Source: Ascoidea asiatica JCM 7603
Lineage: Eukaryota > Fungi > Ascomycota
Length of the DNA: 64,000 nt
Assembly (NCBI GenBank): GCA_001600695.1
Contig: BCKQ01000002.1
Location: 1,736,334 to 1,800,333 of the forward strand
Reading direction: 5' to 3'
This document shows positions 1 through 64,000 of the stretch, piece by piece; positions within the stretch are counted from its first letter, which is position 1, and each line of letters begins with the position of its first letter. The position numbers were made by a program, and so were the translations under genes. The notes beneath the pieces are model-generated. The model did no database searches. It was not told the origin of the DNA and saw nothing but the letters and a program-made list of their open reading frames with translations.

Positions 1-685
1 CAATATAAATTTTAGTTTTACCATTTGAAATTTCTTTAAGATATCTTGAAATACCTGCAAATGTACCTCCAGTACCTGTTGAACATGTAAATCCATCAAC
101 TTTACCATTTAATTGTGCCCATATTTCAGGTCCTGTAGTTTCAATATGTGCTTGTCTATTTGATAAATTATCAAATTGATTTGTCCAAACTGAATTTTTT
201 AAAGATTCTGCATGCCTTTTAGCTTGATGATTATAATTCATTGGATTTGAATATGGTACAACTGGAACTGGATTAACTTCAGCTCCTAATAATTTTAATA
301 AACTTATTTTTGATGGTGATTGAGTATTTGGCATATAAATTATACATTTATATCCTTTAGATCTACAAACATGTGCTAATCCAATACCTGTATTTCCTGC
401 AGTTCCTTCAATAATTGTACCTCCATTTTTTATTAATCCTTTTTTCTCAGCATCTTCAATTATAAATTTTGCTGCTCTATCTTTTACTGATCCTCCTGGA
501 TTCATATATTCTGCTTTTGCATAAATATTTCTACCTAATTCTTTTGAAAGATTTTTTAATCTAATTAATGGAGTATTTCCAATAGCTTCAACAAAATCTT
601 TTGCAACTAATGGAACAAATGGAGGTCTAATATCTCTATTAGATATAAATCTACGACATATAATTCTTGAAGATTTTTGAAACAT
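1..685 (-). CDS. Cysteine synthase / O-acetylserine sulfhydrylase (PLP fold type II), mitochondrial-type; 3' end runs off the window
   Basis: Manual translation from ATG at 685: [13 protein letters not shown]... presequence, [24 protein letters not shown] (PLP Lys), [29 protein letters not shown]. Not in the ORF track because it has no stop in the window. Confidence 0.93.
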
Positions 686-1009
686 AATTGAATTTTTAAT
701 CATCATGGAAAAATAAAAAAAAAAATACTTTTCAATTCGAAATTCTTATCCAATTTCATTTAACATCATTAAATTTATAATCTTTTAAAAAAAATCCATT
801 TTATTTTATTTAATCCTTCAAAAAATCAGTGATTGGCTATTTGAAATGCATTTCACATCCAACATTCATCGAAAATTACACCTTAAATTTTTTTTTTTTA
901 TTGCAACTTTCAAGATTATTCGCTTTTAAGTTATTAAAGAAAGAAATATTAAGTAAATATTTTAAAAAATATCACTTTAAAAAGATTATAAGTCAATTTA
1001 TTGAATATC

Positions 1010-1957
1010 ATGGATGCTTTAAGGAGTTATACTTCAGATTCAAATTCTGATAATGATTCAGATACAGATTCTACATATTCTGTCCATGTCTTAGAAAATA
1101 AAAATGAAATACAAAATTTAAAAACTCCTCCTTCCAGTTTATTAAAGGTGAATATGAATAATAATAGAACTACATTCTCAAAAGTTTTAGGAAAAGGAAT
1201 TAAAAATAATTTCAATGGCTCTGAAGTTTTAAATGAATATAATGGACAATCAATAGAAACAAATAAAACAATAACTTCATTTCTTCCAGTAGCAGTTACT
1301 AGAAAAACTTTGAATAAGTCAAATAATAACGCTAAGTCAAATAAAAGTAATAAAAGTAATAAAAGTAATAAAATTAATAAAGTAACAAAATTAAAAAACA
1401 TTAATAAAGATAAGGTCTCTAATCAAAATGTACAAAAAATTTTTAACTTTAATGAAAAAAATATCAAAAAAATTGAAAATATTAATTTAAATTTATTTTC
1501 TAGAATCAGAAATAATGAAAATACAAACAAAAATAATTTAAATAGTACAGAATATGAAATTAAATCTATTTTTTCAAATAAAGATATTTATACAATATAT
1601 AATGATAAAAAAACCAATAGCAATAATGATAATAATAATAATAATGAAGAAAAAAAAACCAGATTAAGTAAATACGAAGAGAAAATAAGGAAAAGAGAAG
1701 AAACTGAAATAAAAAAAGATTTAAAGAATTATGAAAATATGATTGAATTTAATATGGATGAATTTTATGCCAAAAACATGGAATTATCTAAAAAAGGTGA
1801 CTTAAATGAAAATTCTTCAATAAATTTGAATACAAAATTTAACGCAAATGGTAAAAATCAATTATCTTCACTTATAAAAGTAGCAAATGATAATATTGGT
1901 ATAATGGAAAAAAAATTTGAAAAAGAAAAATTAATGAAAGAAATTAAAAAAATTTAA
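1010..1957 (+). CDS. Low-complexity protein with PRCC-like (MAD2B-interacting, spliceosome-associated) C-terminal domain
   Basis: First ATG at 1010 (track start is TTG). The C-terminal IEFNMDEFYAKNMEL...GKNQLSSLIKVA...MEKKF resembles fungal PRCC C-termini, but the usual terminal KYGW/F is absent. Confidence 0.55.
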   Translation: MDALRSYTSDSNSDNDSDTDSTYSVHVLENKNEIQNLKTPPSSLLKVNMNNNRTTFSKVLGKGIKNNFNGSEVLNEYNGQSIETNKTITSFLPVAVTRKTLNKSNNNAKSNKSNKSNKSNKINKVTKLKNINKDKVSNQNVQKIFNFNEKNIKKIENINLNLFSRIRNNENTNKNNLNSTEYEIKSIFSNKDIYTIYNDKKTNSNNDNNNNNEEKKTRLSKYEEKIRKREETEIKKDLKNYENMIEFNMDEFYAKNMELSKKGDLNENSSINLNTKFNANGKNQLSSLIKVANDNIGIMEKKFEKEKLMKEIKKI

Positions 1958-2015
1958 ATCCAAAATTTAAAATCCAATTACTTCTTTTTGAAAAAAGAAA
2001 AAAACATGTTCTTCT

Positions 2016-3725
2016 TCAAAATTGTTTGGAATCAAAAGTAAAATTTCCACTTTTAACCACATCATTAAAATATTCATTTTTGAATATGAATATATTTGTT
2101 CCATCTAATTTAATTGCTTCTAAAAATCTTTCAATTGTTTTAGATTTTATCATTTCTTTAGATTTTTTTCTGTCAATTTGTATTTCTTGGGTACTTGGAA
2201 ACTCGGTTCGATTAAATCCAGGAGGAGTTCCTTGAAAATTAAAATTATTATCTTTATGCCTAGAAGATTTTTGAATAAGTTCTTTGATGTTATTACTATC
2301 ACATAAATGATGGTGAGAGTTAAAATTATTATTATTATTATTAAAATTATTTTTTGAATCAGAAGTCCAAACTGGACCATCACTTTTTTTAATAGGTCCT
2401 GCAGTTTCATAAAATTTTTGACAAACTTTACAAAAATTACCTTGAAGTTTACTTCTATTTTCTTTACCCCTTATTACTTCTTGAAATGCAAAGGGTAAGT
2501 TTTGATTTCTTGAAGGATTAGGTTTAAAATCTTCTAAAATCCAATTTCTTTTGGTTATTGGATTTTTTGTTAAATCTATTTTTTTATTTAAATCTATTTT
2601 TTTAGTTGAATAAAGTTTTTTAGTTAATTTTGTTTTTTTAATTGGAAAATTAGATATATCTAAGTTTAAGTTTTTATCTATTTCTTTTAAAGGCGAATCT
2701 TGTAATAATATATTTATTGAATTTTCTTCCTCTTTAACTGAACTTAAGGTTTTAGTGGAATCTATTAAATGCTTATTTGGGCTAAAATGATATGATGAAA
2801 ATATTTGGGTATCATTAGTATCACTATCATTATCATTATTTTCATTAAAAACTTCTTTATTATCACTGTTATAGTTTTCATTTTTAAGATTAATATCCCA
2901 ATTTTCTTTATTATCATTATAATTATTTGAAAAATGAGTTTTATTCCAATCTGTAGTTAAAAGTGGCAATTCCTCTTTATAATTTTTTTCTTCATCCGTT
3001 TTCATTTCTGTTTGATTAGAAAATTTGTCATTATTTGAGAATAGTAATATATTTGGATCTTTATCGAATATTAAATCTTCCGAATTATTAATATTTTGTA
3101 TTGAATTAATTTTTAATTTTGATGAAGGTTGAGTTGAATTGAATGTCATTGAATCTTGTGACGAATTTAAAACATCAAAATCATCTTTTTCAATTCTTAA
3201 ACTTTTTATTCTTTTTTGATGAGTATCATTATCATAATTAGAATTTGATTTTCTTTTGTAGTGTTTTTTCTTCTTTATATCTAAACTCGCAGGTGTCAAC
3301 CGAATATATTTAGATTGTTTTTTAAATTGAGACTTATAAAATTTTTTCTTTTTTTCTAAATTAATAATCTTTGAATTCAAATCTTCTATTTCCAATTTAG
3401 CTTTGTTTAAACTTATTTTGTAAAAATGTATGACTTTTGAAGCATTTTGAAAAAAATCTGATTTTTTTAAAATATTTATTATATCATCCTTTAACGTCGA
3501 TTCTGTTTTCAACATTATTTGATTTAAATCCATATTATAATCCAGACAAATATCATCATTATGAATGATATCTATTTGTGATTTAACGCCATCATGAACA
3601 CTGTCATTATTCTCAGAATAACTTTTTGAATATATCTGTTCGTCTTCACTTTGACTCTCTCCCTCACTTTGACTGTCCAAGTCTATTATATCTGTCGTTG
3701 GCAACACTGGAACTGAGCATTTCAT
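2016..3725 (-). CDS. SAE2: Sae2/Ctp1/CtIP DNA end-resection factor
   Basis: N-terminal coiled coil; C-terminal FQEVIRGKENR, CKVC (CxxC), SRHK (RHR-like), TPPGF (CDK site), FPSTQE (Tel1/Mec1 site). Confidence 0.9.
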   Translation of the reverse strand: MKCSVPVLPTTDIIDLDSQSEGESQSEDEQIYSKSYSENNDSVHDGVKSQIDIIHNDDICLDYNMDLNQIMLKTESTLKDDIINILKKSDFFQNASKVIHFYKISLNKAKLEIEDLNSKIINLEKKKKFYKSQFKKQSKYIRLTPASLDIKKKKHYKRKSNSNYDNDTHQKRIKSLRIEKDDFDVLNSSQDSMTFNSTQPSSKLKINSIQNINNSEDLIFDKDPNILLFSNNDKFSNQTEMKTDEEKNYKEELPLLTTDWNKTHFSNNYNDNKENWDINLKNENYNSDNKEVFNENNDNDSDTNDTQIFSSYHFSPNKHLIDSTKTLSSVKEEENSINILLQDSPLKEIDKNLNLDISNFPIKKTKLTKKLYSTKKIDLNKKIDLTKNPITKRNWILEDFKPNPSRNQNLPFAFQEVIRGKENRSKLQGNFCKVCQKFYETAGPIKKSDGPVWTSDSKNNFNNNNNNFNSHHHLCDSNNIKELIQKSSRHKDNNFNFQGTPPGFNRTEFPSTQEIQIDRKKSKEMIKSKTIERFLEAIKLDGTNIFIFKNEYFNDVVKSGNFTFDSKQF

Positions 3726-3848
3726 TCTTCAATACTATTACTTCTCTTGGTCTGGCAATACATGTATTTATATTTACATTCATATATGTTCTTGCTTGAA
3801 TGCATAATCCAATAATAATCTGAAATAACTGGAAGTCTTTTGCTTTGT

Positions 3849-3890
3849 TTAATTCAATTTAATTCAATTTAATTCAATTTAATTCAATTT
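3849..3890. repeat. Tandem 10-mer (TTAATTCAAT) x4
   Basis: Visible directly. Confidence 0.85.
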
Positions 3891-3903
3891 GTTTATTTTT
3901 TAC

Positions 3904-3910
3904 TTTCGCG
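3904..3910 (-). promoter_or_regulatory. SCB/MCB-like element CGCGAAA upstream of SAE2
   Basis: TTTCGCG on +, about 180 bp upstream of the ATG; CGCG is rare in this AT-rich DNA. Confidence 0.55.
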
Positions 3911-4243
3911 ACTGTCAACAAAACCACATTTTATACACGATCCTCAATTCTGGTCTCAGTTTCGATAAATCAGAAATAAATTTATTAACTTTTACCTGCT
4001 CATCTTATCTCATAACTTTTACTGATCTTAAATAAAAAAAAAAAGGTATTTATTAATTTTTGTATTTATATTTATTAAAATTTTTTTTTTTTTATATATC
4101 CGTTAAACATATATATTAAACAAGTGATTCGTAATTGAAAATGAAAATTATATATTATAGATCCAGGTTTTTGATGATATTAGTGGGTCATTGCATTGCA
4201 TTGTATTTCATAAAATAAAAGAAAATAAAAGAAAAATTGAAGT

Positions 4244-4292
4244 AAAAAAGTTCAAAAAAGTTCAAAAATGTTCAAAAAAGTTCAAAAAAGTT
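4244..4292. repeat. Tandem 10-mer (AAAAAAGTTC) about x5 in the LOS1 3' UTR
   Basis: Visible directly, one variant unit. Confidence 0.8.
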
Positions 4293-4310
4293 TAAGAATG
4301 TTTAAAAATG

Positions 4311-7300
4311 TTAGCTTCTAAGCTCTTTGACAAAATCATTGAAATATCTTTTAAATTCTTTAATATCCATATTAATTAAATTACTTAAAAAAACATCCTT
4401 TATATTATTTGGAAATCCAATTTCAACAAAATAGATATTATTGAGATAATTGATTAAATTATCTTTGAATCTATTCAATAAAGTTTTTAATAAAACTCCA
4501 ATTTCATTACAAATTAATCTATTTTGAGCATCTTTAACATTAAAATTCTCATTTTTAAATGGAATTTCAAAACTTATTGAAATTAAATTTTTAATAAAAA
4601 ATTCTTCAATACCTTCAATTTTAAATTGATTTTTAAATTTATCTTGTTCATCTAAAATTCCATTATCACTAATAATTAAAACAAAATTTTCTAAAACATT
4701 AAAAGATAATTTTGAAATTCCAATTAAATTACTATCACTACTACTAAAATTACCTCGTCCAATTCCATTACCAATTTTACTTGTTTTTTTACAATATTCT
4801 AATAATTTTTCTAATATAATTCCAAACATTTTAGAATTATTTTCATCAATTAAAATACTAGTAAAATGATTATTACTTAAATTAATTAAAAATGTTAAAA
4901 ATGATTTTTTTAAATTAACTTTATCTCTACTTAAATCACTTACATCATGACCATTTTCATCTAATTTTTTATCTTTTATTACTTCTCCATCATTTTCATT
5001 ATTGATAATATTATTATTATTATTATCATTATCATTATTATTTTTATTAAAGCCATTTAATTTTCCATTACCATTAGTAATTCCATTACCATTTGAAACT
5101 TTATCATTATTTTTTATTCTATCTATTAAACTATTATTATCATCATTTTCATCTTCACCAATCATTAAAAAAATTTTTTCAAATAATGGTGTAAATAAAT
5201 TATTAATTAATTGATAAATCATTACATTATTTTGAAAATTATGAATAATTTGTCCTAAAAATCCTAAAAAATCACTAACTTCCGTTAATCTTAAATTTTC
5301 TCCAATTAAAATATTTGAAATAAATCTACTTAAATAATCTGTAATATCTATTTTATAACCTAAAATTGGTATAAATCTTGCAAATAAAAATCTTGAAGCC
5401 TCTCGAATATCTTCAAATTGGTTGAAATTTTCTAAAATTATAATTGAACATTCTATTGCACTTTTAAATTTTTCTATAACTTCTTTTTCAATTTTATCAT
5501 TAATTTCATTATTATTATTAGTATTATTATTATTAATTAATTTTGATTTAATATTATTATTATTTAATTTATTAATATCATTATTTGTATAATTAAAATT
5601 ATTACTATTATCAAAATCATAACCTTTTGCAAAAGTTCCAATTGCTTGTAAACAATGATGAGCTTGTAAAATAACTTCTTTTTTTTGATTAATATTAATT
5701 AAACTTGGATAAACTTCAATACATTTTGATAAATCATTAAATAATGGATTTAAAATAGAATCAATTAATTCTAATTTATTTTCAATTGGAACTATATTAT
5801 TATCAATAGGTTTTGATTTATTAATTAAAGAAATTAAAATTCCAATAGTTTCAAATAAATATAATTGACTATCAAAATTTGAATTATCAATTAATTCATC
5901 ATTATCATTACCATTATTTTCAGGTAATTGAGCTTTGATAATTAATAAATTATTTGATAAATTAATTAATAAATTTTTAAGAATTAAGAAATTTAAAATT
6001 GGTTTTGTTAATTTTATAAATCTATAAAATAAATACCATGATCTTAATTGAACTTTTAAATTTGAATTAAATAAACCAAATTCTGAATTTAAAATTTCTA
6101 AAATATTATTTGTTAAAATATTATTTTCATTTGAATTTAAATTTTTATTTGAATTTTTATTTAAATTTTCTGGAGATATAAAAAAATTATAATGTTTAAC
6201 AATTAATTCAAAAAATAATAATTCAATTAATGGATGATTAAATTTTAATAATAATGAATCACCAATTTTATTTATATTATTATTTTTAGTATGAGTATTA
6301 ATTAATTTTATAAGATAAGATTTAAAAGATAAAAAAGGTTTTGAAGATTGAATTGAATTTTTTGGTAATTTTAAAAGATTATTTCTTAAAGATTCTGAAA
6401 AATTAGTTAATTCAAATAAACCTAATTCAACAGATCTCCAATCATTAATTTTAATATCTATATTTACATTATTTAAGTTATTATTATTATTGAATAAAGT
6501 TAATTCAATAATATTTGTAATTTGTTGAAGATATAAATCAGGATTAATTAAAGCAATATTATCTTGAAAATTTTTTAATTTTGATCTAAAATCATTAAAT
6601 TCATCATTTTCATCATCATCTAAACCATCAGAATCATTATCATATTTCATTTTTAAAATGATTTTTTGTAATAAATTTGATAAAATTTCAAAATTTAAAA
6701 AATTTGAAAATATTAAAGAATTTGAATTTTTTTTGAATAAAGATAAAAATGAATATAAAAATGGAAAAATTAATTCAGAAATATCATCATAATCATTTGA
6801 TAAGAAAAATAAGATTATTGGAAAAATTTTATAAATTTCTTGAAATATTAAATTTTTTAAATTATTATCAATATTATTTATATTATTTTCTAAGATTAAA
6901 ATATATTCTAAACCTAAAGTATTTGATAATTTTGAAACATTTTTAAGAAATTCAATTTTATCATCATTATTATTATTATTGTTGTTAATAGTGGTTATAT
7001 TTGAATAAGGTAAAATAATTGAATTAATAATTGAGATTAAATTTAAATTTGATAATAATTGTAATTTTTTATTAAATGGCATTTTTTTTGAAATTATATT
7101 ATTTAATGAATTACAAGAAGATAATTTTAAAGATAAAATATTTGAATTTAAATATTGATAAATTAAATTTAAATAATCATTATCTAAAATTAAATTTATA
7201 TCAATCCAATTTGAATAAATTCCAATAATATTTAAACATTTTGATAAAATTAAATGATTATTTGATAAATTTAAATTTGATAAAATTTTTTTCCAATTTA

Positions 7301-8099
7301 AAGTTAAATTATTTATATCATTTAATCTCATAATATCTTTAATTTGAGCATTTCTTTTTAAAACATCATTATTTGAATTTTGAATTGAAGTTGAATTTAA
7401 ATTTGAATTTAAATTTGAATTTGAATTTGAAATGGAAGTTGAAGAAGATGAATATAATTGATCAGCAATTTCATCATTTATATATAAAAGAATATTTAAA
7501 TAATAATCTAATAAAATTGGATTAAAATTAAAATCATTTTTTTGTAATAATAATAATTTTTCCATATCTTTTTTATTATATTCTTTATCTTGATCATTAT
7601 CATTATCATTATGATTATGATTATCATTATCTTGATCATTATGATTATGTTTGAAATTAAAATTATTAATAATTGATAAAAAATCATTAAAGAAATGTGG
7701 CCAAATATTTAAATAAGTATGAAGAAATAAATTAGCTAAAGTTGAAGAAAATTTTTTTTTAATAATTTCAGAATCTATATGATTTTTATTTAAAATTATA
7801 ATTTTAAAATAATTATTAAATAAATTTTGTTTTAAGAAATTTAATTGATTTAAATTTAAAAATTTTAAAGAATTATTAATAATTTGTAAAGAAAAAAATC
7901 TTAAATTATCATTTTTATTTAAATTATTAAATAAATTTAAACAAATTTGCCAAGAATTTAAATTTAATGGATTTAATTTTAATTGATTTATAAAAATTAA
8001 AGCTTGTTGAATTAATTGTTGATTTGAAGAACCATTAAAAGCTATATTTACAGCCGATTCAATTTGAGATTGAATTGAATCAATTTCAGATACAGACAT
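4311..8099 (-). CDS. LOS1: Exportin-T (tRNA export receptor) with Asn-rich insertions
   Basis: Importin-beta-like N-terminus (QQALIFINQLK, RFFSLQII, WPHFFNDF), IKDIMR, WIDINLI, DWRSVELGLFEL, RSWYLFYRFIK, FDSQLYLFETIG, KDAQ. Confidence 0.9.
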   Translation of the reverse strand: MSVSEIDSIQSQIESAVNIAFNGSSNQQLIQQALIFINQLKLNPLNLNSWQICLNLFNNLNKNDNLRFFSLQIINNSLKFLNLNQLNFLKQNLFNNYFKIIILNKNHIDSEIIKKKFSSTLANLFLHTYLNIWPHFFNDFLSIINNFNFKHNHNDQDNDNHNHNDNDNDQDKEYNKKDMEKLLLLQKNDFNFNPILLDYYLNILLYINDEIADQLYSSSSTSISNSNSNLNSNLNSTSIQNSNNDVLKRNAQIKDIMRLNDINNLTLNWKKILSNLNLSNNHLILSKCLNIIGIYSNWIDINLILDNDYLNLIYQYLNSNILSLKLSSCNSLNNIISKKMPFNKKLQLLSNLNLISIINSIILPYSNITTINNNNNNNDDKIEFLKNVSKLSNTLGLEYILILENNINNIDNNLKNLIFQEIYKIFPIILFFLSNDYDDISELIFPFLYSFLSLFKKNSNSLIFSNFLNFEILSNLLQKIILKMKYDNDSDGLDDDENDEFNDFRSKLKNFQDNIALINPDLYLQQITNIIELTLFNNNNNLNNVNIDIKINDWRSVELGLFELTNFSESLRNNLLKLPKNSIQSSKPFLSFKSYLIKLINTHTKNNNINKIGDSLLLKFNHPLIELLFFELIVKHYNFFISPENLNKNSNKNLNSNENNILTNNILEILNSEFGLFNSNLKVQLRSWYLFYRFIKLTKPILNFLILKNLLINLSNNLLIIKAQLPENNGNDNDELIDNSNFDSQLYLFETIGILISLINKSKPIDNNIVPIENKLELIDSILNPLFNDLSKCIEVYPSLININQKKEVILQAHHCLQAIGTFAKGYDFDNSNNFNYTNNDINKLNNNNIKSKLINNNNTNNNNEINDKIEKEVIEKFKSAIECSIIILENFNQFEDIREASRFLFARFIPILGYKIDITDYLSRFISNILIGENLRLTEVSDFLGFLGQIIHNFQNNVMIYQLINNLFTPLFEKIFLMIGEDENDDNNSLIDRIKNNDKVSNGNGITNGNGKLNGFNKNNNDNDNNNNNIINNENDGEVIKDKKLDENGHDVSDLSRDKVNLKKSFLTFLINLSNNHFTSILIDENNSKMFGIILEKLLEYCKKTSKIGNGIGRGNFSSSDSNLIGISKLSFNVLENFVLIISDNGILDEQDKFKNQFKIEGIEEFFIKNLISISFEIPFKNENFNVKDAQNRLICNEIGVLLKTLLNRFKDNLINYLNNIYFVEIGFPNNIKDVFLSNLINMDIKEFKRYFNDFVKELRS

Positions 8100-8189
8100 T
8101 ATTATCTATTATCTATTATCTATTATCTATTATCTATTATCTATTATCTATTATCTATTATCTATTATCTATTATCTATTATCTATTAT
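8100..8189. repeat. Heptamer microsatellite (TATTATC) about x12 abutting the LOS1 start codon
   Basis: Perfect tandem array from 8100; the ATG (cat) is at 8097-8099. Confidence 0.95.
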
Positions 8190-9353
8190 ATGATTATATG
8201 ATTATCTTTTGATATATTGATATATTGGTATATATATATATATATATATATTGATTTATATGAATACAAATACAAATATGAATATGACAATAGAGATAAA
8301 TGAGTGATAATATATGAGTAATAGTTGAATATTTTGTAATAGAGGAAATGAATAAATTATTGATTTGATATCAATTTTTTAATTTTTTGAATATCCCACC
8401 CAAATTGAAGGTTAAAAAGAGGAAATAAATAAATAAATAAATAAATAAATATGATGGATTAATTGATTGATTGATTGATGACTATTGATTATTGCTTGAA
8501 GATGATTAAAGAAATAAAGAAATAAAGAAATAAAGAAATGTATTATTGAAGCATTATATTTCAAATGATTTAATAATGTATTATAAATATTTTATTCTTA
8601 CAAAGAGTTAGTTAATAAATATTTAATTTATATTTTGTTTAAAAGAATAAGAAAAAAAAAGATATTGAAATGAAAGAAAGTAAAGAATGAATGAATGAAG
8701 TGAAAAGACTGAAAATTATCATTCTTTAATTATTTGAAGCTTTCACCATTTTTGTTTTTACTCAGCGGCATAAAATCAGATCAAGCGAGTTTTTACTGCA
8801 ATTAAATACAAGCACAAAACTGGCGCGGGGACAGCAGTTGGAGCAATCAGGGACACAGCAAGGCAATTAAGTGTAGATCCTGGATGGGTTGACTGCTTTA
8901 AAGAGGGAAAGTGGTGTCCTGGAAGTGACTTTGCTGGGAAATGCAAACTTTTTTAGGTCTGGAAGCAAGAAAGAAGAAAGAAAGAAAGAAGAAAGAAAGA
9001 AAGGGGCAACACGGAGACAGCAGAGGACCCGGGGAAGTGGAGTGGGAGCAGTCAGGTGACCGAAGAAGCCACCGGATCCAAAACAGACTCAGAGCACGCA
9101 GTCAGCGGTTACGTCAGCAGCCACTGCTTCTCTTCTTTTCTCTTCAGTCTGTTTGTTAACAGTCACACTGCCTCGAGACCTGAGACTACTGTGATACTAT
9201 TAGTATTAGTGCTATTAGTATTAGTGCTATTAGTACTACTACTACTCCCATTACTACTACTCTTTGTCCCCTTTAAATCTAATTCACCTCAAATAACAAA
9301 TTAATCAAGAACTGAACTTGATAATTAATAACTTATTACTACTAATATCATAA

Positions 9354-9507
9354 TCATATCATATCATATCATATCATATCATATCATATATCAGTATATT
9401 AATAAGATATTTATATATATCCATTTAATATATATTTAATATCTATTCATAAAATATTCATTCATAAAATATTCATTCATAAAATATTCATTCATAAAAT
9501 ATTCATA
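9354..9507. repeat. (CATAT)n followed by (AAAATATTCATTCAT) about x4 upstream of the EAP1-like gene
   Basis: Visible directly. Confidence 0.85.
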
Positions 9508-9613
9508 TAACAAAACATCAAGCTATTCATCATAATCTTCATAATCTTCATAATCATATAAAATTATAATATATACATAATACATCTATTAAATCAATTC
9601 AATTCAATTTAAA

Positions 9614-11675
9614 ATGGTTGGAGGAATTGAATTAGATGATCCATCAATTATAACTGCAAGACCTGTAAGGAGAAAAAATTCTCATAATCATATAATCTCA
9701 AATCAATCAATCACTTTTAATCATTCTCATCAAAATCATCTGAATTCAAATCACTTAATTTCAAATCATTCAAATCATTTATCATCTTTCTTTTCCAATT
9801 CAATCACCAATAATTCTATCAACTCAAATAATAATAATAGTAATTCAATCTTAAATCAATTTCAAAATTTGAATTTAAATTCAAACTCAAATACTAATAA
9901 TAATAATAATAATAATATCAATAGTGATGAAAATTTAATTAATGAATTAATAAATTTACCAAAATCAAGACGTAATTCTCATAGATCTTCTTTTAATACT
10001 CCAAGTGGTACAACTATTCAAGCAAATAGTTTCACTCTCTTAAATGATAACGATAATGATAATGATAATGACAATGACAATGACAATTCTAATATTAATA
10101 ATATCGATAATGATAACGCTATAATAGAAGAAGATGAAGAAGAACAACAACAACAACAACAACAACAATCATCTTCAAATAAATCAGTCTCCTATTCTAT
10201 TCAAACTTTATTATATTTAAGTAATTCTCCATTAATTAAATCTCCAAAAAATTTACCAGATTCAACTTTTTGGAAACCTTTAAGAATTAATAAACAATCA
10301 AGAAGAGATAATTATCATACTAATATTAATAATATTCATAATAATCTTCATAATAATCATATCATCAATAATAATAGTAATAATAATAATAACCATAGTA
10401 ATAATTCAAATAATTACAACAAAAATAACAATATCACTAATAATAATAACAATAACAATAACAATAACAATAACAATAATAATAACAACAACAACAACAA
10501 CAACAACAACGAAAATACTAATAGCGCTAATGTTAAACTTAACGCCAATTCAAATCTGTATAATAATCATTCCATTAATAATAATACTAATAATAACAAT
10601 CACAATAATAATATCTCCAATAATATATCAAATGATTTAGAATTAGATATTTCAAATAATATTCAAGATCCTGATAATTCAAATTCTTTAAATAATAATT
10701 TAAGTTCTTCTCTAATAACTAATTCAACTGGTGAAATGGGTAATTTCACTTTAAAATTAAATAAATATTCTGGTCTTAATAACAATAATAATAATAATAA
10801 TAATAATAACAATAACAACAGTAACAACAATAACAATAGTTCAACAAAATATTCTTATTCTCATAGAAGAGGTAATCGTCGTGAAAGTTTTAATAAAACT
10901 TTTACAAGACCTGGTTATAATCCAAATTCAAATTCAAATAAATCTTTAATATTAAATAATAACAACAATAACAACAATAACAATAAAGTATTAAAAGGAA
11001 ACTCAAGCCCTTCTTCTTCTTCTTCAACTTCAATTAATACAAATACAAACTCAATATCTTCAAATTCAACAACTACTACAACAATTTCAAATCCAAATTC
11101 AAATTCAAATTCAAATTCAAATTCAATTAGCAACTCTTCTAATTTTCAATCTCAACAAATTTATCATTCTCATAACAATTCTTTAAATGATTCAATTAAA
11201 TCTCCTTCTTTTTCAAAATTTAATAATAATAATAATAATAATAACAACAACAATGACAACAACAATGACAATAATGACAATTATAATGATAACAATAATA
11301 ACAATAATAATAATAATGATAATGATGATAATGATGATGAATTAAATGAACCTGAATGGTTTGCTTCAAAACAAAAAGATACTTTTAATTCAAATCAAAG
11401 ATTTCAAAAACAAAAATATAATAATAGAAATGATTATTACTCTAATAACAATAATAATAATAATAATAACAACAACAACAACAATAACTTTAATTCATTT
11501 GATGATAATGATTCATTAGGTAAAACTGCTGATGATTTTGAAAAATGGAAAGCAAATATGAAATTAGAAGAAGAAAGAAAAAAGAATAAAAATAAATTAA
11601 CTTTACCTCCTGGTTTAAATATTAATTCAAATTCTCAACCAATTAAATCAATTCAATCAACTAAACCAATTAATG

Positions 11676-11727
<52 letters not shown>

Positions 11728-11926
11728 CAAATTAAATACTAAAAAAGAAATTGAGATTGAAATTGAAATTAAAAATAAATCTAAAATTGAAGACAATAAA
11801 TTTGAAAATACTAAAATTGATTCATCAATTTCAATTAAAAAAGAAAGAAATGAAATTGATAGTTTTTTTGCTTTATTAGATTCTGATATTAAACCAACAA
11901 TTGATTCAAGTAATTCTATTTTAATA

Positions 11927-11963
<37 letters not shown>

Positions 11964-13528
11964 ATAATAACAATAATAATAATGGTAATAATAATAACAA
12001 TATTAATTCAGCAATAAATTCTAATTTAATTTCTTCTCCTTCTATTCAAACTCCAATCAAAGGTTCAAGGTTTTCTTCTTTCTTCTCAAAACCTACAAAT
12101 CTTTCAATGAATAATTCAAATAATATTCTAAATAGTCGTTTAATTCCTTTACTTAATGAAAAAAATGATATCAATTCAAACTTAAATTCTCCAATTAATC
12201 AATTACAAAATAATTTAACTTCCAATTCCAATTCCAATCCTAATTCTAATTCTAATTCTAATATTATAATGCAAAATAATAATTCTCAATTTGAAATTCA
12301 AAATAAAAATTTAAATGGTAATTCAAATACAAATGAATCTTTTTTTATGTCTTTATTACAAAAAAGTAAATCACCTGAAGTAAATTCTGTTAGTCCTACT
12401 CCAAAAGAAAATTCTTCAAGTTTAATGGATTTATATAATGCTAATAAAAAAGAAAATTCATCTTCTCCAATAAATAATACTGATAATCGTTCAAATAACA
12501 TATCAAATATGAACACTTCTTTTAATAATTTTATAAATGTTAAAAATAGCCCATTGAACAATCAAGTTCGATCTTTGAACCAATATCCTCAACCTCAACA
12601 GGCTTCCTCTCACCAACAACAACAACAACCAATATCGCAACCATCTCAACAACAACCATACCAAAATTTCTCTCAACAGAATATAGTTCAAGATCAACAA
12701 AATCAAGTTCAACCTCAACAAAATTCTCGACAATCTGTATCTTTACCTCCTATGCTTCAAGGTACTAATCAGTCTCAGACTAATTTTCAATTTCAACAAC
12801 AAATAGGTCAACAGAGTTCTCAACATTTACCTCAACAACCTATTGTTCAACAAGCTCCTCAGCAATTACCTCAACAAATGAACGGATTCTCGCAACAACA
12901 ACAACCTCAATTTCAAAATCAAAATCAAGGACAATCCCAGCAACAACAACAGCAACAACGTCAAAATCAAAACCAAAACCAAAGTCAACAACCTAGAATG
13001 AATCCTCAAATGCAACAAAATCTTTGGATGAACCCTCCTCAAATGTTAAATCCAATGTATTCATCTAATAATCCACCATTTATGCCTGGTCCTCCTCCAG
13101 ATATTGACGGTCAGGGAAGGGGAATGATGTTACCAATGCCACCAATTAATCCTATGAATCAACAAAATATTAATCAAATGGATAGAATGAAAGGAATACA
13201 AAGAGTTAATCCTTCTAATTTACCTCCTGGAATTAGAGTACCTATGAATCCAAATGGTTTACCAGGTCCTTTACCTCCAAATATGGTTCCTCCTCCTCCT
13301 TATAATCCTTATATGAATATGAATATGAATATGAATATGAATATTCCTCCTCCAAATTTCAATAATGGTAATATTCAAGGAAATATGCAAGGAAATAATT
13401 CAAATATGGCATTTATGAAAAATGGAATGCAAATTCCAAGAAACTTACCAATCCATATGAATATGCGTATGAATATGGGCATGATGCCACCACCACCTCC
13501 AGGGTCAATGATACCTGAATCAAATTAG
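9614..13528 (+). CDS. EAP1: Eap1/4E-T-like eIF4E-binding translational repressor with very large N/Q/P-rich low-complexity regions
   Basis: YSIQTLL fits YxxxxL-phi (10193-10213); EPEWF, TADDFEKWKANMK and SRFSSFF islands; Pro/Met-rich C-terminus. Confidence 0.6.
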
Positions 13529-13793
13529 CTGTTGTAAATCATTTTATGTAGTGTCGAAAAAATGAGTTATATTAATCTTTGAATTATAGCTTTTTTCTTG
13601 TATATGATTGTAAATGTAATACACTACCTGTATAAAAGAAACTTACAACATAAAATAGTAATAGTTATAATAAAGATATTAAAATGTGCCTATTATTTTC
13701 TGCTTTCTTTCTTTTTTTTTCTTTTTTTTTTTTTTTTAATTCAAAGTAGTTTTAAAATGATTTTATTTGATATGTAAAATTATTTAAATTGAT

Positions 13794-14995
13794 CTATAAA
13801 ATTTTTGAAAGTTTACAAACCATATTTAAAATTTGTAAATGTTCATTTCCACCATTTGTTAATTTTTTATCGGCATCAAGCAATACTAATGCTATATCAG
13901 TTTTTTGTTTCTGAGTTAAAGAATCATCTAATATCATTTTGTCATGTAATTGATCTATCATCTGAGAACCACTCCAACCATCAGCAACTAAATTATTAAG
14001 ATATTCAAAAATATTTTTAAAATCTTTTTCTTCAAGTATTTTCAAAAGTCCATCTAAAATTTTCTCAGGAACTATTCCAGCAATTTCTTTTACACTTTTA
14101 ACAGTAATTACTCCTATATTTATTGTATCATCATCATCAATTAATTCAATATCTCCATCAGCATCTATAGTTGTTGCTTCAAGTTGAGAATGTAATTTTG
14201 TAGCAGATTGTAAAAAAGTAATTGCTTTTCTTAAATCACCATTAGATATTTTTAAAATTTCTTCAAGAACACCATTATTTAATTTAACTTTTTCTTCTTC
14301 TACTATAAAATTTAATCTTGAAAGTGCATTTGTTGTATCTAAAGGTCGAAATCTAAATTTTGAACATCTTGAAGCAAGTGGATCAATAATTCTTGTAATA
14401 TAATTACATACTAAACAAAATCTAGTAACACTTGAAAAAGTTTCCATTGTTCTACGTAAAGCAGATTGAGCATCACTTGTCATTGAATCAGCTTCATCTA
14501 AAATAATAATTTTATATGGAGGACATGGATATTTTTCTAAATCTGCTTTTTTTGGATTTGAAACTGTTAATCTTGAAAAATTTTTAACTTTATTACGAAC
14601 AATAGATATACCTCTTTCATCAGAAGCATTTAATTCCAATACTCTACTTTTAAATAAATTTGGACCATATAATTCTTTTGCAAGTGCTAAAATTGTTGAA
14701 GTTTTTCCAGTTCCTGGAGGTCCATAAAATAACATATGTGGTAAATTAGCTGTTAAAAGTGTTCTTTTTAAGATTTTAACAGCATGATCTTGTGATGCAA
14801 CATCATTCAAATTCTTTGGACGGCTAGATTTTTAAAGATAACAAAATATATATTAGAAAATAATTCAAATAAACCAAAAAAAAAAATTGATGACTTGAAA
14901 ACTTACTATTTTTCAACCCATGGAATTCGATTTAACTTTATTTGAGAATCTTTTTCTGAATTTCTTGAATTGGCTTGAAAAAAAGAAGCTGCCAT
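13794..14995 (-). CDS. RFC2: Replication factor C small subunit; two exons (14995-14907, 14823-13794)
   Basis: Splicing restores IPWVEKY|RPKNL; GPPGTGKT, ELNASDERG, ILDEAD, SRC motif, CPPYKIII. Confidence 0.95.
14824..14906 (-). other. Spliceosomal intron in RFC2 (83 nt)
   Basis: GTAAGT...TTCTAAT (14858-14852)...TAG; removal yields the conserved PWVEKYRP motif. Confidence 0.92.
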
Positions 14996-15143
14996 TTTAT
15001 TTATATTTATTGATATTTGAAAATGTATCAATTAAAAAAATAAAAATCAATTTAAAGTCTTCTTTATTAACCAATTTACTATTTCCTTTAAGATTTATAT
15101 TTCATCTTTAATAAAAAATTTAAATAATACTGAATATATTTCA

Positions 15144-15153
15144 TTTTTCGCGT
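15144..15153 (-). promoter_or_regulatory. MCB/SCB-like ACGCGAAAAA upstream of RFC2
   Basis: TTTTTCGCGT on +, about 150 bp upstream of the ATG. Confidence 0.6.
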
Positions 15154-15262
15154 TTTTTTCAATTTTGTTAGAAACGGTATCAATACGCCTAACTCTATTT
15201 CAGAGCCAAAGTACGTACAAAACGCAGAGTACTTTGATAGTAGCTTTGATAGTAAACAGAAG

Positions 15263-15269
15263 CGGGTAA
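15263..15269. promoter_or_regulatory. Reb1-type site (CGGGTAA)
   Basis: Exact TTACCCG match on -, between the globin 3' end and the RFC2 promoter; another copy lies at 32071-32077. Confidence 0.45.
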
Positions 15270-15422
15270 AGAGATAAATAAATAACTACAGAACTGTGCT
15301 ATTGAAGAAACTATTGAAGAAACTGTAATAAAGCTTCTTTTTTTTCTTTTTTTTTTTTCTTTTTATGATAAAAATTATTTTACAAAGAATTGATAAAGTA
15401 TGTATTACAAAGTGAAAAAGAG

Positions 15423-16493
15423 TTAACTTTTACTAGATTTGAAGAAATTCATATCCAGTCTTGTTCTTGAAGAATGAGCAAGTAATTGTGGATTTTTTCT
15501 TTTAGACGCAAATTCTTCTTGAACTCTATTACTTGGTTTTCTTGAAAGAAAAGATCTTCTAATTTCTTGAACTTTTTCAAAATTAGTTGATTTTGAAGCA
15601 AAACTTAATAAAGAATGAAGATCATCATTATTATTCATATTATTGTTATTGTTATTATTATTAATGATATTATTTTCATTATTAATATTAAAATTAATAT
15701 TATCTTGTATAAAATTTGGTTGTTGAGATTCATCTGGAATAATTATATCATTATTACAAGCATCCATCATTGTATTTGCAAGAAAACAATATAAAGTTAT
15801 CCAAATATTTTCTAATTCAGGAGTAAAAGCTTCAGAAAATCTTTCACTTAAAGTATTCATTATTGAAATACCTAATTCCAGAAAAAAATCAGGTTCTGCA
15901 CCAAATATTATACCATGCCTTCGACCAATATTACCTAAATAATCCATTAAAACACTTAAATCTTCAGCATTTAAAATTGCCATTCTTAAAAGACCAGTGA
16001 ATGAAGTTGATTGATGATCAGGACTTGGTAAATATCTAATAATATCTCTATTTAAATTACTATGAACTTCTTCCCAAAATTGAATTGAAGAGAATACATT
16101 TGATAAAGCATTTATTTTTGAAGATGGATTTTTTATATGAACATAATTATCTATAATTTCTATTGGACATCTTAAATTTTCATTCCAAGATTCTCTTAAT
16201 AAATTAATTTCATGATCAGAAAATTTAGGTATATAAATATATTTATTACTACTTGAAACTTCACTTATTGTTTGAGAAAGTGCAGAAGATTGATCATAAA
16301 ATGAAGAAGTTGAACTTGTAAGTTCTAAATCATTCATACTTGGACTTGAATCAAGATTTGAAGATGAAGGTGGTGTTAAATTATTTACAGAAGTAGTACT
16401 ATTACTTATATAAGTTGATAATCTAAAAAGTGAATTTGTTTGAACATCATTGACGTCTCTTTTTTGATTTCTTCTCCAGAATCTTCCAGACAT
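15423..16493 (-). CDS. Fungal single-domain globin-like heme protein (YNL234W-like)
   Basis: A helix EINLLRESW, HQSTSF (E helix), LGNIGRRH (proximal His F8), FTPELENIWITLYCFLANTM (H helix), flanked by Ser/Asn-rich tails. Confidence 0.85.
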   Translation of the reverse strand: MSGRFWRRNQKRDVNDVQTNSLFRLSTYISNSTTSVNNLTPPSSSNLDSSPSMNDLELTSSTSSFYDQSSALSQTISEVSSSNKYIYIPKFSDHEINLLRESWNENLRCPIEIIDNYVHIKNPSSKINALSNVFSSIQFWEEVHSNLNRDIIRYLPSPDHQSTSFTGLLRMAILNAEDLSVLMDYLGNIGRRHGIIFGAEPDFFLELGISIMNTLSERFSEAFTPELENIWITLYCFLANTMMDACNNDIIIPDESQQPNFIQDNINFNINNENNIINNNNNNNNMNNNDDLHSLLSFASKSTNFEKVQEIRRSFLSRKPSNRVQEEFASKRKNPQLLAHSSRTRLDMNFFKSSKS

Positions 16494-18484
16494 TTTAAAT
16501 TTATATGATATAATAATAATTTGATAATATAATAATTATTAAAGGATGTATTTATATGGTTTACTTTTATGAAATAGATAATTAAGGAAATGAATTATAG
16601 AAATTGATTTGATATTTATATTAATATTGTAATTTTATATTATAATTTTATATATAATTTTATATATAATTTTATATTATAATTTTATAATGATGAATAA
16701 AAACAGAGACAATAAAGTGAATTTTATAAGAATTTGGTTACAAACTTTTTTTATCAGAATATTTTATAAAGAGCAGTAGCAAGAAGCGGGTTGAAAGATT
16801 AAGTGATAAAGTGGTAAGTAAAGTAATAAAGTGAAATAGAAAGTGAATGTTTGAAGATTAAATATTATTTTTGAAATACAATTGTTTAAAAGTACGTAGC
16901 TGATAAAGATATGATATCCAATAAAGTAATAAAATAATAAAATAATAAAATAACAAAGTAATAAAGATATAAAGATATAAAAAATAGAATTTATTCATGA
17001 ATTCTTCCCAATTGAATAATAATAACCAAAAGTTGTGAAGTGCAGCGGAGAATACGCGGTACTTAAGGATACTGTATCTTGTACTACGGTGCTTTGGCAC
17101 TGCGGTACTGTAGCTCTAAACTTTTAAACTACCAAACCTGCTCACTGCTAACTGTTACAAAAGCTTGCTGGTTTTAAACTGAAGTTATCACACACTTGAA
17201 CAAATAATAATAATGAAGTAATAGTAATGAAATTCCTAAGGAAGTTTTATAAGTAATTTCTACCGAGAAAATATAAGTCTAATTCTTTAGGTAACTTTTA
17301 ATTAACCCTTAATGAAATTGTTTCATTTTTATAATCTATTACGCAGGCCTGAGACAAAACAGGAGGATCAGATTATAAGAATTAAAAAATTAAAAATAAA
17401 ATGTAAAAAAAAAAGGAGCAATTACTACTAGTACCAAGTCAAATTCAATTTCAAAGTGAAAACTTCTTAAAATTAATATTCTCTTAACTTTTATTTGAAA
17501 TAAAACTTATCTTTTTTTTTTTTTTTTAAAAAAAAGATCAGTTTATCGCACTTTACAAAAGCCTTTATACTTCAATGCTTAACTTTTAATTTTTAACTTA
17601 GACTTGAACTTAAGCTTACGTAAAATTTATAAACTGGAGAAAATCATATTCATAATTGATAGTTATTGGTAAATGATAAATGATAATAACTAATAATTGA
17701 TAAATTCTGGTACCTTAAGCTAAAAGATGTCAATGTTCTAAGTTCGTACTTTATTTCTCGAAATAGATTCTTATAACAATATAAACTAAGCCAGTAAATG
17801 CTGAAAGATATTGGTAAACCTCATCTTCAAAGTTTTTGATGTAAATAGTTATCATACTATCTTAATAAAACTTGATTCTTTTCTTTATACTTTCTTTGTG
17901 TCTCTTTTCTTCTTCTTCTTTCTGCTGACTTCAAAGGAGCCTCGAACTCCTCCCAATCAGGCCAAAGATTTGATCAATAAATCAGCCCCGGTGCCTCCCG
18001 GCATCAATCTGCTGGGCCCCAGTCTAATCACTCCATTCAGCTGGGTTATTATTAGAAACCTTTTCCCCTACGAGATTCGAAAAGCATGCAATGCATTTTA
18101 TTACTTTCCTCCCAGCAGCCTGGTTGCATTTTACTACCCGCACGCTCTCTTGTTCACGCACATTTGCACATCACATTTCAGAAAATAATAGTTACTCTGT
18201 CCTAGGGCTTTTACTTCTAAATTATTTACCCTAAATAAATAAAACTCATGTCCCTTATATTTTATTACCTAAATTCTAACTCAAATTATTTAAATTGTAT
18301 TCAATCAAACTCAATCGATTATAAATTCAATAATAATAATAATAATGTATTACATCACATTAAATTCAATGTTAATAATCTTCATAAATAAATCATTAAA
18401 TAAAAAGATAAAATAATAAAAATTACAAGACTAAATTCATTTCTTAACAATTATTAAACATTATATCCTTTTTTTAATATACTA

Positions 18485-19249
18485 ATGGGTTCATCTGCAT
18501 CTAAACAAGCTTCAAAATCAGGAAGAAAATTTGCGAAACATGTTTATAATCCATCAGAAATTAATAATAATTTAAATATAAATCGTTCAAAAATAAATCA
18601 ATTACCAAAAGATCAAAAATTTTTAGATATTAAACCTCCTATATCTAAAAATTCTTCAAACTCCAATTTAAATTTAAATTCAAAAAATCCTAAAGAAATT
18701 AATCAAATAAATGATGAATCAAAATTTAAATATAAAGATGGTTTTGATCCAGATTTTAATTATAAAGCTGTATCTTTAGGAACTGTGAATATATCTAATA
18801 AATCTTTTAAATTAGATCCTAATAATTCTTCTTTACAAATGTTAAAAAGACGAAAAGAATTAAATGAATTAAATGATGAAATAAATAATATTAATAAAAA
18901 TATAGATACAAATACAAATTCTAATACAAATATTAATACAAATACAAATACAAATACAAATATAAATATGATCAATAAAAGTCCTATAATAAAAAATTTA
19001 AATGTTGTTCATCCAAGAACTATAACCGCAATTCTTGAAGATATAAAATCCGGAATCTCAAAACAATCAATTACTCAAACTTATAGATTATCTGATGATT
19101 TCTTAGATCAATTAGGTGATTCTTATATAGTAGCAACAAATAGATTAGAATCTAAAGATCCTAGTAATAATAATAATAAAAATAAAAAAGAAAAAGAAAA
19201 TCAAGAATCATCCTCTTTATCCGCGGAATTAGATAAATTATTAGGATAA
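18485..19249 (+). CDS. Uncharacterised fungal protein with N-myristoylation motif and C-terminal HTH-like helical domain
   Basis: MGSSASK (MGxxxS/K); C-terminal HPRTITAILEDIKSGISKQSITQTYRLSDDFLDQLG. Confidence 0.75.
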   Translation: MGSSASKQASKSGRKFAKHVYNPSEINNNLNINRSKINQLPKDQKFLDIKPPISKNSSNSNLNLNSKNPKEINQINDESKFKYKDGFDPDFNYKAVSLGTVNISNKSFKLDPNNSSLQMLKRRKELNELNDEINNINKNIDTNTNSNTNINTNTNTNTNINMINKSPIIKNLNVVHPRTITAILEDIKSGISKQSITQTYRLSDDFLDQLGDSYIVATNRLESKDPSNNNNKNKKEKENQESSSLSAELDKLLG

Positions 19250-19345
19250 TTTATCTTACCTTATGAATTTCATATTATAATTTCAACTTTCAAAATGATT
19301 TTAACTCTAAAAAAAAAAAAAATACATGTACATAAAAACCTTTTC

Positions 19346-19376
<31 letters not shown>

Positions 19377-19407
19377 TGTAATTTAACATTTAATTCTTAA
19401 AATATCT

Positions 19408-20619
19408 TTAATCACTATCACTACTTATTTCGGTTATTAAAGTGAAATTATTTAATTTTACATCTCTATTATTATTAACTTTATTATCAATAATTAATTT
19501 TTTATCAACAGTTTTATTACTATCTTCATAAATAACTTCTTTTAATGAATCTATATTTGATGAAAACATATCAGTTAATTCTTCAACAATTTTTTCTTTT
19601 CCATTATTTTGATTATTTGTTAATTTATTAATTGAATTCATTATAACTTCTTTTGGATATGCTCCATTTTTTCCATTTAAAAATAAAAATGGACTTGCTT
19701 CTCTAATAAACCTTATTGGAGATTCACTCATTTCTTTTTTATTCTTATTTGGAGGACGACCTCTTTTTTTAATTATTTTTGGAGTACTTGTAGCAATTGA
19801 ATCTAAAATTTTCAGTGGTCTACCTCTACTTTTTTTAATTTCAACTTTTGACTTTGTTGATTTTAAAGCTTTTGAAGGTCTACCTTTACTTTTTTTAACT
19901 TCAATTACTGAAGATTCTAATGATTTAGATGGTCTTCCTCTACTTTTTTTCACAATTTTATTTGTAGAATTTAAAACTTTTTCTTGTTTTTTTTTAAGAT
20001 TTTTAGTTTCAGCATCAGAAGATTCCGGTGTTTTTGGTGGTCTACCTCTTGATCGTTTTGGTTTACTTATTGAGGTTTCAATTACTTTTAAACTTTTCGG
20101 CCTACCTCTAGGTTTTTTAATTTTAATTGTAACTTTTGGTTTATCTTCTATATTTTTTGGTGGTCTACCTCTTGGTTTTCCAAAAATTTTCTTAGGTGGT
20201 CTTCCTCTAGATTTTTTTAATTCTAAATTTTGTTTTTTCTCAATTTTATTTTTTTCCAATTTAGCTAATCTTACTAATTCATTTTTTCTTTTTGTTTCTA
20301 AAATTTTAAAAAGTCTAGCTTCAACTCTTGCAATTGGATTAATTTTTGAAATTTTTTTAATTTTATGTTCTATTGGAATCCTAGGTCTACCTCTTTTTCT
20401 TTTAATTTTTGGAATTGATTCTATTTTTCCATTTTTTTCATTCTCAATTATTTTTGGTTTACGAGGTCTACCTCTAGATCTTTTCTCACTAGATTTAACA
20501 GCTTCATTTTTTTTTTTTATTTTAATAATTCTTGATCTTGTAATTATTTGACGATTTTTATGAATATTTGTATCATCAACAACTGATAATAATTCAAAAT
20601 CACTATTATCATCTGACAT
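19408..20619 (-). CDS. Multi-AT-hook (HMGA-like) basic DNA-binding protein
   Basis: Ten (R/K)GRP cores, e.g. RSRGRPRK, RKRGRPR, KPRGRPPK, KKRGRPP; Lys-rich; short acidic termini. Confidence 0.85.
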   Translation of the reverse strand: MSDDNSDFELLSVVDDTNIHKNRQIITRSRIIKIKKKNEAVKSSEKRSRGRPRKPKIIENEKNGKIESIPKIKRKRGRPRIPIEHKIKKISKINPIARVEARLFKILETKRKNELVRLAKLEKNKIEKKQNLELKKSRGRPPKKIFGKPRGRPPKNIEDKPKVTIKIKKPRGRPKSLKVIETSISKPKRSRGRPPKTPESSDAETKNLKKKQEKVLNSTNKIVKKSRGRPSKSLESSVIEVKKSKGRPSKALKSTKSKVEIKKSRGRPLKILDSIATSTPKIIKKRGRPPNKNKKEMSESPIRFIREASPFLFLNGKNGAYPKEVIMNSINKLTNNQNNGKEKIVEELTDMFSSNIDSLKEVIYEDSNKTVDKKLIIDNKVNNNRDVKLNNFTLITEISSDSD

Positions 20620-21236
20620 TTTATTTTATAATTTTTTTTTTAATAGATTTTAATTGTTTATTTTTATCATACGAAATTGATTCTTATCTAAATATTCCAA
20701 ATTTTATCAATTGGATATCAATTTTTTTCTTGAATTATGACAAAGCTTCAAAATTTAATGAATGAAATAGTTAAGATTGATTTTATCTTCCTTTGATAAT
20801 CCAAATAACAAAAATAAACAGATACTTTTTTTCTTTTATAATGACTTTTCTTTTAATAATCTATTATTTTTCGCATTGTTTATGTTTTTTTTTGTCAATA
20901 ATCCCAGTGGTAGAATTATATATTTTGGATGCCGGTACCCAACGTTGGTAAATGGTTTGGCCCAATTTTGAATATTGATTTTGTCTTGGAACGGTTCAGT
21001 CCCGTTCCAAAACAAAGTGCGGGTCATAAAAGTTTCCAAAAGTGGAAAAATGCATTTAAACGCACTCCCATTATTATGGTAGAAACCACTTTTGTGGGTC
21101 AGCAGAAATATTTCAAATATTTTTAATAAATTTCAATCTTTTTAACTGAATTTGAATTGACTGTTATTAGATTTAATTGAAAAAAATATTTAATTTGAAA
21201 TATTGTATTTGAGAAGATAATAAACAGTAACAAGAA

Positions 21237-22751
21237 ATGTTCAAAAGTTTCAATCCTCATTTAATAGGATTATCAAAAAGAAGTGGTTTGTTTACTAATA
21301 TTAGAACTCAGTATCAATATCAACGTGGATTTTCTAACGAACTAATCAAATCTAATAAAATCACAAATAATAATTCAATTTCAATTGATGAGAAAGAACA
21401 GTTATTAGACTTTAAAATTCAAGAAAATTCATCTGAAAAATATCATGTTTCTTTTCAATGTTTTGAAGATTTAAAGAAATTAAATTCATTACCCAGTTTA
21501 AAATCTCTAATAGAATTGGTAAAATATAATCCTGAGAGAAATTATTATTCATATGAAATATATAGGGATGTATTAAATATAAATGAGAATTTTCTTAAAA
21601 ATCATCAAAATGAAGAATTGAAGAAACTTTTTTACGAATGTTTGATAAATAAATTGATTGATTTAGATATTGAGGAATATAATGGAAATATTCAATATTT
21701 AAATCTAAATTTTAATAATCTTTTAGAAGTTTTCAAAAGTTCAAATCTTGATTTAAAAAATTTCCTTAATAATGAAAATGAAAAAAAAATATTAGATTAT
21801 TTATTTGAAAATATTTTCAAAAGGTTAGCAAATCCAAAAATTTTATTAAGTTTTACAAATGATTCTGAAATTTTAACCGAGTTACTTTTGAAAAATGAGA
21901 TAAAAGATGAATGTAATGAATTTAATAATGAAATTTTTGAAATATTAGATAAAATTTTAGAAAGTACTAAAAATTTTAAAAATTATGACTTAATACTTAG
22001 AATTTTATCAACGTTGTCAAAATATGAAAAGTATAAAGATAATATTGAAAGATTAATAAATTTTATATTTGAAAATAAGTTGGATTCAGGTTTAGATATA
22101 AAAATAAGTAAATTAAGAGAATTAATATTAATATCAATTGGAATTCATCAAAATGATTTTGATAAATGTTTAAAAATATATCATAAATATTTATTACGTG
22201 AAAAATATGATTTAAATAATTTAGGAATATCAATGATGAAAATTTATACTTTACTTTATATTAATAAAAAAATTGATGTTTTTAAAAAATTATCTGAAAC
22301 AATGGCTATTGAAGTAAATGTTAAATTAGATAATAAAAATGGAAAATCAAATGAAATATTATTAAAAAATGAAAATAGTGGAAGCTTTATTGATTTGAGA
22401 TGCGTTAATCTTTTAATTTGTTTGAATTCTTTGAAAGATTTTGAGAAAAGTATTGAAATTTATAATAAATATGTGAAAGAAACCAAAAAAATTGGAGAAT
22501 TTGCATCTGTTAAATTATTAGAATCTATAATTATAAGTTCATTTTTTAATAAAGATAGAGATCTTGCAATGTTTATATATGATGGATCAATAAAGCATAA
22601 ACTAATAAAAAATGGAAGTTTAGAAGATATTAGATTAAAATCTTTAATTAAACATGCTTCAAGTATTGATTTCGGTGAAACAATTGAAGATAAAGCTAAA
22701 TTTGATTCTTTCAATGAACAATTGTTAAAAGATTATATTTTGAGTGTTTAA
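21237..22751 (+). CDS. Putative mitochondrial helical-repeat (PPR-like) protein
   Basis: 504-aa ORF with a basic, acid-free N-terminus (MFKSF...LSKRSGLFTNIR) and repeated helical pairs (FDKCLKIY, FEKSIEIY, RDLAMFIY). Family not identified. Confidence 0.55.
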   Translation: MFKSFNPHLIGLSKRSGLFTNIRTQYQYQRGFSNELIKSNKITNNNSISIDEKEQLLDFKIQENSSEKYHVSFQCFEDLKKLNSLPSLKSLIELVKYNPERNYYSYEIYRDVLNINENFLKNHQNEELKKLFYECLINKLIDLDIEEYNGNIQYLNLNFNNLLEVFKSSNLDLKNFLNNENEKKILDYLFENIFKRLANPKILLSFTNDSEILTELLLKNEIKDECNEFNNEIFEILDKILESTKNFKNYDLILRILSTLSKYEKYKDNIERLINFIFENKLDSGLDIKISKLRELILISIGIHQNDFDKCLKIYHKYLLREKYDLNNLGISMMKIYTLLYINKKIDVFKKLSETMAIEVNVKLDNKNGKSNEILLKNENSGSFIDLRCVNLLICLNSLKDFEKSIEIYNKYVKETKKIGEFASVKLLESIIISSFFNKDRDLAMFIYDGSIKHKLIKNGSLEDIRLKSLIKHASSIDFGETIEDKAKFDSFNEQLLKDYILSV

Positions 22752-24189
22752 TTCATGTACATAGATATATTATAGAGAAATTCATTATTTAATAGCTCTC
22801 ATGAACAGTATCGTAAAAAACAAGAAATAAATTTTCTTCTGATTGTAATTCAAAGTAAAAGAACTCATTTTTGAAATCCTAAATCTCGAAGGACAATTTA
22901 TTGATCTTCTTTTTTCAAAATATTATAAATCTTTCTGAAAAATTTGAAACTTTGAAAATTTTAGGAATATATTGAAATAGAAAATTTTGAAATGATAATA
23001 TTTTTGCGTAAGCTTCTTTAATAAAAAATTGTAAATAATAAATTCTCAATATCCTTTTAATAGGAGTGTCTAGGAGAGATAATAAAATATTGATTGAAAA
23101 TCTTATAAACTCTGATTGATCTTTTCTCATATCAATAGTGTACAAGTTTTGATTTCCTACTCGTATTAATATCCAAAAAATAGGAGTCGAGTATGAAATT
23201 TTAAACTGGGTTCTCAATTCTTAAATTTACTCGATCTAATTTTTGGGACTGGGCACTTCGTATAGCTTCTTTAACAGATTATCGTAATATTTTGTAAATA
23301 GTGTCAGAGCCATTTAATTCTTCCAGTGTTGACTGTTACCAATCTTCGTCTCAGTGTAATGACAATTGTCAGATCAGAATGCTGCCTTAGAGTTAACCAA
23401 ACTTTTACCTGGCATTTTGCATTCCAAATTGTCAGTGATAATCGTTAATTATCGTTGTTGTTTCCAACAGCATCAAAAATCTTAACTTCAATTTGTGATA
23501 TTTTTCACATATTTTCATTATTTTCATTATTTTTTGATGGTCAATTTTTTGCCAGAGTCGAACTCAAATCACGAACACAAAACAAAATTAAAAAGAACAA
23601 ACGAACAGTGAAACTTGTTCACGAACACTTTTTTTATGTATGGCTAGCGAACTACATTAAGGCTGTAAATGTGTTTGACAGCACAGATGGCTTTTTTTAC
23701 TGTTCGTCTCCGGGACTGCACCTCAATCCACATTCTTTGAATCTGGGAAATTTAAAGGGTGAAAAGCCCAAGCATTTACAATTGAACAATTCTTAAATAA
23801 TAAATTCTGTTCACTTCAACTCTTTTCATTTTCTAAGAGCATCAGCTCGTTTATTCATACACCACTGGAATTTCTTGATTCAACTTCAATTGCAATATAA
23901 AGTGTTTTGATTTCCAAGTGCTTATTTCACTTCTTTATTTATATTTTCATAGCTTTTACAAATTCTCCTTTAAAAAACAAAGTAAACTTCATTTCCCACA
24001 AGAATATACTTCTGATCAAGTAAGAGTGATTCATTATACATAGCTTTAACAAACTCAAATATCTTCCGAGATTGATTCAATTTTGTATCTTAGTTCATAG
24101 TTCAAAACTTTTCATAATAGCTAATAATCAAAAGTAAATATCAAATAAGTAATAATTAATAATAATTAGTAATAAGTAATCAATAAAAT

Positions 24190-27100
24190 ATGGCTAATGA
24201 TTCATCAATTGATCAAAAACCAGTGAATGGAGATAATCAAAAATTATCAATTCAAAATCCACAAATTTCACAGAATGGAAATAGTCAATCAGTTAAAGAT
24301 GCCATAATACCAAGTGGTTTTTCAATTGTGGATCCAAAAAAGAAAGAAATCATAAAACCAATTGAAAATACACTCAATGGTTCAAAAATCCTTCAAGAAA
24401 CTCCAATTATAATAAAAACCAATGGATTAGTTTCAAAAAAAGTTGAAAATATTATTAATGGTTCAAATCCAAAATCAATTGATGATAAAGTTAAAGAAAA
24501 TAAACCAAATGGAATAGATGATAAACATAAAGATTTAAAATTAAATTCAGTAGAAGAAAAAATTAAAGATATAAACCTGAAAGATTCAAAAATACTTAAT
24601 CCACCAAAACCAATTCAAAAACCAGCAAATAAACCTATAGCTAAACAGTTTTCAAGAACAGCTCCAAAACAAGTCACTAAACCTAATTCAAAACTAGTTT
24701 CCACACCTAAACCACCAATCAAATCTTCTCCAAAATCTCCTTCCAGACAAATATCAAAACCTATATCATCACCTAAAAAAACTACTTATAGGCCAACTGA
24801 TAATAAGGCTCAAAGATTAAGAACAAACAGTGTAAAAAAGCAAATTGAAAGTAAAGCTGCCAATGGTCCAAGATCACCACGTTCTCCAATAAAAAGAACT
24901 TATTCAAATACAACTAGAAATAGATTAGCTGATCATAAAGATATGAAGAAAAATGACGTAAAATCTAAACCAACTATCAAGAAATTGGAAACACCACATG
25001 AAATCACTGGTTTTGATCATTTAAATCAAGTCCAGAGTAACACTATAGATCCTTTTAATGAAACTGTTGATGATGATCTTGATGAAGGTCCAAATCAATT
25101 AGATAATACTTTACTTCCTTCAAAAATAATCAAAATGCAACCTTCCAGTCCAATAAAGCCATCAATGGTTGGAAATACAAATGATTTAAAATACGATTCT
25201 TATCAAGATGAAGAAGAAAATGTTGGTTTATTAGTACCTTCTCCTGATGATGAAGTATTTAGAGGAAGAGGAAGATCTAATAATTTAAATGTTAATCCTC
25301 ATAATGCTCGTAGATCTCGTTCAATAATGTCCTTAGAAATAATTGGTAGATGGAAACGGGAAATTTCTGCTAAACTTCCTAGATGGTATGTTTCTGCTAA
25401 AAATATTGAAGGAACTCCAAATGAAATTCAATACTCAGTTTTTAAGCCTTCTCCTTTTATTAAACCTATTAAGAATTTACCTCCAGAAGGTTTTGCAAAT
25501 AGTGGTCCAGTGAAAAAAGATGATTTTGATGCAGTTGTTGAAAATTCAATTGAAGCTATGGAGAAATATGGTTATGCACCAAAAAGAATAGCTGCTGGTT
25601 CTTCAGGAAGTTATTTTATTTACAGTACAGAACATAAATTAATTGGTGTTTTTAAACCTAAAGATGAAGAACCATATGGCCCTCTTTCACCAAAATGGAC
25701 AAAATGGATTCATAGAAATTTATTTCCTTGTTTTTTTGGACGTAGTTGTCTTATACCTAATTTAGGTTATATTTGTGAAGCTGCTGCATCCCTCTTAGAT
25801 AGACAATTACAATCCTTTATTGTACCTTATACTGATACTGTATTCCTTTCATCTGATAGTTTTTATTATCCATATTTTACAAAAAGAAAACATTTGAAAA
25901 AAAATAAGGCTTTACCCAAAAAAGTTGGTTCATTTCAACTGTTTTTAATTAATTATCTTGAAGCTGATCAATTCTTCAAGAAATATCCTCTTCCGGGAAC
26001 TGAAAGAGGTGGATGGAGTATTTTACCTTTCACTCCTTCTATTTCCGAAACTGCAAGTGTGATTAATTCAAGTGATGAATTACTGCCAACTTCCTCAAAT
26101 TTTCTGGATTTTGATCGTCCTTATCATGATGAAACTCCCGATATAGCTGAACAATTTAATGCAAGTGATTCTGATACAAGACCTTATAGTGATAATGCTC
26201 TGGATGCTGAACCTGTTTTTAAATGGACTCCTGAAGTTATTCAACAATTTGTTGAAGAATTAGAAAAATTGGTTATTCTTGATTATATAATGAGAAATAC
26301 AGATAGAGGTTTAGATAATTGGATGATTAATCTTGAATGGGAAACAGTAGTAGATAACACTCCAATAAATCCTTTCAGTAATGTTAATGAAACAAATACT
26401 GTTAGATATAAAAAAGTTCCAAAAATAAAAATTGGGGCTATTGATTCTGGGTTGGCTTTTCCATGGAAGCATCCAGATGAATGGAGATCATATCCCTTTG
26501 GCTGGTTATTTCTTCCAATATCAATTATTGGAAGACCATTTTCTCAAAAAACTCGTACTCATTACTTAAGATTATTAACATCCACTGCATGGTGGGAAGA
26601 AAGTGCATTATTATTTAGACAATTGTTCGCAAGAGATTCAGATTTTAAAGAAAGAATGTGGAAAAAACAATGGGCTGTTATGAAAGGTCAGGCATTCAAC
26701 GTAGTTGAGACTCTTAAATCGCCAGAACAAGGTCCTTTGGAATTAGCAAGAAGAACAAGAGTGATGATTTGGGATGACGAGTTGGATGTTCCTGTTCATG
26801 TTCCAATTTCTATTGTTTCCAGCAATCTAGATTCAACAAACAATGGAGAGAACTCTGCTTCATCTATGAACGCCAGTGAACCTGGATTAGCTAATTCTTT
26901 TTCTGATAATGTAAATGACCCCTCTAGGATTAAAAACTCTCCTGTTCATACTGCAATCATGCAAAAAAATTCAACAATCAATACTATCCCTGAAAGTGAG
27001 GATTCCGAGGAAGACTCAAAGAAAAAGGCCAAAAGCCCCTTTAGTGATAGTAATCGTCTAGTGGATGGTTCTCCCAAGATTTTAAGCTCTGTGAATACAG

Positions 27101-27264
27101 ATAAAAAGACTCAATTGAAAAATGGAAAACTTCCAGAAAGTCATAAAGTTGATGAAAATGAGATTGGGTTGTCATTTGCTGAAGATAATTCCGCTACCAA
27201 AAGAGTTATTATTGAAAGACTAGAATCAGTTAACTCTAAACCTCCTGTGTTTACCTGGTGTTGA
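24190..27264 (+). CDS. LSB6: Type II phosphatidylinositol 4-kinase with long disordered N-terminus
   Basis: GSSGSYF, VFKPKDEEPYG, PCFFGRSCL, GSFQLF, LDYIMRNTDRGLDNW, AIDSGLAFPWKHPDEWRSYPF, terminal PVFTWC. Confidence 0.96.
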   Translation: MANDSSIDQKPVNGDNQKLSIQNPQISQNGNSQSVKDAIIPSGFSIVDPKKKEIIKPIENTLNGSKILQETPIIIKTNGLVSKKVENIINGSNPKSIDDKVKENKPNGIDDKHKDLKLNSVEEKIKDINLKDSKILNPPKPIQKPANKPIAKQFSRTAPKQVTKPNSKLVSTPKPPIKSSPKSPSRQISKPISSPKKTTYRPTDNKAQRLRTNSVKKQIESKAANGPRSPRSPIKRTYSNTTRNRLADHKDMKKNDVKSKPTIKKLETPHEITGFDHLNQVQSNTIDPFNETVDDDLDEGPNQLDNTLLPSKIIKMQPSSPIKPSMVGNTNDLKYDSYQDEEENVGLLVPSPDDEVFRGRGRSNNLNVNPHNARRSRSIMSLEIIGRWKREISAKLPRWYVSAKNIEGTPNEIQYSVFKPSPFIKPIKNLPPEGFANSGPVKKDDFDAVVENSIEAMEKYGYAPKRIAAGSSGSYFIYSTEHKLIGVFKPKDEEPYGPLSPKWTKWIHRNLFPCFFGRSCLIPNLGYICEAAASLLDRQLQSFIVPYTDTVFLSSDSFYYPYFTKRKHLKKNKALPKKVGSFQLFLINYLEADQFFKKYPLPGTERGGWSILPFTPSISETASVINSSDELLPTSSNFLDFDRPYHDETPDIAEQFNASDSDTRPYSDNALDAEPVFKWTPEVIQQFVEELEKLVILDYIMRNTDRGLDNWMINLEWETVVDNTPINPFSNVNETNTVRYKKVPKIKIGAIDSGLAFPWKHPDEWRSYPFGWLFLPISIIGRPFSQKTRTHYLRLLTSTAWWEESALLFRQLFARDSDFKERMWKKQWAVMKGQAFNVVETLKSPEQGPLELARRTRVMIWDDELDVPVHVPISIVSSNLDSTNNGENSASSMNASEPGLANSFSDNVNDPSRIKNSPVHTAIMQKNSTINTIPESEDSEEDSKKKAKSPFSDSNRLVDGSPKILSSVNTDKKTQLKNGKLPESHKVDENEIGLSFAEDNSATKRVIIERLESVNSKPPVFTWC

Positions 27265-27759
27265 TCAAAATTAATTTATTCTTTGATGATTTTTAATACC
27301 TTTTTTTTTAATTAAAATTTGTTTTTGTTTTTCTTTGTTGGTCTATGATTAATTGGGTTGCTTTAATACTCTGTTATTTTTTTTAATGCATTTAATTTCG
27401 TGTTAATCTTTTTGTTTTATTTTGTCAATCAACTTTCCGATTTGTAATAGATTATTCCTCTAGTTCCCAAAATCCGAAAAGAAAAGGTAATGTATTATCT
27501 TTTTATATCGTTATTTATTGTTATTTTACATAATTTTTTTTCTTTTTCATGCATGCTCTTTAAAAATTAATACATAATCTGCTTTTACTTATTTGTTTTG
27601 TTCAAGAAGAATAAACATGAATGTTTGAACAAATAACCTATAGTATAATATATTAATAAAAAAAGATTGTAAGTCAAAAGAGTAAATAAAGAAAAAATGC
27701 AAAAGTAACTATAATATGCCAAAAATAATTATAATATAGTTTAGAGTATATAAAAAAGA

Positions 27760-30700
27760 TCAGACGTCTCTGTTTAATCTGGAAGGTAATTTTAAGAATA
27801 CGTTTGATAAAATGTTTCTCAACTTGAATAAATTAATTACTCTAAGTCTTTCATTATTCAAATGAGCATTATCACTTGACTGTCCACATGGAATTTGAGC
27901 TGCAGGAGCATCAAAACATTTTTCTAAGAAACGAACAGAAGGGATAGAGCCACCTTCTCTTATATATAATGGTTCAATATTCCATTCATTTTGAATTGCT
28001 TCGTCTAGAATTTGGAAAGCATCATTGGTTGGGTCTCCCAACCAAGCTTCAGATTCATGTAAAAGTTCAATTTTGAGTTCATTTTCAGAATTCATTTTCT
28101 TATAAGATGACTCTAAAAACGACTTTAAGTTAATTTTTATTTCACTAAGGTTTTGCTCTGGAACAATTCGTAAAGATAAATGAGTTTTGGCTGTTTTTGG
28201 AATAATGGTAGAATTTCCAGGTCCAGATACTTGAACATTATGAATAGTGAAAGAAGGATACTTCCATTTTTTGAGAAGAGATTCAACATTTAATTCGGTA
28301 TCAGCCCTTTCCACAATTTTTTGGTAAAGTTTAGTTTCAGCAGCCGTGACAGGTAAGATTGGATCATAGAAAGAAGGTATTAGAATTTTAGAGCTATCAT
28401 CGGAAGTTAACTTGGAAAGCAAATTGATTAAATCAATAGTAGGTTCTCTAGAAACACCGCCATCAACACCTGAATGTCTATCTGGTTTATCACTTGAAAT
28501 ACTGATAGAAGCACTGATAACTCCTCTTAAACCATAATTAAGACAAGGAGTGATATCATCAATCCAATATGAGTTAGATAATAAAATCCAATCAATATCA
28601 CCAATGAAATCTTTATTCTCTTTAATTATGTTTTGGAATCCGAAAGAACCAGCTTCCTCTTCACCTTCAATAAGGAAAATTATATCACAAGTTAATTTAC
28701 CATGAATAAATAAGTCAGCAGCTGCAAATATAGAAGACAATAATGGTCCTTTATTATCAGTAACACCTCTACCATAGAGATATCCATTTTGACCAATCAT
28801 TTCAAAAGGATCTGTATCCCATCCTTTTTCCAGACTTGCTTCTATAACATCATAATGTCCATACCATAATATCCTCGGACCTTTAAATTGAGACTCTTGA
28901 TCAATAGAATCAGATTTTGAAGATAAATCATCAGTATAATTGATAACAAAAGAATTTGAAGAAGTATTTAATTTATGATTCTTAGCTTTAAAACAACCAT
29001 AAACAATTGGATTACCATCTGGAACTGGTAATAATTTTGATTCAGCACCAAATTTTCTTAATAAATTCATTAAGAATATTGCACAAGATCTTGAATCATG
29101 AATATAAAGTTCAGGTTCTTTTGAAATAGTTTTATAAGAAATTAATTCTGTTAAAGATTCTAACAATTTAGGATTTGATAGTGAATGATTATTTTGTCTT
29201 TCATGTAATTTTTTAATTGAATTATTATTATTGTGATTATTATCATAACTATTTTCAATTTCATCTTCATTTAGAATCCAAATTGCAACAGATGCATCAT
29301 TTGCAGCAGTTATTAAGAAACATTTATTATCAATTTCTATAATTTGAATACTTAAAACTCTTGTATCATGAGCAACCCAATTAGAATTAGAATTTAAACC
29401 TAGTTTCCATTTAGTTACACCTAAATTTGTACCTTTAAAAAGACAATTATTATAAACAGCTAATGACATAATATCACCTTCTTGTTGATTTTGAATATAT
29501 TGAATTAATTGTAAAGTTGATAAATCCCAAATTTTAATTTGACCATCAGTTAAACCACAATAAAGGAATTGATTTTTTTTATAAATTGATAAAACAGAAT
29601 CTTTATTATCTAAAGAATATAATAAATTTATTGGTTTTGAATTTGGATTATTTTTATTTTTGAAATTTTTACATAAAGACCAAATTTTTACAATACCATC
29701 ACCACCTGCAGAAATTAAAATTTGATCAATATTTTTTTCATTTAAATTTGAAAATTTATAAAAATCATCTTTTGAATAAATTTGTAAATCATAAACAAAA
29801 CCATAATGAGCATATTGAATTATATTTTCAGAAGGTACTTCAATTAAATTATTTTTTTTATTATTTATATTATTATCATCAGTATTGGTTATATTATTTA
29901 TATTAGTGTTTGAATTATTGTTATTATTATTATTATTATTATTTTGATCACCTGGACCTTTTGAATCAAAAAATTTGTCCCATCTATTTGAAGGTAAATT
30001 ACTTGGATCATTTTTAGGTAAAGTATCTAATAAATGAACATAAGAAATTGAAGCATTTTGAGAACCAAAAAATAAAGTATTTAATTCATTTGACCAAGCT
30101 AAACTAAAAATATCACCAATATCAAAAAGAGAATAAATTGTTATTGGAATTTCATTATCAGTATTAAATTGAATATCATTTAATAAATTATTAATATTCC
30201 AAATTTTTATTAAAGAATCAGAACCTGAAGAAATTAAAAATTTTGAATCATTTGAGATTAATAAATTTAATATTGAACCATTATGACCTAATAAAGTTTT
30301 TTTAATTATAAAAGTATTTAAATCAATTAATAAAATTTTTGAATTTTGAGTACCACAAAATAATAAATTATTTATTGGATCAATTGATATTGAGAGAATT
30401 GAATAATTAAAATTCCATTTATGTAATAAAGAAGGAGTTTTACAAGTTAAATTTGGATTAAAATTTTCATGGAATAAAGAACTTGATAAAGATAAGTTCG
30501 AATTTGAATTTGAGTTTGATATTGAGTTATTATTATAATTAATATTATTATTATTATTGTTATTATTTATATTTAAAAGTGATAAATTTTCTAAAGAATT
30601 ATTTAAATTTTGATATTGTGATTGTGATTGAGATTGATTTAAATATATTGAAGAATTATTATGAGAATCGAAATTTAAATTACTATTATTAATTGAATTT

Positions 30701-31029
30701 AAAGATAAAGATAATTGAGTATCATTTGAATTGATAGTACTTTTTGATATTAATGGTAAATGTCTAACATTTGAAGAAGTTGGAGTTGAAGATAATTTTG
30801 GTAATCTATTAAGTCTTAAATTTGAAGAAAGTGATTCATAATTATAATTTTCTTTATAAGTATTTCTTAATGAGAAATTTGAGATTGTCATTGAATCGGA
30901 TGGTTTATCAGAATCTTTATTTATATCTTTATTGTTATCTTGAATGTTATCTTTATTGTCACTTTTAGTAAAATTATTATCAATTGATTTTGAATTGATA
31001 ATATTTGAAATTGAATTATCGTCGAGCAT
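27760..31029 (-). CDS. DUG2: WD40 + M20 peptidase-like subunit of the glutathione-degrading Dug2-Dug3 complex
   Basis: WD repeats (GHNGSIL, SGSDSLIKIW, DIGDIFSLAW), then YGHYDV, GRGVTDNKGP, EGEEE, HSG, REGGSIP, AHLNNE. Confidence 0.95.
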   Translation of the reverse strand: MLDDNSISNIINSKSIDNNFTKSDNKDNIQDNNKDINKDSDKPSDSMTISNFSLRNTYKENYNYESLSSNLRLNRLPKLSSTPTSSNVRHLPLISKSTINSNDTQLSLSLNSINNSNLNFDSHNNSSIYLNQSQSQSQYQNLNNSLENLSLLNINNNNNNNNINYNNNSISNSNSNSNLSLSSSLFHENFNPNLTCKTPSLLHKWNFNYSILSISIDPINNLLFCGTQNSKILLIDLNTFIIKKTLLGHNGSILNLLISNDSKFLISSGSDSLIKIWNINNLLNDIQFNTDNEIPITIYSLFDIGDIFSLAWSNELNTLFFGSQNASISYVHLLDTLPKNDPSNLPSNRWDKFFDSKGPGDQNNNNNNNNNNSNTNINNITNTDDNNINNKKNNLIEVPSENIIQYAHYGFVYDLQIYSKDDFYKFSNLNEKNIDQILISAGGDGIVKIWSLCKNFKNKNNPNSKPINLLYSLDNKDSVLSIYKKNQFLYCGLTDGQIKIWDLSTLQLIQYIQNQQEGDIMSLAVYNNCLFKGTNLGVTKWKLGLNSNSNWVAHDTRVLSIQIIEIDNKCFLITAANDASVAIWILNEDEIENSYDNNHNNNNSIKKLHERQNNHSLSNPKLLESLTELISYKTISKEPELYIHDSRSCAIFLMNLLRKFGAESKLLPVPDGNPIVYGCFKAKNHKLNTSSNSFVINYTDDLSSKSDSIDQESQFKGPRILWYGHYDVIEASLEKGWDTDPFEMIGQNGYLYGRGVTDNKGPLLSSIFAAADLFIHGKLTCDIIFLIEGEEEAGSFGFQNIIKENKDFIGDIDWILLSNSYWIDDITPCLNYGLRGVISASISISSDKPDRHSGVDGGVSREPTIDLINLLSKLTSDDSSKILIPSFYDPILPVTAAETKLYQKIVERADTELNVESLLKKWKYPSFTIHNVQVSGPGNSTIIPKTAKTHLSLRIVPEQNLSEIKINLKSFLESSYKKMNSENELKIELLHESEAWLGDPTNDAFQILDEAIQNEWNIEPLYIREGGSIPSVRFLEKCFDAPAAQIPCGQSSDNAHLNNERLRVINLFKLRNILSNVFLKLPSRLNRDV

Positions 31030-32238
31030 ATTGAGAAGAAGAAGAAGAAGAAAAAAAAAGAGAGAGAGGAGTATAAAGATATTTATATAATACTTTTTAA
31101 ACTAGACTAGTAATTTAAATTGATATTTATTTTATTATTGACTTTGTTATTTAGTTCAGTTCTCTTTAAAAGTTAGTCATTAAAAAGTTTTTCAGTCTAA
31201 AATGAAATTTTGAGATTTTGAAATTTTGAAATTTTGAAATTGTGAAACTTATTGGTAACTTAGGTAATTAAACACTTTTTTTCAAATTGTTTACAAGTTT
31301 AAAAAAAATCTGTTGATATGTAAATGAATAAACGAATTAAAAGAATAAATGGAGATTAGTAGATTGAAATTTTCAGTAAAGTTGAAATTAATTTCGAAAA
31401 GATAAAGAATATTAAGATGTTTTGAATATTAGAGATAAGAGGTCTGCTGGTATGATAAACAAAAATATCTTAGACAGAATTCTTGAGAGATAGCGTTAAT
31501 GAAAGTTGTGAGCTAATTTCAAGAGAATTTTGTAAATTTATAATTAGCATTAGAATTAGCCAGGAAGAGTCTCTTCATAAAATTAATTTATTTGTGGATA
31601 TGGATAATAAAGGTGTGTATTTGATTAAAATTGTGAAGATTATCAAAAAAAAAAAGAATATAAAAATATATGTGAATGAAAATGATATTCAAAAAAAGAA
31701 GATAAAAAAGTTGATTTGAAATTATAAAATACATTTTACATCATTCATAACATTTAAGAGAGATAAAAGAGATAAATGATAAAATAAGACATTTGTCGGC
31801 GGTTCCGCTTCCCAGCAGTGCAGACCTCGAAAAGGGGGAGAGTGGAGCACGGTCCGTCGAGCTCCGAGAGTTGAAGTGTGTGACACTTGATTGTTAATCA
31901 TTTTATTCTTTCTTCGAAGTTCTGTGTGCATCTCGAATGTACTGGAATCTTCGTGTTTGTTCTTAGAATGACGTAGTGTCTTCTAGAACAATACTTTATT
32001 CTATTTCTTTTCTTAAGTATGGGAAGTGAACTTTCACATACTAAATTTACAAATTTATTCTTAAGATGGGTTACCCGCTCCTATTTTCCACTAATATAAA
32101 TAGGGCACTTACCTCCCATATTTTTTATATAATTTTTATATATTTTATATTTTAATTAACAATTGTTTATAATTCGAATTAGATATCTTCTTAGTAATAA
32201 TTAGATATTTCGTTCGAACTACAATCACACTGCAGAAG

Positions 32239-32607
32239 TGTGGCGCAAATGGTGCACTTTCAGCGGACAAAGTGGCACACTGTTGGCATACTGTTAACAC
32301 ACTTTGGCACACAATAGCACGCAGTAAAAACGACAATAGCGAACACAGTGGTGAACACCGTCACTCACAGTGAGTCATAAAGCACGTGTTATTCTTAAAG
32401 TACTGGGATTAGAGTGGCCCTTTGATGTCAGAAGAGTGGCGTAATCTCAAATAATAATAAGTATGTGCCACAGTGTCTTTATTTTGTGGCGCTTACGCTA
32501 TTCTTGGAGGTTGCCGAGGTTCAAGTTTTGTTTGTCTGGTTTTGCGCTTGTTTTTGCGTGGCTATTTCAGCGTTAGAAAAATAAAAATCGTCGCCATGTT
32601 TGTGGCG
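32239..32607. promoter_or_regulatory. Cluster of Met31/32-type (TGTGGC), Cbf1-type (CACGTG) and Gcn4 (TGACTCA) sites upstream of DUG2
   Basis: TGTGGCG at 32239, 32485 and 32601; ACTGTGGC on - at 32467-32474; TGAGTCAT 32371-32378; CACGTG 32383-32388. Confidence 0.7.
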
Positions 32608-33395
32608 CTGCTTTTTCCAAGTTTGACTTGTTCAACCTGAACCCTATTTATTCATTGAAGCCAGTACTAAAATAATAACTAATAAAATAATAAAATAATA
32701 AAATATAAAAAAGAATAAAAAATATAAAGAGCTTAAAACTAATAAAAAATTAATTAATAAAGCAAGAAAATAAAGGAGAAACAACAAAAGATCAACCATA
32801 AAACAATTTCAAAAAAGGGAAAAAAAGGGGATAAAAAAGAATAAAAAAAGAATAAAAAAAGATAAAAAAAGATAAAAAAAGATAAAAGCATGTCAAATAA
32901 GGAGAAATAATTATTCCAATACTTGACAATTTAAGAAAAAAACCATTACTGTAAAAATTTCAAATTAAATATTAAAAGAATGAGTAAAATGAAGTAAAAA
33001 ACAACGGGTTTAACGAAAGAACTAAAATCTTAAAGTTTAAGAAAAAACTTAAATTTTAAAAATATATAATATAAAAAAACAAAGATAAAGATTTAAATAA
33101 TAAAGATATAAATAAATAAATAGATAAATTAATAAATAAAGATATAAATAAATTTGTTTTGAAAATAAGAAGCCAAACATTAAAAGCAAGAGAAGTAAAA
33201 GAAGGACGAAGCAAAAAAAAAACACTTAATTATTTAAGTGATTATTTGATTGATTTAAAAGATTTGAAAAACTTTAAGAAATTTGAAAAATTTAAATCAT
33301 TTAGCTATTAATAAAGCAACTTTCAAAGAGTATATATAATAAATAATAAATAATAAATAGACTCGGATATAATAAATATTATCAAAAGAAACTTA

Positions 33396-33512
33396 TTATT
33401 TATCATTTTCATAAAATTCAATATTCATTTCAAAATAAACACAACTTATCCTTGGAAATTCTCCATTAATACTTAAAATACGATCTTCATTAGCCAAACT
33501 ATTATTAATATG

Positions 33513-33563
<51 letters not shown>

Positions 33564-33679
33564 TGTATTAGTAGTGGTAGCTGTAGTAGTAGTAGTAGTA
33601 GTATTGGTGTTGTTATTAGTATTTCGATTACTATTACTATTATTAGTATGACTATTAGAATTAGTATTATTATTATTAC

Positions 33680-33710
<31 letters not shown>

Positions 33711-34877
33711 ATTACGATTGTTATTGATTTGAATAGAAGTTGAAGCTAAATCTCTTAAAGTATTTGAATTATTATGAATATTATTTGTACCATTTGGTAA
33801 TCTAAAAATATTTTGAATTATTCTTTCAACTGATCTTGTTGATAATGTTCTAAATTCTCCAGTAATTTCATCATCTGTTATATTTAATGTATCTAATCCA
33901 ATATTACTTTCACTTGAATTATTATTAGCATTTTCTGTATTTACATCATCACTATTATTATCATTATCATTGATAGAATCCATATTTGAATTCAAATTTG
34001 TTACTGTTTTATTATCATTATCATTTTCATTTTCGTTCTCATTATCGTTATCATTTTCATTATCAGTATCAATTTCAATTTCATCAATATTGATATCATT
34101 ACTATTATAATTATCATTATTTGTATTATTTATATTGATATATTCATTATCATTTGAGTTTAAGATAGTATGAGTACTATGAGAACTATCCGTAGTACTA
34201 TTGGTAGTACTATTAGTATGATTTATTTCATTTATATGATGATTATCTTCAATATTTTCAATATTAATATTAATATTTGAACCAAAAGAATTTAAAGATA
34301 ATGAAGTTTTTGAGTTTTTTGAATTCTTTGAAGTTTTCAAATTATTAGAAGAATTATATATTGAAGTATTATTTGAATTAATATGATTTTTGGATTTTGA
34401 ATTTGTATTTGAATTAATATTTGAATTTGATTTTTTTAATGATTCAGAATTATTGGATTTTGAATTAATAGATTTTGAATTATTTATAGTATTTTTTAAA
34501 TTTTTATAATATGAAGAGAAAGTTTTTTTAACTTTATTTGAAATTTTTTTATTTGAAATATATTTATTATTTCTATTATGAACATTATTATTATTGTTAT
34601 TATTGATAGTAGAAGTAATAGATTCCTTTATTAAATTATTTGATTTATTATTTTTTGGATTTATTGTATTAGGTTTTACATTTGATTTATTTGATTTATT
34701 TCTTTCATTTTCATTCTCAGTTTCTTTTTGTTTCTCTTTAGATTTTGATTTTGAATTTGCTTTAGAATTAGGGATGGTAGTTGAATGTAAATTTGTAGAT
34801 TTGATTGTAGAAATAGAAGTTTTATTTCTTAAATTATGATTAATATTTGAATGATTATTTGAAGATAAGTTTAACAT
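33396..34877 (-). CDS. Hypothetical Asn/Ser/Asp-rich disordered protein
   Basis: 493-codon ATG ORF in AT-rich DNA with a motif-bearing upstream island; no recognisable domain. Confidence 0.6.
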
Positions 34878-35365
34878 TATGAAAATGATAATTTGAATTT
34901 GATATAATTTTTTTCAAAATTTTATTAAAAAGGATAAATGAATTAATTATGAATTTTATAGAGATATATGAGATATGAGATATATGAGATTATATGAAAA
35001 TGAAGAGAAAGTGTAAGATATATGAGTTATAGCTAGAAGAACTAGCATGAAATAAATAAATAAATAATAGATACAATAAATATAAGTTGATAGAATTTGA
35101 TAAAATAGGATATGATATGATACGATGTGATAGTTGAATTTATGATACTTCTATTATTTGATTATTAAATGTAGATAAAAGATAAAAGATAAAAGATAGA
35201 GAAGATATAAGATAGATAAAGCAGATAGGTAAGTTAATAGAGCGTGAAATAGGTCAGTGAGCTCAGTAATTTCCAAGTGAAATACGCTGAAGAGAAGAGT
35301 CTTTTTTCTCACTTGCGAGATCTTCGTTGCTGAGTGTTTCAGGCCTGGTCTAATCAGGAGCGGAA

Positions 35366-35440
35366 CACGTGCAATTACGTAATCACCACAGACCTGATAC
35401 CCGGCTATTTCAAATTTGATTTTTGTTTTCTTGTCACGTG
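35366..35440. promoter_or_regulatory. Two CACGTG E-boxes and a bZIP palindrome ATTACGTAAT
   Basis: CACGTG 35366-35371, ATTACGTAAT 35374-35383, GTCACGTG 35433-35440; upstream of the 34877 ORF. Confidence 0.55.
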
Positions 35441-35657
35441 TATCCGTGTTTTTAGTTATTCAATGAGTAAAGTAATTGATAAGGTATTTAGCGTTACTCA
35501 TAGATATACTGTATTTAATAGATATATTTAATAGATATGTTTGGTATTACAGAGACTATATAATTGATTGAATACATAAAGAAATAAAGAAATAAACAAA
35601 TAAACAAATAAAGAGGATATATATATATATATATATATATATTTACATTTACAATTT

Positions 35658-36692
35658 TTAAATAGAAGATTTTCTTGGACAATGAAATCTAATTGCAGTA
35701 CTAAAACGTCTGTGATGATGATTACTACAATTACTACCGGTACTGTTTTTTCTATAAACATTATCTAAACTATTAAAATTGTCGTTACTGTCGTTATTAT
35801 TATCATTATTTATGAAATTATTATTTTCATTATTAATAGCATTGATATCAATGGATTCATTATTAATGTTACTATTATTGTTATTATTACTATTATTATT
35901 ATTATCAGATTCATCTTTACAGCAACAACAAAAACTTTTTTGAATTATAGTTTGTTCATTTTTATCTTTAATATTATTCCATAAATTGAATATTTTAGAA
36001 CTGCTGCTACTATTATTATTATTATTATTATCATTATTAATATGATTATGACTATGAGTGTGATTATGGATATGATTAAGATTATGAGAGTAATTATGAT
36101 TATGATTAATATTATGATTAAAATTATTAATATTATTTTTATTATTTTCATTTATTATAAGACATGCATCAATTGGTTGATTTAATAATGAAGTATTTAA
36201 ATGATTTGAAGTAGTTGAAGTATTTGATAATGAAGTATTAGAATTATTAGATGATTTTAATGAAGAAGTAGATAACGATGATGCTGAAGATTCAATTGCA
36301 TTTTCATTTTCATTATTATTGTAATTGTAATTGTATTTGTAATTAATATTATTATTGTTATTGTTAGAAGAAGCTAGAAATAAGTTTAAATCATTTCTAT
36401 AATCATAATTGTTATCATAGTTATTATTTATATTACTGTTACTATAATCATCTAAAGAGTGATACCTTATTAAAGGTTTCTTTTTATTATCATTGATATT
36501 ATTGATAATATTGAATTGATCTTCATTTGAACCAAAGGCAATTAAATATTTATTACCAAAAAAACTATTTCTTCTATCAAGATTTGAATCAAGATTTGAA
36601 TCTAAATTACTTTTAAAACTATTTTTATTTTCTTGATAAGTTGCAGGTAATGTATTTGACCTTTTAGCTAAAGTATGAGTTGAATAATCCAT
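35658..36692 (-). CDS. Hypothetical Asn-rich protein with short motif islands
   Basis: 344-aa ORF; islands FGSNEDQF, YDYRNDLNLFL, CCCC, HHHRRFSTAIRF. Confidence 0.65.
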   Translation of the reverse strand: MDYSTHTLAKRSNTLPATYQENKNSFKSNLDSNLDSNLDRRNSFFGNKYLIAFGSNEDQFNIINNINDNKKKPLIRYHSLDDYSNSNINNNYDNNYDYRNDLNLFLASSNNNNNNINYKYNYNYNNNENENAIESSASSLSTSSLKSSNNSNTSLSNTSTTSNHLNTSLLNQPIDACLIINENNKNNINNFNHNINHNHNYSHNLNHIHNHTHSHNHINNDNNNNNNSSSSSKIFNLWNNIKDKNEQTIIQKSFCCCCKDESDNNNNSNNNNNSNINNESIDINAINNENNNFINNDNNNDSNDNFNSLDNVYRKNSTGSNCSNHHHRRFSTAIRFHCPRKSSI

Positions 36693-37656
36693 TGTATTAT
36701 TGATTTATATGATAAATTGAATTAATTGAGTATGTATAATTAAAATTTTATAATTTATTAAAAGGTATTATAAATAAATAAAATTGAGTAAGGAGAATTT
36801 ATTAAAACTTGGATAAATTACATTTCTTTTATAGAGAGAGATCTTTAGAGATATTGAAGACAAAGGATATTTTTTATCAGTAAATTAAATTCAGATGTTG
36901 AAAGCGTGGAAAGTATAAAATTAATAAATATTTAAATCTAAATTATGTCAAGCTGGTGAAAAGATAACGAAATAGTAGTAGTTGTTGTGGTTGTTGTGGT
37001 TATGAGTTCACTCAATCTGCTTTCGGCAACATTAACCTTTTCCCCCAGACACTTAACCACTCAAACCAACGCACACGCCTTCATACGCCAGCACATTTCT
37101 GTACCACAAGGTATAATATTGTGGAATGGTAACAGAATGTTCACGCTATTTCCGCTTTGGTTTCAGTTATCATTGCTATTTTCTTAAATTCACTCGTTTT
37201 ACCGAACTATTATTCCATTACATGTCGAAATTAGGAAACTTTAAAAGAAACCCCAGTTGTAAAAAGCTGAATCTGGTGGTTGGGGAGCGTCCGTCTCCGT
37301 GCAGGGATCCGTGTTGACATCTTGAAAAATCTAAAATTTCTCAATTTTATCGACGTTGCATTAATTCAATTGCGAAATAGTTAATTACATTGGCGCTGGT
37401 TTCCATGGTTTCCTTGTTTTCCTTGGGTTTCCTTGGAGATCACCCTGAGGGTGCTTGCTCCAGCTCCAGTTCCAGCTGTATGCGCTTCAGAAACCCCAAA
37501 AGAAGCTGCACTTCCACGAGGGGTTAGCGAATAAAAGACATTGAGTGTGAGTGTTGAATAATTTAGATCATTTCTGTTCATTTCTGTTCATTTTATGCTT
37601 TAATATCTCTATTTTCTCTATTTCTATTTATCTTCTCACTTTCTTCTCTGTTTCTT

Positions 37657-39147
37657 TCATGTTCCAAAGTACGCAGAATCCACAAATCGATTGTTGTACC
37701 ACCATTCAGTTGCTGATTCCAAGTTTCTGGTCTCGTTTTCGTCACTACTTTCACTACTCCTTTCATTACTTTCACTACTACTTTTATTGTTGCTTCCTTT
37801 GCAAATGCTCACTCTTCCCATTTTACCAACAACAATGAAAACACGTGGAAACATTTTTATAATGCTTCCAATTCCAAATTCATTCCCCAAATAACAAATC
37901 ACAACAATATCTTTCTCTTCAATTCCCTGATCAATTAAAACTTGAATTGCCATAATCATTCCAAATCCACTTATAATTTGAGTATCAAATATAAAAAATT
38001 TATATTTCTTACCTTCTTTATTTGTTTCTTTAATAATCTTTGGTAATTTGGTATAATGTAATTCAGGTTCTCCAGTTTGAATATTGGATTGAATTAATAA
38101 TTTTCCAATTTTTACATTACCTAAACTTTTCATAATTGATGTTAAAAAACATTCTCCAGATCTTATTAAATTTATAACTATAATTTCTTCATTTCTTTTA
38201 ATACCTTTAGTTTCATAAATAAATTTATTTTTAATTTTAGTTTTTATTATATTTTTATTCCATGTATAAAATTCTTTAATTTCTAAAGCTTTATTAATTA
38301 ATAAACTTCCAATTCTATTAAAATAAAATATAAAATCATCTCTTTTAGTTTCTTTATTAATTAAAATACTATGAATACATTTAATTTGATTATTCATTTC
38401 TAATTCAATTAATCTTGTATTTAAACTATTATTATCTAATTCATTCAATTTATTTAATTCTTTCAAATTCTTTAAATGTTCTTGACTTTTAATTAATAAT
38501 TGTCCTTTAATATGTTTTATAACCATATTAATTGAAATTTTATTTTCTTGTCCCATTGGTATAACTATATTTGCATTATTTAATGTAGGTTTGATAAATC
38601 TATCTGAATTTGGTTTAACAAATTTATTCCATTGTTTTAAACATCCTTTTAAATCTCTTCCTCTATGTAAAATATCTCTAATTAATCTTCTACTTAAACA
38701 TATATCTAAATCTGTATCAATATAAATCTTCATATCCATTAATTTTAAAATTCTTTCATCATATAATGAATATAATCCTTCTAAAATTATAACATTTGCT
38801 CCAAATATTTCTAATTTTTTATTACAATTTCTTGAATGTGTCTTAAATGAATATATTGGTATTTGAGTTTTTTTACCTTGTTTTAATGATAATAAACTTA
38901 AATAACATAAATTTAAATCAATTGCATTAGGATTATCAAAATCATATTCATTCTTAAATGCCAATTCACTTTGTTCCTTATTTAATTCTTTATAAAAATT
39001 ATCAACACTTAATACAATTGTCCATGGTGTATTTATTTGTGATATTATTTCTTTAGCAATTGATGATTTACCTGATCCACTAAATCCTGCAATTCCAATT
39101 ATATATGGTTTATTCCAAGGTGGAATATATTTAAATTCATTTTTCAT
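37657..39147 (-). CDS. URK1: Uridine/cytidine kinase with C-terminal UPRTase-like domain
   Basis: ATG at 39147 (track start is TTG); YIPPW, GIAGFSGSGKS, DNFY, DFDNP, RGRD, GKLLIQ, QIISG...MAIQVL, YFGT. Confidence 0.95.
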   Translation of the reverse strand: MKNEFKYIPPWNKPYIIGIAGFSGSGKSSIAKEIISQINTPWTIVLSVDNFYKELNKEQSELAFKNEYDFDNPNAIDLNLCYLSLLSLKQGKKTQIPIYSFKTHSRNCNKKLEIFGANVIILEGLYSLYDERILKLMDMKIYIDTDLDICLSRRLIRDILHRGRDLKGCLKQWNKFVKPNSDRFIKPTLNNANIVIPMGQENKISINMVIKHIKGQLLIKSQEHLKNLKELNKLNELDNNSLNTRLIELEMNNQIKCIHSILINKETKRDDFIFYFNRIGSLLINKALEIKEFYTWNKNIIKTKIKNKFIYETKGIKRNEEIIVINLIRSGECFLTSIMKSLGNVKIGKLLIQSNIQTGEPELHYTKLPKIIKETNKEGKKYKFFIFDTQIISGFGMIMAIQVLIDQGIEEKDIVVICYLGNEFGIGSIIKMFPRVFIVVGKMGRVSICKGSNNKSSSESNERSSESSDENETRNLESATEWWYNNRFVDSAYFGT

Positions 39148-39523
39148 TTCCAATTTTATACTATACTATTCTATTATATATATTCTAGTTTATTCTAAAA
39201 AAAGATTTATTCTTTTCACCAAGTAAACATATTCACTATTAAATAATTACTCTGTTCCATTCTATTCATTTCCTCTCCTCTGATAAGAAATTGATCTTTT
39301 TTTTTGCTTAACGTTCCTTTTTCTCACGCGAGCTTTTTTCGAATATTCAAATTTTAAAAAATCAGGAGTACCGTAAACATGGCGTCATTTTCGTTCCAAT
39401 TTCAATTTTTCCGACTACTTTAATACAAATTCAATACAAATACAAATTGATTTAATTCAAATAAATAATCAAATAAGGAAATAAATAATAATATCTTAAT
39501 TAAACTATCTTCAATATCAATAA

Positions 39524-42115
39524 ATGAATCAAAATAGACATAACAAGTACAATTCTAGAAACAATAATTCTAGTAATTTCAATAATACAGATGAAAATTT
39601 GGAATTATTCACTTTAAAAGAAGAAATTAAAATCTTTGAAGAAGATATTGAAAAATATGGTTGGAATAATTTATCTTCAAATGAAAAATCAAATTATGAA
39701 AAAAAAATTCAATTATATAATAATTTAATTAAATCTAAAAATGATTATTCAAATAAACAATCAAATGATTATATAATACCTGAAGATTATTCAAATGATA
39801 AAAAAAGAAAATATGAAATTTTAAATGATAAAAAAAACTTAGATTTTAAAATTAATAAAAAAATTTCAAATAATAATAGTAGTAGTAGTAATACCACTAA
39901 TAATAATAATAACTCAATAGATTTAAAAATTAATGATCCAAATAAAATTCCTTTACCAGGTAATGAAGATTATGAATTTGTTTTTGATGATAATCAAAAA
40001 GTTATATTTACTGAAGAAGAAAAATTATTATATGATAAAGAATCTCAAGATTTAAATTCAAAAAAATTGGAAACTGAAAATAAAATTAAAAATTTAAAAA
40101 CAATTAATGATATTAAAAAATCTTTACCAGTTTATAAATATAAAAATGATTTATTAAATTCAATAAAAATTAATCAAGTTTTAATAGTTATTGGTGAAAC
40201 TGGTTCTGGTAAAACAACTCAATTACCTCAATATATTTATGAAGAGGGTTATTGTAAAAATGGTTTAAAAATTGCTTGTACACAACCAAGAAGAGTTGCT
40301 GCTATGTCTGTTGCAAAAAGAGTTTCTGATGAAATGAATGTAACTTTAGGTAATGAAGTTGGTTATTCAATTCGTTTTGAAGATAGAACAAATAAAAAAA
40401 CTTTGATAAAATATTTAACTGATGGTATGTTACTAAGAGAATTTTTTATTGATCCAAAAATGTCATCATATTCTGTAATAATTATAGATGAAGCTCATGA
40501 AAGAACTTTATCAACAGATATTTTATTAGGTTTAATTAAAGATATTTTAAAATTTAGAAAAAATTTAAAATTAATAATTTCTTCTGCAACAATGAATGCA
40601 AAAAAATTTAGTAAATTTTTTAATAATGCACCAATATTTAATGTACCAGGTAGAAGATATCCTGTTGATATTCATTATACAATTCAACCTGAATCAAATT
40701 ATATTCATGCAGTTATCACAACTATTTTTCAAATTCATATATCTCAAGGTTTTGGTGATATTTTAGTATTTTTAACAGGTCAAGAAGAAATTGAAATTAT
40801 CGAAGAAAATATAAAAGATACCTGTAAAAAATTAGGATCAAAAATTAAAGAAATGATAATTTGTCCAATTTATGCAAATTTACCAAATGATTTACAACAA
40901 AAAATTTTTCAACCAACACCGAAAAATTCAAGAAAAATTGTATTAGCAACAAATATTGCAGAAACTTCAATTACAATTGATGGAATTGTTTATGTTATTG
41001 ATCCAGGATTTGTTAAAGAAAAAATATATAATCCTTCAACAGGTATGGATAGTTTAATAGTTACACCATGTTCACAAGCTTCATCAAATCAAAGAGCAGG
41101 TAGAGCAGGTAGAATTGGACCTGGAAAATGTTTTAGATTATTTACAAAATGGTCATTTAAAAATGAATTACCATTAAATTCAACACCAGAAATTTTAAGA
41201 ATAAATTTATCAAGTGTTGTATTAATATTATTATCATTAGGTATCACAGATTTAATAAAATTTGAATTTATTGATTCACCATCAATTGATTCATTAATAA
41301 AATCATTAGAATTATTATATTCATTAGGTAGTATAAATGAAAAAGGATTATTAACAAAATTAGGTAGACAAATGTCTGAATTTCCAACAAATCCAATGAT
41401 TTCAAAAGTTTTATTAATTAGTAAGAAATATAAATGTACAAAAGATATATTATCAATAGTTTCATTAATTCAAGAATCTTCAACCTTATTTCATAAACCA
41501 AAAGATAAAAAATTATTAGTTGAAGAAATTAGAAGTAGATTTAATAATAAATTCGGAGATCATTTTACATTATTAGAAATTTGGAATGAATGGAAAGAAA
41601 ATAATTATTCATATGAATGGTGTAAAGATACATATATACAATATAAAACATTAAGAAGAGTTAAAAATATTAGAAATCAATTAGAAAAAATATGTGAAAG
41701 AGTTGAAATTCGTGATAAAAAAAGAAATGATAAATCTTTTAATAATGAAGAAAATAATAACAATGATAATAGTATGGATATAAATGAGGAAAATAAGATT
41801 ATAAGAATAAGTAAAGCATTAACAGCAGGATTTTTCCCAAATTGTGCAAGATTATCAAAAATGGGAGATAGTTATAGAAGTTTAAAAAAAAATAATCAAA
41901 TTTTTATACATCCAAGTTCAGTTTTATTTAAAATTAAACCTGCAAATAAACTCATAATTTATAATGAATTAATTTTAACTAAAAAAGAATATATGAGGAA
42001 TTGTTTTGTTATTAAAGAAGAATGGTTAAAAGAATTAGCACCACATTATTTTTCTAAAAAGGAATTGGAAATTGCAGATACTCAAAGTAAAAAAATTCCC
42101 AAAATTATTAAATGA
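39524..42115 (+). CDS. PRP2: Spliceosomal DEAH-box helicase Prp2/DHX16
   Basis: GETGSGKTTQLPQY, TQPRRVAAMSVA, DEAH, SAT, PIYANLP, QRAGRAGR, IHPSS. Confidence 0.88.
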   Translation: MNQNRHNKYNSRNNNSSNFNNTDENLELFTLKEEIKIFEEDIEKYGWNNLSSNEKSNYEKKIQLYNNLIKSKNDYSNKQSNDYIIPEDYSNDKKRKYEILNDKKNLDFKINKKISNNNSSSSNTTNNNNNSIDLKINDPNKIPLPGNEDYEFVFDDNQKVIFTEEEKLLYDKESQDLNSKKLETENKIKNLKTINDIKKSLPVYKYKNDLLNSIKINQVLIVIGETGSGKTTQLPQYIYEEGYCKNGLKIACTQPRRVAAMSVAKRVSDEMNVTLGNEVGYSIRFEDRTNKKTLIKYLTDGMLLREFFIDPKMSSYSVIIIDEAHERTLSTDILLGLIKDILKFRKNLKLIISSATMNAKKFSKFFNNAPIFNVPGRRYPVDIHYTIQPESNYIHAVITTIFQIHISQGFGDILVFLTGQEEIEIIEENIKDTCKKLGSKIKEMIICPIYANLPNDLQQKIFQPTPKNSRKIVLATNIAETSITIDGIVYVIDPGFVKEKIYNPSTGMDSLIVTPCSQASSNQRAGRAGRIGPGKCFRLFTKWSFKNELPLNSTPEILRINLSSVVLILLSLGITDLIKFEFIDSPSIDSLIKSLELLYSLGSINEKGLLTKLGRQMSEFPTNPMISKVLLISKKYKCTKDILSIVSLIQESSTLFHKPKDKKLLVEEIRSRFNNKFGDHFTLLEIWNEWKENNYSYEWCKDTYIQYKTLRRVKNIRNQLEKICERVEIRDKKRNDKSFNNEENNNNDNSMDINEENKIIRISKALTAGFFPNCARLSKMGDSYRSLKKNNQIFIHPSSVLFKIKPANKLIIYNELILTKKEYMRNCFVIKEEWLKELAPHYFSKKELEIADTQSKKIPKIIK

Positions 42116-42855
42116 ATATTCTATTTAAAAGGAGAATATTAATTGGAAAGTAAGAAAAAAAAGAAAAGATAAAGGAGAATTATAATAAAACCGAAAAAGA
42201 ATTTAAAATGAAAAATCAAGTTATTTTTATTTTTGTCTTAATATTTCTCATATTGTCTAAGAGTCTCTATTAGATCTAGATCCAATCTTTTTATTCATTG
42301 GATTGTTGGGGTTTAATTAATTTTGGAAATATCCAAGAACTAATTCGATTAGATTGGAGTTTAACGAGGAGTTATGCCTTTAGAAATCCTCCAGTGAACT
42401 CAAAGACTCTGAACATGTCTCAGACAGGGTCTCTGGTTAATTATTTTACTGGTCCTGCTGTCTCAGCTGCTCTTTCAAAGGTTCTTTTAGCTGCTTTTCA
42501 CATAGTTCTTCCAGCAGTTCTGCCAGCACTTTCTGCTTCTTCTGCTTCTTCTGCTTCTGCTGCTGTTTTTGTTTGTGCTGCTGCTGTGGTTTGGCGGCGC
42601 GCTGCTCGATGTGGCAGTGGCAGGCGAATTAAGGTGCTGTCACGGGCCAGCCAATCAGCGGGCGAGCTGTGAGGCACCATCCACATCTGGCAGACCCACA
42701 GCTGCAATAACAACAACAATAACAAAAATAAAGCATAAAGAACAAACGATTGATCCTTTTCTGATCTTTCTCTATTTCAATCTCTTCATTATTCTGTTTT
42801 TATCTCTCTTTTTTTTTTTTTTTTTTGGATAATTCATCCATTGGTATTCATTAAA

Positions 42856-44907
42856 ATGGATCACAATGATAACAACAATAATAATAATGGAAAGCCTGGA
42901 TTCTCATCTTTTTCAAATAAGAAAAGATTTTTATCTGATCTTCCTCTGCTTCCTTCAATTCCAAAAAGAAGGTTGCTAAATAACCCTAATTCAAACTTAG
43001 ATTTGAATTTTAATTCTAATAATAATCAAGAAGTAAATAGACATACATTATATAGAAGAAATTCAAGAGATTCAATTTCTTCGAAAACCTCAAGTAGTTT
43101 ATTTTGTTCTACTGATTTATCAAGTGAATCGGTTTATAATTTTGGTAATGATATTCCAAACTATAATAATATAAATAATCTCAATAACAATATCAATAAT
43201 AATAATAATAATAATAATCATACTTATAATTCTGATAATTTCCCTTCAATTGATATCAATATAAGAAATAATAATATTAATAATCCTCCAAGTTCTCCAG
43301 TTTCTTCTTATGATATAAATCCAGATGAAACTTTAAATGATATTCAATTTAATCAATTAATATCTCCATCTTTATCAAATATCAATAACGAAAATCAAAG
43401 TAAAATTCAATTAGATTCTGATGATACGGATTTTGATATTAATTTAGATAAATATGGTAGAATTCAATCAAATTACATCAATTATAGTGATATTGAATCA
43501 ATTTCTGATGATATAAACCCAATCAATAATAATAATAATAATGACAGTAATAATATCCTATCTCAATCTCAATCTCAATCTCAATCTCAATCTCAATCTC
43601 AATTTCAAGCTTATTCTAAATCCCAGTCTTATAATCAATCTCATAGTATTCAGATGATTAATATTGATAAAGATCAAGAAAACATTCATCAAATTGTAAA
43701 AACTATAATTTCTGATGCTTTTAATAATGATTCAATAGAATTTCAAAAAAATCAAATCTTAAATTTTGATGGTTTAAATTTAATCTCAATTCCAAATGCA
43801 ATCTCAGATTTAAAAGATTTAGTTTTATTTGATAAAAATGCAAATATTATCAAACAACCAAATTTTCAACTATTTTTTCATCATAATAATTTAATTAATA
43901 TTAATCCGAGATTATTTAATATTTCAAATATTGTTGTATTAAGTTTAAGAGATAATAATTTATCTTCATTACCAGGTTCAATAAATTTATGTTCTAAGAA
44001 TTTAAAATCTTTAAATTTATCTTTAAATAATTTTAAAACTTTACCATGGCAAATTTTAGATCTTAAAAATCTTGAAACTTTATCAATTAGACCAAATTCA
44101 AAATTAATTGAATTTAAAAATTTTAAAAAAATTTTACCTTTTAAAAATTTTAGGATTATTATTGATTCAACTTTAAATAATTTTGCAATTTGTAAATTTG
44201 TTTCTTCAATAATTTTTAGTGATTTAAATTTACAAAAAAAAATTAATAAAATTAAAAAAAATGAATCAAAAACAATAAATTTACTTAAAAATTTTTATAT
44301 TTCTTCTTTTAAATCTAATAATAATAATACTTATTCAAATTCTCAAAAATTATTAATTGATGATTTAAAATATCAATTATTTTTAAAAAATAAAAAACAG
44401 AAAAAAAAAATTCAAAAAATTATTAATGAATCGATTTCTCATACTCCAAAATTATCTGAACTTTGTTTAAGAAATATAAGTAGTTATAAATTTCACTCAG
44501 ATTTTGAATATAAATCTTGGACAAAAGGTATTAATAAAGTTCATTTACAATCAGTTTCAAAAGCTTTAATTTGTGGTTCTAATAATGAAATTTGTTTTAT
44601 TTGTAAAAATGTTTTAATATATTCCGTTGCTCATGTTATTGAATGGTGGGATATTTTAGGTAATAAACTTGTGCCAATTAAAAAAAAATTTTGTTCAGGT
44701 GGTTGTATAAAAGAATATGAATCAAATAATTTCAATAGTTATTCAATGGATGATGATGCTTTTTATTTAGCGAATTTTGAAAAACAATTTGAAAAAGATA
44801 TTTCAATTAATGAAAATGATAATCCAAAATTAAATGATGATGATTTAATAGATACCGATATAGATCAAGAAATGGATGAAAATATAGGAGATATGGAGTC
44901 TTTTTGA
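42856..44907 (+). CDS. Leucine-rich-repeat protein with BC-box-like motif and C-terminal Cys4 module (LRRC58-like)
   Basis: ATG at 42856; about 5 LRRs (LSLRDNNLSSLP, LNLSLNNFKTLP); PKLSELCLRNI; CFIC...EWWD...VP...CSGGC. Confidence 0.75.
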   Translation: MDHNDNNNNNNGKPGFSSFSNKKRFLSDLPLLPSIPKRRLLNNPNSNLDLNFNSNNNQEVNRHTLYRRNSRDSISSKTSSSLFCSTDLSSESVYNFGNDIPNYNNINNLNNNINNNNNNNNHTYNSDNFPSIDINIRNNNINNPPSSPVSSYDINPDETLNDIQFNQLISPSLSNINNENQSKIQLDSDDTDFDINLDKYGRIQSNYINYSDIESISDDINPINNNNNNDSNNILSQSQSQSQSQSQSQFQAYSKSQSYNQSHSIQMINIDKDQENIHQIVKTIISDAFNNDSIEFQKNQILNFDGLNLISIPNAISDLKDLVLFDKNANIIKQPNFQLFFHHNNLININPRLFNISNIVVLSLRDNNLSSLPGSINLCSKNLKSLNLSLNNFKTLPWQILDLKNLETLSIRPNSKLIEFKNFKKILPFKNFRIIIDSTLNNFAICKFVSSIIFSDLNLQKKINKIKKNESKTINLLKNFYISSFKSNNNNTYSNSQKLLIDDLKYQLFLKNKKQKKKIQKIINESISHTPKLSELCLRNISSYKFHSDFEYKSWTKGINKVHLQSVSKALICGSNNEICFICKNVLIYSVAHVIEWWDILGNKLVPIKKKFCSGGCIKEYESNNFNSYSMDDDAFYLANFEKQFEKDISINENDNPKLNDDDLIDTDIDQEMDENIGDMESF

Positions 44908-45205
44908 AAAGTTTTAATTTATTTATATTTATATGTTGTTTTTCTTTTTTTTTTTTTTTTCAATTAAATTTAAGTTCTCTTGCATTTTTTTTTTATTCTT
45001 CCTTTTACTTTTGTTTTCGTTTTAAGTTTTAGTCTTTACATTGTTTTAGTTTTTTTTTTCATATTCACATTTTTATTTTCATTTATATTTTTCGTTTTAA
45101 TGAAGTTTTATTTTTATTCATTCTTTTCAAACAGAACATAAACTATTATAACATTTATTAAATTTTTTTTTTTTAATTTTTTAAATTTTTTGATATTTTT
45201 TTACT

Positions 45206-46504
45206 TCAGGGTACACTGAATAAACTAAAATTTCTTACAATATTTGGACCATATTCATCATAATCTTGTTTTGTATGACAATAAGCTTTAAATTCACTTG
45301 TTTGAGCCATTAAACTACCACCAAACCATACAGCATTTCTTTGTCTTCTATGAGAAATTACTTGAACCTCAACTCCACTACTTTTTGCATGAGAAATTTG
45401 TTCAGAAGCTTCAACTCTTTTTTTAACAATATCACGAATATCTCTTTGTAATCTTCTACCAAAATCTTTAAACATTGTTGAACCACCACTTAAAACAATA
45501 TTTTTATAAAGACCTTTTCTAACATCAATTGGAGAAGATTGAATAACTTGATCAACAACAATTGGTAATGGAGTTAAAAAATCACTTGAAGCAATTTCTG
45601 GATTAAAAAAAATTTCTGGAGCTAAAAATCTTTCATAACCAACATCAACTAAACTTTTAATTGTTTTATTTTGAGATTGATAAATATATTGAGCAAATTT
45701 TTGTTTATCATGATCAAATTTTTTAAATTCTTTTACAATATCTGGACAAACATAACAGAATTGTTGTTTAATTTGTTCTGCGGTACGTAAAGAAGAATCT
45801 AATTCACCTCTTTCTCTTAACATTTGTTGAATAAATAAAGTTATATCTCTACCAGCTATTGGAATATTTTTAATTGCAGAACCAATTACATAACCTTCAG
45901 CGACAGGTATAACATGAGTTACACCATCACCAGAATCTATTACAGTTCCTGTTAAAACTCTATTTTGAACTTTTGAAGAAGTCCAAGAAGCAGCTAAAGC
46001 TAATACAGCTTGTACAGCAATATATAAACCTGCACAATTGAAACTTTCAAACATAATTTCAGCAGTATTTTCTCTATTTTCAGGAGGATTTAAAGGTGGT
46101 TCAGTTAATAAAAAATAATGATCTTCAGGTTCACATCTTAAATATTTAAAAATTGAATTTTCCCAAAATCTTTCCATATGATCCCAATTTTCAATTTGTC
46201 CATGTTTTATTGGATATGATAAAGAATATGATTGACCATTTGAAGCATTAATTGCTTCATCACCTATATAAAAATCTAAATCTTCCATACCTCTTTTTGA
46301 AGCAAGATTATTACCAGAAGAATTATTATTTAAATTTTTTTTATTTGAAGAATTTGAAGAAGATTTAGAAGCTGTTGAAGAACCTGAACGTGTTGCAATT
46401 GCTGTTGGAAATACAAAAGATGGAGCATCATTACCTGCAAACCCTAATTTTGTTAGACCTGTACCATTATCCATGATAACAGCAGGAGTTGCCAAACTTG
46501 ACAT
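45206..46504 (-). CDS. ARP3: Actin-related protein 3
   Basis: [51 protein letters not shown]. Confidence 0.98.
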
Positions 46505-47230
46505 TTTGAGTAATTATTTTTATATATATATACTGTATGAATGGATAATAGATGGTAATTGAATATTGATAGTAAATAATTATTACTATATTAATTAAAG
46601 AAGGTATATATAATTAATTGATCACTTGTTAATATCAATAACATAGATATATTTCAATGATTCTTCAGATGGATTACCTCTGATGGAAAATGGTTGAAAT
46701 TCAAGGTCCTTCTTTTATTGTTTGTATTGTTTTGGCCGTTGTCATCTAAATAAATCTCCAATACCGTAAAAGAAGCATACAGACAGGATCCAAAGAGCTT
46801 AACGCTCTGAAAACTCACGTTTAGGGGCTCTCGTCAAGCGCAAAACGCAGAACTGAAATTATTGCGCGCATTATTAACCCAACAATATCTACCACAGTAC
46901 TGGTAATTACTTAAAAAAGTACCATTTGGCTGGTAATACCAGCTAGGTGGGTTTACATTTATAAAATCACGTGTCTCTTGTGTTTTTCTTTGACATTTCT
47001 TCAATTGAAGTTTTTCAACTGAAGAAGCTAAAATTATGAAAAATAATACTGTAATAAAATTATAACATTGATGTGAATTTTGAATAAATGTTGAATCGGT
47101 GTTTTGATTTGGATAAAGGATAGATATAATTTTACTACAAATCAATTCATTTTGATTTTTTAATTATTTTTCTTCATTTCTCTTCTTTATAATCTTTCTT
47201 ATTAGATCATATTATATTATATTTTTCAAA

Positions 47231-48990
47231 ATGTCTCAAATGATGGAAATGCCTGATATGTCCAATGCAATTGTTGCTCAGGATGAAATGGGAAGGCCAT
47301 TTATTATAGTTAAAGAGTATGTTAACTTAAATTTTTAATAATGAATCAATAAAAATTTATTATAAGTATTTTATATAACTCAATTACTAACTGCTATTCT
47401 TATTTTTATATTTATATTTATAGTCAAGGTAAAAAAAAAAGAACTCATGGAATTGAAGCAACAAAATCTCATATCTTAGCCGCAAGAACAGTGGCAAGTA
47501 TTGTTAAAACTTCTCTTGGCCCAAGAGGTCTTGATAAAATTTTAATATCTCCAGATGGTGAAATTACAATAACTAATGACGGTGCAACTATTTTAACACA
47601 AATGGAATTAGATAATGAAATTGCAAAACTTTTAGTTGAATTATCAAAATCTCAAGATGATGAAATTGGTGATGGTACAACTGGTGTTGTAGTTTTAGCT
47701 TCAAGTTTATTAGATCAAGCTCTTGAATTAATAGATAAAGGTATTCACCCAATTAAAATTGCAAATGGTTTTGATAAAGCTTGTAAAATTGCTTTAAATC
47801 ATTTAGATCAAATTGCAACAGTTATAGATAATGAAAGTAATTTACAAAATAATTCTCTTTTTAAAGCTGCAAAAACTTCTTTAGGTTCAAAAATTGTCTC
47901 TAAATGTCATGATCAATTTGCTCAAATGGCTGTTGATGCTGTAACTTTAGTTGCTGATATGGAAAGAAAAGATGTACTTTTTGATCTAATTAAATTAGAA
48001 GGTAAAGTTGGTGGTTCTTTACAAGATTCAAAATTAATTAAAGGTATTATAATTGATAAAGAATTTTCTCATCCACAAATGCCAAAACATCTTAATGATG
48101 TTAAAATTGCAATTTTAACTTGTTCATTTGAACCTCCAAAACCAAAAACTAAACATAAATTAGATATTGCAACAGTTGAAGAATTTAAAAATTTACAAAA
48201 TTATGAAAAAGAAAAATTTCAAGAAATGATTAATTATGTTAAAGATTCTGGTGCAAATTTAGTTATTTGTCAATGGGGTTTTGATGATGAAGCAAATCAT
48301 TTACTTTTACAAAATGATTTACCTGCTGTTAGATGGGTTGGTGGTCCAGAAATTGAATTACTTGCAATTGCAACTAATGCAAGAATTGTACCAAGATTTC
48401 AAGATTTATCTTCAAAAAAATTAGGTACTGCAGGTAAAGTTAATCAATTATCTTTTGGTACAACAAGAGATACAATGCTAGTTATTGAAGAATGTGCAAA
48501 TTCAAAAGCTGTTACTATTTTTGTTAGAGGTTCAAATAAAATGATTGTTGATGAAGCTATTAGAGCTTTACATGATTCTTTATGTGTTGTGCGTAATTTA
48601 ATTCGTGATAACAGAATTGTTTATGGTGGTGGAGCTGCTGATATTGCATGTTCAATTGCTGTTAATGAAGCTGCTGATAAACAAAAAAGTTTAGATCAAT
48701 ATGCTTTTAGAGCATTTGCAAATGCTTTAGATGTAATTCCAATGACTTTAGCAGAAAATTCTGGGTTAGATCCAATTGAAACTTTATCAAATATTAAATC
48801 TAGACAAATTAAAGAAAATAATTCTGATTTGGGTGTTGATTGTTTAGGTAAAGGTACAAATGATATGTCTGAATTATTTGTTATTGATCCATTGATAAGT
48901 AAAAAACAACAATTAATGCTTGCAACTCAATTAACTAGAATGATATTGAAAATAAATAATGTGATTATTACTGGAAAAGATGCTTATTAA
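47231..48990 (+). CDS. CCT5: CCT/TRiC chaperonin epsilon subunit; two exons (47231-47316, 47424-48990)
   Basis: Splicing restores [12 protein letters not shown]|QGKKKR; [32 protein letters not shown]. Confidence 0.97.
47317..47423 (+). other. Spliceosomal intron in CCT5 (107 nt)
   Basis: GTATGT...TACTAAC (47385-47391)...TAG; in-frame join. Confidence 0.95.
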
Positions 48991-49760
48991 AGTTATATAA
49001 ATTTCATTAAGATTTATTAATTTCATAATTTCATAATTTCATAGTTTCATAAATTTGTGTATACATATCAATTTTCTTTTTTCTCAAGCCTAGAATGATT
49101 TCATTTCATTTAATTTCAATTAATAATATCATTATTTCAATCATTTATTGTTGAATTCCATTGCAATTCTTCTATATTTTTATTTTACAATAACTATAAT
49201 AGCCATAATAGCCATGATAGCCATGATGTAAAGTACAGTAGTTATGGCAGATTATTATCCAGATTGCGGACTTGATTTTCCAACAACCACGGAAGAAGCT
49301 ACATCCGTTACCCAATCTCCCACTTCGAGCTGTGACAGAAATTAAAGTAAAGTAATTCTATTCTGCTTTATATTCTATTCAATAACGTTAGCAGTTACTC
49401 AATTATACCACTGCAATAATAAAAAAGTATTAAAGATTAGATCATTAAACTCTTTGATAGTTTATATTATCATATTTATAATTTATCATCAAAATATTAA
49501 AATATAATATAATATAAATAATTTAGAAACACTACTTATATGAGAACATATCAAGATTCGCAAGATCAAGATTAATCAATTCCTTTCACTGTTTTTCGAA
49601 AACTTTTCTGTTTATACAAAAATTGATTTATATTTCAAATTTTAAAGTAAAAACTTATCAATTTTCAATCCATTATATAATGAAATAAGAACTCATCATA
49701 TAAAATCAGTAAATCAATAAGTCAATCAATCAATCAATAATACTAATAATCGATTATAAA

Positions 49761-52700
49761 ATGTCAGATAAAGTAGAATTTTCTGGAATTGATTCATTAT
49801 TTTCTCAAATTTGGGAAGGTTTATTTTCTAATAATGCTGATGATAAGTTACGGTATGGAATAAAATTAAAAAAGCTTTTACAACATCCAAAATCTTGTGA
49901 AACTTGTTTTGCAATTCTTTTCCAAAAGACAAAAGATGAAAATTCAAATAAATTAGAATGTCTTTTGATGACAAGATATTTTGCAGAAGCTGCAAATAAT
50001 GAACCTGTTAATATTGGTAGAATTAATCAAATTCTTGAACTTTTAAAAAAAGATCCATCTATTTCAAGAGATATAGCTCAAACAATTGGAGTTTTATCAA
50101 GACCAGGTTCTACTCTTGTGAATAAATTAGAATTTTCTATAAAAACTGCTGCTGAAAATCTTCGAAATAAAAGAGAAGCAAATAAATTATTTGCTTTATA
50201 TCTATTACAAGAATGTTGTAAAAATAATATGCCAGTAACTTCAAAAATAATAATTCCTTCGATTTTAGATCTTCTTTATTTAACTTTAAAAGATTCAAGT
50301 CTTAAAGTTAGAGATGAATCTGCAAAATTATTAAATGTTACATTCAATGAATTATTAGTAAAAGATTCAATGCTAGCAACCAATTGGTTTCAAAGTTCCT
50401 TTGAAGTTGCTGAAAGAAATACAGAAACTGGAGCTGCTGAAAATATTCATTGTGGATTATTAGTATTTAGAGAATTAGCTTCAATTGCAAATCAAATTGT
50501 TAAAAGATACAAAGCTTATGGTTCTGAATATTCTTTACAAAATCAAAAAACTTCTCAAAAACAAAATCTTTTAATGTTAGAAAAATCAATTAATAAAATA
50601 TATATAATATCAATTAAATATAGAGAACATAAATCTTTTGATATTAGAAAAACTGTTACTGAAATTTTACCTTTTGTTGCATCATTTAATCCTAAACATT
50701 TTATCCAAAATTCTTTAACTCAATTAACTGATCAGTATACTACAATAATAAAAAAAGATAAAGATAAAATACCAATTTTATATTTATTTGGAAGATTAGC
50801 AATGTCACTTGGTTCTGGAGCTTCTTATAGACCTTATTGTGATAGAATTATTCCAATAATAGAAAATTTACTAATTTCTTTAACATATTATTCATCTAAT
50901 AATTCTTCTACAACACCCTTACTTTCAGTTTTTGGAACTGTTAATAATTTGAAACATGAGAAAAAATTTGAATTAGAGAAAGCTTTATTTTATTGTTTAT
51001 CCAATTTAGCAGATTGTTTAAAAGAAAATTTACTAAGCTCATTCAGAAATGATATTGTTGGTTTACTTTCTGGATTTTGTATTACTGAACATTTAATTAC
51101 TTTACTTGGAATTTTAATTCGTAATATTCCTACCTTAGAAGATTCAATACTAGAAAAATTTATGAACGTTATTTCAAAGTATCTTGCTGGTTGTAACTTT
51201 ATTTCTCCTGGATTACCTTTTGCAAATTTAGGTCAATCAGAAAAGAAAAGAATTTTAAGTGAAGTAAGTATACAAACTGCAATAAATGGAAAAGGAAACT
51301 ATTATAGGGTTACTAATAATCCCTTATCAAAGGAAAATCTTGTTGAAGGTCAAGATCCTTATAAATGTCAGCTTTCAAGTCGATTAATTGAAAATGGATC
51401 TAGTGGGTTTTCAAAACCCAATAGTAGTATTGCATCCATAAGGGATCTTGCTGATTTCAAAGAAGCGGCAAAAGCTAGACAGACTCTATTACAAGGATAT
51501 GGATTTCTTTCAAACACAAATAATAACTATAATCAGAATGATAATAGTGGTGTCATGTCAATTGCATACAATGACAAACTTCTCATAAGGCAATGTTTTG
51601 AGATGCTTAATACATTAAATTTTAGTAGAATTTATGCTTTGAATGAATTTTCTAGATTTGTTATTTTGAATTATACTGACACTGAAGATAAAACTGTAAG
51701 AAAATTAGCTGCAATTACTGCTTGTAACTTATTCTTACTGGACCCAATTGTTGATGAAGTATCTTTGAATGCATTAATGGCAATGAGTGAACTTTTAAAT
51801 CATCTTTTAGCTGTTGCAATTACTGACACTTCTGCAGAGATTCGTGGTGAAGTTCTCTCCTGTTTTACGGAAAAATTTGATTCCCAATTATCTCAAGCAA
51901 ATAATGTCCAATTATTATTATTAGCTTTAAATGATTCAAATTTCGTGGTTAGAAAAAATGCTTTAACAATTTTAGGTAAATTGTCAAATAAAAATCCTGC
52001 TTATATTGTTCCTTCTCTTAGAAAAACTTTGATTCAGCTTTTAACAGATCTTGAATTCTCTGGAGTGGAAACAATTAAAGAAGAAAGTGGTTTACTTTTA
52101 ACAGAGTTGATCAAGTCAACTAAAAATTTAGTCAAACCATATGTCAAGCCAATATTGGAATGTTTTATTCCTATAATTTCAAGAAATGATGTTTCTACTT
52201 TAAATTTTATCACAGTTAAATCCCTTGGGATATTAGCCTCCATTGTAGGTGAAAATTTTAGGCCCAATTTGAAAGATTTATTACCTTTGCTACTTGATGG
52301 GTTGAAAGAAAATTCCAACGCCATTTCCGAGGAAGAAAAAATTGCAATTTTGACTACTTTGTCTCAGATTGCGTTTCATTCTGCTTATGTTATTGATCCG
52401 TATTTAGAGTATCCAGATCTTATGAATACTCTATTGGAAATGATAAGTAATGATCCTTCCAAGCAAGTCAGGGAAGAAGTGTCTCGCGTTATTGGGTCTT
52501 TAGGGGCCATTGATCCTTTCAAAATAGTTGAAGCAGAAAGAAAAAAAGCCAGAATGAAAATTTACAGTGTCGTTCCTGATGATATAGGTGAAAAAGAATT
52601 AGCTATAACTACAAATATTATGCATGCAGCAAGTGAGGATATTAAGGCTCCTGAAGTTTTGCAAAGGAATGTTCCTATTGATATCTTGTTATTGATGCAA

Positions 52701-55700
52701 AGAGATTTGATTCCAGGAACAGTAAAATTCAATGTAACAGTTTTATTTATTATTCTTCTAAAAACTTTAAGAACAAAAACATCTGGTCGTTTGGAGATTG
52801 TTGTCAAAACTATATGTGATGTTTTCAAAACGTCTAGAACAACTGCATTACCTTTTATGGATTTTATTTTTGATGGAATCCTCTCTGCTATGCGTGATTT
52901 CCAACCTTCGAAAATTAAGATATGCTTGAGTGAGGTAACTAGTTTGATTGTTTTCATTAGAATACATATAAGACCTGCTGTTCCAATTATAGTGAATTCG
53001 GTTGTATATTTCTTCAAGCTTAATCCTGATTTGCAAGGGCCTTGTATAAATCTATTAGAGGCATTGGCAACAATTTTACATAGGGAGTTTAAAAACTATC
53101 TTCCCTCCTTAATAACAATGCTTCTAAATGTTTTCAGCAGTGAAGTTTCAAATGACAGAAAAAATTCTATAAGAGTATTGCGTGCTTTTGTAGTTTTTGG
53201 ATCTAGTATCGATGAATATACCAGTTTAATTATTACTAGTATTATTAGACTTTTAGACTCTAGGTGTTTTGTTTTAAAGAGATCTTCAATTGAAACAATC
53301 TGGAAACTTTCAAATGTTGTTAATTTAACTGAGCAATCTTCAAAAATTATACATTCTTTATTAAAAGTATTGACTAGTAGAGAGCTTGAGGACTCTGACT
53401 TGAAAAAGTTAGCAATGAAAACAATTTGTGGCCTTTTAACTCAACTAGGATCCACATCGGTACTATTTCTACCTGTTATCAATAAGGTTGTTGCAGAAAA
53501 CAATATCCATTCCCCTGTTTATGCTAAAGTGGCTAATAGATTAATTCGTAATGAACAATTGCCGGAATTGGAAGAACCTGAAAATTCTGGTATGCCGGAA
53601 CCCACTCCTCTTCCTCTTGAAGATGAGAAGGAAAAAGCAATAGCAGTGGAAGAGTTACAAAACTCATGGAATTGTGATAATTATAGAGGAAAAGATAAAA
53701 AAGAATGGAACATATGGCTTCAAAATTTTTCACTACAACTTTTACTCCATTCTCCATCTCCAGCTTTAAGAGCTTGCAGTGATTTAGCTTTAACTTATAG
53801 TGATATTACTGAAAAATTATTCAATGTGTGCTTTTTTGCTGTTTATACGCGTTTAGAAAAAGATGACCAAGCCGATTTAATTAACTCGATATCTCTTGCT
53901 TCAACTTATGGTCCTTTAGAAATTTGTCAAAGTTTGCTAAATCTTTTTGAATATTTAGAACATTGTGATCCTGAAGGTGATGCTATTTTACAAGCTCGGC
54001 TACTTGCTTCTTATGCAAATAGAACGCACGCTTCTGCAAAATCTCTACATTATAAAGAAGCAGAGTACTATGAAAAATTTGATTCTTCGGATTCTCAAAA
54101 TGAGCTCGTAAGTAAATCTTTAATTGAGTCATTGATCAGTATAAATTATAGCTTGCAACAATCAGACTCTGCTATTGGGATCTTGAAGGTTGCAGAAACC
54201 AAATATGGATTTAAGCCTAAAGCCCCCTGGTATCAAAAGTTGGAAAGATGGGATGAAGCATTGCAAATGTACGAAGAAAAGTTGAAAGATGATCCCATGA
54301 ATCATAAATCTTTAGAAGGACAGCTAAAATGTTTACTTGCTTTAGGAGAAACAGAGAGAATATCCCAAATTTTCCAAGAAAAAGTCAAAGGTAATGATTC
54401 GAAGGAGATTGCTCACTTAGTTGCTTCTGCTGATTGGAGTTTAGGTAAATGGGAAAATATGAGCATGTATATTGATGCTATGCGTGGAAACTCTAGTTTT
54501 TTCTTTTTTAACTCAATGTTAAATATTCACAATAATGACTATAAACAGGCAAGAACTAATATATCAAAAGCTAGGAATAAGATTGTTTCTGAAATACAGA
54601 CACTGATCAAGGAAAGTTATAGACGAGCTTATGAATCTATTTTCAAATGCCAAATGCTTACTGAGCTTGAAGAAATCATTACGTACAAAGAATTGCCTAT
54701 GAATACTCCAGAACGAGAATTTATAGTTAAAATGTGGAATAAAAGATTAGTTGGATGTTCTAAAGATGTCGATTTGTGGAAGAGACTGTTAAATAATCGA
54801 TCTTTAGTTCTCACACAGAAAGAGGACGTTCAAATGATTGTGAAATTTGTTAATCTATGCAGAAAAAGTAACAGACTTCAATTAGCTAAAAAAACCCTTT
54901 CAAGATTAATGGATACAAATATAAAGTTGGGCAATAGAGCTATTATGCATCCAAGTGTAGTATACTCACATTGTAAGCTTTGGTGGGAGAACGGTAAACA
55001 GTCATTAGCGCTTGATCGTTTAAAACGATTCACTGGTGAATTTGCTACAGCATTAGGTTTAAATCCAGATGATTTGGTTTCATATCAATATCCTACACCA
55101 TTACCATGTACTGAAGAAAAATACAAATCTTACATAGATGTTCTTGCAAGATTTTTATCCAAGCAGAGTGAGTGGCTAATAGAAGAGAACCCTGATTGGC
55201 AAAACTCTCCAAACGAAATTCTTGGATGTTTTTTGGTGGCCACAAAATTAGCACCACAGTGGTATAAAGGATGGCATTATTGGGCTCTTGCGAATTTCCA
55301 AGTGGTTTCACATAATACAACGAAGAGAACTAAGATAGAAATGGGAAATACTGATCAATCTGGTGACAATTACAGTTCTGTTAAGCAATTTGTACCTACC
55401 GCAATTGAAGGTTTTTTCAAATCAATCAGTTTATCTAAAAGGAATGCTCTTCAGGATATGCTAAGAATACTAAATCTTTGGTTTAGGTATGGAGGTGAAA
55501 AGGAAGTTGCTAGTAAAATTGAGCAAGGAATAAACCGTATAGATATTTCAAATTGGCTTGATGTTACTCCTCAACTTTTTTCTCGACTTCATCATCCTAA
55601 TCCTCTTGTTAGCAATTCACTTCAGACATTATTGATTCAATTGGGTAAAAGCCATCCACAAGCTTTAATTTATCCGTTAACTGTTGCTTTTAAATCATCG

Positions 55701-57350
55701 AGTTCTTCCAGAAAAGTAACAGCAGAGAATATTATTAATAATATGCGAACTCATAGCCCTGTTCTCGTTGAACAAGCAACAAAACTTTGTAATGAGTTAA
55801 TCAGAGTTGCAGTTTTATGGTATGAAATGTGGCAAATAGGGCTAGAGGAAGCTTCACGATATTTCAATAATGATCATAATCCTAAAAAGATGTTCGAAGT
55901 TTTAGAAGGTTTACATGAAACTTTGCAAACTCCCCAAACTCTCAACGAAAGAGCTTTTCACACCGCTTATTATAAAGATTTATCCACAGCTTGGAAATGG
56001 GTTTTACAATATAGAAAAACAAATGATCAAGCAGCTATAACTCTGGCATGGGAATCATACCAAACGGTCTTTCGAAATGTTCACAAATATATAGATCAGT
56101 ATAAAGCTTTGGAGTTGGAATATGTTTCTCCAGTCCTTCTTCATTTGAAAGACTTGGAGTTGGCTATACCTGGTACTTATGATCCGAATATTCCAATGAT
56201 TAGAATTAAAAGTTTTGGATCTTCTTTGAAGGTGATTAGTTCCAAGCAACATCCTCGTCGTATGACAATAACGGGTCAAAATGGAAAAGTTTATGAATAT
56301 ATTTTAAAGGGTCGTGAAGATATGCGTCAAGATAACTTAGTAATGCAATTATTTGGATTGGTGAATACTTTACTAGCAAATGATAATGAATGCTTCAAAA
56401 GGCATCTTGAAATTCAAAAGTATCCAGCTATACCATTGTCTCCAAAATCTGGTCTTTTGGGTTGGGTTCCAGATAGTGACACGTTCCATGTCTTAATCAA
56501 GGAGCATAGAACTAAATCTAAAAAAATGTTCAATTATGAAAATAAGTTAGTTTCATCTTATGCTGTTCTTTATGATCAATTGCCCGCATTTAGGAGAGTC
56601 GAAGTTTTTAATTTTGCAGATGAATATTCGAAAAAAGAAAGGAGAGATTTTTATAAAGTATTATGGTTGAAAAGTAGATCGTCAGAATTCTGGCTTGAAA
56701 GACGAACGACATTTACGACATCATTAGCAGTCATGTCAATGGCAGGTTATATTCTAGGATTGGGAGATCGTCATCCTTCTAATATAATGCTTCATGCTGT
56801 TACTGGTAAAGTTGTTCATATTGATTTTGGTGATTGTTTTGAGGCAGCCATTTTGCGTGAAAAGTATCCAGAAAAGGTTCCATTCCGTTTAACTAGAATG
56901 CTTCGAGCTGCAATGGGATTTTCAGAAATTGAAGGAGGATATCGTATTACTACAGAAAATGTTATGAGAGTAATTCGTGATAATAAAGAGTCGCTCATTG
57001 CAATACTAGAATCCTTTGTATATGATCCGTTGATTAATTGGGGTTTTGAAATTCCTACAAGAGCTCTTGCGAAAGCCACTGGTCTTAAGCTACCTCCTAA
57101 GTTAGAAATGCATTCTGGTGATAACTTTGATCCAGATGAAGTTGAAAAAATTCAGAATGAACAAAAAAATACTATTAGTAATTCAAGAGCCGATTATGTT
57201 ATAAGAAGGATAACTTCCAAGTTAACAGGTAATGATATTCCATATCATAGTGACTTGGATGTTAAAGAACAAGTTGATAGACTTATTTCAGATGCAATCA
57301 ATACTGAAAATTTGTGTCAGCATTTTATTGGTTGGTGTTCTTTTTGGTGA
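49761..57350 (+). CDS. TOR: TOR (PIKK) kinase, divergent: HEAT-FAT-FRB-kinase-FATC
   Basis: NPAYIVPSLRKTLIQLL, KSLHYKE, ESYRRAY, FRB (VAVLWYEMW...AW...VF), SKQHPR, GLGDRHPSN, DFGDCF, PFRLT, terminal CQHFIGWCSFW. Confidence 0.97.
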   Translation: MSDKVEFSGIDSLFSQIWEGLFSNNADDKLRYGIKLKKLLQHPKSCETCFAILFQKTKDENSNKLECLLMTRYFAEAANNEPVNIGRINQILELLKKDPSISRDIAQTIGVLSRPGSTLVNKLEFSIKTAAENLRNKREANKLFALYLLQECCKNNMPVTSKIIIPSILDLLYLTLKDSSLKVRDESAKLLNVTFNELLVKDSMLATNWFQSSFEVAERNTETGAAENIHCGLLVFRELASIANQIVKRYKAYGSEYSLQNQKTSQKQNLLMLEKSINKIYIISIKYREHKSFDIRKTVTEILPFVASFNPKHFIQNSLTQLTDQYTTIIKKDKDKIPILYLFGRLAMSLGSGASYRPYCDRIIPIIENLLISLTYYSSNNSSTTPLLSVFGTVNNLKHEKKFELEKALFYCLSNLADCLKENLLSSFRNDIVGLLSGFCITEHLITLLGILIRNIPTLEDSILEKFMNVISKYLAGCNFISPGLPFANLGQSEKKRILSEVSIQTAINGKGNYYRVTNNPLSKENLVEGQDPYKCQLSSRLIENGSSGFSKPNSSIASIRDLADFKEAAKARQTLLQGYGFLSNTNNNYNQNDNSGVMSIAYNDKLLIRQCFEMLNTLNFSRIYALNEFSRFVILNYTDTEDKTVRKLAAITACNLFLLDPIVDEVSLNALMAMSELLNHLLAVAITDTSAEIRGEVLSCFTEKFDSQLSQANNVQLLLLALNDSNFVVRKNALTILGKLSNKNPAYIVPSLRKTLIQLLTDLEFSGVETIKEESGLLLTELIKSTKNLVKPYVKPILECFIPIISRNDVSTLNFITVKSLGILASIVGENFRPNLKDLLPLLLDGLKENSNAISEEEKIAILTTLSQIAFHSAYVIDPYLEYPDLMNTLLEMISNDPSKQVREEVSRVIGSLGAIDPFKIVEAERKKARMKIYSVVPDDIGEKELAITTNIMHAASEDIKAPEVLQRNVPIDILLLMQRDLIPGTVKFNVTVLFIILLKTLRTKTSGRLEIVVKTICDVFKTSRTTALPFMDFIFDGILSAMRDFQPSKIKICLSEVTSLIVFIRIHIRPAVPIIVNSVVYFFKLNPDLQGPCINLLEALATILHREFKNYLPSLITMLLNVFSSEVSNDRKNSIRVLRAFVVFGSSIDEYTSLIITSIIRLLDSRCFVLKRSSIETIWKLSNVVNLTEQSSKIIHSLLKVLTSRELEDSDLKKLAMKTICGLLTQLGSTSVLFLPVINKVVAENNIHSPVYAKVANRLIRNEQLPELEEPENSGMPEPTPLPLEDEKEKAIAVEELQNSWNCDNYRGKDKKEWNIWLQNFSLQLLLHSPSPALRACSDLALTYSDITEKLFNVCFFAVYTRLEKDDQADLINSISLASTYGPLEICQSLLNLFEYLEHCDPEGDAILQARLLASYANRTHASAKSLHYKEAEYYEKFDSSDSQNELVSKSLIESLISINYSLQQSDSAIGILKVAETKYGFKPKAPWYQKLERWDEALQMYEEKLKDDPMNHKSLEGQLKCLLALGETERISQIFQEKVKGNDSKEIAHLVASADWSLGKWENMSMYIDAMRGNSSFFFFNSMLNIHNNDYKQARTNISKARNKIVSEIQTLIKESYRRAYESIFKCQMLTELEEIITYKELPMNTPEREFIVKMWNKRLVGCSKDVDLWKRLLNNRSLVLTQKEDVQMIVKFVNLCRKSNRLQLAKKTLSRLMDTNIKLGNRAIMHPSVVYSHCKLWWENGKQSLALDRLKRFTGEFATALGLNPDDLVSYQYPTPLPCTEEKYKSYIDVLARFLSKQSEWLIEENPDWQNSPNEILGCFLVATKLAPQWYKGWHYWALANFQVVSHNTTKRTKIEMGNTDQSGDNYSSVKQFVPTAIEGFFKSISLSKRNALQDMLRILNLWFRYGGEKEVASKIEQGINRIDISNWLDVTPQLFSRLHHPNPLVSNSLQTLLIQLGKSHPQALIYPLTVAFKSSSSSRKVTAENIINNMRTHSPVLVEQATKLCNELIRVAVLWYEMWQIGLEEASRYFNNDHNPKKMFEVLEGLHETLQTPQTLNERAFHTAYYKDLSTAWKWVLQYRKTNDQAAITLAWESYQTVFRNVHKYIDQYKALELEYVSPVLLHLKDLELAIPGTYDPNIPMIRIKSFGSSLKVISSKQHPRRMTITGQNGKVYEYILKGREDMRQDNLVMQLFGLVNTLLANDNECFKRHLEIQKYPAIPLSPKSGLLGWVPDSDTFHVLIKEHRTKSKKMFNYENKLVSSYAVLYDQLPAFRRVEVFNFADEYSKKERRDFYKVLWLKSRSSEFWLERRTTFTTSLAVMSMAGYILGLGDRHPSNIMLHAVTGKVVHIDFGDCFEAAILREKYPEKVPFRLTRMLRAAMGFSEIEGGYRITTENVMRVIRDNKESLIAILESFVYDPLINWGFEIPTRALAKATGLKLPPKLEMHSGDNFDPDEVEKIQNEQKNTISNSRADYVIRRITSKLTGNDIPYHSDLDVKEQVDRLISDAINTENLCQHFIGWCSFW

Positions 57351-58215
57351 TTAAGATCTGATTAAAATTTTTAGTTAAAAAAATGAGTAAAATTCTGTAA
57401 AATAGTTAATAAAACAAAACTTTATTGTTATGAATATGAAAAATGTATTGTTTTTTTGAAAAATAAATGTAGAGTAGCATGGCTGATGAATAGAATCGGC
57501 AAGTTACCCTGCAAAATTAGCAGTGTTGGTTATGAAAAGAACCTGCAATTTGAAATTTGGGAAAATCCTGAAAGGCAAAGATGAGCTTTTTTTATATTGA
57601 ATTTATTTCGTAATAATAAAATCAACAAAAACTCAAAAGCAAACTTCTCTATAATTCTAAACACAAATAAATTCAAAAGTTATGCCAATTGCAGACAAAG
57701 AAACTTAATGTAATTGATAGAAAATCATTAAATGAAACCTTGAGGGATAATTTATTTTTCTTTTTAAACATGGAAACATAAACTATCCAATAAGTTGTTT
57801 ATGGAGGAATATCAAAAAAAATTATTAAACATTGAGGAAAAGGTTGAAAACCGTTAATGAATAGAAAACTTAATACTACTCTTTTTAAACTGTTTCCAAT
57901 TATTTATTCTACAAATTTTGATTTTCCCAAGGTTTCAATTTTTTGTCTCCTTTCGTTACTAAACATAAACAAATTTAAATATTCATTAAATTTCAATTAC
58001 TATAAAAAATCAAAAATTTAAAAAACAAATTAAAAACTGTACCAATCATTTCGAATGTCAAGATAAAATAAAATAAACTTGAAAGTATTATTTTGTTTTC
58101 TCTAATTCTTATTAGTATTATTTCAAGAATTTGTCCGCCATTAAAATTTGAATATTCTAGAGACAAATTCACTATATTCAATGTGATTATCTACTTTTTA
58201 AAATAATACTTGAAA

Positions 58216-58795
58216 AATTTAAAATTTAATAATGCATTTGAAGAAATCGAAAAAAGTATTAAAATTGGTAAAGCTGCTGCGCTTTAAAAAATAGATAGAG
58301 ATTATCTGAAAAAAAGATATTAAAATTACCACATCAAATCTATTTCTTGCCATATTTAAGAAAAGATAAGGAAAATACCATTCAATTTCGAAAGTAAGCT
58401 AGTTCACATAATCAATGCTATTCTTCAAACTCAAGTTTCTCTTAATAAAACAGATTTTACTTAATCTATAAAAAGCTGTCTGGAAATCTTTCCCCCAGCT
58501 ATCACAATTAGTGATACTACAATTATTAGTCTTTCTAAAAGAAACAAAATAGTTTTTTCAAATAAAAAAAAAGACATTTGGATTAAGCACTTTTTTTGGC
58601 TTCTAATGAAATCTTATTAAAATATTAGTTGAAGAATTTGATGAAATAGTTAAAGCAGTAAACGTTATTGAGGAATATATATTTATTCTTGATGAAACCT
58701 GAGTATATCCATCAAGTTTTGAGGATTATGCGAAAGGAAATAGAGTGTTTGTAAAATTAAAAAAAATCAAATTCCAAGTTGCATACTGTTATTAA
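58216..58795 (+). mobile_element. Decayed pogo/Fot1-like (Tc1/mariner superfamily) transposase fragment
   Basis: One frame 58216-58620 with internal stops gives a psq-like HTH and a CENP-B-type HTH; after a frameshift it reads EEFDEIVKAVNVIEEYIFILDET (first catalytic Asp motif). No TIRs identified. Confidence 0.65.
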
Positions 58796-58868
58796 AACAT
58801 TATGATTAACCGGTTATCAAAGTACCTAAATTGAATTTTAGTTAAGCGGGGTTTTTAAATGATTATGA

Positions 58869-59669
58869 TTATAGACTAGCAACAGTTCCTTTCCATTTCA
58901 AACCACACCATTTGGCAATTTGAATTGACATTTCTCTTGCACTGGATATTTCTTCTAATGTGCATCCATTGTTCAAAGCTCCTTTCAAATGCCCTTTGAG
59001 CTGTGGGTTAACATCTTGGGGAACAAGACAAGCTAAAACAACAAGACTTGTCTCTCGTGGAGTTAGAACATCACTAAAAGAAAGTAATGGTGAATATACA
59101 TGATTAATAGTATAATGCCAAAGGTCAGGATAAGCAGTTTCCATTTGGCTTATAACTCTCCCTGAGACTTTGGAATAAACATTATTCCAGTACTCATCAC
59201 CTCTTTTTTTTAATTCAATCTGTGAGATTTCATTCCTTAATTGTCTCTTTTCCAATAAAGGAGTCGGAGTACAGTTTTTGAGTATCATTAATGAATTAAT
59301 TGCTTTAGGGAGACCAGATAAAGCGCAGCATTTTAAAAGTGCTTCTCGCATTTTCTGAGCTATTATTATTTGATTATTAAGATTTGTTTTCTGAGAGATA
59401 TTTTCAATATTTAAATTTTCTATTGGAATAACTTCATTGCTCTTAGAATTCTCTTCCATGATTTTACGAGAATGAGTTATTGCATTTTCAGCCAATTTGA
59501 TTGTCAGAGGTACTTTCTGAGATTGTTTTAGAGCCAAATGAAAAATCGAAGGAATTTCTTGAGGTTCATTGCAAACAGTCAAAGCTGCTGCAGCGATGTA
59601 ATAATAACTTGATCCTAAATGTGAATAAGAACTTAATTGCAAGAGCTTTGCTGGTGTTAATATTGACAT
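58869..59669 (-). CDS. PXP2: AhpD/carboxymuconolactone-decarboxylase-like peroxisomal protein
   Basis: MREALLK...GLPKAINSL, RG..YW..VYSK, YPDLW, VYSPLLS, LVPQDVNPQLKGHLKGALNNG; ends in -ASL. Confidence 0.85.
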   Translation of the reverse strand: MSILTPAKLLQLSSYSHLGSSYYYIAAAALTVCNEPQEIPSIFHLALKQSQKVPLTIKLAENAITHSRKIMEENSKSNEVIPIENLNIENISQKTNLNNQIIIAQKMREALLKCCALSGLPKAINSLMILKNCTPTPLLEKRQLRNEISQIELKKRGDEYWNNVYSKVSGRVISQMETAYPDLWHYTINHVYSPLLSFSDVLTPRETSLVVLACLVPQDVNPQLKGHLKGALNNGCTLEEISSAREMSIQIAKWCGLKWKGTVASL

Positions 59670-60046
59670 ATCTTTACGTTTAAAAATAATTAATATGTTT
59701 GTTTTCTATAAATTTTTTGAAAAATGTAATTGGATTGACAATGATTTTTCAGCGAATTACTTTTATTTTAATCTATTCTGATAAATACTCAACAAAAGCT
59801 ATCTGAAGATAACTGTGAATAGCCACAGCTAAAGAAATGTTCTTTTTCCGCTCGCCAGAGCCGATATCCGCGCTGATTCTAATCAAACTACAAATATTTC
59901 CGCCTCCGGAGGCTCATTGGCGGATATCCACCCAACATTTCCGAACTTCGATGCAAAAAATAATTTATTTCCAACAATTTTTAAATTCATTTTCCACAAA
60001 ACACCCAAAATTTATAAGAAGTTACCCAAAATTACCAAAAAAAAAA

Positions 60047-62383
60047 TCAACATCTCTCAAAACACTTATATAAAGAAGGCAAGTTGGCTATCTCATACAC
60101 TGAATCTAAAAGATTGTTTGTGGCCAACAATCTATTTTGGATTAACGAAAATAAAAATTCAATTTTAGAGTTATATTCTAAAATTCTAGTCTCATCTGAT
60201 GTTGGAAACATAATATTTGGAACATAAAAAAGTGCTATTTCTTTCAAAATTCCATCCAAGCATTCTTTTTCATTTTCCCAGGAAACTTTTTCAATAATTC
60301 GGTAGATAAAAATTGGTAACTTTGTTAGATCTGGGAAATAGTCCTTGACAAGCAAGGGAATAGAAATGAGTTTTGGATCCGAATTATCTTCTAAATCAAT
60401 TCCTAAACTGAAATATTCATCAAGCATATCTCTCATTTGGATAAATGGCTCCATAACAGAGCTTGCATCGAAATGTTCTCTTTTTGTTTCATCTTGATTT
60501 AATTCATTTGCAATCATTAATAATTCTTTCAATGAAATTGGCTCTTCTAAGAATATTTTACCAAAATTATTGAATTCTGAAAGACCAATTTGATAAAATA
60601 ATTCAAATGATATAACTGAATAATCAACAAGAAATAATTTTACATCGTTTTGAAAACTAGCCAATCGTTTCTCTCTATCTATAATTCCAACATAAACCAT
60701 ATTTGCAAATGTTTCAGTTAATTCTTTGTGTACTGATTTTTCAACTTTACTCCTTATTTGTAAAATACTGGATAAGTTTACATCTACTCTTTGTTTCGTA
60801 ATGAAATTATAATTAGGCTCATCTGGAGAAGCTTTACATTCCTGAACTTCTTCTTCCACTTCTTTGACTATTTCAATTAATTGCTGATTTGCATTACTAA
60901 TATTTTGCTCTTGAGTGGATATGAATGGTGTTAATTTTGATTGAGTAGCATCATTTCTTACATGTTTTTTAGCATCTGTGTTAACTTTAAAAGAGTTGTT
61001 AGAAGCAGCTATTGATTGTCTAACAATTGGCTTGAATTCAGGCTGTTTTAAATTGGTCTTTTTATTATTGGATTTATCATTATTACTCAGTTCTAGATTT
61101 TTTTTAAGTTTAATAGTATTAAAATTAACTCCATTTATTTTATTTACTTTATTGATGGGTATTTCTATTGGCTGACCTAAAGTTGGCAGTTTATTAAGTT
61201 CTGGAACAACTATTCCAGTTTTAAAACTTCTTGAAGTATCAATTTTACTTAATTCCTCTTCAACTAATTTACTTATAGCTTCAATAATTTCCTCTTCATA
61301 TAAAAATCTAACTTCTTTTTTAGTTGGATGAACATTAACATCAACCAAATCAGGTTTTATTTGTAAACTAAAATACATAAAAGGTCGAAAACCTTTTGGA
61401 AGAAATAGACTAAATATATTATTAATTGCTTTTCTTAATGGGTCACAATGAACAAGTCTATTATTAATGAAAAATACAGGTTGAATACTTTTTTTATTAT
61501 TAAAATTTGCATTAGTTATAAATCCTTTAGCATTTAATAAACCAAAATCCAAAAGTTGAGGAATTTTAATTTCAATTAATTCATTTGCAATAGCAGAACC
61601 AAAAACTGTTCTTATTCTTTCAGTAATATTTTGAGTATTTCTTGTAACTAAAGAGTAATGGGTATCACCATATTTTTTTAAAGAAAAACCTACTCCCTCA
61701 GTATTTATAGAATATCTTCCAACGACATCTAAAATTTTATTAAATTCATCTGAGAAAGATTTTATTCCTCTTAATCTAGAAGATATATTGTAAAATAAAT
61801 CTTCGACAGTTATTTGAGTTCCATTTTTACCAGCTACTGGTTTGGGAACTGAGGGAGAATTTGAATTTGTAGTATCGAATTTACCATTAAGATAACTACA
61901 TTTCCAAGCACATTGGGAATCTTTTGTTTTAGTTATCACAGATAAATGAGCAATATGAGAAATACTTGCTAATGCTTCACCTCTAAAACCATAAGTAGAA
62001 ATAGAAGTTAAATCTTCAAATTTAGATAATTTTGATGTAGTGAATCTTTCACAAAGAATCTGTAAATCATCTTTAAAAATACCAGTTCCATTATCTGTAA
62101 TTTGTAATAATTTCAAACCTCCATCTCTAACCAAGACTGAAATTGATGTTGATTTTGCATCGATTGAGTTTTCAAGCATTTCTTTGAGAGCGTTAGCTGG
62201 TGCAACAATGATTTCTCCAGCTGCTATTTTATTTATTACTGATTTATCAAGGGCCTATTGAAAGATGATAAATAATCATTGAGTTAGAACAATATTCAAA
62301 TAAAATGAATGATATTTTAAAATATAAAGTGTTTAACATACCTTGATATGTGGCCGCTGAGTTTTAATATCATCTGTCGACAT
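60047..62383 (-). CDS. MLH1: MutL homolog 1; two exons (62383-62342, 62254-60047)
   Basis: Splicing gives HIK|ALDKSVINKIAAGEII; ENSIDA, DNGTG, TYGFRGEALASIS, DVNVHPTK, terminal FERC. Confidence 0.97.
62255..62341 (-). other. Spliceosomal intron in MLH1 (87 nt)
   Basis: GTATGT...TTCTAAC (62289-62283)...TAG; phase-0 in-frame join. Confidence 0.9.
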
Positions 62384-62643
62384 TATCTTTAACAATTCCA
62401 ATTTAGTCAAATTGAATCAAATCAAATCAAATTCTGAAGTATTTTTTATCTTCAAGTCTTTAAATCCCCTCTTAAAAATAAATCTAGTCATTGATATATT
62501 TTGAGATAAAGAAGTTATAAAAATAATATAAAAATATTTCTGTTTCTTTAAGAACTTTTTCGGATTCGAATCAAACGGTTTAACTCTAAATAAAGTGAGG
62601 AGGTTACGCAACGTCAAAGGTCGTCAATTGCGGTAAAAGCCAG

Positions 62644-62653
62644 ACGCGAAAAA
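62644..62653 (+). promoter_or_regulatory. MCB/SCB-like ACGCGAAAAA upstream of MLH1
   Basis: Same 10-mer as upstream of RFC2. Confidence 0.55.
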
Positions 62654-62787
62654 TAATACAAAAACATAAAATTAAAAAAAAAAAATAAAAATATATTACA
62701 CTCTCTACCCAGCATTCATACTTGATGTATGTTTAATTTCTATAAATGAAGCTAAAGCTTTCTACTTATTTGTTTACGCAAATTTAT

Positions 62788-63858
62788 CTACTTTCTTTGC
62801 TTATTTGGTTTCTTTCCATTGATTTTTTCAATATCATTTTTACTTAATTGTAAACCATTTTTGGTGAATTTACCTAATGAATTTATTTTCAAACCTCTTT
62901 GTCTCATTTTATTTTTCTCTTTCAATTGTTTTTTACTTAAAGTTGATTTACCTATTCTATCAGTTGCAGAAGATATTTTGTTATTATTACCAAGATTAAA
63001 ATCTTTAATTTCATACTTTTTAGATTTTGGTAAAATTATTCCATTTTCTTTAGCCATTGATTCATATTTCTTAGTTCTTTGAATATGTTTTTTTTTCATA
63101 CCAATTCTCATACTCATTGGCATTTTTTCAAGTTTCTTTTCCTTTTGTGCTGAATCTGAACCTAAATTATTTAATCTTTGATTCATTACTTTTATTTTCA
63201 TTTTACCTATTGGCTGATCATGAAAACTATCATTAATGGTTTTTAAAGTAAGATCAGCACCAGAAAATTGATTTGAACCCGCTGCTAAGAAATGAGATTC
63301 AGATAATAATCTTTGAAGTTGAAGATCATTTTTCATATTTTCCATATCATTTTGATTATCTTCACTTACCATGTTTTCTAATGTTCTGATATCTTTCATT
63401 TGTTTTTGTTTTTTAATAGTTGATATGTTTGGTATATTACCAGTTTTAAGCATTTTCTTTTCTTCTTTTGAAATTAAAACAGACAGAGTATTTGAATTAT
63501 TTTTTTCTGAAAATTTTACTATGACTGGTTTATGAGAGTTCAAGATCAAACCACTTTCTTTTTTGCTTATTTTTGTATTCAAATTTATATTTGAGTTTGT
63601 AATTATACTAGTATTACTCCCACCACTTACTTCATCATCAAAACCATTGAATTCCTCTTCACTTTCTGAAATATCTGAAGTTTTGCTTGTATCATAAGAA
63701 TCATCATCTTCATCTATATTATCCTTATTACTTTTTTTTTTTTTGTTTTCAATTTCATCTATTTTAAAACCATATTCAACTGGAGCAAATTGCGCTTCAA
63801 AGTTTTTTCTTTGTAATTCTAAAAGTTTCAAATAATCATCATCTTCTTCGGCACTCAT
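62788..63858 (-). CDS. FAF1: 40S biogenesis factor Faf1
   Basis: ATG at 63858: DDDYLKLLELQRKNFEAQF, NDLQLQRLLSESHFL, KMPMSMRIGM, RQRGLKINSLGKF. Confidence 0.88.
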   Translation of the reverse strand: MSAEEDDDYLKLLELQRKNFEAQFAPVEYGFKIDEIENKKKKSNKDNIDEDDDSYDTSKTSDISESEEEFNGFDDEVSGGSNTSIITNSNINLNTKISKKESGLILNSHKPVIVKFSEKNNSNTLSVLISKEEKKMLKTGNIPNISTIKKQKQMKDIRTLENMVSEDNQNDMENMKNDLQLQRLLSESHFLAAGSNQFSGADLTLKTINDSFHDQPIGKMKIKVMNQRLNNLGSDSAQKEKKLEKMPMSMRIGMKKKHIQRTKKYESMAKENGIILPKSKKYEIKDFNLGNNNKISSATDRIGKSTLSKKQLKEKNKMRQRGLKINSLGKFTKNGLQLSKNDIEKINGKKPNKQRK

Positions 63859-64000
63859 TTTGAACAGGATCCTTTGAAAGTTAATCAAATATCTTTTTTC
63901 TGATTTGATTTTTATCCAGTTGTGTTCCGATTATAAATAATTTTATTCTTCCGGTGATCTATTTTAAATTAATTTGTTGAACAAAGAAAATGTGCAAAAA

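Follow-up and report, generated by a model that had tools for sequence, protein, structure and literature searches.

A yeast LRR protein with a BC-box-like helix and a candidate treble-clef zinc module as a possible Elongin-C-type substrate receptor in Ascoidea asiatica

The window analyzed here is a 64,000-nucleotide stretch of contig BCKQ01000002.1 from Ascoidea asiatica JCM 7603, and all coordinates refer to it. On its forward strand, at 42856..44907, lies an open reading frame of 684 codons including the stop, which runs from the first ATG to a TGA and encodes 683 amino acids. Its GC content is ~20%, within a very AT-rich genome, and it is a single-copy gene, a profile of the tail family described below having matched only this locus in the genome. 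In the encoded protein, a disordered Asn-rich N-terminus precedes an LRR domain, which is followed by a BC-box-like helix and, as the fourth part, a CxxC...FCSxxC module (Table 1). A GC-rich island upstream was considered as an RNA gene and rejected, as it contained no tRNA, gave no Rfam match and, on neither of its strands, had folding energy in excess.

Table 1 Features of the open reading frame and the evidence for each
Feature	Position in window	Strand	Evidence or remarks
Asn-rich low-complexity N-terminal region	42856..43647	+	Short conserved motifs: PLLP (42937-42957), PSSP, F.I(D/N)...R
Long N-terminal capping helix before the LRRs (model H3-28)	43648..43725	+	AF2 block pLDDT 86-92; family consensus A...I..AFE
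LRR domain, residues ~301-449	43756..44202	+	PDB LRR matches; pLDDT 92-98; invariant N344, R365, L383, N414
Lys/Asn-rich insert, residues 457-526, two long predicted helices (model H195-224, H233-264)	44224..44433	+	pLDDT 64-90
BC-box-like helix, residues 530-544	44443..44487	+	Family conservation counts; model helix 271-280
Two helices after the BC box, cullin-box position (model H287-296, H299-314)	44500..44583	+	pLDDT >90; W555 invariant, E551 conserved
Candidate FCS-type treble-clef zinc module	44593..44733	+	C580-x2-C583 knuckle, EWWD-bearing beta-hairpin (9-10 residues per strand), F-C613-S-x2-C617 at start of last helix
Acidic C-terminal extension ending ...DMESF	44734..44904	+	C-terminal sequences of relatives compared

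Residues 1-290 contain no Pfam domain and nothing of the size of a PH domain, and in the full-length family alignment, conservation ahead of the LRR cap helix is limited to short motifs. Searched against the PDB with phmmer, the LRR region retrieved LRR proteins of Leptospira (E = 1.9e-21) and SHOC2 (E = 1e-14); the Pfam LRR_8 match to the protein was sub-threshold (E = 5e-4). A preliminary description of this DNA had counted about five LRRs, which is a fair count, and the predicted structure has 6-7 LRR-type strands. The insert that follows the repeats consists mostly of gapped or poorly conserved alignment columns and lacks any consensus residue. At the other end of the protein, an acidic F(D/N)xxF terminus recurs in a subset of relatives, namely those from Wickerhamomyces, Saccharomycopsis and unnamed sources.

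The tail of the protein proved to be a conserved C-terminal module of LRR proteins. Searched exhaustively with HMMER, this tail yielded 58 cluster representatives, and E was ≤1e-10 for 34 of these. About half of all representatives are nameless, and every named one is an uncharacterized Saccharomycotina or Pneumocystis protein. Members were found in Komagataella, Scheffersomyces, Babjeviella, Wickerhamomyces, Lipomyces and all six Pneumocystis species checked; the K. phaffii member is PAS_chr3_0497. Scheffersomyces and Babjeviella belong to the order that includes Candida. No Saccharomycetaceae appeared among the named members recovered, a count to be read with roughly half of the representatives nameless. 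That Pneumocystis has kept the family although its genomes are reduced suggests that the function is important. Word-index protein searches gave generic LRR proteins or nothing and missed family members that are 40-47% identical, so their blanks carry no meaning; a search of this kind with a Pneumocystis tail yielded Pneumocystis orthologues only and no bridge to other phyla. An Atlas feature search with the Ascoidea tail produced no usable match, and the locus tags of the orthologues were not mentioned in the literature searched.

Conservation was counted over 57 aligned tails. C580, C583, C613 and C617, together with W555 and E596, are present in all 57. The preliminary description had placed a Cys-bearing stretch at 44593-44706, and its boundaries correspond to C580 (44593) and C617 (44706); it had also named the conservation of these four cysteines in fungal relatives beforehand as a refuting test, and they are invariant throughout the alignment. 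Weak Pfam matches to treble-clef families recurred among the 57 tails: DUF7576 was matched by 21/57, zf-FCS by 7, TRASH by 4 and DUF2116 ("probable treble clef") by 3, all below gathering scores.

The BC-box pattern previously noted at 44443-44478 is likewise present, as TPKLSELCLRNI, residues 530-541. Taken as a bare pattern it is not rare, since 19% of shuffled versions of the protein contain L...C...[ILVA], and the sequence departs from the strict BC-box consensus (S/T/P/A before the Leu) because a Lys stands in that position. Across the aligned tails, L533 is kept in 56/57, residue 537 is C, A or S in 51/57, residue 541 is I, L or V in 52/57 and Y544 is kept in 49/57. The Leu, the small residue and the Tyr are therefore 86-98% conserved in the family, which raises the BC-box reading above chance. 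The L533/C537/Y544 spacing (L/+4/+11) equals that of L322/A326/Y333 in Xenopus Lrr1, residues that contact Elongin C (PMC8682755). The invariant W555 sits in the predicted helices after the BC box. Pfam identified no SOCS, VHL or F-box domain in the 57 tails.

Two metazoan substrate receptors provide the frame for these observations. LRRC58 is a CRL2/CRL5 substrate receptor for the cysteine dioxygenase CDO1 (PDB 9T7V chain B), described as comprising an LRR, a BC box, a Cul box, zinc-bound loops and a ~30 Å two-stranded sheet that acts as a C-cap (PMC13156300). LRR1, in CRL2-LRR1, serves CMG helicase ubiquitylation (PDB 7SHK chain L, 7PLO chain O). An AF2 model of the Ascoidea protein computed from the family MSA (pLDDT 87.4, pTM 0.83; a single-sequence model was discarded at pLDDT 37) placed its elements in the order LRR, long helical insert, BC helix, two helices, zinc knuckle, long beta-hairpin and helix. 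Within the zinc module, the elements were E330-338, E341-350 and H353-364, with hairpin and helix at pLDDT 95-97. The domain order LRR, BC-box helix, helices and Cys4 module, as first proposed, is thus real and conserved. Structural scores were middling, and LRR domains dominated every structure search; with Foldseek against the PDB, LRR proteins prevailed and LRR1 stood at rank 40. Lrr1 chains were the only solved structures aligned over both the LRR and the tail (~210-220 residues), 7shk_L having 220/282 residues aligned over model positions 7-366. Among non-fungal entries of the ESM Atlas, clusters named LRRC58 matched best over the full length, with modest TM values, one from Chordata (TM 0.46/0.54, 217 aligned, residues 11-367) and one from Arthropoda (TM 0.43/0.41, 206 aligned). 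The solved LRRC58 structure, 9T7V, was absent from all structure-search outputs and, by its date, was probably not in the searched copy.

Sequence comparisons of the tail gave a sparser picture. Its only PDB match was the tail of human LRR1 (E = 0.15), in register at both C-termini and not reproduced by profiles or other members; PDB searches at E≤10 with the family profiles (A1, A3) and with the single tails of three more members retrieved neither LRR1 nor LRRC58. By HMMER, similarity to LRRC58 was confined to the LRR region (E = 3.4e-7), the tail leaving 9t7v_B unretrieved at E≤10, and profile A2, which spans LRR and tail, was swamped by LRR proteins and uninformative. A profile match of the tail to LRRC58, expected from the preliminary description, was accordingly not significant in any HMMER sequence or profile search. 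Its label "LRRC58-like" holds in part: the best full-length Atlas shape matches outside fungi support it, whereas HMMER gives no link for the tail. As the full-length match among solved structures is LRR1, which has the same architecture, "LRRC58-like" is no better founded than "LRR1/LRRC58-class".

Considering these data together, we think it rather likely that the gene at 42856..44907 encodes the substrate-recognition subunit of an Elongin-C-type cullin-RING ligase of the LRRC58/LRR1 architectural class. Being built like the animal adaptors LRRC58 and LRR1, the protein probably targets another protein for degradation. The LRR solenoid would bind the substrate, the conserved helix 533-544 would dock into Elc1, the yeast Elongin C, and the two helices after the BC box would contact the cullin. 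The C-terminal CxxC...FCSxxC treble-clef finger may bind one zinc and would staple the ligase-binding helices to the long beta-hairpin capping the last LRR. Binding to Elc1 and Cul3, zinc binding and ligase function are what we infer for this protein. The genome supplies the partners: the earlier expectation of Elc1 and Cul3 without Cul2/5 was borne out in Ascoidea, where we identified an Elc1 gene and orthologues of Cul1 and Cul3, and no Cul2/5-type cullin. With Cul2/5 absent, the cullin partner in this species could only be Cul3.

Another account, which we regard as unlikely, takes the protein for an LRR scaffold with an FCS/TRASH-type finger, unrelated to cullin ligases. The BC-like helix would then be a buried amphipathic packing helix, and the likeness to LRR1 and LRRC58 would reflect convergence or go no further than a shared arrangement of LRR and treble clef. 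The lack of a significant sequence or profile match to either receptor fits this account, as do the absence of Pfam SOCS, VHL or F-box matches, the chance frequency of the BC pattern and the middling structural scores of searches dominated by LRR domains. On the other hand, the order of elements and the L/+4/+11 spacing match the Elongin C contacts described for Lrr1, and only Lrr1 and LRRC58 align over the full length. The invariant W555 and the conserved E551 in the would-be cullin-facing helices are also hard to explain by plain packing.

We consider it very improbable that the protein is a receptor of SCF (Cdc53) type, with an F-box-like helix cluster that would bring in Skp1 in place of Elc1. 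The consensus P.L.ELCLR.I..Y bears a loose resemblance to the beginning of an F-box, the Ascoidea genome encodes two Skp1 paralogues, and one of the 57 tails weakly matched PRANC, which is F-box-like (E = 0.03). However, neither the Ascoidea protein nor any of the 57 tails matched a Pfam F-box even at E 10, and a small residue at +4 together with a Tyr at +11 speaks for a BC box. Position also argues against an F-box: in LRR proteins F-boxes lie N-terminal to the LRRs, whereas in LRR1 and LRRC58 it is the VHL box that follows the LRRs on their C-terminal side.

Slightly less probable again is a functional LRRC58 orthologue, a ligase that would respond to cysteine and degrade cysteine dioxygenase or some other sulfur enzyme, close to the inference drawn in the preliminary description. 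LRRC58 and CDO1 have been reported to co-evolve (PMC12589099). In agreement with this possibility, LRRC58 clusters match in shape in the Atlas, both proteins are without a PH domain, and some Mucoromycota clusters that lie near the Pneumocystis member carry the automatic name LRRC58. The C-x29-C-x3-C spacing also agrees, as it would equal that of LRRC58 in the alignment proposed in the earlier description, where the numbering of the LRRC58 tail agrees with the published mutants D317/F318/C319/L330. Against it, a six-frame search of the 20.3-Mb genome for cysteine dioxygenase (CDO_I, PF05995) gave no match at E 0.001 or even at E 10, which makes this enzyme an unlikely substrate in Ascoidea. 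In the same proposed alignment, the Ascoidea protein has Leu where LRRC58 has the sensor residue C319, and most members have a residue other than Cys there. Many members, moreover, are without an extension matching the M365/G371 end of LRRC58, and no match to the LRRC58 tail was seen at the sequence level. The proposed link to cysteine and CDO finds no support here, and Ascoidea itself is a counter-example to a correlated occurrence of the family and CDO. Least probable of all is an orthologue of LRR1 in fungi, which would act on the CMG helicase by ubiquitylation when replication terminates, in addition to SCF-Dia2 or in its place: LRR1 supplies the only solved protein aligned over LRR and tail, the only tail sequence match, an equal spacing within the BC box and a treble-clef finger, but the PH domain essential for docking of Lrr1 on CMG is absent, the distance from knuckle to FCS motif is ~8 residues shorter than in LRR1, and the literature assigns the fungal CMG role to SCF-Dia2.

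Should the protein indeed be an Elongin-C-type substrate receptor, the Elongin-C/Cul3 ligase repertoire of fungi would be extended, and the LRRC58/LRR1 receptor architecture would be older than animals. Tractable yeasts, K. phaffii among others, would open to genetics the coupling of substrate binding to the ligase through a zinc-hairpin cap. A broader scenario, which is rather improbable as a whole, is that an LRR/BC-box/treble-clef receptor is older than the divergence of fungi from animals and lives on in yeasts, where it would have switched from Cul2/5 to Cul3 and would form a third Elc1-Cul3 ligase next to those of Ela1 and Rad7. As in LRRC58, the receptor would adjust its own stability in response to a thiol or metal signal via the zinc-hairpin C-cap, and the enzyme it controls would be a sulfur or redox one, but not cysteine dioxygenase. 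If the protein is not a ligase subunit, the BC-like helix and FCS finger still form an unannotated domain family that merits a Pfam entry.

Ela1 and Rad7 are BC/SOCS-box proteins that use Elongin C and Cul3 in a budding yeast that lacks Cul2/5 and Elongin B. To our knowledge, these two, both from S. cerevisiae, are the only Elongin-C/Cul3 receptors known in budding yeast, and we know of none that is an LRR-zinc-finger protein of the LRRC58/LRR1 type, a point that weighs against the receptor reading. Rad7 has LRRs, like the Ascoidea protein, but Ela1 and Rad7 differ from it in domain order and are without the C-terminal FCS zinc finger. The FCS/MYM/TRASH treble-clef fingers (zf-FCS, TRASH, DUF2116, DUF7576) have in common with the yeast tail the CxxC...F-C-S-x-x-C ligand pattern and the knuckle-hairpin-helix topology predicted for it; they are stand-alone binders of nucleic acid, metal or protein, whereas the yeast module would cap an LRR and is fused to a BC-box-like helix.

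As judged from the model, LRR1 appears to share with the yeast protein the architecture of LRR, VHL box and C-terminal treble-clef finger, along with the same spacing of BC-box Leu, small residue and Tyr. It differs in its essential N-terminal PH domain and in its zinc knuckle, a CxCxxxC lying ~8 residues further from the FCS motif than the yeast CxxC. LRRC58, without a PH domain like the yeast protein, also has an LRR followed by a BC-box helix (L-x3-C/S/A-x3-hydrophobic), and its zinc loops and two-stranded C-cap would correspond to the four invariant Cys and the predicted hairpin and helix. The CxxC knuckle and the invariant EWW motif are features of the fungal family, the 70-residue helical insert belongs to the yeast protein, and the sensor residue C319 has no conserved counterpart. 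LRRC58 uses Cul2/5 and targets CDO1, whereas the Ascoidea genome has Cul3, no Cul2/5 and no detectable CDO gene. With its disordered N-terminus and no PH domain, the Ascoidea protein resembles LRRC58 more closely than LRR1.

The gene is present in one copy in this genome and spans 683 codons at ~20% GC, compared with 25% for the window. The LRRs, BC-box motif and Cys-rich stretch named in the preliminary description are all found where it had placed them. A phmmer search against the PDB confirms that the LRRs are genuine, with Leptospira LRR proteins (E 1.9e-21) and SHOC2 (~1e-14) as top matches and LRRC58 (9t7v_B; E 3.4e-7) and LRR1 (7plo_O; E 1.1e-5) ranked lower, via their LRRs.

Coordinates of the gene, its features and partner loci (L001–L003, loci of the same genome, G000)
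Feature	Position	Strand
Upstream neighbour, 863-aa ORF	39524-42115	
GC-rich island, 330 bp	42380-42710	
ORF of the window protein	42856-44907	plus
Disordered N-terminus	42856-43650	
Sole CTG codon (codon 31)	42946-42948	
LRRs	~43756 to 44202	
BC-box motif TPKLSELCLRNI	44443-44478	
Cys-rich stretch, C580 to C617	44593 (C580) to 44706 (C617)	
C-terminal extension	44734-44904	
Downstream neighbour, actin-related protein gene, reads like ARP3	45206-46504	minus
Elc1	L002:1288-1788	
Skp1 paralogue L001	G000:C1:832621-833124	
Skp1 paralogue L003	G000:C14, ORF 1198-1734 in locus	minus

When the 104-residue tail was run in an exhaustive HMMER search against 1.84 billion representatives, 58 proteins passed E<=0.001 and 34 also passed E<=1e-10. 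In nearly all, the match is C-terminal within a protein of 350 to 1000 aa; LRRs are the sole domain recognised by Pfam. Named members are restricted to Saccharomycotina (Pachysolen, Komagataella, Candida boidinii, Brettanomyces, Wickerhamomyces, Scheffersomyces, Babjeviella, Saccharomycopsis, Lipomyces and related genera, Nadsonia and Wickerhamiella) and Pneumocystis, and are annotated as "hypothetical" or "uncharacterized", save two automatic labels (Nadsonia "L domain-like" and Wickerhamiella "LRRC69"). Six Pneumocystis species carry a member (tail identity 69-93%; P0059, P0096-P0100); the family is kept in 6/6 species found, although their genomes are reduced.

By itself, the BC-box pattern is no better than chance: bare L...C...[ILVA] turns up in 19% of shuffled versions of the window protein, whose motif has Lys where the consensus wants S/T/P/A. 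Family conservation is what raises the BC-box-like motif above chance. In the alignment of 57 tails (A1), L533 is kept in 56/57, L538 in 53/57 and Y544 in 49/57, while position 537 is C37/A11/S3/V3 and position 541 I38/L8/V6/F3. W555, E596 and the four cysteines (C580, C583, C613 and C617) are invariant, so the loss of the latter in fungal orthologues that would have refuted the preliminary description is not seen; W597, W598 and F612 are each kept in 53/57.

AlphaFold2 gave no usable fold from the single sequence (pLDDT 37). With a 55-row LRR-plus-tail family alignment (A2) as input, residues 263-635 were modelled at pLDDT 87.4 and pTM 0.83, running from a long cap helix through 6-7 LRR strands to two long helices, which correspond to a Lys/Asn-rich insert of lower confidence. 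A helix then begins exactly at L533, followed by two more helices, a CxxC knuckle, a two-stranded hairpin (9-10 residues per strand) and a final helix starting at FCSxxC. As modelled, knuckle, hairpin and helix form a treble-clef topology, consistent with recurrent sub-threshold Pfam matches among the 57 tails: DUF7576 (21/57, best E 3.9e-4), zf-FCS (7), TRASH (4) and DUF2116, "probable treble clef" (3). Pfam F-box, SOCS and VHL models matched none of the 57.

The genome contains three Skp1_POZ loci, two Skp1-like (L001 and L003) and one Elongin C-like (L002), the last with a typical ...LELLVAADFLNV end and a ~70-residue acidic/Ser-rich N-terminal extension. The two Skp1 paralogues beside Elc1 are full-length (167 and 178 aa). 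Of four cullin-domain loci, two are strong: L004, a Cullin-1 orthologue whose best PDB matches are CUL1 (E 5e-132), and L005, a Cullin-3 orthologue whose best matches are CUL3 (E 3e-78). The other two are weak and appear Rtt101- and Apc2-like. These assignments uphold, for this genome, the earlier premise of Elc1 and Cul3 without Cul2/5.

The most likely reading, which we regard as probable, is that the window protein serves an Elc1-Cul3 ligase as its substrate receptor and has the LRRC58/LRR1 architecture. Its zinc finger would then play a structural part, fastening the helices that bind the ligase to the LRR cap. A scaffold that combines LRRs and a zinc finger outside any ligase is considerably less probable, and a variant that binds Skp1 is improbable.

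Several side observations concern the regions flanking these domains. The sole CTG codon encodes L31 within a PLLP motif that lines up with PLLP(F), a motif conserved in the family, placing CUG on a conserved Leu column at this one site, a point relevant to possible CUG reassignment. Short family-conserved motifs (PLLPF near the start, PSSPP, P.SP and F.ID...R) punctuate the disordered N-terminus, whose S-P sites are plausible candidates for phosphorylation or degron function. A family subset (Wickerhamomyces, Saccharomycopsis and unnamed; P0010, P0017, P0026, P0027, P0038, P0052 and P0054) carries an acidic extension at the C-terminus that closes with F(D/N)xxF-COOH, possibly a docking or C-terminal motif specific to a clade; the last residues of the window protein are ...DMESF. 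Directly upstream of the ORF lies an intergenic island of 32-47% GC, versus ~20-25% nearby, in which (GCT/CTT)n runs and a CCAAT-like GCCAATCAG occur. Apart from the simple repeat, the island has no second copy in the genome, and it showed no tRNA, Rfam match or excess folding energy; its minus strand holds an open frame without a start codon that resembles a Gln/Lys-rich coiled-coil end.

Cysteine dioxygenase, the substrate suggested in the preliminary description, is unlikely in this organism: a six-frame search of the 20.3-Mb genome with PF05995 found nothing at E 0.001 or E 10 (control genome positive), and, in the alignment of the preliminary description, the LRRC58 sensor residue C319 presumably corresponds to Leu in the window protein, in a column that is not Cys in most family members. 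The same two results weigh against a true, cysteine-responsive LRRC58 orthologue, a reading we rate marginally below Skp1 binding. The LRRC58 numbering of that alignment agrees with published mutants (bioRxiv 10.1101/2025.09.23.678073). Many fungal members stop a few residues past the finger, leaving M365/G371 of LRRC58 without a counterpart.

LRRC58 is described as having LRRs followed by a BC box, a Cul box, zinc-bound loops and a twisted sheet of two strands, ~30 A in size; the loop that connects the strands caps the LRRs and contacts CDO1 (PMC13156300; bioRxiv 10.1101/2025.09.23.678073). The modelled fungal hairpin fits this description. When shapes were compared across the ESM Atlas, first rank went to the Ascomycota cluster of the family itself (TM 0.64), second to a chordate cluster named LRC58 (TM 0.46 by query and 0.54 by target, with 217 residues aligned over 11-367) and fifth to an arthropod LRRC58 cluster (TM 0.43/0.41; 206 aligned, residues 14-370). 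The structure library runs to 8 April 2026; LRRC58 9T7V is in no output and probably lies outside the set, since its paper dates from May 2026. A language-model feature search with a Pneumocystis member retrieved Zoopagomycota and Mucoromycota LRR clusters (0.97-0.98), as well as two Mucoromycota clusters auto-named LRRC58 (0.93-0.94), which we treat as leads only.

The sole PDB match of the window tail was the human LRR1 tail, a weak one (E 0.15), though in register at SVAH, D.LG, PI and FCS..C. Neither LRR1 nor LRRC58 was retrieved from the PDB at E<=10 by the family tail profiles A1 and A3 or three other single tails. The proposed LRRC58 likeness thus holds in architecture and predicted structure but not in tail sequence or profile, and homology to LRR1/LRRC58 rests on the former rather than on sequence significance. 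Xenopus Lrr1 consists of PH, LRR, VHL box and C-terminal treble-clef zinc finger, and its function requires the PH domain (PMC8682755). No PH-size domain precedes the fungal LRRs, where the family keeps short motifs alone, so LRR1 identity is not supported and a CMG ligase of LRR1 type is the least probable reading. In Lrr1, the BC-box residues L322 and A326 fit into a pocket of Elongin C, with Y333 stacked on P97 of EloC (PMC8682755); L533, C/A537 and Y544 of the fungal family reproduce this L, +4, +11 spacing. On the reading held probable here, the window protein is a new, unannotated member of a known adaptor kind rather than a new kind.
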